A stretch of 64,000 bases of DNA from an uncultured delta proteobacterium (lineage in GTDB: Bacteria > Desulfobacterota > Binatia > UBA9968). Location of the stretch: positions 160,001 through 224,000 of the forward strand of contig CAWDPO010000002.1 of assembly GCA_963804165.1 (NCBI GenBank). Direction: 5' to 3'. The notes under the pieces are model-generated. The model worked only from the letters and a program-made list of their open reading frames with translations, searched no databases and had not been told where the DNA came from. The translations under genes were made by a program, and so were the position numbers. Each line of letters opens with the position of its first letter. Positions within the stretch are counted from its first letter, which is position 1. Shown here one piece after another: positions 1 through 64,000 of this stretch.

Positions 1-658
1 TCGCGTGCTGCGGACTGACCTTTTCGAGCAATGCAACGAAGTCGCGGTAGACCGGCAAGGCGTAAAGTTGGAACGTCACCACCGGGAAAGTGGGCAAGTC
101 TCCCGCGCCTGACTGGAACGTCCAATACTGATTGATCCTCAAGGGAAATCTCGGCAGGACAAATGGCGCCGTGGCAAAAGCAGCCTGAGATATCGGCTGA
201 ATTGTTCGCAACGGTTTTACAATAGTGTGCCCCATCGACCCGATGCCATCCGACGCAGGGACCTCTTCCACTCTGAGCGGCTCGGCAAGCACGACATTGC
301 GAGCTCTATTGATCGCTGCGGCTAACGACGCGTCGCTCCCATCGGAACGGGGCTCGATAAAGTAAACGTCGAGCACTATGACCTTAGCACCTTCGCGAAC
401 CAGTTGGTCAATAAGCTCCGCGTGGAGCGAGCGTGGCCAGCGATCTGGGTTTTGCGGCAAATTCAGACGCTCCGAGGAATCTCGGTCAATGCTGATAACG
501 ACAACGTCGGAAGGCGCCTTGCTAACGCCCCTGAGTTTGAACAGCAACCCCAGCTCAAAGTCTTCCTCAAAGTGATGCGTGGCGGGGAAAAAACTCACCA
601 CCAAGCCGGCTATCGCGATGAGCAAGCCAAAGACAGCGGCCTTTAGGAGGCGCAACAT
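1..658 (-). CDS. CHASE2-domain sensor protein, N-terminal part (runs off the window; probably a cyclase or kinase)
   Basis: Not in ORF track. Manual translation from ATG at 658 (AGAGGAG RBS upstream): MLRLLKAAVFGLLIAIAGLVV...APSDVVVISIDRDS...RWPRSLHAELIDQLVREGAKVIVLDVYF, typical CHASE2 motifs. Confidence 0.8.
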   Translation of the reverse strand, partial: MLRLLKAAVFGLLIAIAGLVVSFFPATHHFEEDFELGLLFKLRGVSKAPSDVVVISIDRDSSERLNLPQNPDRWPRSLHAELIDQLVREGAKVIVLDVYFIEPRSDGSDASLAAAINRARNVVLAEPLRVEEVPASDGIGSMGHTIVKPLRTIQPISQAAFATAPFVLPRFPLRINQYWTFQSGAGDLPTFPVVTFQLYALPVYRDFVALLEKVSPQHA

Positions 659-971
659 ATTGCCGCTCCTCTTAGGTTCTCGATCCTTGCGTAGTCCTTG
701 AAAAGCGTTGATCCTCCGCGCCTATCCCTGCCGAGACTGGATATAATCCAAGCCCCTTCATGCACGCAAGGCGCGCTCCGACGACGCAAAGCCAACGTGG
801 CATGCTCCAACGCAACTCGTGTGCCGCGAGCTTTCTGTCTAGTAATCATTAACACAAGCTATGAAATCTAAGGAAATTACCTATTAGCAGTAGATTGACG
901 AAGCATACGCATGTGCTTTAGTTCACGCCGGCGGCTACTAAAGTTTACAGTGCGAGACAAACTGGCAATGG

Positions 972-2144
972 CTAGAGAGGACCTTGCGGTAAGCGGCCGT
1001 TTGCTATGTCGCCCCGCTGGGCATCGGAAAAGGGCTGTTCCAATAACCGCGTATCCTGCTGCCGGGCCCGGAACAGACTCAGAATAAATTGCATGCGTTC
1101 AGAGATATCGGCCCAATCAACGGCTCCGCTAGCCAATGCGGTATTTCCATCGGCTCGATATTTCGCTAAGAAAAAGCGGAGATCCGGGTTGTCAATGAAT
1201 TGGAGATCAGCGGGAAAAAGCGATCGGCCCGGCAAGGGCCGCAAGTCTTTTCCCAAGTGAATTTCGCCGTCCGGCAAGCGCAGCGTCATAAAGACACGTG
1301 TCACACATTCGCGCCATATCCGATTCAACTCAGCATTCATTTCGGCGATAACCGGGTCGATCTCGCTAGCAAGCATACGGCCCAATCGCTTGCGCAGATT
1401 TTCTGAATACCTGCCGCCCGGGCCGCCATCGAACAACGACCGCAGCGCCGCGTCGAACGGCAGCTTCAGGGCTCCGGCGATGGCCGGTTGCAGCCGCACT
1501 TGTTCATGTAGCCCGGTTTCGGCGTTGGCGAGCAGAAAAAGGTCCGCTTTGCGATCCCCCTGGACCTCAAACTTTGCTTGATAAAAATGACGAACTGCGT
1601 CGCGCAGCAAACCCTGGCCGCCCTGTTCCGGCGGCCCGGGCCTCAAATTCAACTCGTCCAGCAAACTCTCGAGAATCCCGGCGTCGTAAGCCGTGCCTGC
1701 TCGAAAACGCGTGCACATAACGGTGAACAACGGGCCGAGCTCGGCGAACACCGCAAGATTGCCGGCTGCAATATCACGGCTTACCTCCACAGTTGGCGCC
1801 GCCAATGCTTGGACAATCGCCAGCCGACCGAGTCCTGCCGTGGCGTCAACGCGCCGTAGCAGCGTATTGATGCGATCGAGTTTTTCCGCCAACCTGCGGT
1901 CGCCCTGCAGTGCATCCCGAAACATCGCCACCAGCTCGCCGCGGATAAAACGTCCGGCCGTTTTCGAAGCCCACGTCGCGAACGTGCACCAGTTGACGTT
2001 TATTTCTGCGTTCGCCGACGCGATCGCCCGAGAGAGATCATGATAGCATTGGGTAATTTTCAGGTTTCGAATGACCGGCTCGCCGTCGAGCGCGATGATC
2101 GAATCAATCTCCTGCCGAGACGGCGGCTGTAACGATTCAATCAT
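972..2144 (-). CDS. Hypothetical protein, predicted helical (NLKITQCYHDLS / NWCTFATWASKTAG motifs)
   Basis: 390-aa ORF, co-oriented downstream of the FAD monooxygenase; no function recognised. Confidence 0.75.
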   Translation of the reverse strand: MIESLQPPSRQEIDSIIALDGEPVIRNLKITQCYHDLSRAIASANAEINVNWCTFATWASKTAGRFIRGELVAMFRDALQGDRRLAEKLDRINTLLRRVDATAGLGRLAIVQALAAPTVEVSRDIAAGNLAVFAELGPLFTVMCTRFRAGTAYDAGILESLLDELNLRPGPPEQGGQGLLRDAVRHFYQAKFEVQGDRKADLFLLANAETGLHEQVRLQPAIAGALKLPFDAALRSLFDGGPGGRYSENLRKRLGRMLASEIDPVIAEMNAELNRIWRECVTRVFMTLRLPDGEIHLGKDLRPLPGRSLFPADLQFIDNPDLRFFLAKYRADGNTALASGAVDWADISERMQFILSLFRARQQDTRLLEQPFSDAQRGDIANGRLPQGPL

Positions 2145-2210
2145 AAGCTTATCTTACAATAATTCCGGGACAGATCCTCCCGATCCGCGTGCGTCGAATC
2201 ATTACCAAAC

Positions 2211-3365
2211 TTACGCTTTGTAGCTACACGCCTTCGCCAACCAGTTTGTGGTGAGTTTGGCCGGCGTAATCTTCACAAGGAAATTGCGCATTGCGCACGC
2301 CAGCGGGTTTTCCAACTGCCCGACGCGCCCGATCCTCCGTGATTGCCCGGCGATCCAGGCGGTGCGTGGCATGCGCTCGTTCTCGTAGCGCGTCAAGGCC
2401 GCGGATAATGAGATCTCTTCGGCCAAGCAGCGGGCGAGTGTCACCGCGCTTTCGATGGCCATGCACGCCCCCTGTCCCATGTTGGGCGTTGTGGGCTGCG
2501 CCGCGTCGCCGAGGAGCACCACGCGCTCGTTGCTCCAGCATCTGAGCGGCGCCATATCGTAAATGTCGTTATGGAGAATCTCGTCGGCAGGAGTGGCGTC
2601 GAGCAAGTGTCCGATGGGCGAATGCCAATCGCCGAAACGCTGCCGTAGAAAGTTTTTACGTTCAGCTGCGGTCTGCGATAGTCCTTCCGGGACGTTGGCG
2701 GTGGCAAACCAATAGATTCGTTGTCCATCTATGCGCGCCATGCCGAAGCGCGAGCCGCAGCCCCAACTCTCCGCGCTCCGTCCGAGCGCCGTTTTGTCTT
2801 GAGTCGCCACGACGCCACGCCACGCCGAATAACCCGAGTAGCGTAGCTCGCTCGTAGGAAACAGCCCTTGTCTAAGACTTGAATGAATGCCATCGGCGCC
2901 GACGACCAAATCGGCGCTCTCCTTCCGACCGCCGGGAAAGCTAACACTCGCGCCAGCGCCGTCCGCTTCGACACCGGTGCACCGCGAGTTCAGACAAAGC
3001 GCCCCCTCGGGCAGCGCGGAAACGAGGATTTCGTGCAAATCGGCGCGATGGATCGGCACCGCCGCCTCGCCAAAGCGTTGTTCCAGTGCCGCAAAGTTCC
3101 ATTCCGATAATAAAATTCCCGCCGAGGTGCGGATCTCGCCCCTTTCGATCCTGCCGCCGGCTTCAAGAACCGCATCAGCGAGACCGAGATAACGAAGCGC
3201 CTTGAGGGCATTGGGCCACATCACCAGCGCGGCGCCGACGGCGTTCAGTTGCGGCGCCTGTTCATAGACGACGGTTTGCACGCCGATTCGACGCAGCGCG
3301 ATGGCGGCGCACAGTCCGCCGATGCCGCCGCCGACTATAATGGCTCGCTTGATTACCGCGGGCAT
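2211..3365 (-). CDS. FAD-dependent monooxygenase (group A, salicylate hydroxylase-like)
   Basis: GGGIGG Rossmann motif, VGADGIHS (DG motif), LLGDAAQPTTPNMGQGAC (GD motif). Confidence 0.9.
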   Translation of the reverse strand: MPAVIKRAIIVGGGIGGLCAAIALRRIGVQTVVYEQAPQLNAVGAALVMWPNALKALRYLGLADAVLEAGGRIERGEIRTSAGILLSEWNFAALEQRFGEAAVPIHRADLHEILVSALPEGALCLNSRCTGVEADGAGASVSFPGGRKESADLVVGADGIHSSLRQGLFPTSELRYSGYSAWRGVVATQDKTALGRSAESWGCGSRFGMARIDGQRIYWFATANVPEGLSQTAAERKNFLRQRFGDWHSPIGHLLDATPADEILHNDIYDMAPLRCWSNERVVLLGDAAQPTTPNMGQGACMAIESAVTLARCLAEEISLSAALTRYENERMPRTAWIAGQSRRIGRVGQLENPLACAMRNFLVKITPAKLTTNWLAKACSYKA

Positions 3366-3425
3366 GAAAACTGATGGGGCGTTGATTAGATTTCGCGGCG
3401 CGACTATTTTCGTCGCCTCGTGGTC

Positions 3426-4517
3426 TTACAGGCCATAGAAGCGTCTCGGGTTGTCGGAAAGGATCTTTCGTTTCACCGCTTCGCTGAGGTCTCCGATGGC
3501 TTTGAATCGAGCGATCGCATTGAGCTCGCTCGAGGTATCGCCGTGGCCGTAGTCGGTGCCGATCAAGAGGTTATCCTCGCCCGCGTATGAAATGATGTAA
3601 GAAAAATCGTCGTCGGTCTGCGTGGACACAAAGATGTTATACGCGCGCAAGCAGTCCCGGGAAATCGGATGGGCGCTGCCCAGCGAGCGGCGCACCGCTT
3701 CGTGCACGACCCACGGCACCCACTGGCTCGACACCTCGATGAATCCCCACCGGAGTTTAGGAAACACACGCGGGATCTCACTCATGATCAGCGTGTAACA
3801 GGCCGTGACTGTCGGCACGCGAAACGTCGAAAAGCCACCGCCGGCTTCATTGGTCATTAACTTGAACAACTCCGGGCTGCCATTGGCGAGGTGAACGGTG
3901 ACGGGAAGATCGAGCCGCTCCGCCTCATCATAGATCGGGTAATAGTATGGGGCCGTCATCATCCGGTCCCGTTCGAACGGCCGCATGCAGACGCCGACGG
4001 CGCCGTGCTCTTTGGCGAAGCGAATCTGTGGAACCGCCTCTTTCGGCGTCAGCGCCGGCACGACGCAGGTCCAACGCAGCCGATCGTCTCCGAGTTTCCA
4101 AACGTCCGCCAGCCAGCGGTTCCAGCTCCAACATAAAGCAATCTCAGCGTCAGGACGCGTCGTGAGCTGCGTCAGCCACAAAGAGTTGTAGAGAACTTGA
4201 ATATCGATGCCGAGCTCGTCCATGTGTTGGAGGCGCTGTTTCACATCGGATAGCTCGCGCGCCTCGACCGGGGTATCGACCTGGCGGCCGAACCTTTTGA
4301 GATGCTCTTCAGATTGTTTTTTGTCCGGTGACGGAAACTTAACCCCGAGGTCTTCGCCGTCGAGAAACCAATTCTGCCTGTTGGGATTATCAGGGGAAGG
4401 CACGAGGGTCGGGCGATATTTCACCTCGGAAGCTTCGAGGTAATCCCACACCCGCTCGGTTTCGACCACGTGCGCATCGGCATCGATGACGTCGGCTTTA
4501 ACTGTAGGCACTGTCAC
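3426..4517 (-). CDS. Amidohydrolase family protein (Amidohydro_2)
   Basis: IDADAHVVE, GTDYGHGD, ILSDNPRRFY. Confidence 0.9.
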   Translation of the reverse strand: MTVPTVKADVIDADAHVVETERVWDYLEASEVKYRPTLVPSPDNPNRQNWFLDGEDLGVKFPSPDKKQSEEHLKRFGRQVDTPVEARELSDVKQRLQHMDELGIDIQVLYNSLWLTQLTTRPDAEIALCWSWNRWLADVWKLGDDRLRWTCVVPALTPKEAVPQIRFAKEHGAVGVCMRPFERDRMMTAPYYYPIYDEAERLDLPVTVHLANGSPELFKLMTNEAGGGFSTFRVPTVTACYTLIMSEIPRVFPKLRWGFIEVSSQWVPWVVHEAVRRSLGSAHPISRDCLRAYNIFVSTQTDDDFSYIISYAGEDNLLIGTDYGHGDTSSELNAIARFKAIGDLSEAVKRKILSDNPRRFYGL

Positions 4518-4695
4518 GCGCGATTCTCCCTCGCTGAGGCTTTACCTCAACTCGGTTCTGCTGTCTACCAACTCTTGACCGTGAGGGTCCAATCCGACCA
4601 CCACGGTCCGGAAGAAACGCCTAACGGACGAGCGCCTACGCCTCCAAGATCGCTGAGCGTGCCGTCCATAAAACGCTAACGCGAGTCAAAGTTCT

Positions 4696-4986
4696 CTATT
4701 TTATTTCGTAGCGCTTCACGGTCGTCTTACCACCTTGCAATCCGCGCGCGTGCTTCTGGATTTCCGCGTGCGCTTGGCTCTCGCGGTATTTGTCGATGTT
4801 CCCCTGGCTATCCCACTCGGAATACGAAATGAATTCCCCCGGCGCGTCGACACATTCCAAAAGCTTTTCGGATAGACAGCCGGGCTGTTTAATCATCAAA
4901 GGAGCACAATGATTCTTCCACAGATTGATCGCCTCTTTGGCCTGTTCGGATTTAACGTCAACGTAAATAAGTCTGACGATCGACAT
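4696..4986 (-). CDS. Antibiotic biosynthesis monooxygenase (ABM) family protein
   Basis: 96 aa; QPGCLSEKL, FISYSEWDS, YRESQAH; AAGGAGG RBS. Confidence 0.85.
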   Translation of the reverse strand: MSIVRLIYVDVKSEQAKEAINLWKNHCAPLMIKQPGCLSEKLLECVDAPGEFISYSEWDSQGNIDKYRESQAHAEIQKHARGLQGGKTTVKRYEIK

Positions 4987-5543
4987 AAAACCTCCTTGTC
5001 ACCTTGGGTCAATAAGAATATCACATGCCACCAAAGCCAACGCTCTTGATAATCAGCGTAGACCCGGGAAGCATCTGGATCAATAAATCTGCGCGAAAAA
5101 AGTGAGCGCTGGGTTGTCCGGCCGCGGAATGCCATCGGAGCAGTGTCGGATTATTTGTACTCAAAGGCAGATGCCGTCTGAAAAATCAGACAATACGGTC
5201 TTTACGAACCAATCAAATCCTGAATGAAATCCATCGCCACCGTTAACTTCAGTTAACCTTTCATTGGGCCCAATTTTTGCCTCCGCTAATCCTTAACGAT
5301 ATTCGATTCGACTGGCGTTTTTCCGAGAAGCTTCTGGCCTTCTCATGAGACGAAGTCATGCGGTTCAATTCACCCGCGAGATCGGCCTTCCTTTTTATTT
5401 CGGCGCCATGAACACGACCGCATCCAGAGCGCAATTCGCAACCACGTCATGGCAGTGTAACGGCATGTCCGTATTCGAAACAATTTCATTAGTTATAACC
5501 ACGAAGATAATAAAATTTACCCAACGGCAAGGAGGGGAAAAGT

Positions 5544-6020
5544 ATGTTTGTCGAGAATTATCGCCACGAGCAAGTCGATTCCTTGATGGGCGGCAATAAC
5601 GCAAGACCGATTCCCTACCCGAAACTCTCCGACGAGGATTGGCGCGTCTGGAATACATTTCTTCCGTTTCGGTCGGTGAATCTCGACCGTGTGGCGGCGT
5701 CCAATGCCAGGCAAGGAATGATGCTATCACTCTACGACATTCCCTATGTCGTGACCGATGAAATCCACAAGGCCGCTGAATACTTCGAGAAAATCGAAGT
5801 TTGGCGTAAGCACAAGATCGAGAAAGATCCCATCGCCGTGGGAATCGTCGGCGGGCAGCGGTACATGATTACGCGCTGGGGCATGGAAAAACTGATTCCT
5901 TTTGCCAGCATCAAAAGATCCTTACCGCTGATACTCGCGTGGCAATTCATCACTAGCCCATTGGCCGCAATGTCGGCCATGGCGGCGATCGGACTTTTGA
6001 CTTGGAGTTTGTTCGTATAA
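5544..6020 (+). CDS. Hypothetical protein with C-terminal membrane anchor
   Basis: AAGGAGG RBS; 158 aa; KDPIAVG..YMITRWG motif; hydrophobic C-terminus. Confidence 0.7.
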   Translation: MFVENYRHEQVDSLMGGNNARPIPYPKLSDEDWRVWNTFLPFRSVNLDRVAASNARQGMMLSLYDIPYVVTDEIHKAAEYFEKIEVWRKHKIEKDPIAVGIVGGQRYMITRWGMEKLIPFASIKRSLPLILAWQFITSPLAAMSAMAAIGLLTWSLFV

Positions 6021-6191
6021 TTGTCGCGCTGAAGACTCGATGACACCGGAGTGTGAGCTCTCGGCTCGCACTCCCGCCGAGTTTTCATGATATCGGCCGG
6101 GAGGAAACACGGCCTTGCTGCGTCTCTAGGCGGCAATGATTGTCGTTGCCGCCCGCGAAGGCATTCGAGTTGCTATCTCCCGTAAATAACA

Positions 6192-6234
6192 AGAGCCCCT
6201 GGGTGGTTCTTGTCCACCCAGGGGCTCTGTTTTC
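6192..6234. terminator. Intrinsic terminator between convergent genes (probably bidirectional)
   Basis: Perfect 15-bp stem AGAGCCCCTGGGTGG / CCACCCAGGGGCTCT, 7-nt loop, T-rich tails. Confidence 0.8.
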
Positions 6235-6252
6235 AACCTACTCTACGTTGCC

Positions 6253-8667
6253 TTAAGTGAGCGCCGCCGCTTCGCGCCCGACGCCCGTATTATATATCGC
6301 GCGGCTAGTTTCTTCGGCTTCGAGGGCAAGCGCCAAAGCTTCATCAACGGTTTTCAAAAACTCGAAGCTCATGCCCTGCAGCGCAGCCGTGGGAATATCT
6401 TCCAAGTCGCGCCGGTTCAATTCCGGCAGGAGCACTCGGGAAAGTCCCGCCCGTTTCGCGGCCAAGACCTTCTCTTTGATGCCGCCCACAGGAAGCACCA
6501 ATCCGCGCAAGCTGATCTCGCCGGTCATCGCAACTTCCTTGCTGACACAGCGATCGAGCAAGAGCGACACAAGCGCCACGAACAAGGTAACGCCGGCGCT
6601 TGGACCGTCTTTGGGAATCGCCCCCGCGGGAATGTGCACGTGCAAATCGTGCTTTTGAAAGATCCCAGGGTCGATGCCCAGCGAATCGGCCCGCGATTTG
6701 ATCAGGCTGAATGCCGCCTGGGCGCTTTCCTTCATCACCTCTCCCAGCTGGCCGGTAAGCTGCAATTTTCCGCTACCCGGCATTTTGGTCGCTTCGACGA
6801 AGAGAATATCGCCACCGACGGGCGTCCACGCCAATCCCGTAGCCACCCCAGGCAAACTAGTTCGCAGAGCCACTTCGTTGAAGAATTTCTGCGGACCGAG
6901 ATAATCCTTCACCGCGGCGCGCTCGATGGTCAGCCGTTCCTTGCATCCTTCAGCCACCCTCGTAGCCACCCCGCGGCAAATCGCCCCGAGCTCCCGCTCC
7001 AGTTGGCGCACACCCGCCTCGCGCGTGTATGAGCTAATAACCTCGCGGATGGCGTCGTCGGTAAAAACGATTTCACCCTGGTCGAGCCCATTCTGCGCCG
7101 TTTGCCGCGGAATCAGGTAGCTCTTCGCTATCGCCAATTTGTCTTCCTCGATGTAACCCGACAACTCGATGATTTCCATGCGGTCGCGCAACGGCCGGGG
7201 AATCGTGTCGAGCACGTTCGCTGTCGCGATAAACATCACCTGGCTCAAGTCGAACGGCACCGCCAGATAATGATCTTGAAACGTCCCGTTTTGAGCAGGA
7301 TCCAGCACTTCCAGCAACGCCGCCGACGGATCGCCCTGAAAGCTGGCGCTGAGTTTGTCTATTTCGTCGAGCATGAACACGGGATTGTTCGTGCCCGCCT
7401 TGCGCATCCCCTGAATGATGTTGCCTGGAAGCGAGCCGACGTAAGTGCGTCGGTGACCGCGCACGTCCGCCTCGTCATGCACGCCGCCCAAGCTTTGCCG
7501 GACAAACTTGCGGTTCATGGCACGCGCGATACTTTGGCCCAGAGAGGTCTTGCCAACCCCCGGAGGACCGACGAAGCACAAGATCGGGCTCTTGCCCTGG
7601 GGCTTCAGCTTGCGCACGGCGAGAAATTCGATGATACGTTTTTTTACCTTCTCCAAACCGTGGTGATCGGCATCGAGAATTTTGCGCGCTTCCTGCAAAT
7701 CGATGCGCTCCTCACTCGATACGCTCCACGGCAACTCGATCAGCCAATCCAAATAAGTCCGAATCGTGCTGTGCTCGGCGGCCATCTCGGGCATCCGTTC
7801 AAACCGGGACAGCTCTCTCAACGCTTCCTTTTCAACCTCCGCAGGCATCTTGGCGTCGGCGACTTTCTTGCGCAAATCTTCCGCTTCAACTGATTGGCCG
7901 CTTTCTTCGCCGAGCTCCTTCTGAATGGCTTTCAGCTGCTCGCGCAGAAAGTATTGGCGTTGGGTCTTATCCATCGATTCTTTGGTTTCGTCGCCGATCT
8001 TTTTGCTCAACTCGAGAAGTTCGATCTGCGCCGAAAGCTTCTCGGCGACTCTTTGCGTGCGCACTTCCGGGTCCAGGGTCGCCAATAGCTCTAGTTTTTC
8101 GTGAACCGGAAGATCCAGAGTCGAAGCGATCGTATCGATCAATGCGAGCGGGCTATCGATCCGCTCGATGGTCGGCCGAAGCTCCTGCATGGGCGCCGGC
8201 AGCAACGATAGCGCCTTAACTGCTTCTTGACGCAAGTGTAAAATCCGCGCTTCGAAAGATTTCGTCTGCGGTACGGTTTCTTCGACCATGGATACTCGGG
8301 CGATGAGAAACGGTTCCGTTTGAATGAACTCCTTGATCTCGAAGCGCTGCTGACCTTGAATGATCACTTGCCGCTGCCCATCCGGTAGGCTGAACATTCT
8401 CAACACGTTGGCGGAGGTGCCGACGGACACCAAGTCAGGCGGTTGCGGCTTTTCAACGCTGGCATCCAGTTGGGTGACAAAACCGATGGGCAGTTGTTCG
8501 CGGACGGCATGTTCCACGACTTGCAGGCTTTTTCGCCGTCCTACGCCCAAAGGCATGATCGTCGACGGAAAAAGCACGGTATTGCGCAGCGGCAAAATTA
8601 CCATCGCTCCCGCTGGTATCGTGATTGTAGATTTACTCTGTGTGTTTTCTTTTTCTTCAGCTGTCAT
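6253..8667 (-). CDS. lon: ATP-dependent Lon protease
   Basis: LON N domain (LPLRNTVLFP), Walker A GPPGVGKTS, LDEIDK, catalytic PKDGPSAG and GGIKEK. Confidence 0.97.
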   Translation of the reverse strand: MTAEEKENTQSKSTITIPAGAMVILPLRNTVLFPSTIMPLGVGRRKSLQVVEHAVREQLPIGFVTQLDASVEKPQPPDLVSVGTSANVLRMFSLPDGQRQVIIQGQQRFEIKEFIQTEPFLIARVSMVEETVPQTKSFEARILHLRQEAVKALSLLPAPMQELRPTIERIDSPLALIDTIASTLDLPVHEKLELLATLDPEVRTQRVAEKLSAQIELLELSKKIGDETKESMDKTQRQYFLREQLKAIQKELGEESGQSVEAEDLRKKVADAKMPAEVEKEALRELSRFERMPEMAAEHSTIRTYLDWLIELPWSVSSEERIDLQEARKILDADHHGLEKVKKRIIEFLAVRKLKPQGKSPILCFVGPPGVGKTSLGQSIARAMNRKFVRQSLGGVHDEADVRGHRRTYVGSLPGNIIQGMRKAGTNNPVFMLDEIDKLSASFQGDPSAALLEVLDPAQNGTFQDHYLAVPFDLSQVMFIATANVLDTIPRPLRDRMEIIELSGYIEEDKLAIAKSYLIPRQTAQNGLDQGEIVFTDDAIREVISSYTREAGVRQLERELGAICRGVATRVAEGCKERLTIERAAVKDYLGPQKFFNEVALRTSLPGVATGLAWTPVGGDILFVEATKMPGSGKLQLTGQLGEVMKESAQAAFSLIKSRADSLGIDPGIFQKHDLHVHIPAGAIPKDGPSAGVTLFVALVSLLLDRCVSKEVAMTGEISLRGLVLPVGGIKEKVLAAKRAGLSRVLLPELNRRDLEDIPTAALQGMSFEFLKTVDEALALALEAEETSRAIYNTGVGREAAALT

Positions 8668-9095
8668 GAATTTTTCCTCAGCTCGATATTGAGCAGCCCA
8701 TCCTGCAACGTGACCTTACCGACGGAGAGTGGATATTTGCCGTCGATCAATGTTAATCGCCGCTCGAACTGACCTAGCGGTATTTCCCAGAGTTTCAATT
8801 CACCGGCACGGCAACATCCGGGAAGCGGCCGTTTACCCGTGATAATGAGTTCCCGTCCTTCCAATCGCACCGTCACATTATCCACGGTCACTCCAGGCAC
8901 CGCTGAAATAACCCAAAGACTCTCGTCGGTTTCGATGACGTTCACCGGCGGCTCCCAGCACGCACTCCTTCCGTGACGGACTCCATAGTGAGCGCCAACG
9001 GCCATTTGCAAAAAATTTCTCTGGATCCGCTCAGCCTGTTGACGCAAGTTGCCCGCCCTTCGCCAGACTAAGACATCCCAATTGTCGAACGCCAT
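8664..9095 (-). CDS. Hsp20/alpha-crystallin small heat-shock protein, translationally coupled to lon
   Basis: WEPPVNVIET, VPGV, EIPLGQFERRL, LQDGLLNIEL; ATGA overlap with lon. Confidence 0.92.
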   Translation of the reverse strand: MAFDNWDVLVWRRAGNLRQQAERIQRNFLQMAVGAHYGVRHGRSACWEPPVNVIETDESLWVISAVPGVTVDNVTVRLEGRELIITGKRPLPGCCRAGELKLWEIPLGQFERRLTLIDGKYPLSVGKVTLQDGLLNIELRKNS

Positions 9096-9136
9096 GCGAT
9101 CCGATCTAACCCTTTCTCGCCTATGTTCTGTATTAA

Positions 9137-9165
9137 AAGCTAAGAACGGTGTGCCGTTTTGTCAA
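9137..9165 (-). promoter_or_regulatory. Putative sigma70 promoter for hsp20-lon
   Basis: TTGACA-N17-TAGCTT on the minus strand, ~40 bp upstream of the hsp20 start. Confidence 0.5.
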
Positions 9166-9572
9166 GAATACGCCAAAGAATTGCGTGGCATTTCTGGCGG
9201 TTACGCGATTCCGCAGTGCGGCAAGAGTTAACGTTCACACATTTTCATGACTTCGCTCCTCTCGCCGTTAGCAATCAAGAATAGATCATCCGGGCAGTTA
9301 CTTTTCGGTTACTCGACTGTGCGGCAATTTGCTCGCATCACTTTGCCGAGCTCAGGAGCGAACAAATCAATATTTGATATCTCAATCGGCCGATACCTTC
9401 CGCATTGAAGACACTCGAACGTGAACGGTATCGCAACACAGTCGTAAAGCCGGAAGTCAATTCATCGGCAACTCTCGTCTTCGTCCAGCGTACAAGATAT
9501 ACAAGACGATCAAGGCTCACTTCCGCGCGCCTATCCTCAATTGCACGGCAACCAGGAGCACCACTCATCTCG

Positions 9573-10670
9573 ATGAATGAATTCGCCAATTTCCGAGAAC
9601 GATTGCCGGCCATCGTCAGATCACTGGCCGTCGGTATCCCGGCGGGTTTTGTGTTCCAGTATTTGCATACACCGATCCCCTGGATGATCGGGCCGATGGT
9701 CGCCGTCGCAGCGCTCAACTTAATCGGCGTGCACATGCATTCGCCACCGTACGCCCGCCAAATGGGACAGGTGATCTTGGGCTCCGCGGTGTCACTTTAT
9801 TTTACGCCGCCGGTCGTCGCTGCATTGGCCGGCAACTTCCCGGCAATCGCCGCCGCGACTGTCGCCGTGTTTCTTGTCGGCATACTCGGCGCGCTGACTT
9901 TGAGCCGCGCCTCCGGCGTCGATGCCAAGTCTACCTTTTTTGCCTCCATTCCCGGCGGCGCGATGGCGATGGCCGTGCTTGCCGATCGCTATGGCGCGCA
10001 GATTGCCCCTGTAGCGGTCGCGCATAGTTTGCGCGTCTCCGTCGTCGTTATCCTGATTCCGTTCGCCCTGACTTATGGCGGCTTTCCGCTCGAAACATCG
10101 GCCTTCCGACCGACGGTGTCGCTCAATCCTTCAGTACTTGTCGTATGGCTGGCGATCGGGTGGCTGTTGGGGGAGATTTCCGAAAGATTTCGATTTCAAA
10201 ATGGCTGTCTACTCGTACCGATCTTTTTCGGCGCAGCATTGACGATGAGCGGCGTCCAGCTTTCTGCCGTGCCGGGTTGGATGACCGACTTCGCCCAACT
10301 CATGTTCGGCCTGGTGCTGGGGGCGCGCTATGAGCGCGCGTTCTTCGCCCGCTACAAACTCTTCATTCCATTTGCGCTGCTGAATTCGTTCTTCATCCTG
10401 CTCGCATCGGTAGCAGCCGGTGCCGCCTTAGCATGGGTCTTCGGGCTGCCCATCGCCACCATGATCATCGCCACCTCTCCCGGCGGTTTGGCAGAGATGA
10501 CGCTTACCGCACAGGCCCTTCAAATCAGCGTGCCACTGGTGGTCGCCTTCCATCTATTCCGCGTCGTGGTCGTCAACGTGGGGACCCAGTATATATACGG
10601 TTGGACCGCCTGGATGTTCACCCGTGGCGCAGCGCCAGACCGCGGGCCGAAGTCTTTACCGAGAATTTGA
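9573..10670 (+). CDS. AbrB-family duplicated membrane protein
   Basis: Two repeats of the PGG motif (ASIPGGAMAM, ATSPGGLAEM), many TM helices; start moved to ATG 9573. Confidence 0.85.
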   Translation: MNEFANFRERLPAIVRSLAVGIPAGFVFQYLHTPIPWMIGPMVAVAALNLIGVHMHSPPYARQMGQVILGSAVSLYFTPPVVAALAGNFPAIAAATVAVFLVGILGALTLSRASGVDAKSTFFASIPGGAMAMAVLADRYGAQIAPVAVAHSLRVSVVVILIPFALTYGGFPLETSAFRPTVSLNPSVLVVWLAIGWLLGEISERFRFQNGCLLVPIFFGAALTMSGVQLSAVPGWMTDFAQLMFGLVLGARYERAFFARYKLFIPFALLNSFFILLASVAAGAALAWVFGLPIATMIIATSPGGLAEMTLTAQALQISVPLVVAFHLFRVVVVNVGTQYIYGWTAWMFTRGAAPDRGPKSLPRI

Positions 10671-10727
10671 TCCGGTTCTCCGCTCGGGCAAATTTCCGCT
10701 TGTCCAGCGCCACAATTACGGGCCAAT

Positions 10728-11315
10728 TTAACTCGTCGGCAATGACGTCGCCACGAAACGATCGTGCCGGTTTTTTTTGCCAGCAATCTTCATTGTGCTC
10801 CGCGCAGACGGGAATCTCCTGACCATAACTGATCGTCGACAAACGCTGCGGGTCGACTCCCAAAGTCGCTATACAATCTTTAGCCGCTTGTGCTCTCTTT
10901 GCCCCCAGTGCCAGGTTGTATTCAGAGGTTCCGCGTTCATCGCAGTTTCCCTCGATCTCGACCGTCGCCGCCGGATTCTGTTTCAGCCAGTCGGCGTCGG
11001 CTTTTAGCGTGTCGCGCGCATCGGCACGCAAATCATAACGATCGAAATCAAAGTAAATATCTTTCAGCGGGCTCGATGCGGGGGTGCCCACGGGCTTTCC
11101 TTGCTGTAACTGATCCAAGCTGGAATTTTGGGTTACCGCCCCTTTGCGAAGCCTTTGGTGTTGTCCGGCGCCCCCACTTCTCCCTGCGCCGCGACTTGTG
11201 GCTTAACCGCCGGTTTGGCCGTGGAGCAGCCCGCAAGGTTAAGCATAGCAACTCCGCACAAAGCCATTGTGATTGCACCAGTAAAATAACCACGCTCATG
11301 CTTGAGTATCTTCAT
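10728..11315 (-). CDS. pal: Peptidoglycan-associated lipoprotein (OmpA-like), split by two frameshifts
   Basis: Lipobox LAGC in ORF 11133..11522; IYFDFDRY, EGNCDERGTSEYNLALG in 10618..11118; C-terminal NRHDRFV is recovered by a shift in the A8 run near 10775. Confidence 0.8.
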
Positions 11316-11396
11316 ACCTTCCTCCCTCCCGTTAGTCATTTCTGTAATGATGAATTGCCTGGCCTTGCAAACGTTGGCCAACAGCTTTTGGTACTG

Positions 11397-11411
11397 GCAA
11401 TTGCCATGCCG
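11397..11411 (-). promoter_or_regulatory. Possible sigma54 -24/-12 promoter upstream of pal
   Basis: CGGCAT-GGCAA-TTGC (GG-N10-GC). Confidence 0.35.
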
Positions 11412-11797
11412 ATAGCGCCGCTGCTGGTTTTGCAATTGTTCCACGTGAATATCATGCGAGATTGACGATATTCGCCCGAGTGAGATTAGGGGGTGGGGCA
11501 AAGATGCGTTGCAGTGAGGCAAATTTTCCGGTGTCGCTGACCTGTAATGATCCTCCGCGACACCAATGGGATGAATTGAGGTTGCGCTAAATACGCATCA
11601 GCTGATCGCCTCCGCAAAAGCCGCGATCGAGAATTTCCGCCTATCCATCAACGCCGCCAAAAGCGGCAGGCGTGCTCCTCTACACGGGACGTCATGGCAA
11701 CTGCGGCCTGGTCGGGTCGACGCCGCGCAGATGGCTTCCTTGACACACCGAAACCTCTGGGGCTATTTTGACGGCAAATCACAGCGAGGGAGCGCCA

Positions 11798-12568
<771 letters not shown>

Positions 12569-12586
12569 AGGGATCCTTGCTGCGCG

Positions 12587-13408
12587 ATGGCTCCATACCA
12601 ACATCGAACAATTGTCGTCGGCGATATCAAGACCCATTTTCTCGAAGCCGGCAGCGGCCCGGATCTCGTGCTGCTGCATGGCGGCGAATACGGCGCCTCG
12701 GCGGAAATCACCTGGCGCCATAACATCGAAGCGCTTGCCAGGAATTTTCATGTCGTCGCACCGGATCTTCTCGGCTGGGGACAGACGGACAAGATCTACA
12801 GTTTCTCGGATCCCGCCGGATTGCGCATTCGACATCTGCAGAAGTTTTTAGAAACTCTCGGCATCAGCAAAGCTTTTTTCGTTGGCAACTCCGCTGGCGG
12901 CGGGGTCATTTTACGTGCGGCCGTGCGCCGTCCGCCGCCTTTGCAAATCGAGAAAATGGTCACGATCTGCGGCAATGCCAGTGTGTTCAAAACCACCGCG
13001 CAAGCGGATCTCGATAACTACACGCCATCGACTGAGAATATGAAAAAGATCGTCGCGTTGCTCTACCATGATCCCAAATGGCAATCGGCGGAAACTGTTC
13101 GCGAACGATACGAATCCTCGATCATTCCCGGCGCCTGGGAAACATTGTCCGCCGCACGATTGCGCAGCCCAGCGCATCAGGTGCGCTCGACCACGGAAGA
13201 ATTCGTCAAGCAGCTGTCACAACTCGATATCCCGCTATTGCTCATGTCCTGCGAGCACGATCCGCTCAATCAGCGTGATTGGGACGTCAACTTCCAGAAA
13301 ATCGTCCCCGGCTCGAAAGTGCATCGCTTCATGCACTCGGCGCACGAACCGCAGATAGAAGAAACCGACGAATTCAATCGGATGCTGACGGAGTTTCTGC
13401 TCAGCTAG
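12587..13408 (+). CDS. Alpha/beta hydrolase (meta-cleavage product hydrolase-like)
   Basis: LLHGG, PDLLGWG, GNSAGG nucleophile elbow, SAHEPQ. Confidence 0.88.
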   Translation: MAPYQHRTIVVGDIKTHFLEAGSGPDLVLLHGGEYGASAEITWRHNIEALARNFHVVAPDLLGWGQTDKIYSFSDPAGLRIRHLQKFLETLGISKAFFVGNSAGGGVILRAAVRRPPPLQIEKMVTICGNASVFKTTAQADLDNYTPSTENMKKIVALLYHDPKWQSAETVRERYESSIIPGAWETLSAARLRSPAHQVRSTTEEFVKQLSQLDIPLLLMSCEHDPLNQRDWDVNFQKIVPGSKVHRFMHSAHEPQIEETDEFNRMLTEFLLS

Positions 13409-13422
13409 TTTGCCAAAAGTCC

Positions 13423-13507
13423 GTCATACCCGCGGACGCGGGTATCCAGGTTAATTGGAAACGATCCAAGGAAAGAGAAGCCTGGATTCAAGACGCGTGG
13501 GAATGAC
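13423..13507. repeat. GTCAT-type REP-like palindrome pair
   Basis: GTCATACCCGCGGACGCGGGTATCCAGG...CCTGGATTC...GGGAATGAC. Confidence 0.75.
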
Positions 13508-13524
13508 TTTCTGGAGATGCTTAT

Positions 13525-14535
13525 ATGTTCCAGTTTCGCGTTATTGTTTTGCTCGCAACTTTAGTCCTATCTTTCAGCACTCCATCCGCCGTCGCCCAAC
13601 TCACCCGCCTCAAGACTTCGTACAGCGCTCTCACAGCGAACATGGCCGCCTATTGGCTGGCCAAAGACGCCAAGATTTTTGAAAAACATGGATTGAGTGT
13701 CGACGTCGTGCTGATCGAAAGCGGCGTCACCACAGTTCAAGCGCTCACGGCCGGCGAAACTCAGATCGCCATGGGCGGGGGCACCGTTGCCGTAAGCAGC
13801 AACCTCGCCGGCAGCGATATCGTGTCGATCGCCAGCATCGAGAGCCGCTTGCCTTATGCCCTGCTGGCGCAAAAAGAAATCAAAACCATCGATCAGCTCA
13901 AAGGCAAGCGGCTGGCAGTTTCGCGCTTCGGCAGCGCTTCGGATCTCGCCGCGCGCCTGATCTTGCAGCGCTACGGCTTGGTTCCCGACAAGGACGTTAC
14001 GATCCTTCAAACCGGCGGCACCAGCACGCGCCTATCCGCGCTGAGCAAACGCAGCATCGACAGCACCGTTCTCACGCCGGAATTTTTCAATATCGGGAAA
14101 AAGGCCGGCTTCACGATTCTAGTCGATCCGACACAGTACGATATTCCATTTCCCCAGTTGGAAGTCATCACCAGCCGGGCGTTCCTCAAAGCGCAGCCGG
14201 ACATCGCGACCCGCTATCTGCGCGCGATTATCGAAGGTATTTACACGGTCAAAAACAACCCAGAGCCGAGCATCCGCGCCCTTAGCAAATATCTGAAGAT
14301 TGATGACCGCGAGGCACTGGAAGAAGTTTATCGCCTTTACCGGGAGATCTATCCCCAAGTGCCGCACGTCTCACCCGCCGCGATTCAAACTCAGCTCATC
14401 TGGATGGCCGAGCGCGATCCGCGCGCGAAAGCGGCAAAGCCGGAACAATTTATCGACGGCTCGATTTTACGGGAAATCGAGAAGAGCGGGTTCGTAACTA
14501 AACTGTATCAAAGAAATAGTCTCTCGAGCGTTTAG
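13525..14535 (+). CDS. ABC-type solute-binding protein, NMT1/THI5/SsuA family
   Basis: Signal peptide; IFEKHGLSVD, LKGKRLAVSRFGSASD, PDKDVTI. Confidence 0.88.
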   Translation: MFQFRVIVLLATLVLSFSTPSAVAQLTRLKTSYSALTANMAAYWLAKDAKIFEKHGLSVDVVLIESGVTTVQALTAGETQIAMGGGTVAVSSNLAGSDIVSIASIESRLPYALLAQKEIKTIDQLKGKRLAVSRFGSASDLAARLILQRYGLVPDKDVTILQTGGTSTRLSALSKRSIDSTVLTPEFFNIGKKAGFTILVDPTQYDIPFPQLEVITSRAFLKAQPDIATRYLRAIIEGIYTVKNNPEPSIRALSKYLKIDDREALEEVYRLYREIYPQVPHVSPAAIQTQLIWMAERDPRAKAAKPEQFIDGSILREIEKSGFVTKLYQRNSLSSV

Positions 14536-14567
14536 TTCTTGTTTCGCCGCAGGCGCGGTCGGTCACC

Positions 14568-16003
14568 TCACTGCAGCGCGATATCTGGTCGTCTTCTACC
14601 AAATCCAGTAGCCTGCTCAAACGCGTGGGCGATTTGTAACACACCGTGGTCATCGCGATAACGGCCGACGATTTGGATGCCCACGGGCAACCGTCGTCGG
14701 TGAATCCGGCGGGTACCGAGATCGCCGGACAAAAAGTCGGCGTGATCCAATACGCGCTCTTCATCCAATCGAGGTAGGTCTCCATCTTGATTCCCTCGAT
14801 CTCATGCGGCCAGGCGATTTTCGCATCGAAAGGCGGCACCTGATTCACGGCGCAAAGGAGGAATTCATACTTCTCCTGGAAAACGCGCATACGCTGCATC
14901 AGTTCACCGTGGTGCGCCATTGCATTGGCGATGTCGCTGCCGCTCAATTTGCTTCCCGCCTCGATCTGCCAGACCGCTTCGGGTTTCATTTCGTGGCGAT
15001 GTTTTTCCAGCAGCGGACCGAGCGTATGCCAGTAATTCCACGCGCGGATCGTGAGAAATATTTCATCGGCGCCGCTCAGGTCGGGACAAGCGTCATCGAC
15101 AATACAGCCAAGATCGATAAACGTCTTTCGTTGCCCTTCCAACACGGATCGAACGCTACGGTCGAGCGGCAGACCGCCCAGGTCGGGGCACCAGGCAACC
15201 CGCATGCCTTTAAAATCCCGATCCAAAGGTTTCGCAGAATACAGTTGGATCGAATGGATACACGGCGGGATCGCGCGCATCGGCCCCTGCCATGACACTC
15301 AATAGAAAAGCGACGTCGGCAACCGAACGCGCCATCGGCCCCTTAACCGTAAAACCTAAAAACGGCAACGCAGTCGGCGCGGACGGCACGAGTCCGACGG
15401 TCGGACGCAACGCGACGATGTTGTTGAAATTCGCCGGATTGCGCAGCGAACCGCCAAGATCGCTGCCGCTCGCGAGCGGTAACAAGCCCGCGGCAAGCGC
15501 GGCGCCGGCGCCGCCGCTCGAACCGCCGGCGCTTTTCGTCAAATCGTAAGGATTGAGCGTCGTGCCGTACACGTCATTGTACGTATGCGAGCCCATGCCG
15601 AACTCGGATACGTTGGTCTTCGCCGATAGGAATAACTCCCGCATGCTTCAATCGCTCGACAAGAACCGAATCTTCGCGCTGGCACGAAGTCTTTGAATAT
15701 TTTCGAACCGCGCGTCATCGGAAACCCGACGGCAGGGTCCAAATCTTTGAAGGCAAAGGGCAGGCCGTGCAGCGCACCGATCTCCTCGCCACGCGCGAAC
15801 CGTCGGTCGGCTTCGTCCGCAAGCGCAAGACACTTCTCGTCGTCGAGCTTCGCTACTATCGCGTTGATTTTCGGATTGAGGCGATTAATTTGGCGCAGAA
15901 ATGCGCCCATGACTTCGCGCGCTGATGTGCGGCGAGTGCGAATCAACTGCGCCAATTCGCGCGCGCTCATGAAGCATAAATCACTGTCTCCGAGAGTGGC
16001 CAT
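14568..16003 (-). CDS. Amidase (amidase signature family), split by about three frameshifts
   Basis: LHGLPFAFKD, GGSSGG, GSDLGGSLRNPA and GLPVGIQIVG lie in consecutive overlapping ORFs. Confidence 0.85.
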
Positions 16004-16051
16004 CACTAGGCTGCCATCAGCATTGGCAGCGGATCAGAGTCGCGTCCGAGG

Positions 16052-16596
16052 CTAAATCCCGGACTCTTTCACTCCCACGGGCGGCATCGCAATATTCTTG
16101 GAAATCTCATCGACGTCCCAGAGTCGCGAAAATTTAAGAGCGCGCGGACAATGGCTGTAGGACTCATCGACGTCCAGTAAGAGGCCTTGAAGCACTTCCG
16201 CCTTCTCATCGGGATTGAAAACTTCAAGCTTGGTGCCATTCAGCTCCGCTCGATCGATCACTCTAACCCGGCCGTTGATCCTGACCGTGTTGTTGTGGCC
16301 GGGTATAAAAAACACCAAGCCGACTTGAGGATTGGTCTCGACGTTGCTGTAGCCGTGGAAAAGCTTGTTGCCGGCGACATCCGGAATAAAGAGCTGCTTG
16401 TCGTTAAGCACTTTCACGAAGCCCGGCATGCCGCCCTTCGGCGATGCGTCACAATCGCCCTTGGCGCTGCTCGTCGCCATCACGCAGAACGGCGAGTGCC
16501 TGATGAAGTCCTGAATCCCGCCGCCATGAACGGCCTCACTTTTCCCTTTGTCCGTTCAATCGGATAACCGAACTTGTCTTGATATTTGTTATTCAT
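16052..16596 (-). CDS. Pyridoxamine 5'-phosphate oxidase-like FMN-binding protein (one frameshift near N-terminus)
   Basis: DASPKGG, IPDVAGN, NPQVGLVFFIPG, HCPRAL; upstream ATG at 16596 is out of frame by 1 nt. Confidence 0.8.
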
Positions 16597-16780
16597 CGGG
16601 GCTCCTATTCCACTAAATTGGCATCACCGTCTTCTGCTAAGCTCGGATAGTAATTCTAATTGGATTTCCTGAATTTGCGCAAGCCGCTCCCACTGGTGCG
16701 ACAAAAGATGATCGACTTTTTCGTGCGCAGGTTTTGGCTTCTCTCGCGTTGGCCATGGTAACATTGAGAGTGAGAGCGCG

Positions 16781-17347
16781 TCAATTGAATCGACTATTGC
16801 TTTCTAAGAACGTCAGACGTTCCGCCATCGGCGTTTCGGGGAAGACGTAGCCGCAGGCGCGGCAAGTGCGCAGCTTCGGATCGGCGTTGAATTCGGCGTA
16901 GACGGCCGAGACTTGCGAAGGGATATTGCCCTGATTCACGACGCGGGACAACACCAACTCGTCGCACTTTTCGCAAAACCAGGCGAATTCTTCCTTTTCC
17001 TCTTCGCGCCGTTTGCGTTCGATGACCAGACCCCAGGTATTTTCGAATCGGCGCGGCGAATGGGGCAAGCCGCCGGGGCAAACGAAGATCTCTCCTTCTT
17101 TGATCTTCACGACCTGGCGGCGCTCCCCTTCCGGCTTCAACACCAACTCCATTTCACCCTCGACCTGATAGAAAAACTCATCGCCCGGATCGATATGGAA
17201 ATCTAGCCGCGTATTCGGCCCGCGCAGGACCATCACGAGAAAGTCTTTGTGGTGAACGAGTAGCTGGTTCGTCCTGAAGGGCGGGTTGAACAAGTGCGCA
17301 TTTTCCTTAACCCATTGCCTCAGATGAAACGTCGAAAGTAAATCCAT
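16781..17347 (-). CDS. nbaC: 3-hydroxyanthranilate 3,4-dioxygenase-like cupin
   Basis: GPNTRLDFHIDPGDEFFYQ, PHSPRR, rubredoxin-like WFCEKC and CRACG; AAGGAG RBS before ATG 17347. Confidence 0.82.
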   Translation of the reverse strand: MDLLSTFHLRQWVKENAHLFNPPFRTNQLLVHHKDFLVMVLRGPNTRLDFHIDPGDEFFYQVEGEMELVLKPEGERRQVVKIKEGEIFVCPGGLPHSPRRFENTWGLVIERKRREEEKEEFAWFCEKCDELVLSRVVNQGNIPSQVSAVYAEFNADPKLRTCRACGYVFPETPMAERLTFLESNSRFN

Positions 17348-17358
17348 AGAGCTCCTTA

Positions 17359-17379
17359 TTGGAGTATTGGAGTGATGGG
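17359..17379. repeat. Short TGGAGTRN 8-mer array, inverted relative to 17826-17937
   Basis: TTGGAGTATTGGAGTGATGGG. Confidence 0.75.
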
Positions 17380-17400
17380 CCTCGGAATGTGCCAATCCCG

Positions 17401-17829
17401 CTACCCATACGTTTCGTTGCTTTCTTTGACAATCAGATTATCGATCCAGTCTCCGTCGAGTTTCTTTTTCTCGAGGCTCTCAACTAACTTTAGTAAACCG
17501 TTTTCCAATTTGAAGGCGAGTTTGTCGAGCACCTGAAAATTGTCTTCAGTATTCTGGTTAGCCTTATGATATGCATGCAGGCCAGATACGCTTTCACCGA
17601 GCGAACCCAAGGCGATGTTGAGAAAATTCAAATACTCTCGGACCGACCTCCTACAATATCCCTCGGCAATATTCCGATGAACTGAATCACTCGATGCTAT
17701 CGCCTGCGAGGCAATCCGTTTTAGCTCGTACGGGAGCGACCCAAATACATGGCTGTTAAGCCTATAAAACTCGATGGCATCCTGCCAAACTCGAAGTTGC
17801 TGATAACCACGATTTTTGTTTTTCAGCAC
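17401..17829 (-). CDS. Four helix bundle protein (23S rRNA IVP / Avd-like family)
   Basis: YQQLRVWQDA, SVHRNIAEGY, YLNFLNIALGSLGE. Confidence 0.92.
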   Translation of the reverse strand: MLKNKNRGYQQLRVWQDAIEFYRLNSHVFGSLPYELKRIASQAIASSDSVHRNIAEGYCRRSVREYLNFLNIALGSLGESVSGLHAYHKANQNTEDNFQVLDKLAFKLENGLLKLVESLEKKKLDGDWIDNLIVKESNETYG

Positions 17830-17937
17830 CCCAACACTCCATTACTCCATCACTCCAGTTTTCCCTTGCCCATCACTCCACTATTCCAGTATTCCGATAC
17901 CCCAACACTCCATCACTCCAGTATTCCATCACTCCAA
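17826..17937. repeat. Degenerate tandem 8-mer array (about 14 units of NYACTCCA)
   Basis: ACACTCCA TTACTCCA TCACTCCA ... GTATTCCA TCACTCCA. Confidence 0.85.
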
Positions 17938-18711
17938 TCCAATCTTATTCCTGCACTCCCGCGCGACCCCATCGGTCAGCGACCACCAGATCGACAGGCC
18001 TTTGCGCAGCGCCTTTAACACTCGCACCTGCAATTCATTCGTGGTCGCGAACTGCTCGACCAACTCGTAACCGATATTGCTGTGTTCGGTGTCCGCCTCG
18101 CCATGTTCCGCGAAAAATTCAATATCGTGCGGCTTCAAACCGTAATGATCGCGAAACGCGCGGAAAAACTTGCCGCCGGTCAATTGGTTCGAATACTCGT
18201 TGCAGCAGTTCGTCGACGCTACTTGTTCGAGGATGTGGTTGCTTCGAAGCGCGATGTCGAGCCAGCCAACCCGGGCCAGGACCGTCGTCGGCAGAAAATC
18301 TTCTTCCTCCTCGCAGCGCTCCAACTCTTTTGCAGGGATACCGATGCTTTCACCGAATCGAAGAAACAGCGCGCGGTGGCCCAAAACCGGCCGCGGCGAT
18401 CCTTCGAAGTAGGTATAACCGACCTCGGAATGAATGATATCGACGAATTTCTTATGAATCTCCGGATCGTGGATACCGGACAATTGGCAACGCACCAATT
18501 TCGCCGTATTGATCGCGACATTGTACGCGAAGATTCCCCAGGCCTCCCTCGCCCAAATCTTTACGGCATCTAAGGAAAGCTTGCCTTCATACAAGTCGAG
18601 ATAGAATGGGTGGTACAAGCGCGCATGCTTGTTCTTCACTTCGTTCATCAGCACATCGCAAAACTCCTTGGCCGGTAAAGTCTTGCCGCTCAACACAGCT
18701 TCAGCTGACAT
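17929..18711 (-). CDS. Heme-oxygenase-like diiron enzyme (PqqC/TenA/CADD superfamily)
   Basis: HPFY N-terminus; ligand pattern E (HSEVG), H (GHRAL), E (NEYS), H-x3-D-x2-H (EHGEADTEH). Confidence 0.82.
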   Translation of the reverse strand: MSAEAVLSGKTLPAKEFCDVLMNEVKNKHARLYHPFYLDLYEGKLSLDAVKIWAREAWGIFAYNVAINTAKLVRCQLSGIHDPEIHKKFVDIIHSEVGYTYFEGSPRPVLGHRALFLRFGESIGIPAKELERCEEEEDFLPTTVLARVGWLDIALRSNHILEQVASTNCCNEYSNQLTGGKFFRAFRDHYGLKPHDIEFFAEHGEADTEHSNIGYELVEQFATTNELQVRVLKALRKGLSIWWSLTDGVARECRNKIGLE

Positions 18712-18754
18712 TTTTCACCTCTAATAGTTTCTCGTAGCCTCGCAGGCCGCAAAT

Positions 18755-18821
18755 CAGATCCTTCACTTCGTCAGGATGACAGTAGAGGTGAGATGTCATT
18801 CTGAGCAAAGCGAAGAATCTG
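18755..18821. repeat. GTCATYCTGAG-type REP-like palindrome pair
   Basis: CAGATCCTTCACTTCGTCAGGATGACA...TGTCATTCTGAGCAAAGCGAAGAATCTG. Confidence 0.75.
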
Positions 18822-19317
18822 TTTTCCAGCCTTCGTTAGCGAGGAATGATCCCAGTGTCTGGACGCAAATCCTAGCTTTCATGCTCTTTGTCTGCCGTCG
18901 ATTGTCGAACTGAAATTTATTCGCGTTACAGGCGATCTCGACGCGGTTGCCGTCCGGATCGAGAAAACTGATCGAACGGTTGCCGGCAACCACGAGCGTC
19001 TCCGGACCGCTGACGATGGGAATCTTGCGCCGTCTCAAAATTGGAGAGAGCTTGTCGATGATGCCGTTCGAGTCGACGTAGATGCAGAAATGGTGCACCT
19101 TGGGCATGCCCTTACCCGCCACATGCTTCGAACCCTTCGGCAAAGCCTGTAAAGCGATGTCGTGATGCTCTTTGCCGTAGCTCAGAAACGTCATCTTGGT
19201 CTCCAAGTTCCGCGCGGAAACATTCAGACCGAGAATGGACTGATAAAATTGTTCCGATTTTTTGAGGTCGGCGACATTGAGAACGAGGTGACCGAGCGCG
19301 CCGTTCTTGACAATCAT
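18796..19317 (-). CDS. VOC/glyoxalase family protein (C-terminus uncertain, runs into repeat)
   Basis: LGHLVLNVADL, HHDIAL, VHHFC, SFLDPDGNRVE. Confidence 0.85.
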   Translation of the reverse strand: MIVKNGALGHLVLNVADLKKSEQFYQSILGLNVSARNLETKMTFLSYGKEHHDIALQALPKGSKHVAGKGMPKVHHFCIYVDSNGIIDKLSPILRRRKIPIVSGPETLVVAGNRSISFLDPDGNRVEIACNANKFQFDNRRQTKSMKARICVQTLGSFLANEGWKTDSSLCSE

Positions 19318-19500
19318 TTTAGCACCATTAATCGCCTCGATGATTGAGTGTCAAGGTATCCGGCAGAGGTCTGGAATCTTCTATGTTGGGCGCGGCCTAG
19401 AAGTCGCTTTGTAGTTGGAGTACGAATCCTTGCACTGCGCCGCGGGCAGCATGTAAAACCTCTAACGCCAGCGGAGCTTTAGCGGACTCACGCTTAATAA

Positions 19501-20902
19501 ATGGATGCGGATCAAAATAGAGAAGCCAAAGGGTAATTCGCGCGCGGCGAGTCATCCTGCCAGACGGCATCGCGCCCGCGAGCGTGCATATACAGGACGG
19601 CGTTATATCTAAAGTGGGTGAATGGGATGAGATCGAACCCAGCGGCACGGCTTTTTGATGCGGGCGACCAAGTAATCTTGCCTGGCGCCGTCGATATACA
19701 CGCACATATCAATGAACCGGGCCGAAGCGATTGGGAGGGCTTCGAATCCGCGACCCAAGCAGCCGCGGCTGGCGGGATTACGACACTGGTTGATATGCCT
19801 TTAAACAGCATTCCGCCGACCATCAATGCCGACGCACTCGCTAGAAAGATCGCAGTCCACCGCCGGCAAGCTCTGGATCGACGTCGGCTTTCATGGCGGT
19901 ATTGTGCCCGGCAACGAGACGATTTGCCGCAGTTAATGCGCGATGGCGTGGTAGGGCTTAAGTGTTTTTTGTGCGATTCCGGCGTCGATGAATTTCCCCC
20001 AGTCACTCTCGGACAACTAGCCGCAGCAATCGAGCAGTTGAAAGGCTTTGAGCCCTGGATCCTTGTTCATGCTGAATCTCCTGAAGTCCTGAAGGACAGC
20101 GCGAGCAGGCCTATCGAACCACGCCAACGGCGGCGGTTGGAGCTACGAGGAGTATTTGCGCTCACGACCCGACGAAGCAGAGTACCTCTCGATCCAGCAA
20201 GTGAGTGGGCATCGCGGAAACGATTTCGCGCACGGATCCATATCGTTCATTTGTCGTCCGCCTCCGCTCTGCCGTTGATTGCGCAAGCAAAAGCAAAGCA
20301 TCTCGCGATCACAGCGGAGACCTGCCCGCATTATTTAACTTTTGATGCGGAATCCATTCCGAGAGCGCTACCGAGCTGAAATGCGCCCCGCCCATACGCT
20401 CCGCCGCCAACCGCGAAACTCTTTGGGAAGGATTAAGAGACGGCGTCATCGATATCATCGCCTCCGACCATTCGCCTTGCCTGCCGGACCTGAAGGCGAA
20501 CCGTGATTTCGCCCAAGCCTGGGGTGGAATTGCGTCGCTGCAATGCAGTCTCGCCCGCAGTTTGGAGCGAAGCGCGCCGGCGCGGATTCGGTTTGAGCGA
20601 CTTGGCGCTTTGGATGTGCCAACGACCGGCTGAACTGGCAAATTTGCCAGCGAAAGGAGCCATTGCGCCCGGCAAGGATGCAGATCTGATTTGTTTCGCG
20701 CCGGATGAAGAGTTTGTTTTCGAACGCGGGGCAAATTCTTCATCGTCACAAAATGACGCCCTACTCGGGCCGGCGCATGTGCGGCGTCGTCAAGCAGACC
20801 TTTTTGCGCGGCGCGCTGATATATGATTGCGGCTCATGGAGCGGCGAGCCTGAAGGCCGGATCATTCGCCCGCTGCGGCGGGAATCATCGGGATCAAACT
20901 AG
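19501..20902 (+). CDS. allB: Allantoinase, split by several frameshifts (start approximate)
   Basis: [50 protein letters not shown] and HRHKMTPY across frames. Confidence 0.8.
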
Positions 20903-20925
20903 GCACTAAGCTGAAAGCAGCGACC

Positions 20926-22769
20926 ATGCGCAGCGACTTCAAAAACCGGCCGTCGAACGATTACGAAACCTTTCCTCGTGAAGCTCTCGACCAATCCATC
21001 GGCGCGCGGTTCGACGAGATCGTGCGCCGGTTTCCCAACAAGCTGGCGGTGCGCACTAGAAAGTATTCATGGACCTATGCCGAGCTGAACACCCGGGCGA
21101 AAAACATTTCTCGGGCGATAAACGGGCACGCAATCTCACGCCCGGCGCCGATTTTGCTCCTTTTCCATCACGATGCGCCGGCGATTGCCGCCGTGCTCGG
21201 CGTCTTGAAATCCGATCATTTCTACTGCGCTCTGGATCCTTCCGTGCCGCTGGAACAAAACAGGACTATCCTTCAACTGCTGCGTCCCCGAGTGTTGCTT
21301 TGCGATCGCGCCAATCTCGACACGAGTGAGAAACTCGCGGAGGGTAGGATCCCGATAGTGAACAGCGACGATGCGCCGGTCGAAACCCGGCCGCGGCGCT
21401 TCGCAGGTCCAAGTTTCCCGGCCGCGCTGGCCTATGTGTTTTTTACTTCGGGAACGACGGGGAAACCGAAGGGCGTCATGGATTCGCATCGGAACGTGCT
21501 GCACAATATTCTCCGCTACACCAACAATCTTCATATCACCGAGCGACGACCGCATCACCTTGTTACAGACCTTGAGCTTCAGCGGTTCCGTATCGAGTTT
21601 GTTTTGCGCCCTGCTCAACGGCGGCACAATTTATCCTTTCGACCTCCGCCGGGAAGGACCCGACGGCTTTAGCGGATTGGATATCGGAGCAGGAAATCAC
21701 GATTTATCATTCGGTGCCGTCAATTTTTCGTCTGATCGCCGGCGAAGGACGCCGCTTTCACCAAACTGCGCCTCATTCGACTGGAAGGCGATCAAGCATC
21801 CCCCGCCGACGCCGCCCTATTTCAGAAAAATTTTCACGCGTCCTGCAGTCTCGTCAACGGACTGGGCGCCACCGAGTGCGGCATTGTCCGGCAGTTCTTT
21901 GTGGGCACGGATTCACCGCCTCCTCACCGGTCCCTGCCAATTGGCCATGCGATCGAAGATATGGAGGTATCGGTGCTCGACGAGCAGGGATGTCCGGCGC
22001 CCTGCGGCGACATCGGTGAAATCGCCGTAAAAAGCCGCTATCTCGCGGTCGGTTACTGGCGGCAACCCGATCTGACGGCCGAAGCCTTCAAACCGGCATT
22101 CGACGATCCGGAAGCGCGTATTTACCGCACCGGCGATCTTGGTCGATTGGACGAAGACGGCTGCCTCGATTATCTAGGGCGAAAAGATTTTAACGAAAAA
22201 GTCAGGGGCCAGCGCGTAAACTTGGCGAATATCGAGGCCGAGTTTCTACTCATCGACGGCGTTCGGGAAGCTGTTGCGGTCGTGCAAGGCCTGACCGGCA
22301 AGGTGAAAATCAGATCGCCGTTTACTATACTGAATGGGATGACCAGCCGGTGAATCTCGACGAAGTTTGGAACCGTTTGCGCGATCGCCTCGAAAGCCAT
22401 TCGCTGCCCTCGGCTCTGATAAAGCTTGATCGCCTGCCGCTAACTGCCAACGGCAAAGTCGACCGGCGTGCTTTGCCGCATCCTCACAAGCAGCGCCTGC
22501 TCGCCGCACCTGCGACTCCGCCAAAAACTCAAAGCGAGCTCAGACTCGTCGCCATCTGGAAAGACATCCTTGGCCTGGATCAGATCGGAATCGACGATTC
22601 CTTCCTTGAACTGGGGGGCGATTCGTTACAACTCATGCGCATGCTCAACCGAGTACGGCAAATCTTCGAACAGGATGTATCGATTCCCGAATTCTTTGCT
22701 TCTCCAACCGTTTCTGCCTTGGCAAAAATTCTGGGCAGCTCAGATAAAATCGTCAACAGTTCATTTTGA
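20926..22769 (+). CDS. Stand-alone NRPS-like adenylation-PCP didomain protein, frameshifted
   Basis: YVFFTSGTTGKPKGV (A3), YRTGDLG (A7), LTANGKVDR (A10), FLELGGDSL (PCP Ser). Confidence 0.82.
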
Positions 22770-22798
22770 ATGCGCTAAACGATTACAAGGAGATACTC

Positions 22799-23508
22799 GT
22801 GAAAATACTCGTCGTGATGGGCGAATACCCGCCCGAAGAAGGTGAACGGCGTCGGCAAGCTGTTTTGAAGTGCGCGTCAGCCAGGCACGGAGATCGGTTT
22901 CGACGTGATCAAAGCGACATTCTTTCGGCGTTCCAACTCACAGGTTAATTCTCTTTCCGCCGGGCCGCTCGTTGCCGAAGTTGCCGTAAAAGCCGAAGCG
23001 GACGGTTACGACGCCGTGGTGCCGTTCGGTACCTTGGATGCCGGCGTCGAGCTGGCGCGAAACTTGATTCGAATTCCTATCGTCGGCGCGGGACAATCCG
23101 TTCTGCATCTCGGTGCGCAATTAAGCAACCGACTCGGCGTCATCGCCTACGAAGCGAAAAGCATTGCGTTCATGCGCAAACAAATGCACGCCTGGCGAGT
23201 CGCCGATTCGGTCGTGGGAATTCGCAGCGTAGAGATTCCGCTGCCCGAAAGCACAAAAAACCGCGACGCCATGCGCAACCGCTTCATCGAAGTGGCCCGC
23301 GAGCTCATCGACAATCACGACGCCGAGATCATCGTGCCCATGGGTGTCACGATGGTGCCGGTGCAATATGCGCCAGCAAGAATTCGAAAAAGAGCTCGGC
23401 GTACCTGTAATGGACGCGCTCAAGACCAGCATCCAAACCGCTGAAATGCTCGTGCGCATGGGCCTTACGCACAGCACGAAGACCTACCCGCGACCGCCGG
23501 CCAATTAG
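22799..23508 (+). CDS. Asp/Glu/hydantoin racemase family protein, frameshifted
   Basis: AAGGAG RBS and GTG start; AEADGYDAVV, IPIVGAG, LGVPVMD, THSTKTYP. Confidence 0.75.
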
Positions 23509-23538
23509 TGTTGAGTTATGAGTGCTGAGGACTGAGAG
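23508..23538. repeat. Short degenerate 7-mer tandem (TGAGTnn)
   Basis: GTGTTGAGTTATGAGTGCTGAGGACTGAGAG. Confidence 0.55.
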
Positions 23539-23553
23539 TTTGTGGATACCTAA

Positions 23554-24426
23554 ATGCGCAATTTCGATCTGATCGAACCGACGAAACTGCAGGACGCTTG
23601 CGCGATTCTTGCCGCGGACGAGGACGCGAAGCCCGTCGCCGGAGGAACGGCGCTTCTGACGATTATCAAACAGGGCTTGCTGCTGCCGAAGTTACTGGTC
23701 AACCTCAAAAAGATAAATGACGCATCGGCCATCACGTTCGATCCGCAACAGGGGCTTCGCATCGGCGCCCTGGCGACGATCAACGAAATCGAAACGTCTC
23801 CGCTCGTTCAGCGATACTACCCTGCCCTCGCCGAGGCCTGCCACGTCGTCGCCAATATACGTATTCGTAACATGGCGACCATCGGCGGCAATCTGGCTCA
23901 CGCCGATTATCAATCTGATCCGCCGACTGTGCTCGTCGCATTGGACGCGTACATCGAGCTCATCAGTCCAAGCGGCATTCGACGCATGAAGTTAACCGAA
24001 TTCCAGCTCGGCAGCTACGAAACTGCGCTCGAGCCGGGAGAATTGATTTCCGCGATTATCATTCCACCGATGCCGCAAGGCATGACCGGGCATTACATCA
24101 AATTTACCATTGGTTCGTCGGAAGAGCGGCCGTGCGCCGGTGTCGCTGCGTTCACATGCATAGAGGACGGGATTTGTCGCGAATTTCGTCTTGCCGTTGG
24201 CGCAGTTTCGCCCCGCTCCCTACGCATCGCCGCAGGTGAAGAGGCGGCTCGTGACATGATTCTGACCGATCAATTGATCGATAGCATCGCCTTCGAAGCG
24301 GCGCGTCTCGTCGAACCCATCGGTGACCTACGCGGCTCGGCGGAATACAAGCGCCATCTGGTTCGCGTGCTCGTGCGCAGAGCAATCACTATTGTGACCA
24401 ACGGAAGAATGGAGACAGCGGCATGA
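23554..24426 (+). CDS. Xanthine dehydrogenase family FAD-binding subunit (CoxM/CutM-like)
   Basis: PVAGGTAL, IRNMATIGGNLAHAD, DLRGSAEYKRHL. Confidence 0.92.
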   Translation: MRNFDLIEPTKLQDACAILAADEDAKPVAGGTALLTIIKQGLLLPKLLVNLKKINDASAITFDPQQGLRIGALATINEIETSPLVQRYYPALAEACHVVANIRIRNMATIGGNLAHADYQSDPPTVLVALDAYIELISPSGIRRMKLTEFQLGSYETALEPGELISAIIIPPMPQGMTGHYIKFTIGSSEERPCAGVAAFTCIEDGICREFRLAVGAVSPRSLRIAAGEEAARDMILTDQLIDSIAFEAARLVEPIGDLRGSAEYKRHLVRVLVRRAITIVTNGRMETAA

Positions 24427-26705
24427 CCCTCGTCGGAACCAACGTCGAGATGGTCGGCGCTCGCGCTAAAGTCAGCGGCGCAGTGAATTATATCGCCGAT
24501 CTGGAACTTCCCGGGCAGCTTTACGCTAAAGCGCTGCGCAGTCCCTACCCTCACGCGAAGCTCGTGCGAATCGACACCAGCAAAGCCTCGGCGCTGGCGG
24601 GTGTGCGCGCAGTGGTGACACGCGACGATCTTGTTGAATTGAGTCCATGCTTCGGCACAGGCGTCGAAGACCAACCTGTCGTCGTCTTCGACAAGGCGCG
24701 CTATGTCGGCGACATTATCGCCGCCGTCGCCGCCGACAGCCGCGAGATCGCCGAGGAAGCGGTTGCTCTCATCGAAGTCGAATACGAAGAGCTGCCGGCA
24801 GTCACGGACATTCTCGAAGCAGCGAAGCCCGGCGCGCCGATTATTCACGAACAACATGTCGACAAAGCTGCAGGCGGCAATATCCACGGCGTTTATCGCG
24901 CTACCAGCGGCGACATCGAGCAAGGCTTCAAAGAAGGCGACGAAGTTATTGAAAACACTTATCTTTTACCGCCGGTCCAACACGGTCACATCGAACCGCA
25001 CGCCGTAACGGCGTTGTGGGAACCCGGCGGGAAACTCGTTGTCCACTCGCCTTGCCAGACTCCGTCGCCGCTGCAAGAGCAACTCGCCAAAGTGTTCAAG
25101 CTGCCGCTGAATCGAGTTCGAGTCATCGTTCCGCCCGTCGGCGGCGGTTACGGCGGCAAGAACCACGCGCGCATCGAGCCGATAGCCGCGTTGCTCGCCT
25201 TGAAAGCGCGCTGCCCCGTGCAGTGGATGCTTACCCGCGACGAAGTTTTTCTCACTGGCCGGCGCTTCGGCGCACTTATCAAAATTAAAACCGGCTTCAA
25301 GCACGACGGTAGATTGTGGGCGCGTAAAGTCGAGGCCTGGTATGACATGGGAGCCTACGCGCTCTCCGGTCCGGCCAACACGAAGAACGCCTGTATCATC
25401 GCCGGCGGCCCGTACAATATTCCACACCGTGATTTCACGACGTATGCGGTCTACACCAATCTCCCTCCTGCGGGCCCCTATCGCGGCGTCGGCGCGTCCC
25501 ACGTCTGCTGGGCTTATGAGTCGGAGATGGACGAGATCGCGCGCCGCGTCCGCATGGACCCGCTCGAATTACGCCTGAAGAATCTACTTAAAGAAAGCGA
25601 TCGATTCATTACCGGCGAACCGATGATCTCCGTGGGAATTTCCGAATGCGTACGCCAAGCGGCCAAAGCCATTGATTGGCGCGGCAATGAAGAACAAGCG
25701 GCAAAATCCACTGGACCGTTTGTCCGCGGCAAAGGTCTGGCGGTCGCCATTAAAAGCACGTCGACACCGAGCACTTCGGCGGCAAGCGTGCGCCTCAACT
25801 CCGACGGCTCGGCGGTTTTGCTGACGAGCAGCGCCGAGATCGGTCAAGGCGCGCACACCTCGCTCGCGCAGATCGTCGGCGACGTGCTCGGTTTGCCGTT
25901 GGATAGAGTAAGCGTCACTTTTCCTGATACCGATGTGACGCCCTACGATAAATCCACCAGCTCGAGCCGAACGACTTTTCACATGGGTCGCGCCGCGCAA
26001 ATCGCCGCTGGTCAGATACGCGATCAGCTCTTGCAAGCCGGCGCCAAGTCCCTCGAAGCGCGTGTCGAGGATTTGGAATTGAAAGACATGCGCCTGCAGG
26101 TAAGAGGCGTTCCGGAAAAGAATCTGACCATTCCCCAACTGTTTCGCGCGATCTACGGCGAGCCGAGCGGCAGCCTCTTCGGCAACCACACACTGCGCAC
26201 CGAAGGCGGTGTCGATTCCAAAACCGGAAAAGGCAAAGGATCGTCCTTCTGGTTTTATTCCGCTGCAGGCGCCGAAGTTGAAGTCGATATCGAAACCGGC
26301 AAAGTGCGCGTGCTGAAAGTTGCCACCGCCGTAGACGTCGGCAAGGCGATTCATCCAAGACAATGCGATCTGCAAAACGAAGGCTCCGCGCTCGCCGGCC
26401 TCGGCTCGGCGCTTTTCGAAGAGATGCGCTTCGACAACGGCCAGCCGATCAACGGCACATTTCTCGATTACCTGCTGCCGTCCATGCAGGATCATCCTGT
26501 CGAATTCGAATCATTGCTCGTCGAGACACCACATCCCGACGGCCCCTTCGGCGCCAAAGGCATGGGCGAAGCCGGACTCCCGCCGATGGCGGCGGCAATC
26601 GGCAACGCCGTTGCCAATGCGCTCAACGGCGCACGCGTGCGAGACTTGCCGATCAAACCGGATAAAATCATCGCTGCGATCCAAGCCACCAAGAAGGATC
26701 GCTAA
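24423..26705 (+). CDS. Xanthine dehydrogenase family molybdopterin-binding subunit
   Basis: LRSPYPHA, VGGGYGGK, PYRGVG, EIGQGAHT, GPFGAKGMGE. Confidence 0.93.
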   Translation: MTLVGTNVEMVGARAKVSGAVNYIADLELPGQLYAKALRSPYPHAKLVRIDTSKASALAGVRAVVTRDDLVELSPCFGTGVEDQPVVVFDKARYVGDIIAAVAADSREIAEEAVALIEVEYEELPAVTDILEAAKPGAPIIHEQHVDKAAGGNIHGVYRATSGDIEQGFKEGDEVIENTYLLPPVQHGHIEPHAVTALWEPGGKLVVHSPCQTPSPLQEQLAKVFKLPLNRVRVIVPPVGGGYGGKNHARIEPIAALLALKARCPVQWMLTRDEVFLTGRRFGALIKIKTGFKHDGRLWARKVEAWYDMGAYALSGPANTKNACIIAGGPYNIPHRDFTTYAVYTNLPPAGPYRGVGASHVCWAYESEMDEIARRVRMDPLELRLKNLLKESDRFITGEPMISVGISECVRQAAKAIDWRGNEEQAAKSTGPFVRGKGLAVAIKSTSTPSTSAASVRLNSDGSAVLLTSSAEIGQGAHTSLAQIVGDVLGLPLDRVSVTFPDTDVTPYDKSTSSSRTTFHMGRAAQIAAGQIRDQLLQAGAKSLEARVEDLELKDMRLQVRGVPEKNLTIPQLFRAIYGEPSGSLFGNHTLRTEGGVDSKTGKGKGSSFWFYSAAGAEVEVDIETGKVRVLKVATAVDVGKAIHPRQCDLQNEGSALAGLGSALFEEMRFDNGQPINGTFLDYLLPSMQDHPVEFESLLVETPHPDGPFGAKGMGEAGLPPMAAAIGNAVANALNGARVRDLPIKPDKIIAAIQATKKDR

Positions 26706-26712
26706 ATGAAAA

Positions 26713-27168
26713 TTGCCCTCGATCACCACGATCAACGGCCAGCGCCAGGAAATCCAGGTCAACGGGAATCAAACTCTTTTGGAGTTTCTCCGTGACGATC
26801 TAAAACTTAAAGGAACGGTTGAAGGCTGCAGCGTCGGAGTTTGCGGCTCCTGCACAGTGCTGATCGACGGTAAACCGGTCAGCTCCTGCCTATCCCTCGC
26901 GAGCAACATCGAAGGCAAACAAGTCACGACCATCGAAGGCCTATCGCAAAACGGCGACCTCGATCCCGTGCAACAAGCCTTTCTCAAACACCAAGCCTTT
27001 CAATGCGGCTTTTGCACGACGGGCATGATTATGGCGGTCAAAGGCTTGCTAAACGCCCATCCCCATCCGACCGAAGAACAGGCGCGCGATTATCTGTCTG
27101 GAAATTTGTGCCGGTGCGGGACGTACAAGGAGGTGTTGGCGGCAGTGGTAGATTTAGCCGGCACATAA
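26713..27168 (+). CDS. Xanthine dehydrogenase family 2Fe-2S subunit (CoxS-like)
   Basis: GCSVGVCGSC, QCGFCT, NLCRCG; true start may be ATG 26706 with an indel. Confidence 0.92.
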   Translation: MPSITTINGQRQEIQVNGNQTLLEFLRDDLKLKGTVEGCSVGVCGSCTVLIDGKPVSSCLSLASNIEGKQVTTIEGLSQNGDLDPVQQAFLKHQAFQCGFCTTGMIMAVKGLLNAHPHPTEEQARDYLSGNLCRCGTYKEVLAAVVDLAGT

Positions 27169-27184
27169 CCTGGACGAATTGCCG

Positions 27185-27369
27185 CCAGTGTCCTGGAGCC
27201 AAAGTTCGCAACAAAATTAAATCGTCATTCCGGGCAACCCCGGATCACAGTCCGGGGTTGCGCGACCCGGAATCCAGGAGTTTCAAAGACTTCTGGATGC
27301 CGGTTTTCACCGGCATGACGGCATAACGCTGAATGACTTGTTCAAACAACTTTAAATCCACGACGCCAG
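27185..27369. mobile_element. MITE-like element: imperfect terminal inverted repeats, CCAG at both ends, internal GTCAT REP pair
   Basis: CCAG-TGTCCTGGAGCCAAAGTT ... AACTTTAAATCCACGACG-CCAG enclosing CGTCATTCCGG...CCGGCATGACG. Confidence 0.6.
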
Positions 27370-27430
27370 TGCTTCTATCGATTCAACATCCGCAGCAGCC
27401 AGCTAGACCTCAACGCCGAGGAAGAACATT

Positions 27431-28315
27431 ATGAAGGCGTTTATCTCGCTTCTAATCCTGTCGACGATCGCGTTATGGACAAATCAACCGATATTTTCTT
27501 CAGAATCGTCCGGCTCGGACACAGTGACGATGAGATGGCTCGGTACGGCAGGTTGGGAGATACAGGTCGGAGGGACGGTTATCCTTATCGATCCGTTTCT
27601 CACAAGGAAAACGGCGTCGGCAAATTCCGAGTGGAAGACAAATGAGGAAGAAGTGCTCAGGATCATCAAGAAAGCCGATTTCATATTCGCCGGCCATAGC
27701 CACGCCGACCACATCGCCGACATTCCTTTCATCGCGAAGCGCTTCGGTTCCAAAGTCATCGGATCCAGAACTACCACCAATATCGCTTTGACCGCCGGAG
27801 TAGACAAGTCACAGCTGACGACCATCGCCAGCGGAGAAAAACTCGAGTTCAAGGATTTCTCGGTCGAGGTCATAGAAAGCCAGCACGGCGTTCTCAATCG
27901 ATCCGGCCGGCGGCGCCAACCTAAGTCTGACGAAATTCTCGAACCATGGTCAGGCCCCATCAAAGGCGACGCCTTCGTCGAAGGCGGCAGCTATCTCTAT
28001 TATTTCATCTTCGGCAAGCACCGCGTGCTGCATCAGAGTACGGGAAATTTTATCGAGGCCAAGCTCAATACAATTCAGCCCGACGTTGCCCTACTCGCGG
28101 ATAATAGTAATTACGATTGGCCGGACGCGTTGAAAATCATCCGGCCAAAAACCGTGGTGATCCACCACTACGACGAATGGCGCACACCCTTCTCGGAAGG
28201 TATCCCGGAATCAAATCGGCGCAGGGCACAGCGCTTCGAACGCGTCATTAAAAGCTTCGACAGCAAGATCAAGGTAATTATTCCAGAGCTTCTGGGGACG
28301 ATATCGTTGGATTAA
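27431..28315 (+). CDS. Secreted metallo-beta-lactamase-fold hydrolase (UlaG-like)
   Basis: Signal peptide, WLGTAG, LIDPF, GHSHADHIAD, IHHYD. Confidence 0.88.
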   Translation: MKAFISLLILSTIALWTNQPIFSSESSGSDTVTMRWLGTAGWEIQVGGTVILIDPFLTRKTASANSEWKTNEEEVLRIIKKADFIFAGHSHADHIADIPFIAKRFGSKVIGSRTTTNIALTAGVDKSQLTTIASGEKLEFKDFSVEVIESQHGVLNRSGRRRQPKSDEILEPWSGPIKGDAFVEGGSYLYYFIFGKHRVLHQSTGNFIEAKLNTIQPDVALLADNSNYDWPDALKIIRPKTVVIHHYDEWRTPFSEGIPESNRRRAQRFERVIKSFDSKIKVIIPELLGTISLD

Positions 28316-28548
28316 CTCCAATGAGGAACAAGCGCACGGCCATCTGTCCGGAAACTTCAGTAGCTGCGGGAAGTAAGACGAAGTCTTCGCAGCTCTCTAA
28401 GAACGCTCTCAAGAATGACGAGCCTCACGAAATTGTTCCTATTCCTATCAAGTTGTGCTCCTCTATCTGGGAAGATATAAGATCAATGCAGTTCCGGCAG
28501 GTTACCATGCATTACGAAGCTTAATGTTTCGATTTTATCGGAGGTCTT

Positions 28549-28959
28549 ATGCGATTCTTTGCCGTATTTCTAATGCTGTCTCTCACCGCCTGCGCCACGA
28601 CGCCGGTGACTATTCAGCAAGCGTCTGCGATACCGGGCTCACGTATCTTGGCACCGCAGCTGGTCTCTCAAACGTCCAATACGGGCAGCCTGATCGTAAA
28701 GCGCGACAGCGGTTTCATGGGGTCGGCATGCACGATTCGCGTTTTTGTAGATGCCGTGCCGGTCGCTGATCTTAGGCCAGCCGAGAAAGTCGAACTGTTC
28801 GTCCCGTTCGGGGAGCATAGTGTCGTCGTCACGCCGAATGGTATTTGCGGTGGCGGCACTTCTGAAACGGCAGTGGTGATCATGCCCGAGCGTCAGAGGA
28901 TTCTGCGGATCGCCAGCGGTCAAAGCGGCGACATTTATCTTCAGCCGAGCGCGTTCTGA
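28549..28959 (+). CDS. Lipoprotein of unknown function
   Basis: GGAGG RBS; lipobox LTAC; VKRDSGFMGSAC motif. Confidence 0.8.
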   Translation: MRFFAVFLMLSLTACATTPVTIQQASAIPGSRILAPQLVSQTSNTGSLIVKRDSGFMGSACTIRVFVDAVPVADLRPAEKVELFVPFGEHSVVVTPNGICGGGTSETAVVIMPERQRILRIASGQSGDIYLQPSAF

Positions 28960-29129
28960 GTTTCGGTCACCCAAATGTTTTTGTCGCGGTCTGGTTCCCG
29001 AATCGCCTGGGTTCCCGCTTGAGACATGCGGGAATGAACGGACATGGCCGCGGCAATTTCATCAATGTATATCAACGTGCGGAGGCATTGATCGAATCTT
29101 GCGAAAAACACTTTTGCATCAGTCACCTT

Positions 29130-29621
29130 GTCACGACGCCTGCGAATCTTCCATCACTTTCAATTCAAACTTCCCATCCTTGTCTTGACCGATCTTCTTC
29201 TGTTCATATAAGCGCGCCACAGCGCTTGCGACCGTTTTGTAATCCGCCTTAGGAAACTTTTCTAGGAGATCGGCGAAGAAGCAGTGGGATTTCTCCAACG
29301 TCGCGACAATTTTTCCCGTGAGGTCGTCGACGCCCTCTGACGGCTTCGCCGCGGCTGATTTCTTCCCGGCTTCGACTGCACCGAGATAATTTTTCAAATC
29401 CACTTTCCCCTGATTAAAATAAACGATCCGCTTGTAGCGCTCGGCAGGAATATTTTCCGGAATCGTCGCGTCGATGCCCATCTTTGCCGTCGTGGGAACT
29501 TTGCCATGGATCGGCAGTGGCAAGGATGGATCGAGCGGTTTTGAGCGGGCGTTGGAGACGATGACCACGTCGCGGTCGGCTTGCACGCGGGTGGCCACCG
29601 CCCACTCCACGTCGACAGGAT
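29130..29621 (-). pseudogene. Duplicated 3' fragment of the neighbouring ubiD-family gene
   Basis: Direct repeat of 30208-30697; encodes [14 protein letters not shown]...[14 protein letters not shown] with no 5' part. Confidence 0.9.
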
Positions 29622-29682
29622 GTGGAATTTGATCGCTTCTCAGGACTGTGACAGAATTTCAGCCAGGCCGGAGGGGTAACTT

Positions 29683-29868
29683 ATGTCTAAAGCGAAAGAA
29701 GAGCTGACGAAACTGATCGAGGAGCAACCCGACGACAGTTCGCGCGAGGAGATCGTACGCGAACTGGCATTTCACGTTATGGTTCAGCGGGGGCTTGCTG
29801 ATTCTGACGTAGGGCGAGTCATCTCGAATGATGAAATGGCGCGGCGTATCCGTTCATGGCAGAAATAG
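29683..29868 (+). CDS. Putative antitoxin of a RelE/ParE module
   Basis: 61 aa, acidic, QRGLADSDVGRVISNDE motif; GGAGG RBS; overlaps toxin start. Confidence 0.82.
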   Translation: MSKAKEELTKLIEEQPDDSSREEIVRELAFHVMVQRGLADSDVGRVISNDEMARRIRSWQK

Positions 29869-30149
29869 CTTGGACGGAAGAAGCTCTGCGTTGGCTCGAG
29901 GACATCTTCGAGTACATTGCCGTGGATAATCCGAGTGCCGCCGCCCAAACGGTCAACGGGATCTATGAAAGAGCCCAAACGCTGGCAAACTTTCCTGAGA
30001 TGGGCCATCGCTACTGGGCATCGAACCGCCCTGTGCGAATTCTCCTTTACGGCCACTACCGCATCGCCTATCTGATCAAGGACAATGGAAACATCGATAT
30101 CTTAGGCGTCTTCCATGGCTCCCTGGATATCACCAAGTATCAGCTATGA
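29856..30149 (+). CDS. Type II toxin, RelE/ParE family
   Basis: IAWTEEALRWLEDIFEYIAVDNP, LANFPEMG, YRIAY, ILGVFHG. Confidence 0.9.
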   Translation: MAEIAWTEEALRWLEDIFEYIAVDNPSAAAQTVNGIYERAQTLANFPEMGHRYWASNRPVRILLYGHYRIAYLIKDNGNIDILGVFHGSLDITKYQL

Positions 30150-30226
30150 TTGAACACGATCAGGCTAGTTCGAGTCTGGCCTAAATTGCTAAATAGAATT
30201 CACACTCGTCACGACCACTAACCCGT

Positions 30227-31796
30227 CTAAACCCTCAGTTCAAACTTCCCGTCCTTGTCCTGACTAATTCTCCCCTCTTCATATAATCGCGCCACCGCAC
30301 TCGCAACGGTTTTGTAATCCGCCTTAGGAAACTTCTCCAGGAGATCGGCAAAGAAGCAGTGGGATTTCTCCAACGTCGCGACAATCTTTCCCGTGAGCTC
30401 GTCGACGCCTTCTGACGGCTTCGCCGCGGCTGATTTCTTCCCGGCTTCGACTGCACCGAGATAATTTTTCAAATCCACTTTCCCCTGATTAAAATAAACG
30501 ATCCGCTTGTAGCGCTCGGCAGGAATATTTTCCGGGATCGTCGCGTCGATGCCCATCTTTGCCGTCGTCGGGACTTTGCCATGGATCGGCAGTGGCAAGC
30601 GATGGATCGAGCGGTTTTGAGCGAGCGTTGGAAACAATGACGACGTCGCGGTCGGCCTGCACGCGCGTGGCCACCGCCCACTCCACGTCGACAGGATCGA
30701 AGGCGTCGATGTCGTCGTCGACGATGGTCACGTGCTTGATGTCGGCGATGGATAACAACGCCATGATGGCGTTCTTGCCGTCGCCGGGCGCTTTCTTGAT
30801 CGACGCGACGATGTGCCAGTGGCAGCAGCCGCCGGGGGTGACGTTGATCGCCGTCGTCTGCACTCCTGCCTCGAAGAGCACGCGCCGGGCGGCAGCTTCG
30901 TAGATCGGCGCGCTCATCCAGATATTTTCCCAGGGCATCTGCAGCGCGTAATACATCGCGTCTTTGCGGTGCATGATCGATTTGATGCGCACGCGCGGGT
31001 TCATGTGCAGGCCGCCCATCAACCGGTTGAATTCGCAGAACGGTCCTTCGGGGTGAACCCAGCCCTCGGGAAGGATCTCCCCTTCCAGGACGATCTCTGC
31101 ATCGGCGATGCACGGCACGGGCACCGTCTCGCCGTCGGCAAGTCGCAAAGGTTCATTGCGCAGGCCGCCGGCAAATGTCAGTTCATTGACTCCCAGGTTC
31201 GCCTTGAAAGTCGACGCGACCAATTCGTAGGGATGCGTACCGATGGAGATCGATAACGGCAGCGGTTTCTTTTTCGCGAGCGCGCGCTCGGCGAAGCGGC
31301 GCATGTTGTTCGGCGTGACAATGTCGATACCCGTGATGTTCCTTTCTTTGAGCATCAGCCGGTACATGCCGGCGTTCATACCGAACTCGGCATCTTCCGC
31401 GATGACCACGCCGCCGGTGATCATCGGCCCCCCGTCCATCACCGAAAACACCGGCACGGGCAAGTCGTAAAGATTCACTTTCTTGCCGGTGACAATGACT
31501 TCTTTGACCGGCGGGTTCGCCACGCGCTTCGGCTTGATTGGCTTGTTCATCGCGTTGCCGAGCTTATCGGCGACGTTTTCGTAGGCGACGCCCATGCCGA
31601 GGGCGATACGCTTGCGGGACTGCAAGAGCCCGGAGACCACCGGCATCGAATATCCCGGCAGATTTCTAAACAGCAGGGCCTTTTCCGATTGCGCCACCAG
31701 CGCGGCGACATCGCGAAGGTCCACGGGCTTGGTGATTTCCAAAAGCTCGTCGTTCTTGCGAAGCGTGTTGATGTAGTCGCGAAAGCTAGCTTTCAT
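30227..31796 (-). CDS. UbiD-family (prFMN-dependent) decarboxylase with C-terminal extension; +1 frameshift near 30600
   Basis: DGGPMIT, NAGMYRL, AEIVLEG, EGPFCEF, VDDDID, WAVATR, KMGIDAT. Confidence 0.88.
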
Positions 31797-32014
31797 CTCG
31801 TATCTCCCTGCCGCAACCAAATTTTCTCGGCGACCTTTAGCACGCCGATTCCGCGAGTATCCAATTCCGGAGAAGATCATTCAACCGCGAAGAATGCAAA
31901 GTTCGAAAACAAATTTCGTGGTGGTCTTCGTATCCTTCGTAGCCTCATCTTTCGCGAAAGTAACGCCCTGTGTTATAAACGCGATGATAAACTGACACTC
32001 AGGAAAGGCTCTGT

Positions 32015-33013
32015 ATGCCCTCATTCGGACTGACTTTGGCGAATCGCGGTGTAATTATCGGCGCGGTGACTGTTCCCGAGCTATTCGACATGGCGAAACG
32101 GGGCGAGGACTCCGGCGCCTTCGACGCCGTCTGGGTCGGCGATAGTTTGCTGGCCAAGCCGCGCCTGGAATCCATCACTCTTCTTTCCGCGTTAGCGGTG
32201 GTCACCAAGAAAGTGAAACTCGCGGTCGGCTGCATGGCGACGTTTCCACAGAGACATCCCGCGCTGCTCGCACAGCAATGGGCGAGCCTTGATGTGATCT
32301 CCGCCGGGCGCTCCTGGCTCGCGGTCTGTCTGGGCGGGCCGAATGAGCAGAGTCCGGCGCAGGCGCTCGAGCACAAAGTCATGGGCATCAAAGACACCGA
32401 GCGCGTCGGCCGGCTCGAAGAAGGCATCGTTATTCTAAAGAAACTGTTTCATGAGGAAAAAGCTTCACACCACGGAAAATATTATCAATTCGAAGGCGTG
32501 ACGATTCAGCCGCGGCCGGTGCAGGATCCCTTGCCGATCTGGATCGCCAGCAATCCCACCGGTCTCACGTGGAAAGACGGCGCAAGCGCGCCGTCCCCGG
32601 CCGTAGAAAAAGGCCTGCGCCGCGTGGCGAAGTTTGCCGACGGCTGGATGACCAACAAAGTCACGCCGGATGAATTTAAATCACAGTGGACGCGCATCCT
32701 GGCGATGGCCAAAGAAGAAGGCCGCGACCCTTCGAAGATCGGCAGCTCGCTTTACCACAACATCAACATCAACGAGAATCGCCAGGCCGCGCTCGATGAG
32801 AGCAAGGCGTTTCTCGATAAATACTACACGTCCAACTTCAGCATGAAATTCGTCGAAGGCTTCACCACCGCGGGAAGCCCGCAGCAGTGCATCGATGAGT
32901 TGAAGGCCTACTTCGCCGCCGGCATCGAACATATTACTCTGCGCATGACCTCCTGGGATCAGCATAAGCATCTTAAACGATTTCTCGAGGAAGTGGTGCC
33001 GGCATTTCGCTAG
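32015..33013 (+). CDS. LLM-class flavin-dependent oxidoreductase
   Basis: FDAVWVGDSL, ASLDVISAGR, PRPVQ, PIWIA, ADGW. Confidence 0.9.
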   Translation: MPSFGLTLANRGVIIGAVTVPELFDMAKRGEDSGAFDAVWVGDSLLAKPRLESITLLSALAVVTKKVKLAVGCMATFPQRHPALLAQQWASLDVISAGRSWLAVCLGGPNEQSPAQALEHKVMGIKDTERVGRLEEGIVILKKLFHEEKASHHGKYYQFEGVTIQPRPVQDPLPIWIASNPTGLTWKDGASAPSPAVEKGLRRVAKFADGWMTNKVTPDEFKSQWTRILAMAKEEGRDPSKIGSSLYHNININENRQAALDESKAFLDKYYTSNFSMKFVEGFTTAGSPQQCIDELKAYFAAGIEHITLRMTSWDQHKHLKRFLEEVVPAFR

Positions 33014-33050
33014 ACTTTTCACAAGGCTTCTTTGAGATGGAGCAGCCAAA

Positions 33051-34034
33051 ATGAAAAACTCTTTGCCTGTGCTTTTGTTTTTCGCCGTGCTTGTGGGTTT
33101 ATGCACCTTCGCGTCGAGTTCTGCCGTTGCCCAGGCTCAGCTCGAACGGATCACTATCGGCTATCCGGCTACGGCGATGAGCCACTTCCCGATCTTTGTC
33201 GGACGCGAATTTGGCCAGTTTCGCGAAGAAGGCCTCGACGCTCAACTGGTGCGAATGTCAGGCAATGTCGTCGTCGCTGCGCTGCTTTCCGGCGAGCTCG
33301 GCTACACGACTTCAGCCGATGTGACGATCCGGTCGCCTCTGCAGGGCCTGCCCATCAAAATGCTCGCGGCGATCGGCGTCAAGCCTTCTCTGTCGCTTAT
33401 CGTCCGGCCGGAAATCAAGACAGTCGCCGATCTCAAAGGTAAGGCGATCGCGGTTTCACTGCCGGGCACGACGACGGATTTTACCGCCCGCGAGATCGTC
33501 AAGCATTACGGCCTAAATCCCGAACGAGATATCACTACGTTGGGAATGGGCGATCAGCCGCAGCGTATCGCCGCCATGCAATCCAACGCGGCCGCTGGCG
33601 CCATTGTGACCCCACCCAACGATCTCAAGGCTGAGGCGCTCGGTTTTCGTCTGTTGGTTTTCACCGGAGACTTCATGGAGGACATGGTTCTGGGCGTGCT
33701 CGGCACGAGCGAACGAAGGATCAAAGAGCGGCCTGATCAGGTGAAGAAAATGGTGCGCGCCGTGGTGAAGTCGCTTGTTTATATTCGCCAGCAACCGGAG
33801 CAGGTGACTAATTTTGCCCAGCGTTTTTGGAAGCTAGACCGCAAGCAAGCCGAAAAAAGCTATGACCTTATTGTCAAAACCATGAGCCGCGATGGCAGCG
33901 CCACCGATGCGGCGATGCAAGCGGCGATTCGCCAAGCGAGAGCAACGAGCAAGATAGATAAAGAGCTCACGCCGGCACAGGCGATGGAGTTGAGCTTTCT
34001 TCGAGAAGTTCAACAAGAACTTAAGGTACGCTGA
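33051..34034 (+). CDS. ABC-type solute-binding protein, NMT1/SsuA family
   Basis: Signal peptide; FREEGLD, DLKGKAIAVS, ERPDQVKK. Confidence 0.88.
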   Translation: MKNSLPVLLFFAVLVGLCTFASSSAVAQAQLERITIGYPATAMSHFPIFVGREFGQFREEGLDAQLVRMSGNVVVAALLSGELGYTTSADVTIRSPLQGLPIKMLAAIGVKPSLSLIVRPEIKTVADLKGKAIAVSLPGTTTDFTAREIVKHYGLNPERDITTLGMGDQPQRIAAMQSNAAAGAIVTPPNDLKAEALGFRLLVFTGDFMEDMVLGVLGTSERRIKERPDQVKKMVRAVVKSLVYIRQQPEQVTNFAQRFWKLDRKQAEKSYDLIVKTMSRDGSATDAAMQAAIRQARATSKIDKELTPAQAMELSFLREVQQELKVR

Positions 34035-34078
34035 TCGGCTTGTAAGTATTTGTAATATCTTCTCAAGTCTAATTCACA

Positions 34079-34849
34079 ATGATTCAAGGAATCGATCATC
34101 TCGTGGTGGTTGTCAAAGACCTGGCACAGGCGATGACGGACTACCAACAACTCGGTTTCGCTGTGGTCCCCGGCGGACAACACCCGGTGGGCAGCCACAA
34201 CGCGCTGATTTCGTTTGAAGACGGCTCTTACCTGGAGATCATCGCTTTCTATCGCGAAGCGGTCGATCATCGCTGGTGGGATCCACTCAGTAAAGGCGAA
34301 CGTCTTGTCGACCTTTGTTTTCAAACCGACGATCTGCGCGGTGACACCGACAAATTGCGAGCGGCGGGAGTCGCGATCAACGATCCCGTGCCCTGGTCGC
34401 GCAAGCGTCCGGATGGCTATGAGCTAAGATGGTTGCTCTCCCTCGCCACCGGTAGCCACCGCGGTGTCGCGCCGTTTCTGATCGAGGACGTTACACCTAG
34501 GAGCGAGCGCATCCCGCAGCAGTTTCATCATGACAATTCCGTTTCGGGCATTGAAAAAGTCATTGTCGCCGTTGACGAATTGGCCGCTATTCAAAAGTGG
34601 TATCGTGCGCTGCTCGGTAGCAGCGGTCGAGACATCATGGACAGGGAGCTCGGTGCCGAGGGTTTAGCTTTTTACGCCGGGCCGCATGCAGTGGAATTTC
34701 TCACACCGCGCGACGCGGCCAGCCCATTGGTCGACTGGCTACGCCGGTTCGGGCCGTCGCCCTATTCTGCCGTGCTCAAGAGCAACGGCATTCAGGATAA
34801 GCCGTTGGATATTCGACTAACCCACGGCGCACAATTCATTATCCGATAG
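34079..34849 (+). CDS. VOC family protein (Glyoxalase_3-like)
   Basis: IDHLVVVVKDL, GGQHPVGSHNALI, YLEII, RKRPDG, PFLIED. Confidence 0.88.
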   Translation: MIQGIDHLVVVVKDLAQAMTDYQQLGFAVVPGGQHPVGSHNALISFEDGSYLEIIAFYREAVDHRWWDPLSKGERLVDLCFQTDDLRGDTDKLRAAGVAINDPVPWSRKRPDGYELRWLLSLATGSHRGVAPFLIEDVTPRSERIPQQFHHDNSVSGIEKVIVAVDELAAIQKWYRALLGSSGRDIMDRELGAEGLAFYAGPHAVEFLTPRDAASPLVDWLRRFGPSPYSAVLKSNGIQDKPLDIRLTHGAQFIIR

Positions 34850-34874
34850 GACGAGCTTCGTCACGGAGGGATAG

Positions 34875-35567
34875 ATGACGCTTCAGGAAAAACTTGCGAC
34901 CGCATGCCGGATCCTCGCCATGCAGGGCCACAACGATATGATCTACGGCCATGTCTCGGCGCTCACGGATAATCCGGGACAATACTGGATCAAGGGTTCG
35001 GGCATCGGTCTCGAAGAGGTAACCGAAGACGACCTGGTGCTGATCGATTTTGACGGCAACACGCTCGCCGGCAAGCGCAAACGCCACAATGAATTTCCGA
35101 TCCACAGCGAGGTCTATCGGACCAACCCCGATATTCGCTGCGTGATCCATACGCACCCTACTTATTCGACGATCATCGCTTCATCCGAGCATCGCCTGCT
35201 CCCTATCACTAATTTGAGCTGCGCGTTCTACCCGCCGGCACTGAACAAATTCGAGGAATCTTCCGACCTCATCGTCACGGCGGAGCAAGGCAGTGCCGTG
35301 GCAAAACTATTGGGCGAGCACAAAATCGTGCTGTTGCGCAATCACGGGATCGTGGTCGCCGCCACTTCCATCGAAGAAGCCTGTATTCGCGGCGTTTTGC
35401 TGGAACACAGCGCCAAGACCCAGGTCACGGCGGCATCGATGGGCGCGTTCTCCTGGGCCACCGACGCCGAAGCGTTGATCAAGCGTAAACGAATTTATCG
35501 ACCCGACGCGATGATCAATCTTTGGGAATATTACGTGCGGATGCTACGAAAACACGAAGCGAAGTGA
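34875..35567 (+). CDS. Class II aldolase/adducin family protein
   Basis: GHVSA, EFPIHSEVY, VIHTHP, LLRNHG. Confidence 0.92.
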   Translation: MTLQEKLATACRILAMQGHNDMIYGHVSALTDNPGQYWIKGSGIGLEEVTEDDLVLIDFDGNTLAGKRKRHNEFPIHSEVYRTNPDIRCVIHTHPTYSTIIASSEHRLLPITNLSCAFYPPALNKFEESSDLIVTAEQGSAVAKLLGEHKIVLLRNHGIVVAATSIEEACIRGVLLEHSAKTQVTAASMGAFSWATDAEALIKRKRIYRPDAMINLWEYYVRMLRKHEAK

Positions 35568-35569
35568 CT

Positions 35570-35640
35570 GTTCAAGGTTCCAAGTTCAAGGTTCAACGTC
35601 CGATCAATAACTTTGAACTTTTGAACCTTGAACGTTGAAC
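35570..35640. repeat. Inverted 7-mer arrays (GTTCAAG)n...(CTTGAAC)n forming a hairpin between convergent genes
   Basis: Four units per arm. Confidence 0.85.
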
Positions 35641-35646
35641 CGCTTC

Positions 35647-36834
35647 TTAGCGGTGCATCGCCACGAACGCAAATACCTTCGCTGCGTTAAAAACATTATT
35701 CAGCGCCACCAGATCGTGGTCGGTGTGCTGGAAACGGATATCGCGCGCGCCGTAGTTGATCGATTGAATGCCTCTGAAATTAAACAACCCGGTATCGTTC
35801 GCCGCCGTGGAAAAACTAAACTGGGGCTCGTAACCGAGCATCGTGCGAATGCCGTGCTCCAAAGCCTGGGTCACCTCGGCATCCTTGTTCACTTCGCTCG
35901 GATACATGAAGTCGCGCGGCGCGACTTCAATCTCGAACGGCTCAATTTCACCGATGGCGTCTTTCATCTGTTGGATCGCCTTGGCCGGATCGTCGCCGGG
36001 CAGCAAACGGCGGTCGAACATGATGCGGCACTCCCCCTGGATCGTATGCGTGGCCTTGGGAAAACTTTCGATGGCGTTGGCCGCAAGGCTGACTTTTCCC
36101 AGCTCGGCGTGAGTTCTTTCCTCGGGGAAAGGCATCAATGGTTTTAATCTTTCCAAAACCTTCATCGCGCCGTCGATGGCGTTGATGCCGTCCCAGGGCC
36201 GGCTGCTGTGCGCCTGCTTGCCGCGCACGGTCACGAGCACGTCGACGCGCCCTTTGTTGCCGAGCTGAATCTGCGGTGGACCGTCGATGACGCACCAGTC
36301 CGCTTCGACGCCGCCGTGGTCGAGCACGTAGGCCAATGAGTCATGCCGGCCGGTTTCCCCGGCCGTGCTGACGACAAAATATAAATCGCTCGGCAATTCC
36401 AGCTTGCTCGCGCCGATGAATTTGATCGCCGCCATCATCGCCGCCAGACTGCCCTTCTGTTCGCAGGCGCCGCGGCCCCACACGCATTCGCCGTCGAGCT
36501 TGTACGGCGCGCCGTCGACGATCGCGCCGGAATACGGATTCTGCATCGTGCTCGGCGCCGCGCACATGGCATAGCCGACGAGCATCAATCGGTCGCGGTG
36601 GGTTCGCCCTGTCAGGTGCAGAATCAGGTTCCCCATCTTGTCGATCCCCGGCTTGAGACCCGACTGTTCCAACTCTGGCTTGATCAGCTCGCGGATAAGC
36701 GCGAGAACCTGCGGTTCGGCTTCGAGCCGTTCCGTCTGCGGGCTGGCGTGCTGAACCAGCTTGACCGTCAACCGTTTGACCTCGTCGTAAGAGAGGTTTT
36801 TCTCGATCAGTTTCTTAGCAGTTCCTGCATCCAT
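35647..36834 (-). CDS. M20/ArgE/DapE family metallopeptidase-like protein
   Basis: GRGACEQKG, AGETG, GKQAHSSRPWDGINAI, DRRLLPG, QHTDHD; several canonical metal ligands look substituted. Confidence 0.82.
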   Translation of the reverse strand: MDAGTAKKLIEKNLSYDEVKRLTVKLVQHASPQTERLEAEPQVLALIRELIKPELEQSGLKPGIDKMGNLILHLTGRTHRDRLMLVGYAMCAAPSTMQNPYSGAIVDGAPYKLDGECVWGRGACEQKGSLAAMMAAIKFIGASKLELPSDLYFVVSTAGETGRHDSLAYVLDHGGVEADWCVIDGPPQIQLGNKGRVDVLVTVRGKQAHSSRPWDGINAIDGAMKVLERLKPLMPFPEERTHAELGKVSLAANAIESFPKATHTIQGECRIMFDRRLLPGDDPAKAIQQMKDAIGEIEPFEIEVAPRDFMYPSEVNKDAEVTQALEHGIRTMLGYEPQFSFSTAANDTGLFNFRGIQSINYGARDIRFQHTDHDLVALNNVFNAAKVFAFVAMHR

Positions 36835-36870
36835 CTTACTCGCGCCTCATGCCTGTTGCCTCAAGCCTTT

Positions 36871-38643
36871 TCAATGTCCCTCGATCTCGCCGCCCACTTG
36901 GCCGATCCTCCGCGCGATCACGATCAACGTGATACAAATCAAGCTGACGATCAATGCCAGGGAACACATCGGACCCAAGTTGCCGTCCACGTAGAAATGA
37001 TAGAGCAACGGGCCCAGCGGCTCGGAGCCGGGCGAATAAAGAAAGATCGAAGTGCTGAACTCGCGGAGATAAATCGTCGCGAGGATAATCCAACCGGCGA
37101 GGAATCCGGGCCGGAGCAGCGGCAACAGCACGCGCCAAAAAGTAGTACGGAAGCTGGCGCCGCAGACCAGCGAGGCTTCCTGCAAGTCATTGTGGATCTG
37201 CACCACGGTGCTGGTCATGGTGCGCAGTCCGTAAGGCAGAAATCGAGTAATATAACCGATGAGCAGAATCCACAAAGTGCCGTAGATCGGCAACGGCACG
37301 TAGACGTAGGTCCATAGCAGACCGATCGCGAGAGCAGTGCCGGGGAAGGCCCAGGGAATGAATGTCAACGCTTCGATGATTCCGCGCCCTCGCCCCTTCG
37401 TCTTGGTCGTGACCCAGGCGGTCACGGCCGCCAAGAACATGCAGAGCGTCGCCCCCACCACGGCCAGGAAGAGGCTGTTTTTTAGCGCACGGTAGGTTCG
37501 CGTGTCGGTAAGGTTCGTGTGGTAATGCTCCCAGGTTAACAATCCCCAAGTCTTCGGTCCCGGCACGTGAACGTAGCTCACGACGGACACGTAGATGAGA
37601 ACGAGAAAGGGCAAAACCACGATCAATATGAGGATCAGTCCGGCAATCCCGGAAGCCAGATAACGCCATTTGCCGAGATCGATGATGGTCGGGCGGTAGC
37701 CGCGGCCGGTCACCGTCACATAGCGTTCCGAACGTGCGGTCAAACGGCGGTAAAAATAGACAAAAAGCATGGTGATCAGCAGAAGCGAAACACCGTAGGT
37801 CGCCGCGAGATTTTGATTGGGCGGAAAAGCGCCGATCGCTTCGCGGTAAATTTTCGTGGTAAACACCTCGATTCGCGCCGGCAGGGCGATGATCGCCGGA
37901 GTGTCGAAGCTCTCTATGGCACGGACGAAGTTTAGCATCGCCGCGGCCAGCAACGCCGGCCGGATAATTGGAAAGGTAATGTGCCACGCTATCTGAGCGT
38001 TGTTCGAGCCCGCCACGCGCGCCGATTCCTCGAGCGATGGGTCCATGGAGTAGAGCGACGCCGACACGATCAAAAAAGCCAAGGGCGTGGTAATCAATGC
38101 CTCGACAAAGATCATTCCCCCGATCGAGTAGATGTTCAGCGGCGCGTTGTCCAAGCCGAAGACTTCCATCAACAGACGGTTGATGAGCCCGGTGCGCGGG
38201 CTCAAGAGAACAGTCCACGACACCGCCAGCATCACCGGCGGAAAAATATTCGGGATGATCGCCGTCAATTCGAAAAATTTTCTGAACGGCGCATTGGTCC
38301 GGATCGCAATCCACGCCAGAGTCGCTGCCAGTGCAGTCGCCAATAGCGCCGAACCGGTGGCAAATATAAATGAATTGAAAAGCAGCTGGTAAGTGAGCGG
38401 ATCGCTGTAAGCCGTCACATAATGAGCCAGCGTGAAGTCTCCCGCCACTCCCAGCGGCTTACTCAAGAAGCTGCCATAGAAGAGCATCAGCGTCGGCGAA
38501 AGACTGAGAAAGGCGATGATCACGCCGACGACCAGAACCACCGAGAGCTGCGGATTCTGCCGAAACGCGCGCAGCGGTCGATCGAAAAGGCCGGTGGCAA
38601 GCGCTACGTCGTTGGTGAGCGTCGTGTTTTTCACGGGGGTCAC
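36871..38643 (-). CDS. ABC transporter permease, FbpB/ThiP type (two fused TM domains)
   Basis: Two EAA-like loops (LEESARVAG, LQEASLVCGA). Confidence 0.92.
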   Translation of the reverse strand: MTPVKNTTLTNDVALATGLFDRPLRAFRQNPQLSVVLVVGVIIAFLSLSPTLMLFYGSFLSKPLGVAGDFTLAHYVTAYSDPLTYQLLFNSFIFATGSALLATALAATLAWIAIRTNAPFRKFFELTAIIPNIFPPVMLAVSWTVLLSPRTGLINRLLMEVFGLDNAPLNIYSIGGMIFVEALITTPLAFLIVSASLYSMDPSLEESARVAGSNNAQIAWHITFPIIRPALLAAAMLNFVRAIESFDTPAIIALPARIEVFTTKIYREAIGAFPPNQNLAATYGVSLLLITMLFVYFYRRLTARSERYVTVTGRGYRPTIIDLGKWRYLASGIAGLILILIVVLPFLVLIYVSVVSYVHVPGPKTWGLLTWEHYHTNLTDTRTYRALKNSLFLAVVGATLCMFLAAVTAWVTTKTKGRGRGIIEALTFIPWAFPGTALAIGLLWTYVYVPLPIYGTLWILLIGYITRFLPYGLRTMTSTVVQIHNDLQEASLVCGASFRTTFWRVLLPLLRPGFLAGWIILATIYLREFSTSIFLYSPGSEPLGPLLYHFYVDGNLGPMCSLALIVSLICITLIVIARRIGQVGGEIEGH

Positions 38644-38731
38644 AGAAATACAAAGAGGACCGACCTTGCGCGGCCAACGCGCTGGCCAGTCCTCTTTTGG
38701 GGAAATCGAGTCAGAGCGATCCCGCCGGCAG

Positions 38732-39754
38732 CTATTTGCTGAAGAAGATTTCCCGGAAGGTATTGCTCATCAGCTTCTTGAACTCATCCTCAGACGGATT
38801 ATCCATGAAAATCATATTAGGAGCGACTTTCTCGGCGTCATTGATCGGCGGAAAGATTCCCGGATACATGACGAACTCGCCCTCTTCGGCGACCAGCTTT
38901 TGGCCCTCCGCCGAGCATATATACTCAAGATAGAGCTTCGCCGCGTTTGGGCGAGATGCCTTGGCGCCGACGCTCATATAGTTCGGGTCGGTCAAATATT
39001 TGTCCATCAGAACGTAACTCACCGGGCCTTTGTACTGTTTGACGTATTTGATGTAGGTGATGCCCACCGGCGCTTCGCCCTTGATAACCGTAGTTGTCAC
39101 CGGCGCCAAGGATTCAACCAGCAGCGGCTTTTGCTTGGCCAGCGCTTTGACGAAATCCAGCCATTTATCGCCCTTGAATTTGCTCAGATTCCAGAGAAAC
39201 TGAGCCGTGGTGGTATGGCGCGTGGGATCGGGCATGGTTATTTTGCCGGACCATTTGGGATTCAAAAGATCGTCGAACGTTTTCGGAAGTTCGCCCGACT
39301 TGACCATATCGGTATTGTACAGGATGCTGATCGGCAGCACCCGCCAGGGAGTGATCATGCCGTCTTTTTCCTTAAACTGGTCCGGGAACTTCGCAGACGA
39401 CGGCGGAATAAATTTCTGAAATAGCCCGTCATCGCGCATGATCAGCTGAACGCCGCGATTGCCTTCGATGACGTCGAAGCCGGGTTTGCCGGCGCGCCAT
39501 TCGGTCAGCGCACGCTCGGAAACCTGGGTCGACGAACCGCGCCAATACTCGACCGGAATGCCGTATTTCTTTTCAAACGCCGCATGTAGCGGTTTCATCG
39601 CCTGAGGCACCTGAGCCCCATAGACAATGACTTTGCCTTCCTGTTTCGCCGCGTCAACGTTAATGGCTTGAGCCGATAGATTACTGCGTGCTGCCGCGCC
39701 CACCGCAGCGACCACCGCCAAAACTGTGAACCAATAATTCACTTTTTGCCGCAC
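38732..39754 (-). CDS. Extracellular solute-binding protein (FbpA/AfuA-like)
   Basis: AAKQEGKVIVY, ILYNT, DLLNPKW, PNAAKLYLEY, SAEGQ. Confidence 0.88.
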   Translation of the reverse strand: MRQKVNYWFTVLAVVAAVGAAARSNLSAQAINVDAAKQEGKVIVYGAQVPQAMKPLHAAFEKKYGIPVEYWRGSSTQVSERALTEWRAGKPGFDVIEGNRGVQLIMRDDGLFQKFIPPSSAKFPDQFKEKDGMITPWRVLPISILYNTDMVKSGELPKTFDDLLNPKWSGKITMPDPTRHTTTAQFLWNLSKFKGDKWLDFVKALAKQKPLLVESLAPVTTTVIKGEAPVGITYIKYVKQYKGPVSYVLMDKYLTDPNYMSVGAKASRPNAAKLYLEYICSAEGQKLVAEEGEFVMYPGIFPPINDAEKVAPNMIFMDNPSEDEFKKLMSNTFREIFFSK

Positions 39755-39838
39755 AAGTCCTCCTTTTGGTTTCGAGCCGGGTCAAAGGTATAAATTGAAC
39801 CGGTTGAAGTCAAGATCGTGTCAAAGCGTTTATCTCGG

Positions 39839-40855
39839 CTATTTTTTTAGGAAAAGCTGGCGAAACTCGCTTTGCAGCTTAGCCAGTTGATCGCCGCTGG
39901 CATCCTTCATCAGCAATAGACTACTGATAATTTTGTCGGCGCCCTGGATGTTCGGATAGATACCGGGAGCGAGAACGAATTCGCCGGTATCCGCCACTTT
40001 TTTCTGCCCTTCCGCCGAACAGAGATACTCGATAAACAACTTGCCCGCGTTCACATTGGGCGCTTTCGCGCTCAGTGCCGCGTCGCTCGGATCGGCGAAG
40101 ACTTTATCGATGGGCGCGAAGCTGATCGGGCCCTTAGTTTGTCCGGCGTATTGCACATAGGTGATGCCGACGGCGCTCTCGCCGCGGACGATGGCGTTGG
40201 GCACGGACGAATAGGATTCAACTAAATGAGGCTTCTGCTTGGCCAATCCGCGCACGAAATCCATCCACTTGTCACCCTTGAGCTGCTCCATGTTCCATAG
40301 GAATTGCGCCGTGCTGGCGTGGCGCGACGGATCCGGCATGCTGATCTTGTCCTGCCATTTGCCATCCAGAAGATCGTCAAAGGATTTCGGCACGTCCGCG
40401 CCCTTGACCAACTCGGTATTATAGAGAATGCCGACGGGCGTAACCCGCATCGCCGTGAGTTGCCCGTCGCTGTCTTTGAATTTCGCGGGAAAGCTACTGG
40501 CCGCCGCCGGCGAATATTTAGCATACACACCTTCCGGTTTCGCCAGTGCCAACGGGCCTCTCGCGCCAATCACCACGTCGAAGTTCGGCTTGCCCGCGCG
40601 CCACTCGGTGAGCACTCGGTCGATCACTTTGGTCGCGTCGCCGCGCCAGTACTCGGTCTTGATTCCGTACCGGGCTTCGAAGCCCTTTTGAATCAACGTC
40701 ATCACTTGCGGCACGATGGTGCCGTAGATCACGACTTTGCCTTCCTTCTTGGCGGCCTCGAGGTTGATGTTCTGCGCGCGCAGCGCTCCAGGCAAGGTTA
40801 GCGCTGCGACAATCGCGACGGCCGGCAAGAACGGATGTAAACGGATCGGTGACAT
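39839..40855 (-). CDS. Extracellular solute-binding protein (FbpA/AfuA-like), paralog of the adjacent gene
   Basis: AAKKEGKVVIY, TEWRAGKP, ILYNT, SAEGQ. Confidence 0.88.
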   Translation of the reverse strand: MSPIRLHPFLPAVAIVAALTLPGALRAQNINLEAAKKEGKVVIYGTIVPQVMTLIQKGFEARYGIKTEYWRGDATKVIDRVLTEWRAGKPNFDVVIGARGPLALAKPEGVYAKYSPAAASSFPAKFKDSDGQLTAMRVTPVGILYNTELVKGADVPKSFDDLLDGKWQDKISMPDPSRHASTAQFLWNMEQLKGDKWMDFVRGLAKQKPHLVESYSSVPNAIVRGESAVGITYVQYAGQTKGPISFAPIDKVFADPSDAALSAKAPNVNAGKLFIEYLCSAEGQKKVADTGEFVLAPGIYPNIQGADKIISSLLLMKDASGDQLAKLQSEFRQLFLKK

Positions 40856-40870
40856 GGACGAACCTCCTTG

Positions 40871-40930
40871 GTAGGGGCGACCCTATGTGGTCGCCCGTCC
40901 GAAAGGGCAGACACGCAGGTCTGCCCCTAC
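40871..40930. repeat. GTAG-family REP pair (REPIN-like)
   Basis: GTAGGGGCGACCCTATGTGGTCGCCC...GGGCAGACACGCAGGTCTGCCCCTAC. Confidence 0.85.
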
Positions 40931-40976
40931 ATGAACAAACGTGGAATTCAAATTGAACCGCGGCGCAATCCCAACC

Positions 40977-41960
40977 CTAACCCACCATTTCTCGAACCAT
41001 GCGCAGGACCTGCATCCGCGCTTGCTGGGTTCCCATCGGCAAGACAACCGGCAACTGGAGTCCCCCGCCAACGAACGACTCGAGCTGCTTGCGGCAATCG
41101 TTCGGTGTGCCGGCGACAGAGTGCGCGAAAACGACCTCGTCGCTAATGAATTTCTTAGCCGCTTCCCAATCGCGCTTGCTCACCGCCGCCGCCAATCCCT
41201 CCTGGTCGATCATGGCGCCGCCCAGGCGAATGTTTTCCGTATGGTGCGTATTGCGAAAGATATATGCGAGAAACATCTTGTTCGCTTCGATCGCTGCGCG
41301 CGCATCGTCGGCCACTGACGCGGTTACGAAGCCGGCAACGTCGATGTCCTTGAGAGCCTTGCCGGACCTCTGTGCGCCGTGTTCGATTTCGCCCACACAT
41401 TTTTGAATATAGCCCGGCGCGCATCCCGCCGACAGCAAAACGCCGTCGCCGATCTCGCCGCCGAGCTGCAGCATGCGCGCGCGCACGGCGGTGATGTACA
41501 TGGCAATTGGCGCTGCGGGCATAAAACCCATTTTCGCGCCATTGATTTGAAACATCTTGCCTTGAAAACTGACCGTTTCGCCCTTGAGAAGCCGGCGCAA
41601 GATCTCGACGTATTCGCGCATGGTCTGGAGCGGATGCGGCGATTCGATGCCGGCTTCCTTCAACGCCGCTGCGTTGCCCGTGCCCGGGCTGGCGATCACC
41701 CGTCCCGGCGCGAACTCATCCATTGTCGCAATCGACATCGCCGAAATGATCGGCGTGCGCGAGTATGGGCTCATGGGCGCCGGCGCGACTTTGATTTTCT
41801 TTGTCGAAGCGAGCAACGCCATCGACGTCGTTAGCGAGTCGCGAAAGCAAAGATGATCCGACATCCAGATCGACTCCATGCCAATCTCATCCGCCAGCAG
41901 AGCGAGCTCGATCATCTCTTGAATCGAATAGAATCCGTCAAAACAAAGTCCAACACGCAT
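40977..41960 (-). CDS. LLM-class flavin/F420-dependent oxidoreductase
   Basis: SIWMSDH, ATMDEFAPGR, GEIGDGVLL, VAGTP. Confidence 0.88.
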   Translation of the reverse strand: MRVGLCFDGFYSIQEMIELALLADEIGMESIWMSDHLCFRDSLTTSMALLASTKKIKVAPAPMSPYSRTPIISAMSIATMDEFAPGRVIASPGTGNAAALKEAGIESPHPLQTMREYVEILRRLLKGETVSFQGKMFQINGAKMGFMPAAPIAMYITAVRARMLQLGGEIGDGVLLSAGCAPGYIQKCVGEIEHGAQRSGKALKDIDVAGFVTASVADDARAAIEANKMFLAYIFRNTHHTENIRLGGAMIDQEGLAAAVSKRDWEAAKKFISDEVVFAHSVAGTPNDCRKQLESFVGGGLQLPVVLPMGTQQARMQVLRMVREMVG

Positions 41961-42035
41961 GACCCAACTCCTAATGTCCGCTAATGCGTCGAGCGACAAC
42001 TGTTGGAAATGCCCCCATCATCTTATCGTCTTCTC

Positions 42036-42149
42036 CATGTCATCCTGAGCCAGAGGCGAAGGATCTGATTTTGTCTAGTCGCACGCCTAGTCGGTGTTGT
42101 TGTTTTTGGAAACGAGATTCTTCGTCGCCTGGCTCCTCAGAATGACATG
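42036..42149. repeat. GTCATYCTGAG-type REP-like palindrome pair
   Basis: CATGTCATCCTGAGCCAGAGGCGAAGGATCT...AGATTCTTCGTCGCCTGGCTCCTCAGAATGACATG. Confidence 0.75.
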
Positions 42150-42176
42150 CCCTGTTACTCGAATTTCCCGCAGAAC

Positions 42177-43283
42177 CTAAAATCCGTTCTCAAGAACCCC
42201 CGGCAGCTTTTGCGGGGGAACCCCCGCCAACCCCATTTTCCCCAGCGTCAACCCTTCGCTCCGAAAATCGACACCGAGCCCTGTGGATGCAAGGGTGATC
42301 AACGCATCCATCACCGGCGTTCGCACCCCCAACAATCTGCCGATCTCCGCCATCGGTACGAGCCCGTAACCGACATCTTCTCTAATATATCGGTGATCGA
42401 GGGACGGCGGCGATTTGATCGTGAAATTTGGCTCGCTCTCATGAATCGCCCGGTAGGCCGAGCCTGAGTCTCGCGCTTCGGTCGTGGTCAGGCCGGCTTG
42501 ATGAAAAATATCGACGAAACGTAAAGGTCTGAGACCGAGCGAACGCACAATCGCCAAACGTTCTTTGTCGACTTCGTCGATCCATGCGCCGATTGCCGGC
42601 GTGATTCCCTCACGGTAATAGAGAAAATCGCCGCCGCTATTTTCGATCCAACCCGCGTTGCCGAGCATGCCCGCGGGATGCATCATCGCGTTGATATTCG
42701 AGAAGCCCGTCTCGAGCACATTTTCCGCGGCGACAATGTTTGGAAACACTTCTTGGATCTCTTTGACAAGCTCACCCGTGATTCTCGCGGGAAAGCCGGC
42801 GCAGCGCAGGTTGGTCGTACGCCGGTAAATCTCCACGCTCCCCGGCTCGCGCATGCGACAGATGTACGTGAGCGTCACCGTTTCGCAAAGCCGGATCTTG
42901 GCTTCGCAACCGAACGCTCGCAGTAAGTTGGCGAAGTGAAGCGAACCGCCGGTGTGGCCGGGGTTGAGCAGAATCATTTGGCCGTCGCTGAGATGCTTGG
43001 CCAGACCTTTGGCGAGGTATTCATGAGCGACCGCGGGTGATGCGACAATGATCAAATCGGCGTCGGCGATGGCCGGCGGCAGATGCGGGCTCATGAAGTA
43101 CGGCGTGGCTGACTTTGTGACTCCGTTTTCAACCAGTTCGATTTCACCGCGCTTGGCGAGCTTCGCGATCGTACTCTCGGAACGGGAAAACAACCGTACT
43201 TCATAGCCCCGCAGAGTTAGATCCGCAGCAACGGCGCATCCGCCGTTGCCGGCGCCCAACACTGCAATCTTTTTAATGGCCAT
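42177..43283 (-). CDS. NAD/NADP octopine/opine dehydrogenase family protein
   Basis: VLGAGNGG, LNPGHTGG, NINAMMHP, HRYIREDVGYGLVP. Confidence 0.9.
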   Translation of the reverse strand: MAIKKIAVLGAGNGGCAVAADLTLRGYEVRLFSRSESTIAKLAKRGEIELVENGVTKSATPYFMSPHLPPAIADADLIIVASPAVAHEYLAKGLAKHLSDGQMILLNPGHTGGSLHFANLLRAFGCEAKIRLCETVTLTYICRMREPGSVEIYRRTTNLRCAGFPARITGELVKEIQEVFPNIVAAENVLETGFSNINAMMHPAGMLGNAGWIENSGGDFLYYREGITPAIGAWIDEVDKERLAIVRSLGLRPLRFVDIFHQAGLTTTEARDSGSAYRAIHESEPNFTIKSPPSLDHRYIREDVGYGLVPMAEIGRLLGVRTPVMDALITLASTGLGVDFRSEGLTLGKMGLAGVPPQKLPGVLENGF

Positions 43284-43326
43284 GGAAATCCGAAACGCCG
43301 GGCGCAATGAATTGCGCCCGATGATC

Positions 43327-44481
43327 TTATGAAATGCGGTAGTGCTTCAGCTTATCTTCGTCGAGCTCGATACCGAGCCCTGGTTTGGCGGACACAATCA
43401 CGTCGCCGTCGGCATAATCGAACGGCTCCTGGATAATATCGTCCTGATAATAGATACCGGCGATGCCGCCTTTGCCCTTTCCTTTCGGCGTCGACACCGG
43501 CACGACGCAACCATACGTGACTACGGCGGTCGATGCCGCGAGATGAATGTTCGCGGCGTTGCCGACGCCGGTTTCCACCGAGCCGTTGACGTTGCACTTG
43601 AGTCCCGCCGCTTCAGCAACGGCGGCGACCTTCTTCGCTTTAAACATACCGCCGGGCTTGGTCGTGTAGATGGAAATAATGTCCGCCGCTTTCTTCCGAA
43701 CGATTTCAATCACATCCTGCGCCGTCCAGGCGCTCTCGTCCGCCATGATCGGTGTATCGACGCGGCGCGCCACTTCGGCCATCTGATCGATGCCCTCGAC
43801 CGGCTGCTCCATGTAGAGCAGGTTGAACTCTTCCATCGCTCTAATAATCTTCACGGCGGCTTTGGGCGTCGGGTAACCCTGATTGGCGTCGACGCAAATA
43901 TGCAAATCCGGCCCGATCGCTTTACGAATCCGTCGAACCACGTCGACGTCGCGCTGTTCATCGACGCCACCTTTGAGTTTGATCGTCTTCACGCCCTCAG
44001 TCTTCACCTGCAGCGCCTCTTCCACAGCTTTGTCGATTTCCATCAGCCCTAAACTGTGTGCGATGGGCACGCGCTCGCGCACGAGACCACCCAGCAATTG
44101 ATACGCGGGAACTTCGAGCGCCTTGCCGACAACGTCATAAAGCGCAGCATCGATCGCCGCCTTGCAGTACGGGTAACCTTTGACCGCTTTGTCCATCAAC
44201 GCGTGGATCGACTCGAACCGGCGCGGATCTTGGCCGGCCAATGCCGGCGCGAGGATGTCGTTGATAATATAGGCCGTGGTCTGCGGCGTCTCGCCGAAGT
44301 ATTTGCCGTGATCGCCGCCCCAATCTTTCAGTACCGGCGCCTCGCCGAGGCCGGTCAAACCTTCGTCGGTGTGAAGCTTGATAATCACGTACACGCCGAT
44401 CGGCGTCGTCAGACTCGCCCACTGATGCACGCGCCGCGTCGGCAGGCGAATGGGAATTGTTTCGATGGTGGTAATTTTCAT
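43327..44481 (-). CDS. Enolase superfamily, muconate cycloisomerase-like
   Basis: KLK, VDANQ, EQP, MADES, KPGG, PGLG. Confidence 0.9.
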   Translation of the reverse strand: MKITTIETIPIRLPTRRVHQWASLTTPIGVYVIIKLHTDEGLTGLGEAPVLKDWGGDHGKYFGETPQTTAYIINDILAPALAGQDPRRFESIHALMDKAVKGYPYCKAAIDAALYDVVGKALEVPAYQLLGGLVRERVPIAHSLGLMEIDKAVEEALQVKTEGVKTIKLKGGVDEQRDVDVVRRIRKAIGPDLHICVDANQGYPTPKAAVKIIRAMEEFNLLYMEQPVEGIDQMAEVARRVDTPIMADESAWTAQDVIEIVRKKAADIISIYTTKPGGMFKAKKVAAVAEAAGLKCNVNGSVETGVGNAANIHLAASTAVVTYGCVVPVSTPKGKGKGGIAGIYYQDDIIQEPFDYADGDVIVSAKPGLGIELDEDKLKHYRIS

Positions 44482-44482
44482 C

Positions 44483-45595
44483 TTAGCCAACTCTCAGCAG
44501 AGTATCCGTCGGTGTGACATCGGAAAGCAACTCACAGCCGTTTTCCGTCACGCAGAACATATCTTTATTTTGCATGCCGAATCGGCCCGGAATATAAAGC
44601 AGCGGTTCGAAGGCGCCGACCATGCCGGCTTCAACGATCTGGTTGCCGTAACGACCCATATAAGGCTCCTCGTGAAGATGCAGCCCAATGCCGTGCGCGA
44701 CAAAGCTGATCGGCTCAAAACCGAGGGCGCTGAATTTTTGCAGAAACTTATGGTAAACCTCCGCGCAGCTCGCGCCGGGTTTGATCAAATCCATGACCAG
44801 ATACTTGCATTCGATCAAGTTCGACCAAATCTTATACTGCTCGGCGCTCGCGTCTCCGACCACAGCGGTTCTACAAACGCCGGTCAGGTAGCCACTCTTC
44901 TGACCGAAGATTTCCATGCGAATCAGATCGCCATGTTTAAGCCTTCGGTCCGTCGGCCCCACGTTGGGAAATTGGCTGCGCTCGCCGGAGGCGATGATCA
45001 TGAGTTTGTAACTCTCCGCGCCGCCGCCGAACAGTGAAGTCAGTAAAGTACCAGCGAGTTCCATTTCGCTCATGCCGATTTTCGCCGAACTGAGCGCCTC
45101 GCCGATGGCCCGATCCGTGAGCTTGCTGAGAGACCGCAGCAGGGCCAGTTCGGTGGACGTCTTGATCTGGCGCGCCCGATCGAAGACCGCATCGGCCGCG
45201 ACCCATTCCAAACCGGGCAGCAGTTTATGCAGCGTCGCAAAGTCCTTGGCCGGCAAAAACGCCATCTCGACGCCCACCCGCGCCTGATTCAAGCCCAAAT
45301 CCGTTATCGCGTCAGCAAGTTTCTCCATGGGATCATCGGAAAACTCGCGATAAATCCTGAGGTCGTCGATCCCGGCATGCGCCTTGACCGTCGTCGCCTC
45401 CATGTCGATGGCGACCATCGCGATCCGTCCGTCCGCCCTAACGATGCATGCCGCATGGCGCCAGCGCATGAGAGCCTGCGAGGGCACGACGAAACCCGAT
45501 ACATAGGTGACATTTTCCGGAGAGATGGCGACGAGCGCATCGAGACTTTGGGCAGCCATGCTCCGGGTGAGACGCGAAATTATTTCCTGGTCCAT
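44483..45595 (-). CDS. M24 family (Xaa-Pro peptidase/creatinase-like) protein
   Basis: ENVTYVSG, RQIKT, AHGIGLHLHEEP, AFEP. Confidence 0.88.
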   Translation of the reverse strand: MDQEIISRLTRSMAAQSLDALVAISPENVTYVSGFVVPSQALMRWRHAACIVRADGRIAMVAIDMEATTVKAHAGIDDLRIYREFSDDPMEKLADAITDLGLNQARVGVEMAFLPAKDFATLHKLLPGLEWVAADAVFDRARQIKTSTELALLRSLSKLTDRAIGEALSSAKIGMSEMELAGTLLTSLFGGGAESYKLMIIASGERSQFPNVGPTDRRLKHGDLIRMEIFGQKSGYLTGVCRTAVVGDASAEQYKIWSNLIECKYLVMDLIKPGASCAEVYHKFLQKFSALGFEPISFVAHGIGLHLHEEPYMGRYGNQIVEAGMVGAFEPLLYIPGRFGMQNKDMFCVTENGCELLSDVTPTDTLLRVG

Positions 45596-45620
45596 GCTCG
45601 ATTGAGATGATTGAGCGATG

Positions 45621-45649
45621 AGAATATCGACTGGTCCTCAGAGGGTCAA
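45621..45649 (-). promoter_or_regulatory. Putative sigma70 promoter for the M24-MLE-opine dehydrogenase operon
   Basis: TTGACC-N17-TATTCT, 25 bp upstream of ATG 45595. Confidence 0.5.
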
Positions 45650-45660
45650 GCGCTTCGCGC

Positions 45661-46635
45661 CTATGGCGCCGAGCGCTCTTTCGCGAGGGTCATCTCCACC
45701 GGCGCATTGCCTTGATCGTCCATGATTTTCAGCCGAATCTCATTGCCGGCCAATTTTCCCTCATAACGATTTCGCCGCAGCCGCGTCGTGGATCCGGAGA
45801 TCTCTTCAAACCCGACGCTGAATGTAACCGTCTCGCCGACTATTTGACCGCTCTCAATTCCGCGCTTTGCGCCGAGAAAGCTCGCCGTGCCGAAGAGCTT
45901 GTCGCCCTCCGGTTGGAAAAGAAAATGTTCCGTGTATTTTGCCCCCCACGGATAGGCAACCTCGCCCTGCCAAGCACCGGTAAAAGCCGCCGCCTTCGAC
46001 GGCGCCTGTCCGGTCCGGGCAGCCGGCGGCGCGGCATTTTCCTTGCTCGTCTGCCACCACACCGCCAGCGACATCAGCAGGAAAATCAGCGGCACTTTCC
46101 ATACCATCCGGCGCAACAGTTTTTTCCGCAACTCGTCCCTGGCGTCGGAGGCGATGCCCGTCGTCGATTTACCTAGCGCCGGGATTTTTTCGAGCGCCTG
46201 GATCAGCAGATCGACATCTCGCTGAAATTCGTTATCGTTCAAGATCGCGGCATTCTTACCGGCAAGATCTCGCAGATCGTGGCGCAGCTCTTCGGCCCTC
46301 GGCATGCTCGCGCCGCCGACCAAAACCGGGATGACGAGAACGCTGCGCTGCAAGGCAAGCGCCACTTCCATGCCGACAAAGTCATTGGGATCGCTTAAAC
46401 GCAGCTGGCCGTTGGCGGCGCGGGCCGTCAACCAGTTCTTGCCGATCACGGCGAGCAGGGCGTCGCACGAGGCGACTTTGGCGCCGATGTGTGCCGCGAA
46501 ATCCGCTCCCGGGGGGATATCGTCCACGTCCATGAAGATCTGATCCGCGCCGAAACGGCTCGACAGCCGGTCGTACAACCGCCCCGCGTACGGGGCGCTG
46601 TCCTCTCTACGATAGTTGATGAAGATTCCGGACAT
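45661..46635 (-). CDS. TIR domain - TM helix - predicted periplasmic beta-barrel protein
   Basis: IFINYRREDS, IFMDVDDIPPG, DFVGMEVALAL, IPVLV; basic stretch then TM VPLIFLLMSLAVWW; C-terminal FTGAWQG..YEGKLAG beta strands. Confidence 0.88.
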   Translation of the reverse strand: MSGIFINYRREDSAPYAGRLYDRLSSRFGADQIFMDVDDIPPGADFAAHIGAKVASCDALLAVIGKNWLTARAANGQLRLSDPNDFVGMEVALALQRSVLVIPVLVGGASMPRAEELRHDLRDLAGKNAAILNDNEFQRDVDLLIQALEKIPALGKSTTGIASDARDELRKKLLRRMVWKVPLIFLLMSLAVWWQTSKENAAPPAARTGQAPSKAAAFTGAWQGEVAYPWGAKYTEHFLFQPEGDKLFGTASFLGAKRGIESGQIVGETVTFSVGFEEISGSTTRLRRNRYEGKLAGNEIRLKIMDDQGNAPVEMTLAKERSAP

Positions 46636-46676
46636 GCGAAAGAAGGGAAAGCTCGACCGACAGGGATCGCAAAGTC

Positions 46677-47675
46677 TTAGAAGCGAAAACTGCCTCGGAT
46701 GGTCGTGCGCAGCCCGTCAACGGTCGGTACGCCGTATCTACGATCGAGCAGATTGCCGGATCGATCGAAAAAGACCAAGGTTGTTTCGCGCACGCCGAAA
46801 CGACCTGCAAATTGTTGACCCTCGGCTGAACTCAAGTCGACCATCAGAAACGCAATTCGATCTGCAAATTCCGGACGGAGCACGTCGACGACGTGCTTTA
46901 GCTGCACGCAATGGTCTCAGCCGGGGCTGTAGACCTGCACGATCGTGGGATATCTGCCGATGGCGTCAAAGCCGGCGTAATTCAGCGCGTTGACGACCGG
47001 GACCGGTTGCGACGGGATAACCGGCAGGTCAGGCTGCTCCGACTGTTGCTCATACAGACTCACCATGACACCGATAACACCCGCGGCCACCACCCAACCG
47101 ATGTGCTTCTTTTGTTTCCACCAGGGAGTCTTATCTGAATCCTTTTTGAGCCGAGGACCGAGGAACGACTCCAGGGATTGCACCAGTTGATCGACGTCGA
47201 ACTCCCATCTACGATCGCTCAATTCATACGCCTGACGACGGGCGAGGGTTTGGAGCTCGACGGGCAACTGCTCCGCCTTCGGCATCGCCGCGCCGCCGAC
47301 CAGAACGGGAATCACCCGCGTGTTGCGTGTGAGCGCCGTGCCAATTTCCAAACGAATAAAATCATTGGAATCATCGAGACGCCGGCGGCCTTCACCATCC
47401 TTGGCGGACAACCAATTCGGGCCGATGATGGCCAAGAGCACCGGACACTGACTAACGGCTCGATTCAGAGCGTCGACAAAATCCGCTCCCGGCTCAATGG
47501 TTTCGATATCGCGAAAGGTGCGATTAGGGCCAAAGAACTTCTTCAGATCGTCGGTCAAACGCCCGGCGTCGCCCCGAGAATCGTCTCTTCTATAACTGAT
47601 GAAGATACGCGGGCTGTTTTTGCTTTTGTCGCCGAAGATCCGGTCCAACCCAAGCATTTCTAGAAGCGTGCTCAT
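46677..47675 (-). CDS. TIR domain - TM - thioredoxin-like fusion with in-frame UGA (putative selenocysteine, UxxC), 332 aa
   Basis: ORF 46917..47675 ends in TGA in frame with ORF 46677..46907; readthrough gives PTIVQVYSPG-U-DHCVQLK...IAFLMVD...FGVRETTLVFFDRSG. Confidence 0.82.
46879..46897 (-). promoter_or_regulatory. Candidate bacterial SECIS hairpin
   Basis: AGCACGUC-GUC-GACGUGCU: 8-bp perfect stem, loop starting with GU at +28 nt after the UGA. Confidence 0.62.
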
Positions 47676-47854
47676 CGAGAATCTCCATCGCGTACCGCTA
47701 AACTCCTCGCCTTAATCATGGCAGATCCGTTCAATCTACCGTAGGGAGATCGCGCTCCGCTCGTATTCTGACCCAGCAGTTTGTTGAATAAGTCGTTGGT
47801 CCTTTGCCGTCACACCGGCGAAAGCCTGTATCCATGTGTCTTTGAAATTTCTCG

Positions 47855-48009
47855 CCGCAAATCTCCCCTTCCCCTCTTTAGCAAAAGAGGGCTCAGAATC
47901 GCACGGAGAAAATTCTCCCTTTGAAAAGGGAACCAAGGAGGATTTGAGTTCACCTCGGTTGCTGCCATCGTTTGGACTCTTTAAACGAACTTCTAAGACG
48001 TCACACGAG
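47855..48009. mobile_element. Diverged partial copy of the CTAG MITE (right end retained), preceded by a half GTCA REP
   Basis: AAATCTCCCCTTCCCCTCTTTAGCAAAAGAGGG...GCTGCCATCGTTTGGACTCTTTAAACGAACTTCTAAGACGTCACACGAG matches 57262-57414. Confidence 0.75.
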
Positions 48010-48161
48010 TTCGTCCATTGATCATTTTCATTTCAAAGAATTTGATCCCAATGCTCGTGCAGGTATTATTATACAGATTTTTCTGAGCGGTGGGGTAGTT
48101 TTTTAAGGAAAGGATATCGCGCCGATCAATCCCATCGTGATTCACATCGATACGACGTGCC

Positions 48162-49139
48162 CTACTTCCCGCCGGCTTCGCGCTTCACGTCCCTCAGCAA
48201 GCGAAAATCGACGACCTTGTCCACCGGAATCTCGCCGATATTTTTCTCCATCCGCCGGATCAGCTCGAAATGGATCTTGAGCTGCTTTTCGCCGATGATG
48301 CCGTCCTCGTTGAGCGCCTTGACGATCGCTTGATAAGATCCTTTGGCGATTTCGGAATCGACTTTCCATTCTTTTTGGATCACCCCGATCGTGCCCTCGG
48401 GATTTTCTTTGGCGTAACGCAGGCCTCGATACAGCGCTCTGACGACTTTCTTTACTTCCTGCGGATGTTCCTTGATGCGTTGCTCGGTCGTGGTGTAGCC
48501 GTTGCTCGCGAATTCGACGACGTCTCCGACAAACGATACTTCGTTATAACCTTCCCGTCTCAGTACGGCGACGGCCGGCACGGGAACGATGATCGCGCTG
48601 ACCGATCCGGCTCGCAGTGCCGCCATGCGTGTTCCCTCGGCGCCGATCTGAATGAGCAACGCATCACGCTCCGGTTCGACGCCGAAATGCTTCAGCGCCA
48701 AACGCGCCGAGAGATCGGAAGTACCGCCGAACTGGCTGACCCCCACTCGCTTGCCCTTGAGCTCAGCGACCGAGCGAATGTCTTTTTGCGCCACCAGATA
48801 GTACATCGGCCGGTTGGCGCCGTAGAAGATCGCTTTCAAAGGCATTCCGCGCGCCGCCAGCCGCAACCCCGAATCGGCCAATCCGTGATAATGTACTTCG
48901 CCTGCCAGAAGAGCATTTTGCGCCATCGCCGGAACCAGTCTCGGCAGTTCGATTTCGATCCCTTCGTCTTTGAAAAATCCCCTATGAACCGCGACGAACA
49001 GCGGCAAATAGCCCATCGAATTGCCCGGCAGCGCGAACTTGATGGCATCGGCGGCCGACGCTGAACGATTCGAACCTGGAACATGAACGGCGACGACCAA
49101 GGCGGCGATCACAAGATAGCGAGAAAAAAATCCGTGCAT
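48162..49139 (-). CDS. ABC-type solute-binding protein, NMT1/SsuA family
   Basis: GFFKDEGIEIE, LKGKRVGVSQFGGTSD. Confidence 0.88.
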   Translation of the reverse strand: MHGFFSRYLVIAALVVAVHVPGSNRSASAADAIKFALPGNSMGYLPLFVAVHRGFFKDEGIEIELPRLVPAMAQNALLAGEVHYHGLADSGLRLAARGMPLKAIFYGANRPMYYLVAQKDIRSVAELKGKRVGVSQFGGTSDLSARLALKHFGVEPERDALLIQIGAEGTRMAALRAGSVSAIIVPVPAVAVLRREGYNEVSFVGDVVEFASNGYTTTEQRIKEHPQEVKKVVRALYRGLRYAKENPEGTIGVIQKEWKVDSEIAKGSYQAIVKALNEDGIIGEKQLKIHFELIRRMEKNIGEIPVDKVVDFRLLRDVKREAGGK

Positions 49140-49169
49140 TCTATGAATCTCCTCAAGGCTGCAAAAGCT

Positions 49170-49731
49170 TCACTTCGTGTTACCCGCCTGTGACAGCGCA
49201 TCGGTCGGATTGAATTGAAACTGAAACGGGATTTCCTTGCTGTCGATCGGCAAGCGATAGTGATCGGGATCTTCATAGCTGTAGCAATCGCTGACGAGGT
49301 TGAGCAAGATGCTCGGCGCGCTCGCGACGTTCTGCACGCCGTGCCAAACACCGGCCGGCACCGTAACCAGCGCGGGCCGCACGCCACCGAAACGGAACTG
49401 GTTCAACTGGCCGTGGGTTGAAGAACCTTGCCGCGCATCATAGAGCACGATCAGCACTCGCCCATAGGCAGCAAACAACCGATCGGTCGTCTTGGCATGG
49501 GCGTGCCACGCCGATACCGCGCCCGGTTCGAGCATCGTTTGAAACACCTGAGCGACGTTTCCCGGCACCATGTGCCAATCGTCAGGTTCGGTCAAGTAAC
49601 CGCGGCTGGTGACGACGTTCTTAACTTCGACTACGGACGACGCCGTCGATCAAGTGTTGATCGACAATTTGCCAGTCGCGGGTCACGCTTTGCCGGTCCT
49701 TGACCATCCCCGGCAGTGTCCAGTTTTGCAC
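49170..49731 (-). CDS. dTDP-4-dehydrorhamnose 3,5-epimerase-like cupin (RmlC family), frameshifted N-terminus
   Basis: AWHAH, VLYDARQGSST, VPAGVWHG, YEDPDHYRLP; upstream LIDGV...RGYLTE in other frames. Confidence 0.75.
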
Positions 49732-49732
49732 G

Positions 49733-50743
49733 TTATTTCTTTGATTCATGAGTTATGCTCCGAGTATCGTTTAATCCGCGGCGCCGCAAGGATTCGAGTC
49801 CCCGCAGCCGGCGCAATTCGTCGATCACCGCGCCTTTGCCCCGTCCTTTGAGCCGTGCTCTGATGGCGCGCGGATGCACCCCCAGCCACAATGCCGGGAG
49901 GTAAATTAATTTCCGCAGGGCTCGAATAAAACTGAAATGTATCTTTGGCGCAACCGCCCGCCCCGTCAATTGCAGCGCGATTTGCGCGAGTATCTGTTCG
50001 CGAAAACGGGGATTGTCGCGCATTTGCTGCGCGTAATAGGCGTTTTCGTAGTCTTCGCGAAGGCGATAGACGTCCTGCCGCGCGCCGGATTGCACCGCTA
50101 GAACGCTGACGCCGTGCGTGGATCGCAATTTCTTTCCAGCGCGAACAGCGCGGAAAAGAAAATCTTGCGACGATTCGATGACGCACTCCATCGCGGGTCG
50201 CCATGGACCGATGGATTCGACCAGCGAACGCTGCAGCAACCACGACGACGCGGGCGCAAATACATAGGGCTCATAACGGTCGGAGCCACTGACCCCCAGT
50301 AATCGGAAGCGCCAGTCATTGCCCGCCAATTGTTCGGGTGTTCGTCGCGCCGCGGCCGCCGTGGTGGCAAACACCAAGTCGGCATTGGTCTTTTCCAAAC
50401 ATTGCCGGCAAGTGTCGAGATGATCGGGAAAATAAAAATCGTCGTGGTTCAAATAAGCGATATATTTCCCGCGCGCCAACTTGAAGCCTTCGTTATTGGG
50501 ACCGGACTGTTCGCCGAAATTGCTTGTCAGGTTGTGGAAGCGAATGCGATTGTCTCCGAACGATGCAACCACCTCTTCGGTGTCGTCGGTGCAGGCATCG
50601 CCGATCACCAGCAACTCCCAATCGGCAAACTCTGATCGAAGCACGCTCTCGATGCTATAGCGCAATACGTTGCTGCGGTTATAGGTGGCGGTGATCACAC
50701 TGATAGCCGGCCGCGGCTGTGTAACGGTCATCTTTTCAATCAC
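49733..50743 (-). CDS. Glycosyltransferase family 2
   Basis: ISVITATYNR, IGDACTD, ARGKYIAYLNHDD. Confidence 0.9.
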   Translation of the reverse strand: MIEKMTVTQPRPAISVITATYNRSNVLRYSIESVLRSEFADWELLVIGDACTDDTEEVVASFGDNRIRFHNLTSNFGEQSGPNNEGFKLARGKYIAYLNHDDFYFPDHLDTCRQCLEKTNADLVFATTAAAARRTPEQLAGNDWRFRLLGVSGSDRYEPYVFAPASSWLLQRSLVESIGPWRPAMECVIESSQDFLFRAVRAGKKLRSTHGVSVLAVQSGARQDVYRLREDYENAYYAQQMRDNPRFREQILAQIALQLTGRAVAPKIHFSFIRALRKLIYLPALWLGVHPRAIRARLKGRGKGAVIDELRRLRGLESLRRRGLNDTRSITHESKK

Positions 50744-50805
50744 TGCGCGTTCGTTTCTCCGCAGTTTGCCACGTAACTATACTATTCCAGTCCTTCTTGG
50801 AGTCC

Positions 50806-50881
50806 GTCATTCCCGAATGCTTCAATCGGGAATCCAGGCGAGTCGGGAATTGGACCCCCGATTAAACCATTCGAGGGCGAC
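50806..50881. repeat. GTCAT-type REP-like palindrome pair
   Basis: GTCATTCCCGAATGCTTCAATCGGGAATCCA...TGGACCCCCGATTAAACCATTCGAGGGCGAC. Confidence 0.7.
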
Positions 50882-50941
50882 TTCTATGGGATATATTTCA
50901 TCTTATATTCATGAAAGGGCCGCCGAGCCATAGATCCGACG

Positions 50942-52192
50942 CTAATCTCCGGCGCGCACGAGCGCCAACGGAAATTTGTTGAGACAGCGCGGACCCTTTT
51001 CTTCGATCGCAAAAAAGTCACCGACGAACAGGCCGCGAGTGTGGCTGCGGTCGACGATGTGCATTTGCAAAGTGAACACATGACCCGATTGGTAAACCAA
51101 CCTTCCGTTTTGATCGAAAAGAAAACGGTCCTCGGCGCTCTGCACCCGGTCGAAGCCGATCTGCGGCTCGTGGCGCGGATTGGCGCCGAGCATGCCCTGG
51201 AGAAAGCCGCCGTAAAACTCGCAACCGCTGTCGCGAATGAATTCCATCGCGGCGATCGAATCGTCGCTGCTCTTGCCGGGATAGAGCGTCGGCACCAACC
51301 GGCGATAGCCTTCCAGCGCGATATCGAACATCGCTTGATACTCGGACGTCGGCTCGCCGGTGAGCACCGGCCGGCCGCACTGCGCTTCGTAGCCGTTGTA
51401 AAAAATCCCCAACTCGTTGTTGATGATGTCGCGGTCACCGATGACTCGCTCCACCGGACGGGGCCGCTGATCGTTGATATCGGGATCGAGCATGGAGCAG
51501 GAAGCGATTTGAATCATGCCCATCTCGCCGCCCGCCTTGAGCACTGCTTCGTGGACGATACCGAACACTTCTCCCTCGGTCATGCCGGGCTTCACCCGGT
51601 CCCGCATGGCCTTCAGGCCGATGTCTCCCAGCTCCGCCGAGCGTTCAAGAAATTGAATCTCCTCTGCGCTCTTCAGCAATCGCATAGCGATGAATTCCTT
51701 GGTGACGAAGAGAAATTCCGCCTGGGGCAACTTCGCCGTGAAAAAGTCCCAGTGATTCTTCGGAATCGAAGTGTAGGGATCGTATTCGACGATGCCGACG
51801 CGGCCCCTGTCGTAGCCGCGCTCTTTGATTTCATTGACGATGCCGCCCAGCACGCTCGGCTTGCCGACGATGATGTTTCCCACCGCCGTGCGCGCCAGCA
51901 TCGCTCCGGCGAGCGAGTGGCCCGGCCGGGTAACCACCGCAGGCTCGCCGTCCTTCGGGAAAAAGCAATAATTCGCCATCTCCGCTTTGCCCATCATGTT
52001 GGTGACGTAACGGACGTTGAACCAACCTCGCCCGTAAGCGGCCGAGCCGCCGATGATGAGCAGGCAATCGAGATTCAACCCACGCATCATATTGCGGATG
52101 TTGGCGTAGCGCCGTTCGTACTCCGCCTCGGAAAAGCGCGGGTACGGAAAGCGTTTCTGCATCCGTGCGAGTTCTTCATCCGTGAGCAGCAT
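50942..52192 (-). CDS. M24 family creatinase-like protein
   Basis: FSEAEYERRY, NVRYVT, RLLKSAEEI, KPGMTEGE; lacks typical prolidase metal ligands. Confidence 0.8.
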   Translation of the reverse strand: MLLTDEELARMQKRFPYPRFSEAEYERRYANIRNMMRGLNLDCLLIIGGSAAYGRGWFNVRYVTNMMGKAEMANYCFFPKDGEPAVVTRPGHSLAGAMLARTAVGNIIVGKPSVLGGIVNEIKERGYDRGRVGIVEYDPYTSIPKNHWDFFTAKLPQAEFLFVTKEFIAMRLLKSAEEIQFLERSAELGDIGLKAMRDRVKPGMTEGEVFGIVHEAVLKAGGEMGMIQIASCSMLDPDINDQRPRPVERVIGDRDIINNELGIFYNGYEAQCGRPVLTGEPTSEYQAMFDIALEGYRRLVPTLYPGKSSDDSIAAMEFIRDSGCEFYGGFLQGMLGANPRHEPQIGFDRVQSAEDRFLFDQNGRLVYQSGHVFTLQMHIVDRSHTRGLFVGDFFAIEEKGPRCLNKFPLALVRAGD

Positions 52193-52229
52193 CGTTCCCT
52201 CACCAGTTGAGATGTGACCGACAAAGGTC

Positions 52230-53219
52230 TTACCCGGCGTCGCCGCCCCAGCGTTTACAAAGCGTCAGATCGACCACGTCTTCGATTTTGACCTGGGCGG
52301 CCTTGGGGTTGATTCCCAGCTCCGTCATCAACTTCATGATCGAGCGTACGCCGGGAACCGTGGGACAAATGCTGCGCGGCAAGTCTTCCACCAAGTCGGC
52401 GTAGACGCTATCGCCTCTTTCCCGGTCGGAGATTTTGAGATTTTTCATGATCGACTGCAGGACCACGTTCTTGTTTGCCGGAGCCGCGATGAAACGAATC
52501 GCGTCCACCGTGGCCCGGCCCACTCGATCGATCATCACCGGCTCGCTGCGCAACGTCCTGCGCAACACCGTCAAACCGCTCGCCTGAAACGGAATGTTCA
52601 GTTTCGCCATGTCGACCAGTACGGGATACCCTTCCGCGATGGCGGCTTGGGAAATTTCCGGCGCAATCACCGTCGCCTGGGTGGTGCCCGCTTTCACTGC
52701 CGCCAACCGCGCAGGCTCCGGTCCCGTAGCCAAGAGCGTGATATTGTCGCGGCGCGGATTGAGGCCCAAATGCTCCAACGACATGATCGCCGCTAGAGTC
52801 GCCAGCCCCGCCATGCTGGCGCCGATGCCCACTTTCTTGCCTTTCAAGTCTTCCGCACGCTTTATGCTCGGATGAGCGATCAATTGATAACGGACCCTGT
52901 TTTGATTGCCCATGATCATCACCATGTCGCCGCCGGCCGCCGCCGCGTTGACGATATGGGTCGGTCCGATCAGCCCGACCTGCACTTCTCCGGCGAGCAT
53001 GGCCTGCGCCGCTTGGGTGGCGATGATGAAAACCGGCTGCACTTCCACGTTGTGTTTGCGAAAGAAGCCTTGTTCTTTGGCGATCCACGTCGACGTCATG
53101 TAAGCGTTGATCGCGCCGTAGGCGAACAAAGCTTTGGAAACCGATTCAGCGGCGCGGGCCGAGGGTACTCCTGTAAGCATAGCCAGAATCATCACACTTG
53201 AGATGGCTTTAAGCGTCAT
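52230..53219 (-). CDS. ABC-type solute-binding protein, NMT1/SsuA family
   Basis: GFFRKHNVEV, DLKGKKVGI; GGAGGAG RBS before ATG 53219. Confidence 0.88.
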   Translation of the reverse strand: MTLKAISSVMILAMLTGVPSARAAESVSKALFAYGAINAYMTSTWIAKEQGFFRKHNVEVQPVFIIATQAAQAMLAGEVQVGLIGPTHIVNAAAAGGDMVMIMGNQNRVRYQLIAHPSIKRAEDLKGKKVGIGASMAGLATLAAIMSLEHLGLNPRRDNITLLATGPEPARLAAVKAGTTQATVIAPEISQAAIAEGYPVLVDMAKLNIPFQASGLTVLRRTLRSEPVMIDRVGRATVDAIRFIAAPANKNVVLQSIMKNLKISDRERGDSVYADLVEDLPRSICPTVPGVRSIMKLMTELGINPKAAQVKIEDVVDLTLCKRWGGDAG

Positions 53220-53237
53220 TCCGTGACTCCTCCGTCG

Positions 53238-53314
53238 GTTCAAAGTTCAACGTTCCAGGTTCAAGGTAAGAATCAGAAGACCGACGTTGAACGTTTGAAC
53301 CTTGAACTTTGAAC
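53238..53314. repeat. Inverted 7-mer arrays (GTTCAAN)n...(NTTGAAC)n
   Basis: Four units per arm; same family as 35570 and 60228. Confidence 0.85.
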
Positions 53315-53321
53315 GAAATGT

Positions 53322-54437
53322 TCAGCCGATATCATATAGTCGCGCACAATTATCCCACAGAATCTTGCGCCGATTGGTCTCGCTGAGGCCGTTAATTTCG
53401 AGAAATTCGTCGATGGCGCGGGGAAAGTGCGCGTCGATGTGCGGATAATCCGTCGACACGACGAGATTATCGTCGCCGAGACGCTTCACCACGTCGGTGA
53501 CCAGATATTCGTCAGGGTCCACCGAAATAAAGCACTGCTGGAGAAAATAGTCACTCGGCTTGCGTGACAGCGGCACATCGGCCAATGGGCCGTGCAGCTC
53601 GGCCCGCTCGTCGAGCCGATAGAGGAGCCAGGGCAGCCAGGCGCAGTTGCCTTCGAGAAACGCGACGCGCAGCTTGGGAAATTTTTCCAAAACGCCGCCG
53701 GCGCAAAAGCTCGACACCGCCTGAATCAGTTCCATGGGATTGCGCAACGCCAGGGCGACGATGTTGGCGTTGGGATGGCCGAAAAATTTGTTCGCCACCT
53801 GGTCCTGCTTGGGCCGCGCCGGTGGATGAAAACACAGGGCGACGCCAAGCTTTTCGATTTCCGTCCACAGCGGATCGAAGTAGCGGTCGTGAATGCGCCT
53901 GCCGTTAATCGGTTCCGGGCAGAGCGACAATGCGCGAATGCCGAGTTCGGTCGCGACGCGACGCACCTCATCGACCGCAAGGTCGATGTCGTGCAACGTA
54001 ATCAGCGCCGATGCCTTGAGTCGCTTCGGATTCTCTTTGCAGAAATCCGCGATCCAGTCGTTCCACGCTTTGCAGAGATCGTTGGCGTACTCCGCCTCGA
54101 GGGTTTCGTCGCAGTGGAGCGGCGAGGTGCGAAACAAAACCGCCACGTCCAAGCCTTCCCGGTCCATGGCCTCCACCTGAGAAACTGCGTCGTAATCGCG
54201 CGCAACTGCGAAGTCGTAGCGATCCGCCACCTGTTTCTGGCCGTGATCGATGACGTCCGTGATTCCGCGCAGCGTCTCTCTGCCGCCGCCGATGGAGAAC
54301 TCCACCCGGCCGTGCTTGCCGTTTCGTTGGCCCCGCGGGATCCGCTCGCCCCACTTGGGATTCATGTACTTCTCGTAGAGATCAGCCGCGTCGTAGACGT
54401 GCATATCGCTATCGAAAGCACGAAAACCATTCTTCAT
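53322..54437 (-). CDS. Amidohydrolase family protein (Amidohydro_2)
   Basis: FDSDMH, FPKLRVAFLE, STDYPHID, ILWDNCARLY. Confidence 0.92.
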   Translation of the reverse strand: MKNGFRAFDSDMHVYDAADLYEKYMNPKWGERIPRGQRNGKHGRVEFSIGGGRETLRGITDVIDHGQKQVADRYDFAVARDYDAVSQVEAMDREGLDVAVLFRTSPLHCDETLEAEYANDLCKAWNDWIADFCKENPKRLKASALITLHDIDLAVDEVRRVATELGIRALSLCPEPINGRRIHDRYFDPLWTEIEKLGVALCFHPPARPKQDQVANKFFGHPNANIVALALRNPMELIQAVSSFCAGGVLEKFPKLRVAFLEGNCAWLPWLLYRLDERAELHGPLADVPLSRKPSDYFLQQCFISVDPDEYLVTDVVKRLGDDNLVVSTDYPHIDAHFPRAIDEFLEINGLSETNRRKILWDNCARLYDIG

Positions 54438-54502
54438 AGACTCCTCCGGAAAACCTCGCGCGTATCAATTCCTATTTGCCGCGAGCTGTCACCTTAGCGC
54501 CG

Positions 54503-54575
54503 AATTGGAGTAATGGAGTGTTGGAGTACTGCGCTTTCCGAAGCCCCATCACTCCATTACTCCAGCACTCCAATT
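54503..54575. repeat. Inverted 8-mer arrays (TGGAGTRN)3...(NYACTCCA)3 with no enclosed gene
   Basis: Same unit and arm orientation as the arrays flanking the four-helix-bundle gene at 17401-17829. Confidence 0.85.
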
Positions 54576-55529
54576 CTATCTCCTTATCCCCAGCTCCTTC
54601 TGGACTTCCTTTATGATGTTGAAGTCGGCAACTTCCGAATTCGCCACCGGCCGTTCGATCTTCATCGCTTCCCGGCCCTGATCGACGACCAGCTTTAAAC
54701 CGCTTTCCGAGATGCCGCCGTCTTCGCTGAAGATTTTCCACGTCGAATCGTACGTCGCCGCTGCGCTCTCACGGTCAACCTTGACCCAATCCATCAGGGT
54801 TTGAATCGTCCCTTCGCGATTGGACCGCACGAAGCGATTGGCCCGTAGCATAGCTTTGACCATGCGTTTCACTTCATCCGGCTTTTCCTTGAGTTTTTTT
54901 AGGTTAGTACCGACTCCGGTAAAAGGCATTTTGAAATGTTCATGGAACCGCGACAGCACGCGATAGCCGCTACGAAGCGCATCGCTGTCCGTCGGCGGCG
55001 ATAGTACAGCAACATCGACGATGCCTTCCTTCAACGCCGCATAGCGCCCTCGCTCGGCGCCCAGCTGAACAATTTTTAGTTCTTTTTCCGGATCGACTCC
55101 GCCTTGTTTCATCATCATGCGCGCCGCGACGTCGGAAGTCGCACCATAATTGCTCACTGCAAGCGTTTTGCCTTTCAAATCGCGAATTGTTTTGTACTCC
55201 GGCCGGGCAATGAGAAGATGCGTCGAGCTGTCCATAAAGCTGGCCACCACTTTCATCGGCAGTCCGCGCAAAGCGCCACGCACCACCGAGGCGAACACCA
55301 TCGTGTAGTCGATGTCACCGGTGCTGAGCGCCGTAACCGACACGTTGGCGTTCATGCGGATCAACTCAACCTCCAAACCTTCGTCGCGAAACATACCGCG
55401 CTTGACCGCCAGACCGCTGGTCAGAAACGACACGTCGATCGCCGATATCGACATCCGAACCTTGTCGGCAGCCTCGGCCGTGCTCGTCGCAATGACTAAC
55501 GCTAGACATAAAATCGCTAAATGTTTCAT
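54576..55529 (-). CDS. ABC-type solute-binding protein, NMT1/SsuA family
   Basis: ADKVRMS, FRDEGLEVE, DLKGKTLAVS, EKPDEVKR. Confidence 0.88.
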   Translation of the reverse strand: MKHLAILCLALVIATSTAEAADKVRMSISAIDVSFLTSGLAVKRGMFRDEGLEVELIRMNANVSVTALSTGDIDYTMVFASVVRGALRGLPMKVVASFMDSSTHLLIARPEYKTIRDLKGKTLAVSNYGATSDVAARMMMKQGGVDPEKELKIVQLGAERGRYAALKEGIVDVAVLSPPTDSDALRSGYRVLSRFHEHFKMPFTGVGTNLKKLKEKPDEVKRMVKAMLRANRFVRSNREGTIQTLMDWVKVDRESAAATYDSTWKIFSEDGGISESGLKLVVDQGREAMKIERPVANSEVADFNIIKEVQKELGIRR

Positions 55530-55542
55530 CAAAACCCCTTTC

Positions 55543-55592
55543 CTCTCACACCTCACCCACCACCCTTCATGCCTCACGTGCTCGTCCCTTCA
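55543..55592. repeat. Degenerate 7-mer tandem (CCTCACN)
   Basis: TCTCACA CCTCACC CACCACC CTTCATG CCTCACG. Confidence 0.5.
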
Positions 55593-57179
55593 TGCCTTCA
55601 CCCGGCGCCCTTTCGCCTTATCGCCGGTGACGAAATGTTCTCCGCGCACCGCCAGCGCCGCTTCTTCCTCATCTTCCGGTGTCCACGCGCCCAGGCTGTA
55701 GCCGTGCCACGGTTTTTTCGGCGTCAGCTCCGGCAGACCTAACTCCTCCCAAATCTCCTTGGCATTTTCCATGAACTCTTTGCGCGGTAGAGACACGGGC
55801 GGGTAAGGCCAAGGCCGGGTTGCGTTGATCAATAGCGCCGAAGTCGACGACACACGGCTGACATGAGTCGGCACGCCCGGCGGATAGGCGGACGGATCGA
55901 GGCCTGGGGATTTCCCATGCGCGATGGCAACGTCCTTTTCCGGCCGCACGTTATAACAAATCGCCCAGTTGATCATCGCCGGATCCCAAATATCGACGTC
56001 GTCATCCACGGCCACGCAGATCTTGGCGTAGCTGCCGACAAAACCCGCGCTGGCATTGAGCGCGCGCCACGCGTCCGCGTCGGTGGGATTTTTCATCTTG
56101 ATCACGCAATACGCCTGGCCGCTGCCGCTCACCTCGTCGTGAATCGCCACGTCGGTCACCGCCGAGTTGCCGCTGTCGACGCGAAGAAACTTGTAGATCA
56201 CCTTTTCCGTGCCGGTGTGCTTGATCTTGCTCGACTCGCTCGGCGGAAACTGGCTCATCAGCGCCGTGTAGATTGCATCGCGCCGGTGCGTGATGCAAGT
56301 AACGTCCATAAACGGCGCAACACCGCGTTGCCCCATGTAGCCCGGGTATTCTCCGAACGGTCCTTCGGGCTCGATCCACTCCGTCGAAATCTTTCCCTCG
56401 ATGATGATCTCCGCCGTCGCCGGAACCAGCAAATCGACCGTCTTGCATTGAATCACGGGGATCGGCTCGCCGGCGAGTCCGCCCGCCAGCCGATACTCGT
56501 CGAAATCGTACGGTAACTTGGCTGTAGCGGCGTAAGCGATCGCCGGCACCACGCCGATGACAATGGCCGCTTCGAGCGGAATGCCTTTGGCCTTGCATTT
56601 CTGCCAGTGCGTTCCCATGTGCTGACCGAGAAACAGTCCGCCGTTTCGGTTCGGCGCTTTGATCTGACTCCGGTAGTTGCCGATGTTGTAGGTACCGGAT
56701 TCCGGATCTTTGGTGACCCAGTTGGCCGACGTGAGATACGGCGCGTTGTCGAAGCCCGGCGTCGATATCGGCACCGGCAACATGTCGAGCCCGTGGCCGT
56801 TCAAGAGATCATCGCCCTGCCAAATCACTTCTTGTGCCGGACCGGCGCCGACCTTTGCGGGCTCCAGTGGACGCATTTGCGCGTTGGTCCAGCGTTCGTG
56901 GATCTGCTCCGCTTCGCATTTTAGACCGAGAGCATAAATTTCCGTCGAGGCCGCCAGCGTGCCCACGGTCACGGGCATCGTGTACCTTTTCCCCTTCACG
57001 TCGATCACATTCTCAAACAGAAATGCCTTGCGCTTTTTCTCCTCCAGACCGCGGAACTGCCAACGCACCAGCGGCATCAGCTGCGTGTCTTTGTTGATTT
57101 GCTTCTTGATACGAAAGAGTTTATCCCGCTCTTCGAGCGCCTTTAGGTGCTCGCGCACGTCTTTGTAGTAACTCGTCAT
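55590..57179 (-). CDS. UbiD-family decarboxylase
   Basis: NIGNYR, PATAEIIIEG, EGPFGEYPGY, VDDDVD, INATRP. Confidence 0.92.
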   Translation of the reverse strand: MTSYYKDVREHLKALEERDKLFRIKKQINKDTQLMPLVRWQFRGLEEKKRKAFLFENVIDVKGKRYTMPVTVGTLAASTEIYALGLKCEAEQIHERWTNAQMRPLEPAKVGAGPAQEVIWQGDDLLNGHGLDMLPVPISTPGFDNAPYLTSANWVTKDPESGTYNIGNYRSQIKAPNRNGGLFLGQHMGTHWQKCKAKGIPLEAAIVIGVVPAIAYAATAKLPYDFDEYRLAGGLAGEPIPVIQCKTVDLLVPATAEIIIEGKISTEWIEPEGPFGEYPGYMGQRGVAPFMDVTCITHRRDAIYTALMSQFPPSESSKIKHTGTEKVIYKFLRVDSGNSAVTDVAIHDEVSGSGQAYCVIKMKNPTDADAWRALNASAGFVGSYAKICVAVDDDVDIWDPAMINWAICYNVRPEKDVAIAHGKSPGLDPSAYPPGVPTHVSRVSSTSALLINATRPWPYPPVSLPRKEFMENAKEIWEELGLPELTPKKPWHGYSLGAWTPEDEEEAALAVRGEHFVTGDKAKGRRVKA

Positions 57180-57208
57180 GACGATCTCCCTTTGAATTGA
57201 ACGGGATA

Positions 57209-57414
57209 CTAGTGTCCTGTCTCAGAAGTTCGCGACATAAATCTCGCGTCATTCCGTCGGAAAATCTCCCCTTCCCCTCTTTGGCAAAGAGGGGTGAGAA
57301 TCGCACGGAGAAAATTCCCCCTTTGAAAAAGGGGGACAAAGGGGGATTTGAGTTCAACTTCAGTGGCTGCCATCGTTTGGACTTTTTAAACGAACTTCTG
57401 AGACGCCACACTAG
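57209..57414. mobile_element. MITE (206 bp), 24-bp imperfect terminal inverted repeats, CTAG at both ends
   Basis: CTAGTGTCCTGTCTCAGAAGTTCG...CGAACTTCTGAGACGCCACACTAG; near-identical copy at 63554-63756. Confidence 0.88.
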
Positions 57415-57644
57415 CCCAAAGACTCAGAAGTGAAAAGAATCACGGGAAGATCAACGAATCGAGATTCGTCTTTTGAGTCCAGTAAACCTTTTGAATATCG
57501 GCATAATTAGGGATTGGCTCGTACACCACTGTCATTTTCAACCGAAGGGAGATCTTTCCCAGTTCGTTCGTAATGACAAGCATATGAGGTAAAGAACGGT
57601 AGGAGCCGCGGCAACCTAACGCGCTCTGACGTCGACAATTTTCT

Positions 57645-57680
57645 TCTTGAACTGTTTGAACGTTTTGAACGACTTGAACT
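57645..57680. repeat. 9-mer tandem TTGAACNNN, four units
   Basis: TTGAACTGT TTGAACGTT TTGAACGAC TTGAACT. Confidence 0.65.
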
Positions 57681-57690
57681 CCTCAATCTT

Positions 57691-58652
57691 CTAAAGATCA
57701 ACGTATTCGGCGCGAATAGCTCTTCCAGCGGCATCTTCCTATCCGCAAGTCCCTGCTCATAGAGATAGCCCGCCAGCGTTTCCACCACGTGGCGATTCTT
57801 TTCCAGACCATACGGCCACGGATCGTCGCCGAGGATTTGTTGCTGTTCCTCCACCGGCCCGCGGAACCACGCCAGACTGATCTTATACGGCGACAAATCC
57901 TTCAGCCTCGCGTAGGCGTCTTCCTTGGCGCGCTGGAATGCCTTGAACATGCTGCGCGCGATCCAGGGATGCTCTTCCCACACATCTTGCCGCAGCGCGA
58001 CCGAGTGCATGATCGGGAAGATGCCGGTCTTCTTGTAATAATCCGCTTCGACTTTCGGCGCGTCCTGGAACAAACGGCGTATATGTGGCGGCGGATCGAA
58101 CAGTGACGGAAACAGACTGGGAACCATGATCGCGTCCAGCTCGCCGTCAAAAAACATCTGATCGGGCTTTCGATCCGGCGTGATTTGCTTGACCGTGTAG
58201 CGTTTTGGTAGCTCCATGGCCATCCGCGGGTGCGGCGTCCAAAGATGCCACTCGATATCCTCCAGCTTCACGCCGTATTCGTGCTGCAGCATGCCGCGCA
58301 TCCACACCGTCGCCGTTTGTTGAAACTCGCCCAAACCGACGCGCTTCCCCATCAGGTCTTTAGGCTCGCGGATACCGCTCTTGGTGTTGATGAAAATGTA
58401 GGAATGGCGAAAAGCCCGCGCGGGAAAGACCGGAATCGCCGTGAGCGGCTTGCCCATATTCTTTGACGTAATGTACGACGATAGGGAAATCTCCGATGCA
58501 TCGAAATCGTAGTAGTTCAGCATCCGCGTCCAGATTTCCAGATGCGGCAGCACGAGCCAGTTGAGCTCGATGCCCTCCGGCTTGATGGAGCCATCGATCA
58601 GGGGATGCGTTCGATCATAGTCGCCGCAGGCGATGGTGAGTTGAAGTGACAT
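57691..58652 (-). CDS. 4,5-dihydroxyphthalate decarboxylase-like protein (periplasmic-binding-protein fold)
   Basis: LTIACGDYDRT, FDASEISLSSY, IPVFPARAFRHS, TGIFPIMH, DPWPYG; true end likely near 57691 (indel in last codons). Confidence 0.82.
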
Positions 58653-58703
58653 TGGTGTCTCCTACTCTCAGCTACTTTCTTGACCTAAGTCCCTCTCCTA
58701 ATC

Positions 58704-58772
58704 CGTCATTCCCGTGAAAACGGGAATCTAGCGCTATTCCGAACCTGGACTCCCGCCTCCGCGGGAGTGACG
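58704..58772. repeat. GTCAT-type REP-like palindrome pair
   Basis: CGTCATTCCCGTGAAAACGGGAATCTAG...CTGGACTCCCGCCTCCGCGGGAGTGACG. Confidence 0.78.
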
Positions 58773-58804
58773 ATCGTTAGAGCGGCACGCGGCCAATGAA
58801 ATAC

Positions 58805-60208
58805 CTAGGACAGTTGCTCTCCCCACTTTCCCAGAATCCTCTCGCGCAGTTCTTTGCTCGAACGCGACACCTGCGGGAAGGTATCCTTCCACTCGTAGGG
58901 CCGAGTGGCGTCGATGATAGCTCGCGAGTTGAAACCCTTTTTGTCTTTATGAATGATCGGATCCAACGGTCCGCTCCAACAGCGGCGCAGGATCTCGATA
59001 TCGACCGAAGGATCGGAGCGTGTGCACACCGCCCACAAAACTTCGTTCAAGTTGGTCGGATCGATATCATCGTCGACCACGATCGTATAACGGCCCAAAT
59101 AAGCGGCCGCGTGACATTCCGTCGCGACCAATCCGGCTTGGCGCGCGTGTCCCGGATAGCGCTGTTTAATCGCCACGACCAAAAACAAATACGCCGCGCC
59201 CGCCGCCTCGTGATACCACACGCCGCGCACGTCCGGTACGCCGGCACCATCCAAATCGTCCCACACCAGCGCAGCCTTGAGCGGCGCCCGCCACTTGCGC
59301 GTGTAGCCGAGCAGGATCGGATCATTGCGATGCATGACATTGTGAATTTTTACAATCGGTTCCGGCCGTGACGAGCTGCCGTAATATCCCGTCCATTCGC
59401 CGAATGGCCCTTCGATTTTTTCGGGCCCCGGCACGCACTCGCCTTCCAAGACGATTTCCGCGGTCGCGGGAATCGGCAGTCCGGTGAATTCGCCGCGAAT
59501 CACATCCACCGGCTCGCCCTGAATGCCGCCGATGAAATCGTACTCGCAAACTCCGTAAGGAACCTCGAGCGCGCCAGCGAGAAAGATCAACGGATCGTGC
59601 CCGACGGAGATCGCGACCTTGAACGGCTCCCCACGGGCAAACGCTTTGTCGCGATGGATCCGGCCGTGACGTCCCGGCGCAATATAAAATCCCACGGTAT
59701 TTTCGTCGTGAATCATGACACGTGCCGTACCCAGGTTGGTCCAGCCTTCTTCGGGATCGTGCGTAATATTCACACTGCCGGTGCCGATATATCTGCCGCC
59801 GTCGAGCTCGAACCAGCGTGGTGTCGGGAACCCCAGGATGTTCACATCTTTACCGCGCTGAATATTCTCCAGCACCGGCCCGTCGCGCACCACGCGAGGC
59901 GGGATATGCTTCAAATCCTTCGATCGCCGGCGCCACTCGGAGACGAATTCCATGGAGCTGAGGTTTTGCGCCATCCCGAGACTCAAGCCGAGCCGCCTAG
60001 TCGAGCCCAGCGAGTTGACCAGAACGCGATAACCCTTGGGATAGCCTTTCACGGAGTCGAACAGCACCGCCGGGGAGCTGCCGCGTTCGTTGACGATATC
60101 CGCAACCCCGCCGATTTCTAAGTCCCAATCCGCCCCTTCTATGGTTCTGATCTCGCCCAATGCGTCGGCTTGTTCAAGCCAGCTTCTCATACCGTCTGGT
60201 TGTTTCAT
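58805..60208 (-). CDS. UbiD-family decarboxylase
   Basis: DGGRYIGT, NLGTAR, EGPFGEWTGYY, VDDDIDP, IDATRP. Confidence 0.93.
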   Translation of the reverse strand: MKQPDGMRSWLEQADALGEIRTIEGADWDLEIGGVADIVNERGSSPAVLFDSVKGYPKGYRVLVNSLGSTRRLGLSLGMAQNLSSMEFVSEWRRRSKDLKHIPPRVVRDGPVLENIQRGKDVNILGFPTPRWFELDGGRYIGTGSVNITHDPEEGWTNLGTARVMIHDENTVGFYIAPGRHGRIHRDKAFARGEPFKVAISVGHDPLIFLAGALEVPYGVCEYDFIGGIQGEPVDVIRGEFTGLPIPATAEIVLEGECVPGPEKIEGPFGEWTGYYGSSSRPEPIVKIHNVMHRNDPILLGYTRKWRAPLKAALVWDDLDGAGVPDVRGVWYHEAAGAAYLFLVVAIKQRYPGHARQAGLVATECHAAAYLGRYTIVVDDDIDPTNLNEVLWAVCTRSDPSVDIEILRRCWSGPLDPIIHKDKKGFNSRAIIDATRPYEWKDTFPQVSRSSKELRERILGKWGEQLS

Positions 60209-60227
60209 GCTTTCACCCTGTGAACCC

Positions 60228-60321
60228 GTTCAATGTTCCATGTTCAAGGTTCAACGTCGAAATACGAAGCACATTCGGCATTGCCGAAAGAACATTGAAC
60301 ATTGAACCTTGAACTTTGAAC
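60228..60321. repeat. Inverted 7-mer arrays (GTTCAAN)n...(NTTGAAC)n
   Basis: Four units per arm. Confidence 0.85.
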
Positions 60322-60328
60322 GATCTAT

Positions 60329-61279
60329 TCAGAATCCCTTCTGCACTTCGTGCAGCAGCCGCAAGTCGAGCACCCGGGAAAGCGGCGTTTCTTCCTTGAG
60401 CGCCAGGCGCTCGGTTTCGCGCTTCAGCGCATCGCGAATACCTTTTTCATCCATGCCGCCCTCCTTGGAAAAAGCGGGGAGCATCGACTTGTAAAGCTCA
60501 TCGGCCAACGCCGTATCCACGCCCCACTCCTTGGCGATGAATTGCATCGACTCAGCGGGCCGTTGCTGAATAAACCGCAGGCTCTTGATGGTCGCGGTTA
60601 GAATTCGTTTTACCAGATCGGGCCGTTCGCGAATCATCTTGTCCGAAGTGCCGACTCCGGAAAGCGATTGCTCCACGTAATCACCAAAATACGACAAGGT
60701 GCGATAGCCCATTTGTTTTGCCATGGCGTTAAACGGCGGTGACAAGACTCCAGCGTCGACGGTGCCGGCTTTCATCGCCGTGAGAATATTTGCCGTCGTA
60801 CCGGTCCCGAGCAACGCTACATCGCGATCCGGCGTCAGACCATTTTTGCTCAGGAGAAAACGCGCGAGAGTGTCCGTGGAAGAACCGATCGCGGTGATCC
60901 CGATAACTTTCTTTTTCAGCTCGGCCATCGACTTGATCTCGGGTTTCGCCATCAGCCAGAAAGAAGGCTTGATCGTGAGAAATCCGACGACTTTCACCGC
61001 CAACCCACGCGCCGCACCGGCCATCACCTGGGATTGCGCGCCGGAAAAATCGATGTCGCCGGTGGTCAGCGCGGCGACTTGGATCGTTGACGCGACCAGC
61101 ACCATCTGCAGATCGATGCCCTCGGCCTGAAAGATTCCTTTGTCGCGTCCCATCGTGATCGGTAAATAATTCAAGCTTTTCGCGGGATAGGCAAAGCGGA
61201 CTCGATCGGCGGCGAGACTTTGCGACGGATTATTGATCAATGCAAGCAGCAGACTAAAAGCTACAACAAGAATTTTCAC
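60329..61279 (-). CDS. ABC-type solute-binding protein, NMT1/SsuA family
   Basis: GIFQAEGIDL, IGITAIGSSTD, PDRDVALL. Confidence 0.88.
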   Translation of the reverse strand: MKILVVAFSLLLALINNPSQSLAADRVRFAYPAKSLNYLPITMGRDKGIFQAEGIDLQMVLVASTIQVAALTTGDIDFSGAQSQVMAGAARGLAVKVVGFLTIKPSFWLMAKPEIKSMAELKKKVIGITAIGSSTDTLARFLLSKNGLTPDRDVALLGTGTTANILTAMKAGTVDAGVLSPPFNAMAKQMGYRTLSYFGDYVEQSLSGVGTSDKMIRERPDLVKRILTATIKSLRFIQQRPAESMQFIAKEWGVDTALADELYKSMLPAFSKEGGMDEKGIRDALKRETERLALKEETPLSRVLDLRLLHEVQKGF

Positions 61280-61311
61280 CGTGAAACCTCATTGCCCCTC
61301 CCCGCTCCGAA

Positions 61312-61410
61312 ACCCCTCTTTAGCAAAGAGGGGCAAGGGGAGATTTTCTTCCAGCAGGTCGTTCGCCAACGAATAAAATCCCCCTCTGTCCCCCTTTGAA
61401 AAAAGGGGGA
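61312..61410. repeat. Free CCCCTCTTT/AAAGAGGGG double palindrome (MITE internal cargo without terminal repeats)
   Basis: CCCCTCTTTAGCAAAGAGGGGCAAGGGGAGATTT...CCCCCTTTGAAAAAAGGGGG. Confidence 0.75.
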
Positions 61411-61434
61411 TATTGGATCTCGAACGGCGCGTGG

Positions 61435-62534
61435 TCAGCGCATCCCCAACTCATTCAACGCTTCTCTCAGCATCGCGAAGTCGACGACTTTACCCACTGG
61501 CACGGCTTCCTTCACCTGCTGATCTTTACGCGCTCGCTCGATGTCGGATTCGAGCACCCGTTCCGGAACTATTCCATTCAAGCTCATACCTTTGACGTAG
61601 ATGTCGTAGGAGGCCTGAGCGATTTTTGCTTCAAGTTTGAGCCAGTCGGCAATCACGCGCACGCTTTCCGTTTGGTTGTTTTTGATAAAAGTTTGCGCCT
61701 TCAAAAGCGCCCGCAACATTTTCTTGACCTGCGCCGGCTTCTCTCGGAGCGTATCCAGGTGCAATGCCAGGCCGGAGACGCTGGTCTCGAAGACATCGGC
61801 CGCGGCCATCAGGCGCACAAAGCCTTTGCTCTCGGCCTCGAAATTAAAAGGCGGCGGCACGATCGCGGCATCCATTTTACCGGCGAGCAAAGCCTGCAAC
61901 CTTTGTCCGCTGCCCGAAACCTGGAACGCCTGCACGTCTTTTTCCAATTCCATTCCCGCCTGCCGGAGCATGGCGCGCAGCATAAATTCAGTGGAATCCC
62001 CGTAGCCGGCAAAGCCGATCACCTTCCGCCGCAGATCCGTCAGCGTCTTGAGTTCTGGCTTGGCGACGAGAACATGGAGCGGACGACCATTAAAATACGT
62101 AACCACTTTGAGCGGCAAGCCTTTGACGGCGCTGCGCAGTCCGGCGCCCACCGCCGTGGTATATAGCCGATCTCTTTGGTCGTTACGGCGACAATCCCGA
62201 CATTGGTGGCGATACGGATAATCTCGGCATCGATCCCTTCCTCGCGAAAGAATCCCCTTGCGTAGCCAACCTGCGGCGCGATGAAGCTCAACGAAAGGCT
62301 CGGCATGCCGATACGCACTTTTTCCAATGTCTGGGCCGTGCTGAATTCTGCGCGTGCCAAGGTCAGCCCAAAGACTAAAAGGAACGGCAGTGCGAGGCGC
62401 TTCCTACGAGCCGGCGTTAGATAGCTGCTTCCGCCATTCCTGCGTCCTCCGAAATCCAGGTTCTGCGTTTTTGCCGCTGGGGGCCGCGTCCGGATACCAG
62501 CGTGCGCGGGCATAACGAGTTTGATCTCTGTCAT
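61435..62534 (-). CDS. ABC-type solute-binding protein, NMT1/SsuA family (frameshift near 62160; start uncertain)
   Basis: KVRIGMPS, GFFREEGIDAE in ORF 62040..62582; KGLPLK..PPFN in ORF 61435..62151. Confidence 0.8.
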
Positions 62535-62578
62535 CCTCGCTCCAGGCAGCCTGGTCATGTGAACATGATTCTGATCCC

Positions 62579-63546
62579 TCATCTCCCTTTGATCCCCAGT
62601 TCTTTCTGCGCTTCCCGCAGCAGCGTCGTATCCGCAACCTCACCGACAGTGACTTGCCGTGTCAATTTAGTTTCCTTCACGGCCTGATCGATCACGGCGA
62701 GCAGACCCTCGTCTGGAATACTGCCGTCGAGATTATAGACTTTGAAAGCGGAATCATACGCAGCCGCCGCTAGCGACGGCGACGTCCGGCCCCAATCGAC
62801 CAGCGTTTGGATAGTCCCCTCACGGTTTTGACGGATGAAACGATTGGCCTTGATCAACGCCTTGATGGTTCGTCTGACCTCGTCGGGCCGTTCCTTGATT
62901 TTTCTCGTGTGTGTGCCGAGTCCGACAAAGGGAAAACTGAATAATTCGTAGGCTCTCGCCAGTACGTTAAACCCCAGTTTCCGCGCTTCTTCATCAGCCG
63001 GCGGCGACATCACCGCAGCTTCAACTACGCCCTCTTTCAAAGCCGATAACCGAGCGGCGGCGGGTCCCAGCGCGACGACTTTGACATCTTTCTCAGCGTC
63101 GACGCCGAAGTGCTTTAACATCATCGTTGCCGCAACCTGGTCGGTGGCGCCGTAGGCTTGAATGCCAAGGGTCTTTCCTTTGAGATCCCTGGCGGATTTG
63201 AATTCCGGCCGTGTGATGAGCGCGTGGTCGAACCGTCGATCAAACTGGCCACGACTCTTACCGGCAAGCCGCGTATCGCGGCGCGCACCACTGAACCGAA
63301 GATCATCGTGTAATCCGTGTCGCCGCTCGCCAGCGCCGTGATCGCCACGTTGGCGTTCATGCGAATCACTTCCGCCTCGATGCCCTCCTCTTTGAAAACA
63401 CCCCTCCTTACCGCTAATCCCGACGGCAAAAAGCTCATGTTGAAATTGGTCACCGAAATTCGAATCTTGTCGGCAGCCATCGCCCAATTCGGCGGCGCGC
63501 CGACCAGCCCAATGAGAGACAACACCGCAAAGAACAAATTTTGCAT
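62579..63546 (-). CDS. ABC-type solute-binding protein, NMT1/SsuA family (frameshift near 63225)
   Basis: MQNLFFAV..ADKIRIS..FKEEGIEAE then DLKGKTLGI..ERPDEVRR; close paralog of 54576..55529. Confidence 0.83.
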
Positions 63547-63553
63547 CAGGGAA

Positions 63554-63756
63554 CTAGCGTCCTGTCTCAGAAGTTCGCGACATAATTCTCGCGTCATTCC
63601 GTCGGAAAATCTCCCCTTCCCCTCTTTGGCAAAGAGGGGTGAGAATCGCACGGAGAAAATTCCCCCTTTGAAAAAGGGGGACAAAGGGGGATTTGAGTTC
63701 AACAGTGGCTGCCATCGTTTGGACTTTTTAAACGAACTTCTGAGACGCCACACTAG
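63554..63756. mobile_element. MITE (203 bp), second copy
   Basis: Differs from 57209-57414 by a 3-bp deletion and a few substitutions; CTAG ends. Confidence 0.88.
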
Positions 63757-63761
63757 ACCTT

Positions 63762-64000
63762 TCACTTTGGATATTCTTGAGCAGCTTCGAGAATCGATTG
63801 CGCGATCGCACCATAGGCGCCGCAGCGGCAGATATTACCGCTGAGCCATTCGGCGATCTGTGCGCGGGTGGGATGGGGATTTTCAATTAACAGCGCCTTC
63901 GCCGCCATGATTTGCCCCGGCGTACAGTAGCCACACTGCGCGCCGATGTTGCGGATGAACGCTTCTTGGAGTGGATCCAACGTATCGTTCTGCGCTACGC
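63762..64000 (-). CDS. Xanthine dehydrogenase family 2Fe-2S subunit, C-terminal part (5' end beyond the window)
   Basis: LDPLQEAF, QCGYCTPG, NICRCG. Confidence 0.9.
   Translation of the reverse strand, partial: VAQNDTLDPLQEAFIRNIGAQCGYCTPGQIMAAKALLIENPHPTRAQIAEWLSGNICRCGAYGAIAQSILEAAQEYPK

What the first reader, a model, noticed from the sequence alone, without database searches (positions are those of the whole stretch)
46677..47675. Hidden selenoprotein: TIR - TM - thioredoxin(UxxC) fusion split by the ORF caller at an in-frame UGA
Seen: the TIR ORF stops at TGA (46917-46919), but the same frame continues GAC CAT TGC into ORF 46677..46907, giving PTIVQVYSPG-U-D-H-C-VQLK. The UGA lies exactly at the N-terminal Cys position of a thioredoxin CxxC, after the usual hydrophobic beta strand, and the downstream sequence (IAFLMVD, FGV..TLVFFD..G) is thioredoxin-like. 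An 8-bp hairpin with a GU-starting loop lies 28 nt downstream. Established: UxxC thioredoxin-fold proteins are a major selenoprotein class, and bacterial TIR domains are often NADases needing a conserved Glu (present: DFIRLEIG). Inference: Lys-rich residues before the TM helix put TIR in the cytoplasm and the seleno-Trx outside, suggesting a receptor coupling periplasmic redox state to NAD+-derived signalling or defence. I do not know of a described TIR-containing selenoprotein. The usual Trx cis-Pro appears absent (VRETT), which may suit a sensor better than a reductase.
Basis: partly seen in the sequence, partly recalled or inferred. Interest (0 to 1): 0.92.

Follow-up and report, generated by a model that had tools for sequence, protein, structure and literature searches.

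The report
TIR–membrane–thioredoxin selenoprotein hidden by UGA
Two adjacent "genes" are really one membrane protein that joins a SARM1-like TIR domain inside the cell to a selenocysteine-containing thioredoxin-like domain outside it, a combination I found described in no paper or curated family.

Summary
The TIR ORF (46917..47675, minus strand) stops at TGA, and the same frame runs on to TAA at 46677. Read through, it gives 332 aa: TIR, one transmembrane helix, a Pro-rich linker, and a thioredoxin-fold domain with motif U253-D-H-C256.

- **Conservation:** all 13 related loci fetched (11 non-redundant, 44–88% identical in this domain) carry TGA at this codon. One database homolog (P0010) carries Cys.
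- **Truncated calls:** at least 41 of the 120 best database cluster representatives end exactly at this codon.
- **Coding signal:** sequence after the TGA is under purifying selection in frame (dN/dS 0.10–0.35).
- **SECIS candidate:** a hairpin 19 nt after the UGA shows two compensatory pair changes and the strongest synonymous-site constraint in the region.
- **Machinery:** the genome has selA, selB, a Sec-containing selD and tRNA-Sec(UCA).
- **TIR:** it resembles SARM1, and E110 aligns with SARM1 position 642, the catalytic Glu E642.
- **Topology:** charges flanking the helix put TIR in the cytoplasm and the seleno-domain outside.
- **Family features:** Thr replaces the thioredoxin cis-Pro family-wide. 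The same seleno-module is fused to a caspase-like protease in other bacteria.

The selenoprotein call is strong (about 0.85–0.9). The redox-sensor-to-NADase mechanism is inference (about 0.35).

The parts
46677..47675 (-). Whole selenoprotein gene: 332 codons plus TAA stop (46677-46679), with one in-frame UGA
   Evidence: orthologs with the same architecture
47184..47606 (-). TIR domain (residues 24-164), SARM1-like
   Evidence: Pfam TIR_2, E 1.5e-11, 45.2 bits. The best solved relatives are all SARM1 TIR chains, 18 of 18 hits, best E 6.6e-7.
47346..47348 (-). Codon of Glu110 (GAA), the putative catalytic Glu
   Evidence: Aligned to residue 642 of the 724-residue SARM1 chain, by arithmetic on the alignment. 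E642 is the catalytic Glu according to passages of PMC7282519. Invariant in the 3-sequence alignment.
47049..47105 (-). Single transmembrane helix (about residues 191-209, HIGWVVAAGVIGVMVSLYE)
   Evidence: Hydropathy maximum after the TIR domain. The N-flank has 6 K/R and the C-flank 0 K/R and 2 D/E. The same pattern holds in 18 of 18 family members.
46974..47048 (-). Pro-rich, acidic linker (about residues 210-234); 43 residues from helix end to Sec here, 42-96 in relatives
   Evidence: linker 12-25% Pro in the members examined
46698..46949 (-). Thioredoxin-fold domain (residues 243-326) spanning the UGA
   Evidence: Pfam Thioredoxin, 25.3 bits on the piece. The family profile hits solved thioredoxins at E down to 7e-18. 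The ESM Atlas model of the Cys-form homolog P0010 matches thioredoxin clusters at TM 0.74-0.85.
46917..46919 (-). UGA = Sec253, first position of the U-D-H-C redox motif
   Evidence: TGA in 13 of 13 loci and Cys in P0010. Aligned to the first Cys of CGPC.
46908..46910 (-). Codon of Cys256, the resolving Cys of UxxC
   Evidence: Invariant TGC/TGT in the 11 non-redundant loci (codon +3)
46879..46897 (-). Candidate bacterial SECIS: 8-bp hairpin with GUC loop, starting 19 nt after the UGA
   Evidence: 93.8% of cells paired, with 2 pairs showing compensatory changes. RNAalifold picks its 6-bp core. A 7-8 bp stem lies at the same place in 10 of 13 loci. Third-codon-position entropy is the lowest of 81 windows.
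46779..46781 (-). Codon of Thr299, occupying the position of the thioredoxin cis-Pro
   Evidence: The profile alignment to solved thioredoxins puts the family's conserved Thr on the Pro of ...SIPT.... Thr is at least 90% conserved in the 63-sequence alignment.
45661..46635 (-). Downstream paralog, 41 nt after the stop: a second TIR-TM protein (324 aa) with an unassigned ~120-aa C-terminal ectodomain; probably co-transcribed
   Evidence: Pfam TIR_2, E 5.4e-12. The same gene pair is present in L034 and L035. No terminator-like site lies between the two genes.

Best explanation
Window 46677..47675 (minus strand) is one gene for a 332-residue, single-pass membrane selenoprotein.

**Shown by computation**
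- The in-frame UGA sits at the nucleophilic first position of a thioredoxin-type CxxC.
- It is conserved as UGA in every related locus fetched, and one homolog has Cys there.
- The downstream sequence is kept under purifying selection in the same frame.
- A conserved hairpin starts 19 nt after the UGA.
- The genome encodes SelA, SelB, a Sec-containing SelD and tRNA-Sec(UCA).

**Inferred**
SelB with Sec-tRNA reads the UGA with the help of that hairpin (SECIS), giving U253-D-H-C256.

**Architecture**
- N-terminal cytoplasmic SARM1-like TIR domain, with Glu110 at the catalytic position.
- One transmembrane helix, oriented N-in by the positive-inside rule.
- A Pro-rich linker.
- An extracytoplasmic thioredoxin-fold domain that lacks the cis-Pro (Thr299 instead).

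**Proposed mechanism (inference, about 0.35)**
- The seleno-domain is a sensor rather than a turnover enzyme.
- Oxidation, or capture of a thiol or disulfide partner at Sec253, changes the association state of the ectodomains. This could involve an intermolecular selenylsulfide or diselenide.
- That change clusters the cytoplasmic TIR domains, which need self-association to cleave NAD+.
- An envelope redox cue thereby becomes NAD+ depletion or an NAD+-derived signal.

The confidence given is for the selenoprotein and its architecture.
For: **UGA conservation**
- TGA at the same codon in 13 of 13 loci: the window, L034-L044 and L047. Eleven are non-redundant and 44-88% identical to the window in this domain.
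- In a class-wide scan of 401 genomes, the 4 genomes with the ortholog each have exactly 1 TGA there.
- P0010, the only full-length database homolog, has Cys (CPPC) at that place.

**Truncated database calls**
- 33 of the 120 best cluster representatives end at ...VQV..PG.
- At least 8 more, among the 60 I printed, end at ...VQVY[DE]PT. All are cut at this codon.

**Coding signal after the UGA**
- dN/dS over the 70 codons after the TGA is 0.10-0.35 in every pair for which dS could be computed.

**Fold**
- The profile of 63 family members aligns U/CxxC onto the CGPC of solved thioredoxins, E 7e-17.
- The Atlas model of P0010's C-terminal domain matches thioredoxin clusters at TM 0.74-0.85.

**Hairpin**
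- 93.8% of cells are paired, against 15-60% when the 3' partner is slid by 1-3 columns.
- Two pairs changed on both sides (A-U to G-C; C-G to U-A). These changes also alter the amino acids: H/V, R/A, R/T.
- Third-position entropy is 0.53 bit over codons +7..+13 against 1.35 elsewhere, the lowest of 81 windows. Only 2 of 100000 random codon sets are as low.

**Sec machinery**
- selA 536 bits, SelB wing domain 79 bits, selD 385 bits with an in-frame TGA at the canonical ...AAG-U-AAKLGP site, and tRNA-Sec 76 bits with anticodon TCA.

**TIR and topology**
- TIR; E110 aligns with SARM1 position 642; E642 is catalytic per PMC7282519 passages.
- Topology: 18 of 18 members have 3-6 K/R before the helix, and 0-2 K/R with 1-6 D/E after it.

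**Sensor reading**
- Thr occupies the cis-Pro position family-wide.
- A DsbA cis-Pro-to-Thr mutant is impaired in turnover (PMC13269488 passages).
- Paralogs in the genus keep TIR-TM but carry other ectodomains.
- The same UPPC module is fused to a Peptidase_C14 caspase-like domain in L041/L042, E 8.8e-39.
Against: **No direct evidence**
- No selenium incorporation, expression, NADase activity or topology was measured.

**Weak points of the hairpin**
- RNAfold z-score of the window's 48 nt is only -0.59.
- No Rfam family matched.
- A comparable hairpin follows about 3% of random positions.
- 3 of 13 loci (L040-L042) have only a 5-6 bp version.
- The two compensatory changes are two events in related lineages, so covariation is modest.
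- The 19-nt spacer is longer than the 11 nt I recall for E. coli fdhF.

**Other weaknesses**
- The Pfam Thioredoxin score is below the cut-off on the whole protein (21.8 against 23.5).
- Only one Cys homolog has the full architecture, which is unusual for a selenoprotein family. The isolated domain does have many Cys-form relatives.

**Against the mechanism**
- No conserved partner gene: neighbours are ordinary metabolic genes.
- In the caspase fusion both domains lie on the same side of the membrane, so transmembrane signalling is not a general property of the module.
- The missing cis-Pro could mean a degenerate rather than a sensing domain.
Confidence: 0.82

Rival explanations
1. The UGA is a true stop. 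The gene makes a 252-aa TIR-TM protein, and the thioredoxin-like remainder is either a separately initiated small protein or an untranslated relic.
For: Gene callers and public annotation treat it this way. For example, P0026 (299 aa), named 'TIR domain-containing protein' by NCBI, ends at this codon. The window has a GTG four codons after the TGA. No expression data were available.
Against: - Purifying selection acts in the same frame after the TGA in all comparisons.
- The codon that could serve as a start is not conserved: GTG, TTG, CTT, CAA, ATG or CTG.
- A product starting after the TGA would lack strand beta1 and the whole UxxC site, which align as one domain with Cys-containing thioredoxins.
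- P0010 is a continuous protein with Cys at that position.
- A relic would not keep TGA at exactly the Cys position in 13 of 13 loci.
Confidence: 0.05
2. It is a real selenoprotein, but the seleno-domain is a working membrane-anchored periplasmic thiol-disulfide oxidoreductase, like the small anchored relatives. The TIR is a scaffold or regulator, not an output of redox sensing.
For: - The nearest relatives of the domain are ~150-aa proteins made of an N-terminal anchor plus this domain with CxxC (P0132, P0139, P0145, P0148).
- Sec-containing thioredoxin, DsbA-like and thiol:disulfide interchange proteins are established bacterial selenoprotein classes (PMC1794560 table).
- Sec normally marks catalytic sites.
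Against: - Thr stands at the cis-Pro position in at least 90% of the family. Replacing that Pro in DsbA impairs turnover (PMC13269488 passages).
- Some small relatives have lost both Cys (P0129, P0150).
- This reading leaves unexplained the fusion to TIR across a membrane and to a caspase-like protease.
Confidence: 0.2
3. It is the sensor and signal-generating part of an anti-phage or abortive-infection system of Thoeris or CBASS logic. The TIR makes an NAD+-derived signal that switches on a separate effector, and the ectodomain detects an envelope cue of infection rather than general redox stress.
For: - Weak matches to ThsB models: PADLOC ThsB1, 24.8 bits; NCBIfam ThcB4, 33 bits.
- In L044 and L047 (one genus) the gene immediately upstream, on the same strand, is a patatin-like phospholipase. 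It matches the PADLOC 'Effector, Phospholipase' model at E 4e-46 and Pfam Patatin at E 2e-25.
- TIR and caspase-like domains are typical effector domains of defence systems (my recall).
Against: - The ThcB4 score is far below its cut-off of 220.
- None of the ten neighbouring ORFs of the window scanned with Pfam has a defence-related domain; the domains found are metabolic or transport-related.
- The patatin gene was not found in the window's genome with this query; the genome is 81% complete.
- The locus sits in conserved metabolic synteny, between an NMT1-type binding protein and an M24 peptidase, not in a defence island.
Confidence: 0.2
4. The UGA is read through, but by another amino acid (Trp, Cys or Arg by near-cognate suppression, or a reassigned code) rather than selenocysteine.
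For: Computation cannot identify the inserted residue.
Against: - A complete Sec pathway is present, and SelD itself needs it.
- UGA is also used as a normal stop in this lineage: the orthologs in L043 and L047 end in TGA.
- The codon sits at a redox Cys position and is followed by a conserved hairpin, the signature of Sec decoding.
Confidence: 0.03

Closest known systems
Sec-containing thioredoxin-fold proteins of bacteria (thioredoxin, DsbA-like, thiol:disulfide interchange protein, Prx-like thiol:disulfide oxidoreductase; Zhang et al. 2006, PMC1794560, table seen)
   Same: UGA at the redox Cys of a thioredoxin-fold CxxC, Cys-containing homologs, a hairpin downstream, and occurrence in deltaproteobacterial lineages rich in selenoproteins.
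   Different: - Here the domain lacks the cis-Pro and is tethered outside the membrane.
- It is fused to a TIR domain, or in relatives to a caspase-like domain.
- No curated NCBIfam model reaches its cut-off (best thioredoxin-type model TIGR00411, 20 bits against 92.75).
- Direct homology to the published Sec-thioredoxins was not tested.
SARM1 TIR domain and prokaryotic TIR NADases (ThsB of Thoeris)
   Same: Full-length TIR alignment to SARM1 (E 6.6e-7), including an insertion at the same place as a SARM1 loop. Glu110 lies on position 642. Catalytic role of that Glu and need for self-association: passages of PMC7282519.
   Different: - No SAM or ARM domains and no ThsA partner.
- It is anchored by a transmembrane helix to an extracytoplasmic domain.
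- NADase activity was not tested.
- ThsB-type models match only weakly.
Unnamed family of ~150-aa membrane-anchored thioredoxin-like proteins (P0132, P0139, P0145, P0148 and about 50 others in alignment A4)
   Same: Same domain at 25-40% identity...G.P.VVQVHDP.C..C..L... and ...VTL.FFD..G..., the same Thr at the cis-Pro position, and an N-terminal anchor that puts the domain outside.
   Different: They have Cys instead of Sec and no TIR or caspase domain. Some have lost both Cys. The sources give no informative name: 'hypothetical protein' or none.
Anchored periplasmic thioredoxin-like reductases such as TlpA, ResA and CcmG (recalled, not tested here)
   Same: A single N-terminal anchor with a periplasmic thioredoxin fold and CxxC.
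   Different: As I recall, those keep the cis-Pro and act as turnover reductases in cytochrome maturation. No membership test was run.

Membership tests
Bacterial selenoprotein (SelB/SECIS-dependent UGA decoding) | In-frame UGA conserved in orthologs, with conservation on both sides | tested here: met
   13 of 13 loci have TGA. dN/dS downstream is 0.10-0.35. The upstream beta1 strand is conserved.
Bacterial selenoprotein (SelB/SECIS-dependent UGA decoding) | Homologs with Cys aligned to the UGA | tested here: met
   P0010 has CPPC at the same place. The small anchored relatives have CxxC, and solved thioredoxins have CGPC.
Bacterial selenoprotein (SelB/SECIS-dependent UGA decoding) | SECIS stem-loop shortly downstream of the UGA, with a G in the apical loop (the conserved G appears in a figure legend of PMC1794560; the distance limits of 16-37 nt are my recall of bSECISearch) | tested here: inconclusive
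   **For:** an 8-bp hairpin with loop GUC, 27 nt between the UGA and the loop, conserved in 10 of 13 loci, with 2 compensatory pairs and strong synonymous constraint.

**Against:** z-score -0.59, no Rfam hit, weaker in 3 loci, and no bSECISearch run was possible.
Bacterial selenoprotein (SelB/SECIS-dependent UGA decoding) | Genome encodes SelA, SelB, SelD and tRNA-Sec | tested here: met
Bacterial selenoprotein (SelB/SECIS-dependent UGA decoding) | Selenium found in the protein | not testable with these tools
   Needs 75Se labelling or mass spectrometry.
Thioredoxin fold (Pfam PF00085 / clan) | Profile match over the fold at or above the curated threshold | tested here: met
   25.3 bits against a cut-off of 23.5 on the domain piece, but 21.8 on the whole protein. 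The family profile against PDB thioredoxins reaches E 7e-17 over 92-94 residues. The Atlas model of P0010 gives TM 0.74-0.85.
Thioredoxin fold (Pfam PF00085 / clan) | CxxC at the N-terminus of helix 1 | tested here: met
   U253-D-H-C256 aligned on CGPC
Thioredoxin fold (Pfam PF00085 / clan) | cis-Pro loop facing the active site | tested here: not met
   Thr299 is at that position and no Pro is present in G-V-R-E-T-T-L-V-F-F. Thr is at least 90% conserved in the family. It is therefore thioredoxin-fold, but not a canonical thioredoxin, Dsb or TlpA enzyme.
TIR domain, NADase type (Pfam TIR_2, SARM1-like) | TIR_2 profile match above the cut-off | tested here: met
   45.2 bits against 28
TIR domain, NADase type (Pfam TIR_2, SARM1-like) | Catalytic Glu equivalent to SARM1 E642 | tested here: met
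   E110 aligns with residue 642 (using the 724-aa chain, query 15-169 to chain 555-700). Invariant in the 3-sequence alignment.
TIR domain, NADase type (Pfam TIR_2, SARM1-like) | NAD+ cleavage | not testable with these tools
   An enzyme assay is needed.
Thoeris ThsB / type III ThcB4 | Match to the curated model above its cut-off | tested here: not met
   NCBIfam ThcB4, 33.1 bits against a cut-off of 220. PADLOC ThsB1, 24.8 bits over 69 residues only.
Thoeris ThsB / type III ThcB4 | Adjacent ThsA-type effector gene | tested here: not met
   None of the ten neighbouring ORFs scanned has a defence-related Pfam domain; the domains found are metabolic or transport-related. A patatin-like gene lies next to the ortholog only in L044 and L047.

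The most novel reading that the evidence does not exclude
The seleno-thioredoxin module is a portable, selenium-based 'redox tripwire' for bacterial death or immune effectors. Outside the membrane, Sec253 reacts with an oxidant or a thiol/disulfide cue. The resulting cross-link clusters a SARM1-like TIR NADase inside the cell; in other bacteria the same module regulates an attached caspase-like protease. If so, this would be the first TIR-domain and the first caspase-domain selenoproteins. It would also be the first case of selenocysteine used for signal perception rather than catalysis in a bacterial receptor.
Probability: 0.3. Interest if true: 0.85.

Novelty: new variant of a known kind. 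Interest (0 to 1): 0.66.

Why it matters
**Annotation**
- Public records and gene callers cut this family at the UGA. At least 41 of the 120 cluster representatives listed are cut there, including proteins that NCBI names 'TIR domain-containing protein'.
- The extracytoplasmic half, and with it the likely input domain, is therefore invisible in current annotation.

**Selenium biology**
- It adds a family that uses Sec almost exclusively: 41 or more truncated Sec forms against 1 full-length Cys form among the 120 listed.
- The protein context (TIR, caspase-like) is outside the usual redox-enzyme repertoire.

**TIR biology**
- It offers a simple, testable single-pass receptor in which an outside chemical state could gate a SARM1-like NADase.

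**Thioredoxin-fold enzymology**
- It is a natural family that dispenses with the cis-Pro, which a 2026 paper calls universal (PMC13269488, abstract and passages seen).

Tried and rejected

**Searches that found nothing useful**
- An Rfam scan of 46600-47000 found nothing. I do not count this against a SECIS, because I do not know which bacterial SECIS models Rfam holds.
- RNAfold of the window's 48 nt alone gave z = -0.59. The single-sequence energy argument is rejected in favour of comparative evidence.
- The look-up of sequencing runs listed no RNA holder, so there is nothing on expression.
- Laid contigs covered only parts of the gene. Uncovered parts mean nothing.
- Names of relatives were only 'hypothetical protein' or blank.

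**Ideas considered and rejected**
- The patatin gene of L044 was sought in the window's genome and not found with this query (genome 81% complete). The patatin link is therefore not part of the explanation for this window.
- A TIR paralog on G000:C18 with an in-frame TGA turned out to be a frame-shifted or broken TIR, not a second selenoprotein.
- Base-call error is excluded by 13 independent loci.
- An alternative genetic code is excluded because orthologs terminate at TGA.

**Limits of the literature check**
- No paper combined bacterial selenoproteins with TIR, caspase or metacaspase terms (main texts of PMC12013277 and PMC13326102 searched for TIR, toll and caspase, with 0 occurrences).
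- The family tables of those papers are in supplements, which were closed. A listing there under a generic 'thioredoxin-like' name cannot be excluded.
- A search for TIR/transmembrane/thioredoxin architectures returned only unrelated papers.
Full report
**1. What is in the sequence**

On the minus strand, an ATG at 47675 opens a 252-codon ORF that ends in TGA at 46919-46917. The next codons in the same frame are GAC CAT TGC. The frame stays open to TAA at 46679-46677. Read with TGA=U, the product has 332 residues and contains ...YPTIVQVYSPG-U253-D-H-C256-VQLKHVVDVLRPEF....

Pfam finds two domains:
- TIR_2 at residues 24-164 (45.2 bits, cut-off 28).
- Thioredoxin at residues 243-326, lying across the TGA. 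It scores 25.3 bits on a 94-residue piece, just over the 23.5 cut-off, and 21.8 bits on the whole protein, just under it.

This includes the 8-bp hairpin AGCACGUC-GUC-GACGUGCU at 46897-46879, whose loop starts at the 28th base after the UGA.

**2. Is the UGA decoded?**

*Sec machinery.* The window lies in a 7.5-Mb assembly of 46 contigs, 81% complete. Its Sec pathway is complete:
- selA scores 536 bits.
- The SelB wing-3 domain scores 79 bits.
- selD scores 385 bits.
- These three lie side by side on contig C16.
- tRNA-Sec scores 76 bits on C24 and has anticodon TCA.
- selD itself has an in-frame TGA at the canonical ...AAG-U-AAKLGP... site, so the organism must decode UGA as Sec to make selenophosphate synthetase.

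*Relatives.* A domain alignment was used to scan public contigs. It brought 9 metagenome loci and 2 genome loci. A scan of 401 genomes of the class found the ortholog in 4 genomes (G000, G015, G311, G383), each with exactly one TGA inside the match.
- In all 13 loci (window, L034-L044, L047) the codon after ...VQ[VI]..PG is TGA, followed by xxC.
- Eleven loci are non-redundant: L036 is nearly identical to L035, and L042 to L041.
- They are 44-88% identical to the window in this domain.

*The protein database tells the same story from the other side.*
- Of the 120 best cluster representatives returned for the read-through protein, 33 end at ...VQV..PG.
- At least 8 more, among the 60 I printed, end at ...VQVY[DE]PT. 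All are cut at this codon.
- Only P0010 (382 aa, 51% identical over 99% of the query) runs through, and it has Cys...VVQVYNPG-C-PPC-QELRRVVDALRPEF....

This is the Sec/Cys pair that the field uses to call selenoproteins (criteria as described in PMC12013277, passages seen).

*Selection downstream.* Over the 70 codons after the TGA, Nei-Gojobori dN/dS between loci is 0.10-0.35 in every pair whose dS could be computed. Many distant pairs are saturated at synonymous sites.

A separate start cannot explain this:
- The codon at +4 is GTG, TTG, CTT, CAA, ATG or CTG in different loci.
- A product begun there would lack strand beta1 and the redox motif.

Base-call error is excluded by the independent assemblies. 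In addition, contigs of two other public runs cover 46743-46964 and 46785-46935 with no difference. A reassigned code is excluded because the orthologs in L043 and L047 terminate at TGA.

**3. The hairpin**

Evidence for a functional structure:
- In the 12-sequence alignment A3, the stem (columns 26-33 with 37-44) is paired in 93.8% of cells, against 15-60% when the 3' partner is slid by 1-3 columns.
- One of 500 column shuffles reaches the observed pairing or covariation score.
- Two pairs changed on both sides (A-U to G-C; C-G to U-A), and one pair changes G-C to G-U.
- RNAalifold independently chooses the 6-bp core.
- The compensatory changes are not silent. They turn His/Val into Arg/Ala and Arg/Thr (CAC/GUG, CGC/GCG, CGU/ACG), as if pairing outranked the residues.
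- Third-codon-position entropy across 11 non-redundant loci is 0.53 bit for codons +7 to +13, which is exactly the hairpin, against 1.35 bit elsewhere. It is the lowest of 81 seven-codon windows, and only 2 of 100000 random codon sets are as low.
- Ten of 13 loci have a 7-8 bp stem at the identical place.

Evidence that weakens it:
- The three loci of the caspase-type lineage have only 5-6 bp.
- The single-sequence folding energy is unremarkable, z = -0.59.
- No Rfam family matches.
- A hairpin of this geometry follows about 3% of random positions in this genome.
- The covariation amounts to two evolutionary events.
- The geometry rule I applied (16-37 nt to the loop, G early in the loop) is my recall of bSECISearch. 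Only the conserved apical G is confirmed, from a figure legend of PMC1794560.

I therefore rate the SECIS as probable and the selenoprotein call as strong.

**4. The domains**

*TIR.*
- All 18 solved chains matched are SARM1 TIR domains, best E 6.6e-7, aligned over residues 18-167.
- The 724-residue chain aligns query 15-169 to chain 555-700. Counting the gaps printed in the alignment, Glu110 (in DFIRLEIG) falls on residue 642.
- E642 is the Glu required for NAD+ hydrolysis. Prokaryotic TIRs need the equivalent Glu and self-association (PMC7282519, passages).

*Membrane helix.*
- After the TIR comes one hydrophobic segment, about residues 191-209.
- In 18 of 18 family members examined, the 15 residues before it hold 3-6 Lys/Arg. 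The 15 after it hold 0-2 Lys/Arg and 1-6 Asp/Glu.
- By the positive-inside rule, and with no N-terminal signal peptide, the TIR is cytoplasmic and the C-terminal domain is outside.
- A 42-96-residue linker with 12-25% Pro follows.

*Thioredoxin-like domain.*
- A profile of 63 family sequences (A4) hits 288 solved sequences at E <= 0.01. These are almost all thioredoxins and PDI domains, with E down to 7e-18. U/C-x-x-C lies on C-G-P-C.
- The ESM Atlas's own model of P0010 matches thioredoxin clusters at TM 0.74-0.85 over residues 274-375.
- The same alignment puts the family's near-invariant Thr (Thr299 here) on the cis-Pro of ...S-I-P-T-L-L-L-F..., and there is no Pro anywhere in that loop.
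- A 2026 study calls the cis-Pro loop a universal catalytic lock. It shows that DsbA P151T keeps its redox potential but completes turnover poorly, and notes that this mutation was earlier linked to substrate trapping (PMC13269488, abstract and passages).

**5. Relatives and context**

- *Nearest Cys-containing relatives of the domain.* These are about 150-aa proteins with an N-terminal anchor and the motif ...G.P.VVQVHDP.C..C... (P0132, P0139, P0145, P0148). A few have lost both Cys (P0129, P0150). The sources give them no informative name.
- *Caspase fusion.* In L041/L042 the same UPPC module sits at the end of a protein with an N-terminal anchor and a Peptidase_C14 caspase-like domain, E 8.8e-39. 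The module is therefore shared between two kinds of 'executioner' domain.
- *Paralogs.* In the window's genus, TIR-TM proteins with other C-terminal ectodomains are common. The TIR part matched in 26 of 30 genus genomes, and examples appear. One such paralog (45661..46635) lies 41 nt downstream of the selenoprotein gene here, and also in L034 and L035.
- *Neighbours.* The surrounding genes are ordinary: an NMT1-type binding protein, M24 peptidases, an enolase-superfamily protein, and an octopine-type dehydrogenase. The M24/enolase synteny is kept in L035, L044 and L047.
- *Patatin.* In L044 and L047 (one genus) a patatin-like phospholipase lies directly upstream. It matches the PADLOC 'Effector, Phospholipase' model at E 4e-46. 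It was not found in the window's genome with that query.
- *Thoeris models.* They match only weakly: 33 bits against a cut-off of 220.
- *Lineage.* Record titles of a same-genus and a same-family relative read 'uncultured delta proteobacterium' and 'uncultured Syntrophobacteraceae bacterium'. Cultured members of this lineage are noted for large selenoproteomes (PMC1794560 passages).

**6. How it most likely works**

*Shown by computation.* There is one reading frame, Sec at the thioredoxin nucleophile position, an N-in single-pass topology by charge, and a TIR with the catalytic Glu.

*Inferred.*
- SelB decodes the UGA with the help of the hairpin while the nascent chain is already in the membrane.
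- The ectodomain lacks the cis-Pro that turnover enzymes need, and it carries a very reactive selenolate. It therefore acts as a sensor or trap rather than as a reductase.
- Its oxidised or cross-linked state brings the receptors together, which the TIR domains need for NAD+ cleavage.
- The output would be NAD+ depletion or a nucleotide signal.

I put about 0.35 on this mechanism. I put about 0.2 on a working oxidoreductase with a scaffolding TIR, and about 0.2 on a dedicated anti-phage role. The last overlaps with the first in its output.

**7. Known or new**

Sec-containing thioredoxin-fold proteins with UxxC are a classical selenoprotein class, and TIR NADases are well known. The following were found in no paper:
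- the fusion of the two across a membrane,
- the caspase-linked sibling,
- the near-exclusive use of Sec,
- the family-wide loss of the cis-Pro.

The searches were made, plus the main texts of the deep-Sep and BSepDB papers. No NCBIfam model reaches its cut-off. Public annotation truncates the proteins at the UGA.

Supplementary family lists were closed, so a generic earlier listing cannot be excluded. I class the finding as a new variant of a known kind.

**8. Limits**

- There are no experimental data of any kind.
- Covariation support rests on few independent events.

Noticed in passing
L041:47-1378 and L042:3-1127: A second hidden selenoprotein architecture: N-terminal anchor, then a Peptidase_C14 caspase-like domain (E 8.8e-39), a Pro-rich linker, and the same thioredoxin-like module with U-P-P-C. 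Gene callers would cut it at the UGA as well.
   Followed up: partly
window 45661-46635 (-): Tandem paralog: TIR-TM plus an unassigned ~120-aa C-terminal ectodomain with no Pfam match. It is conserved at 317-325 aa in several genomes of the genus (L020-L024). Other paralogs (L025, L030) carry a different ~230-aa ectodomain. Together they look like a family of TIR-output single-pass receptors.
   Followed up: partly
L044:349-1467 and L047 (about 2720-3316, cut by the locus end): A patatin-like phospholipase matching the PADLOC 'Effector, Phospholipase' model (E 4e-46) lies directly upstream of the seleno-TIR gene on the same strand, in two genomes of one genus. It was not found in the window's genome.
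   Followed up: partly
G000:C16:139949-144114: selA, selB and selD lie side by side. SelD is itself a selenoprotein, with an in-frame TGA at ...AAG-U-AAKLGP....
   Followed up: yes
G000:C18:721-1947: A TIR paralog with N-terminal hydrophobic segments whose TIR domain is split over two frames (two overlapping hits, with TGAs in the read-through). It is a probable frameshift, pseudogene or assembly error, not a Sec site.
   Followed up: partly
L038, L039, L043 (C-terminal ~35 residues); also P0125: Some orthologs carry an extra conserved C-terminal tail after the thioredoxin-like domain, ending ...IIDSMGR. It is absent from the window's protein.
   Followed up: no
P0129, P0150: Members of the small anchored thioredoxin-like family that have lost both active-site Cys yet keep the rest of the domain. 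This hints at a non-catalytic binding role for the fold.
   Followed up: no
window clade versus other orthologs (codons +1 and +2): The dipeptide between Sec and Cys is D/E-H in the window's clade (window, L034-L036) but P-P or L-P in all other loci. Such a shift usually tunes the redox potential of CxxC motifs (my recall).
   Followed up: no
G025:C12:39325-39768 and G016:C18:2645-3127: Two TIR paralogs in related genomes are listed with one in-frame TAG each. Not examined.
   Followed up: no
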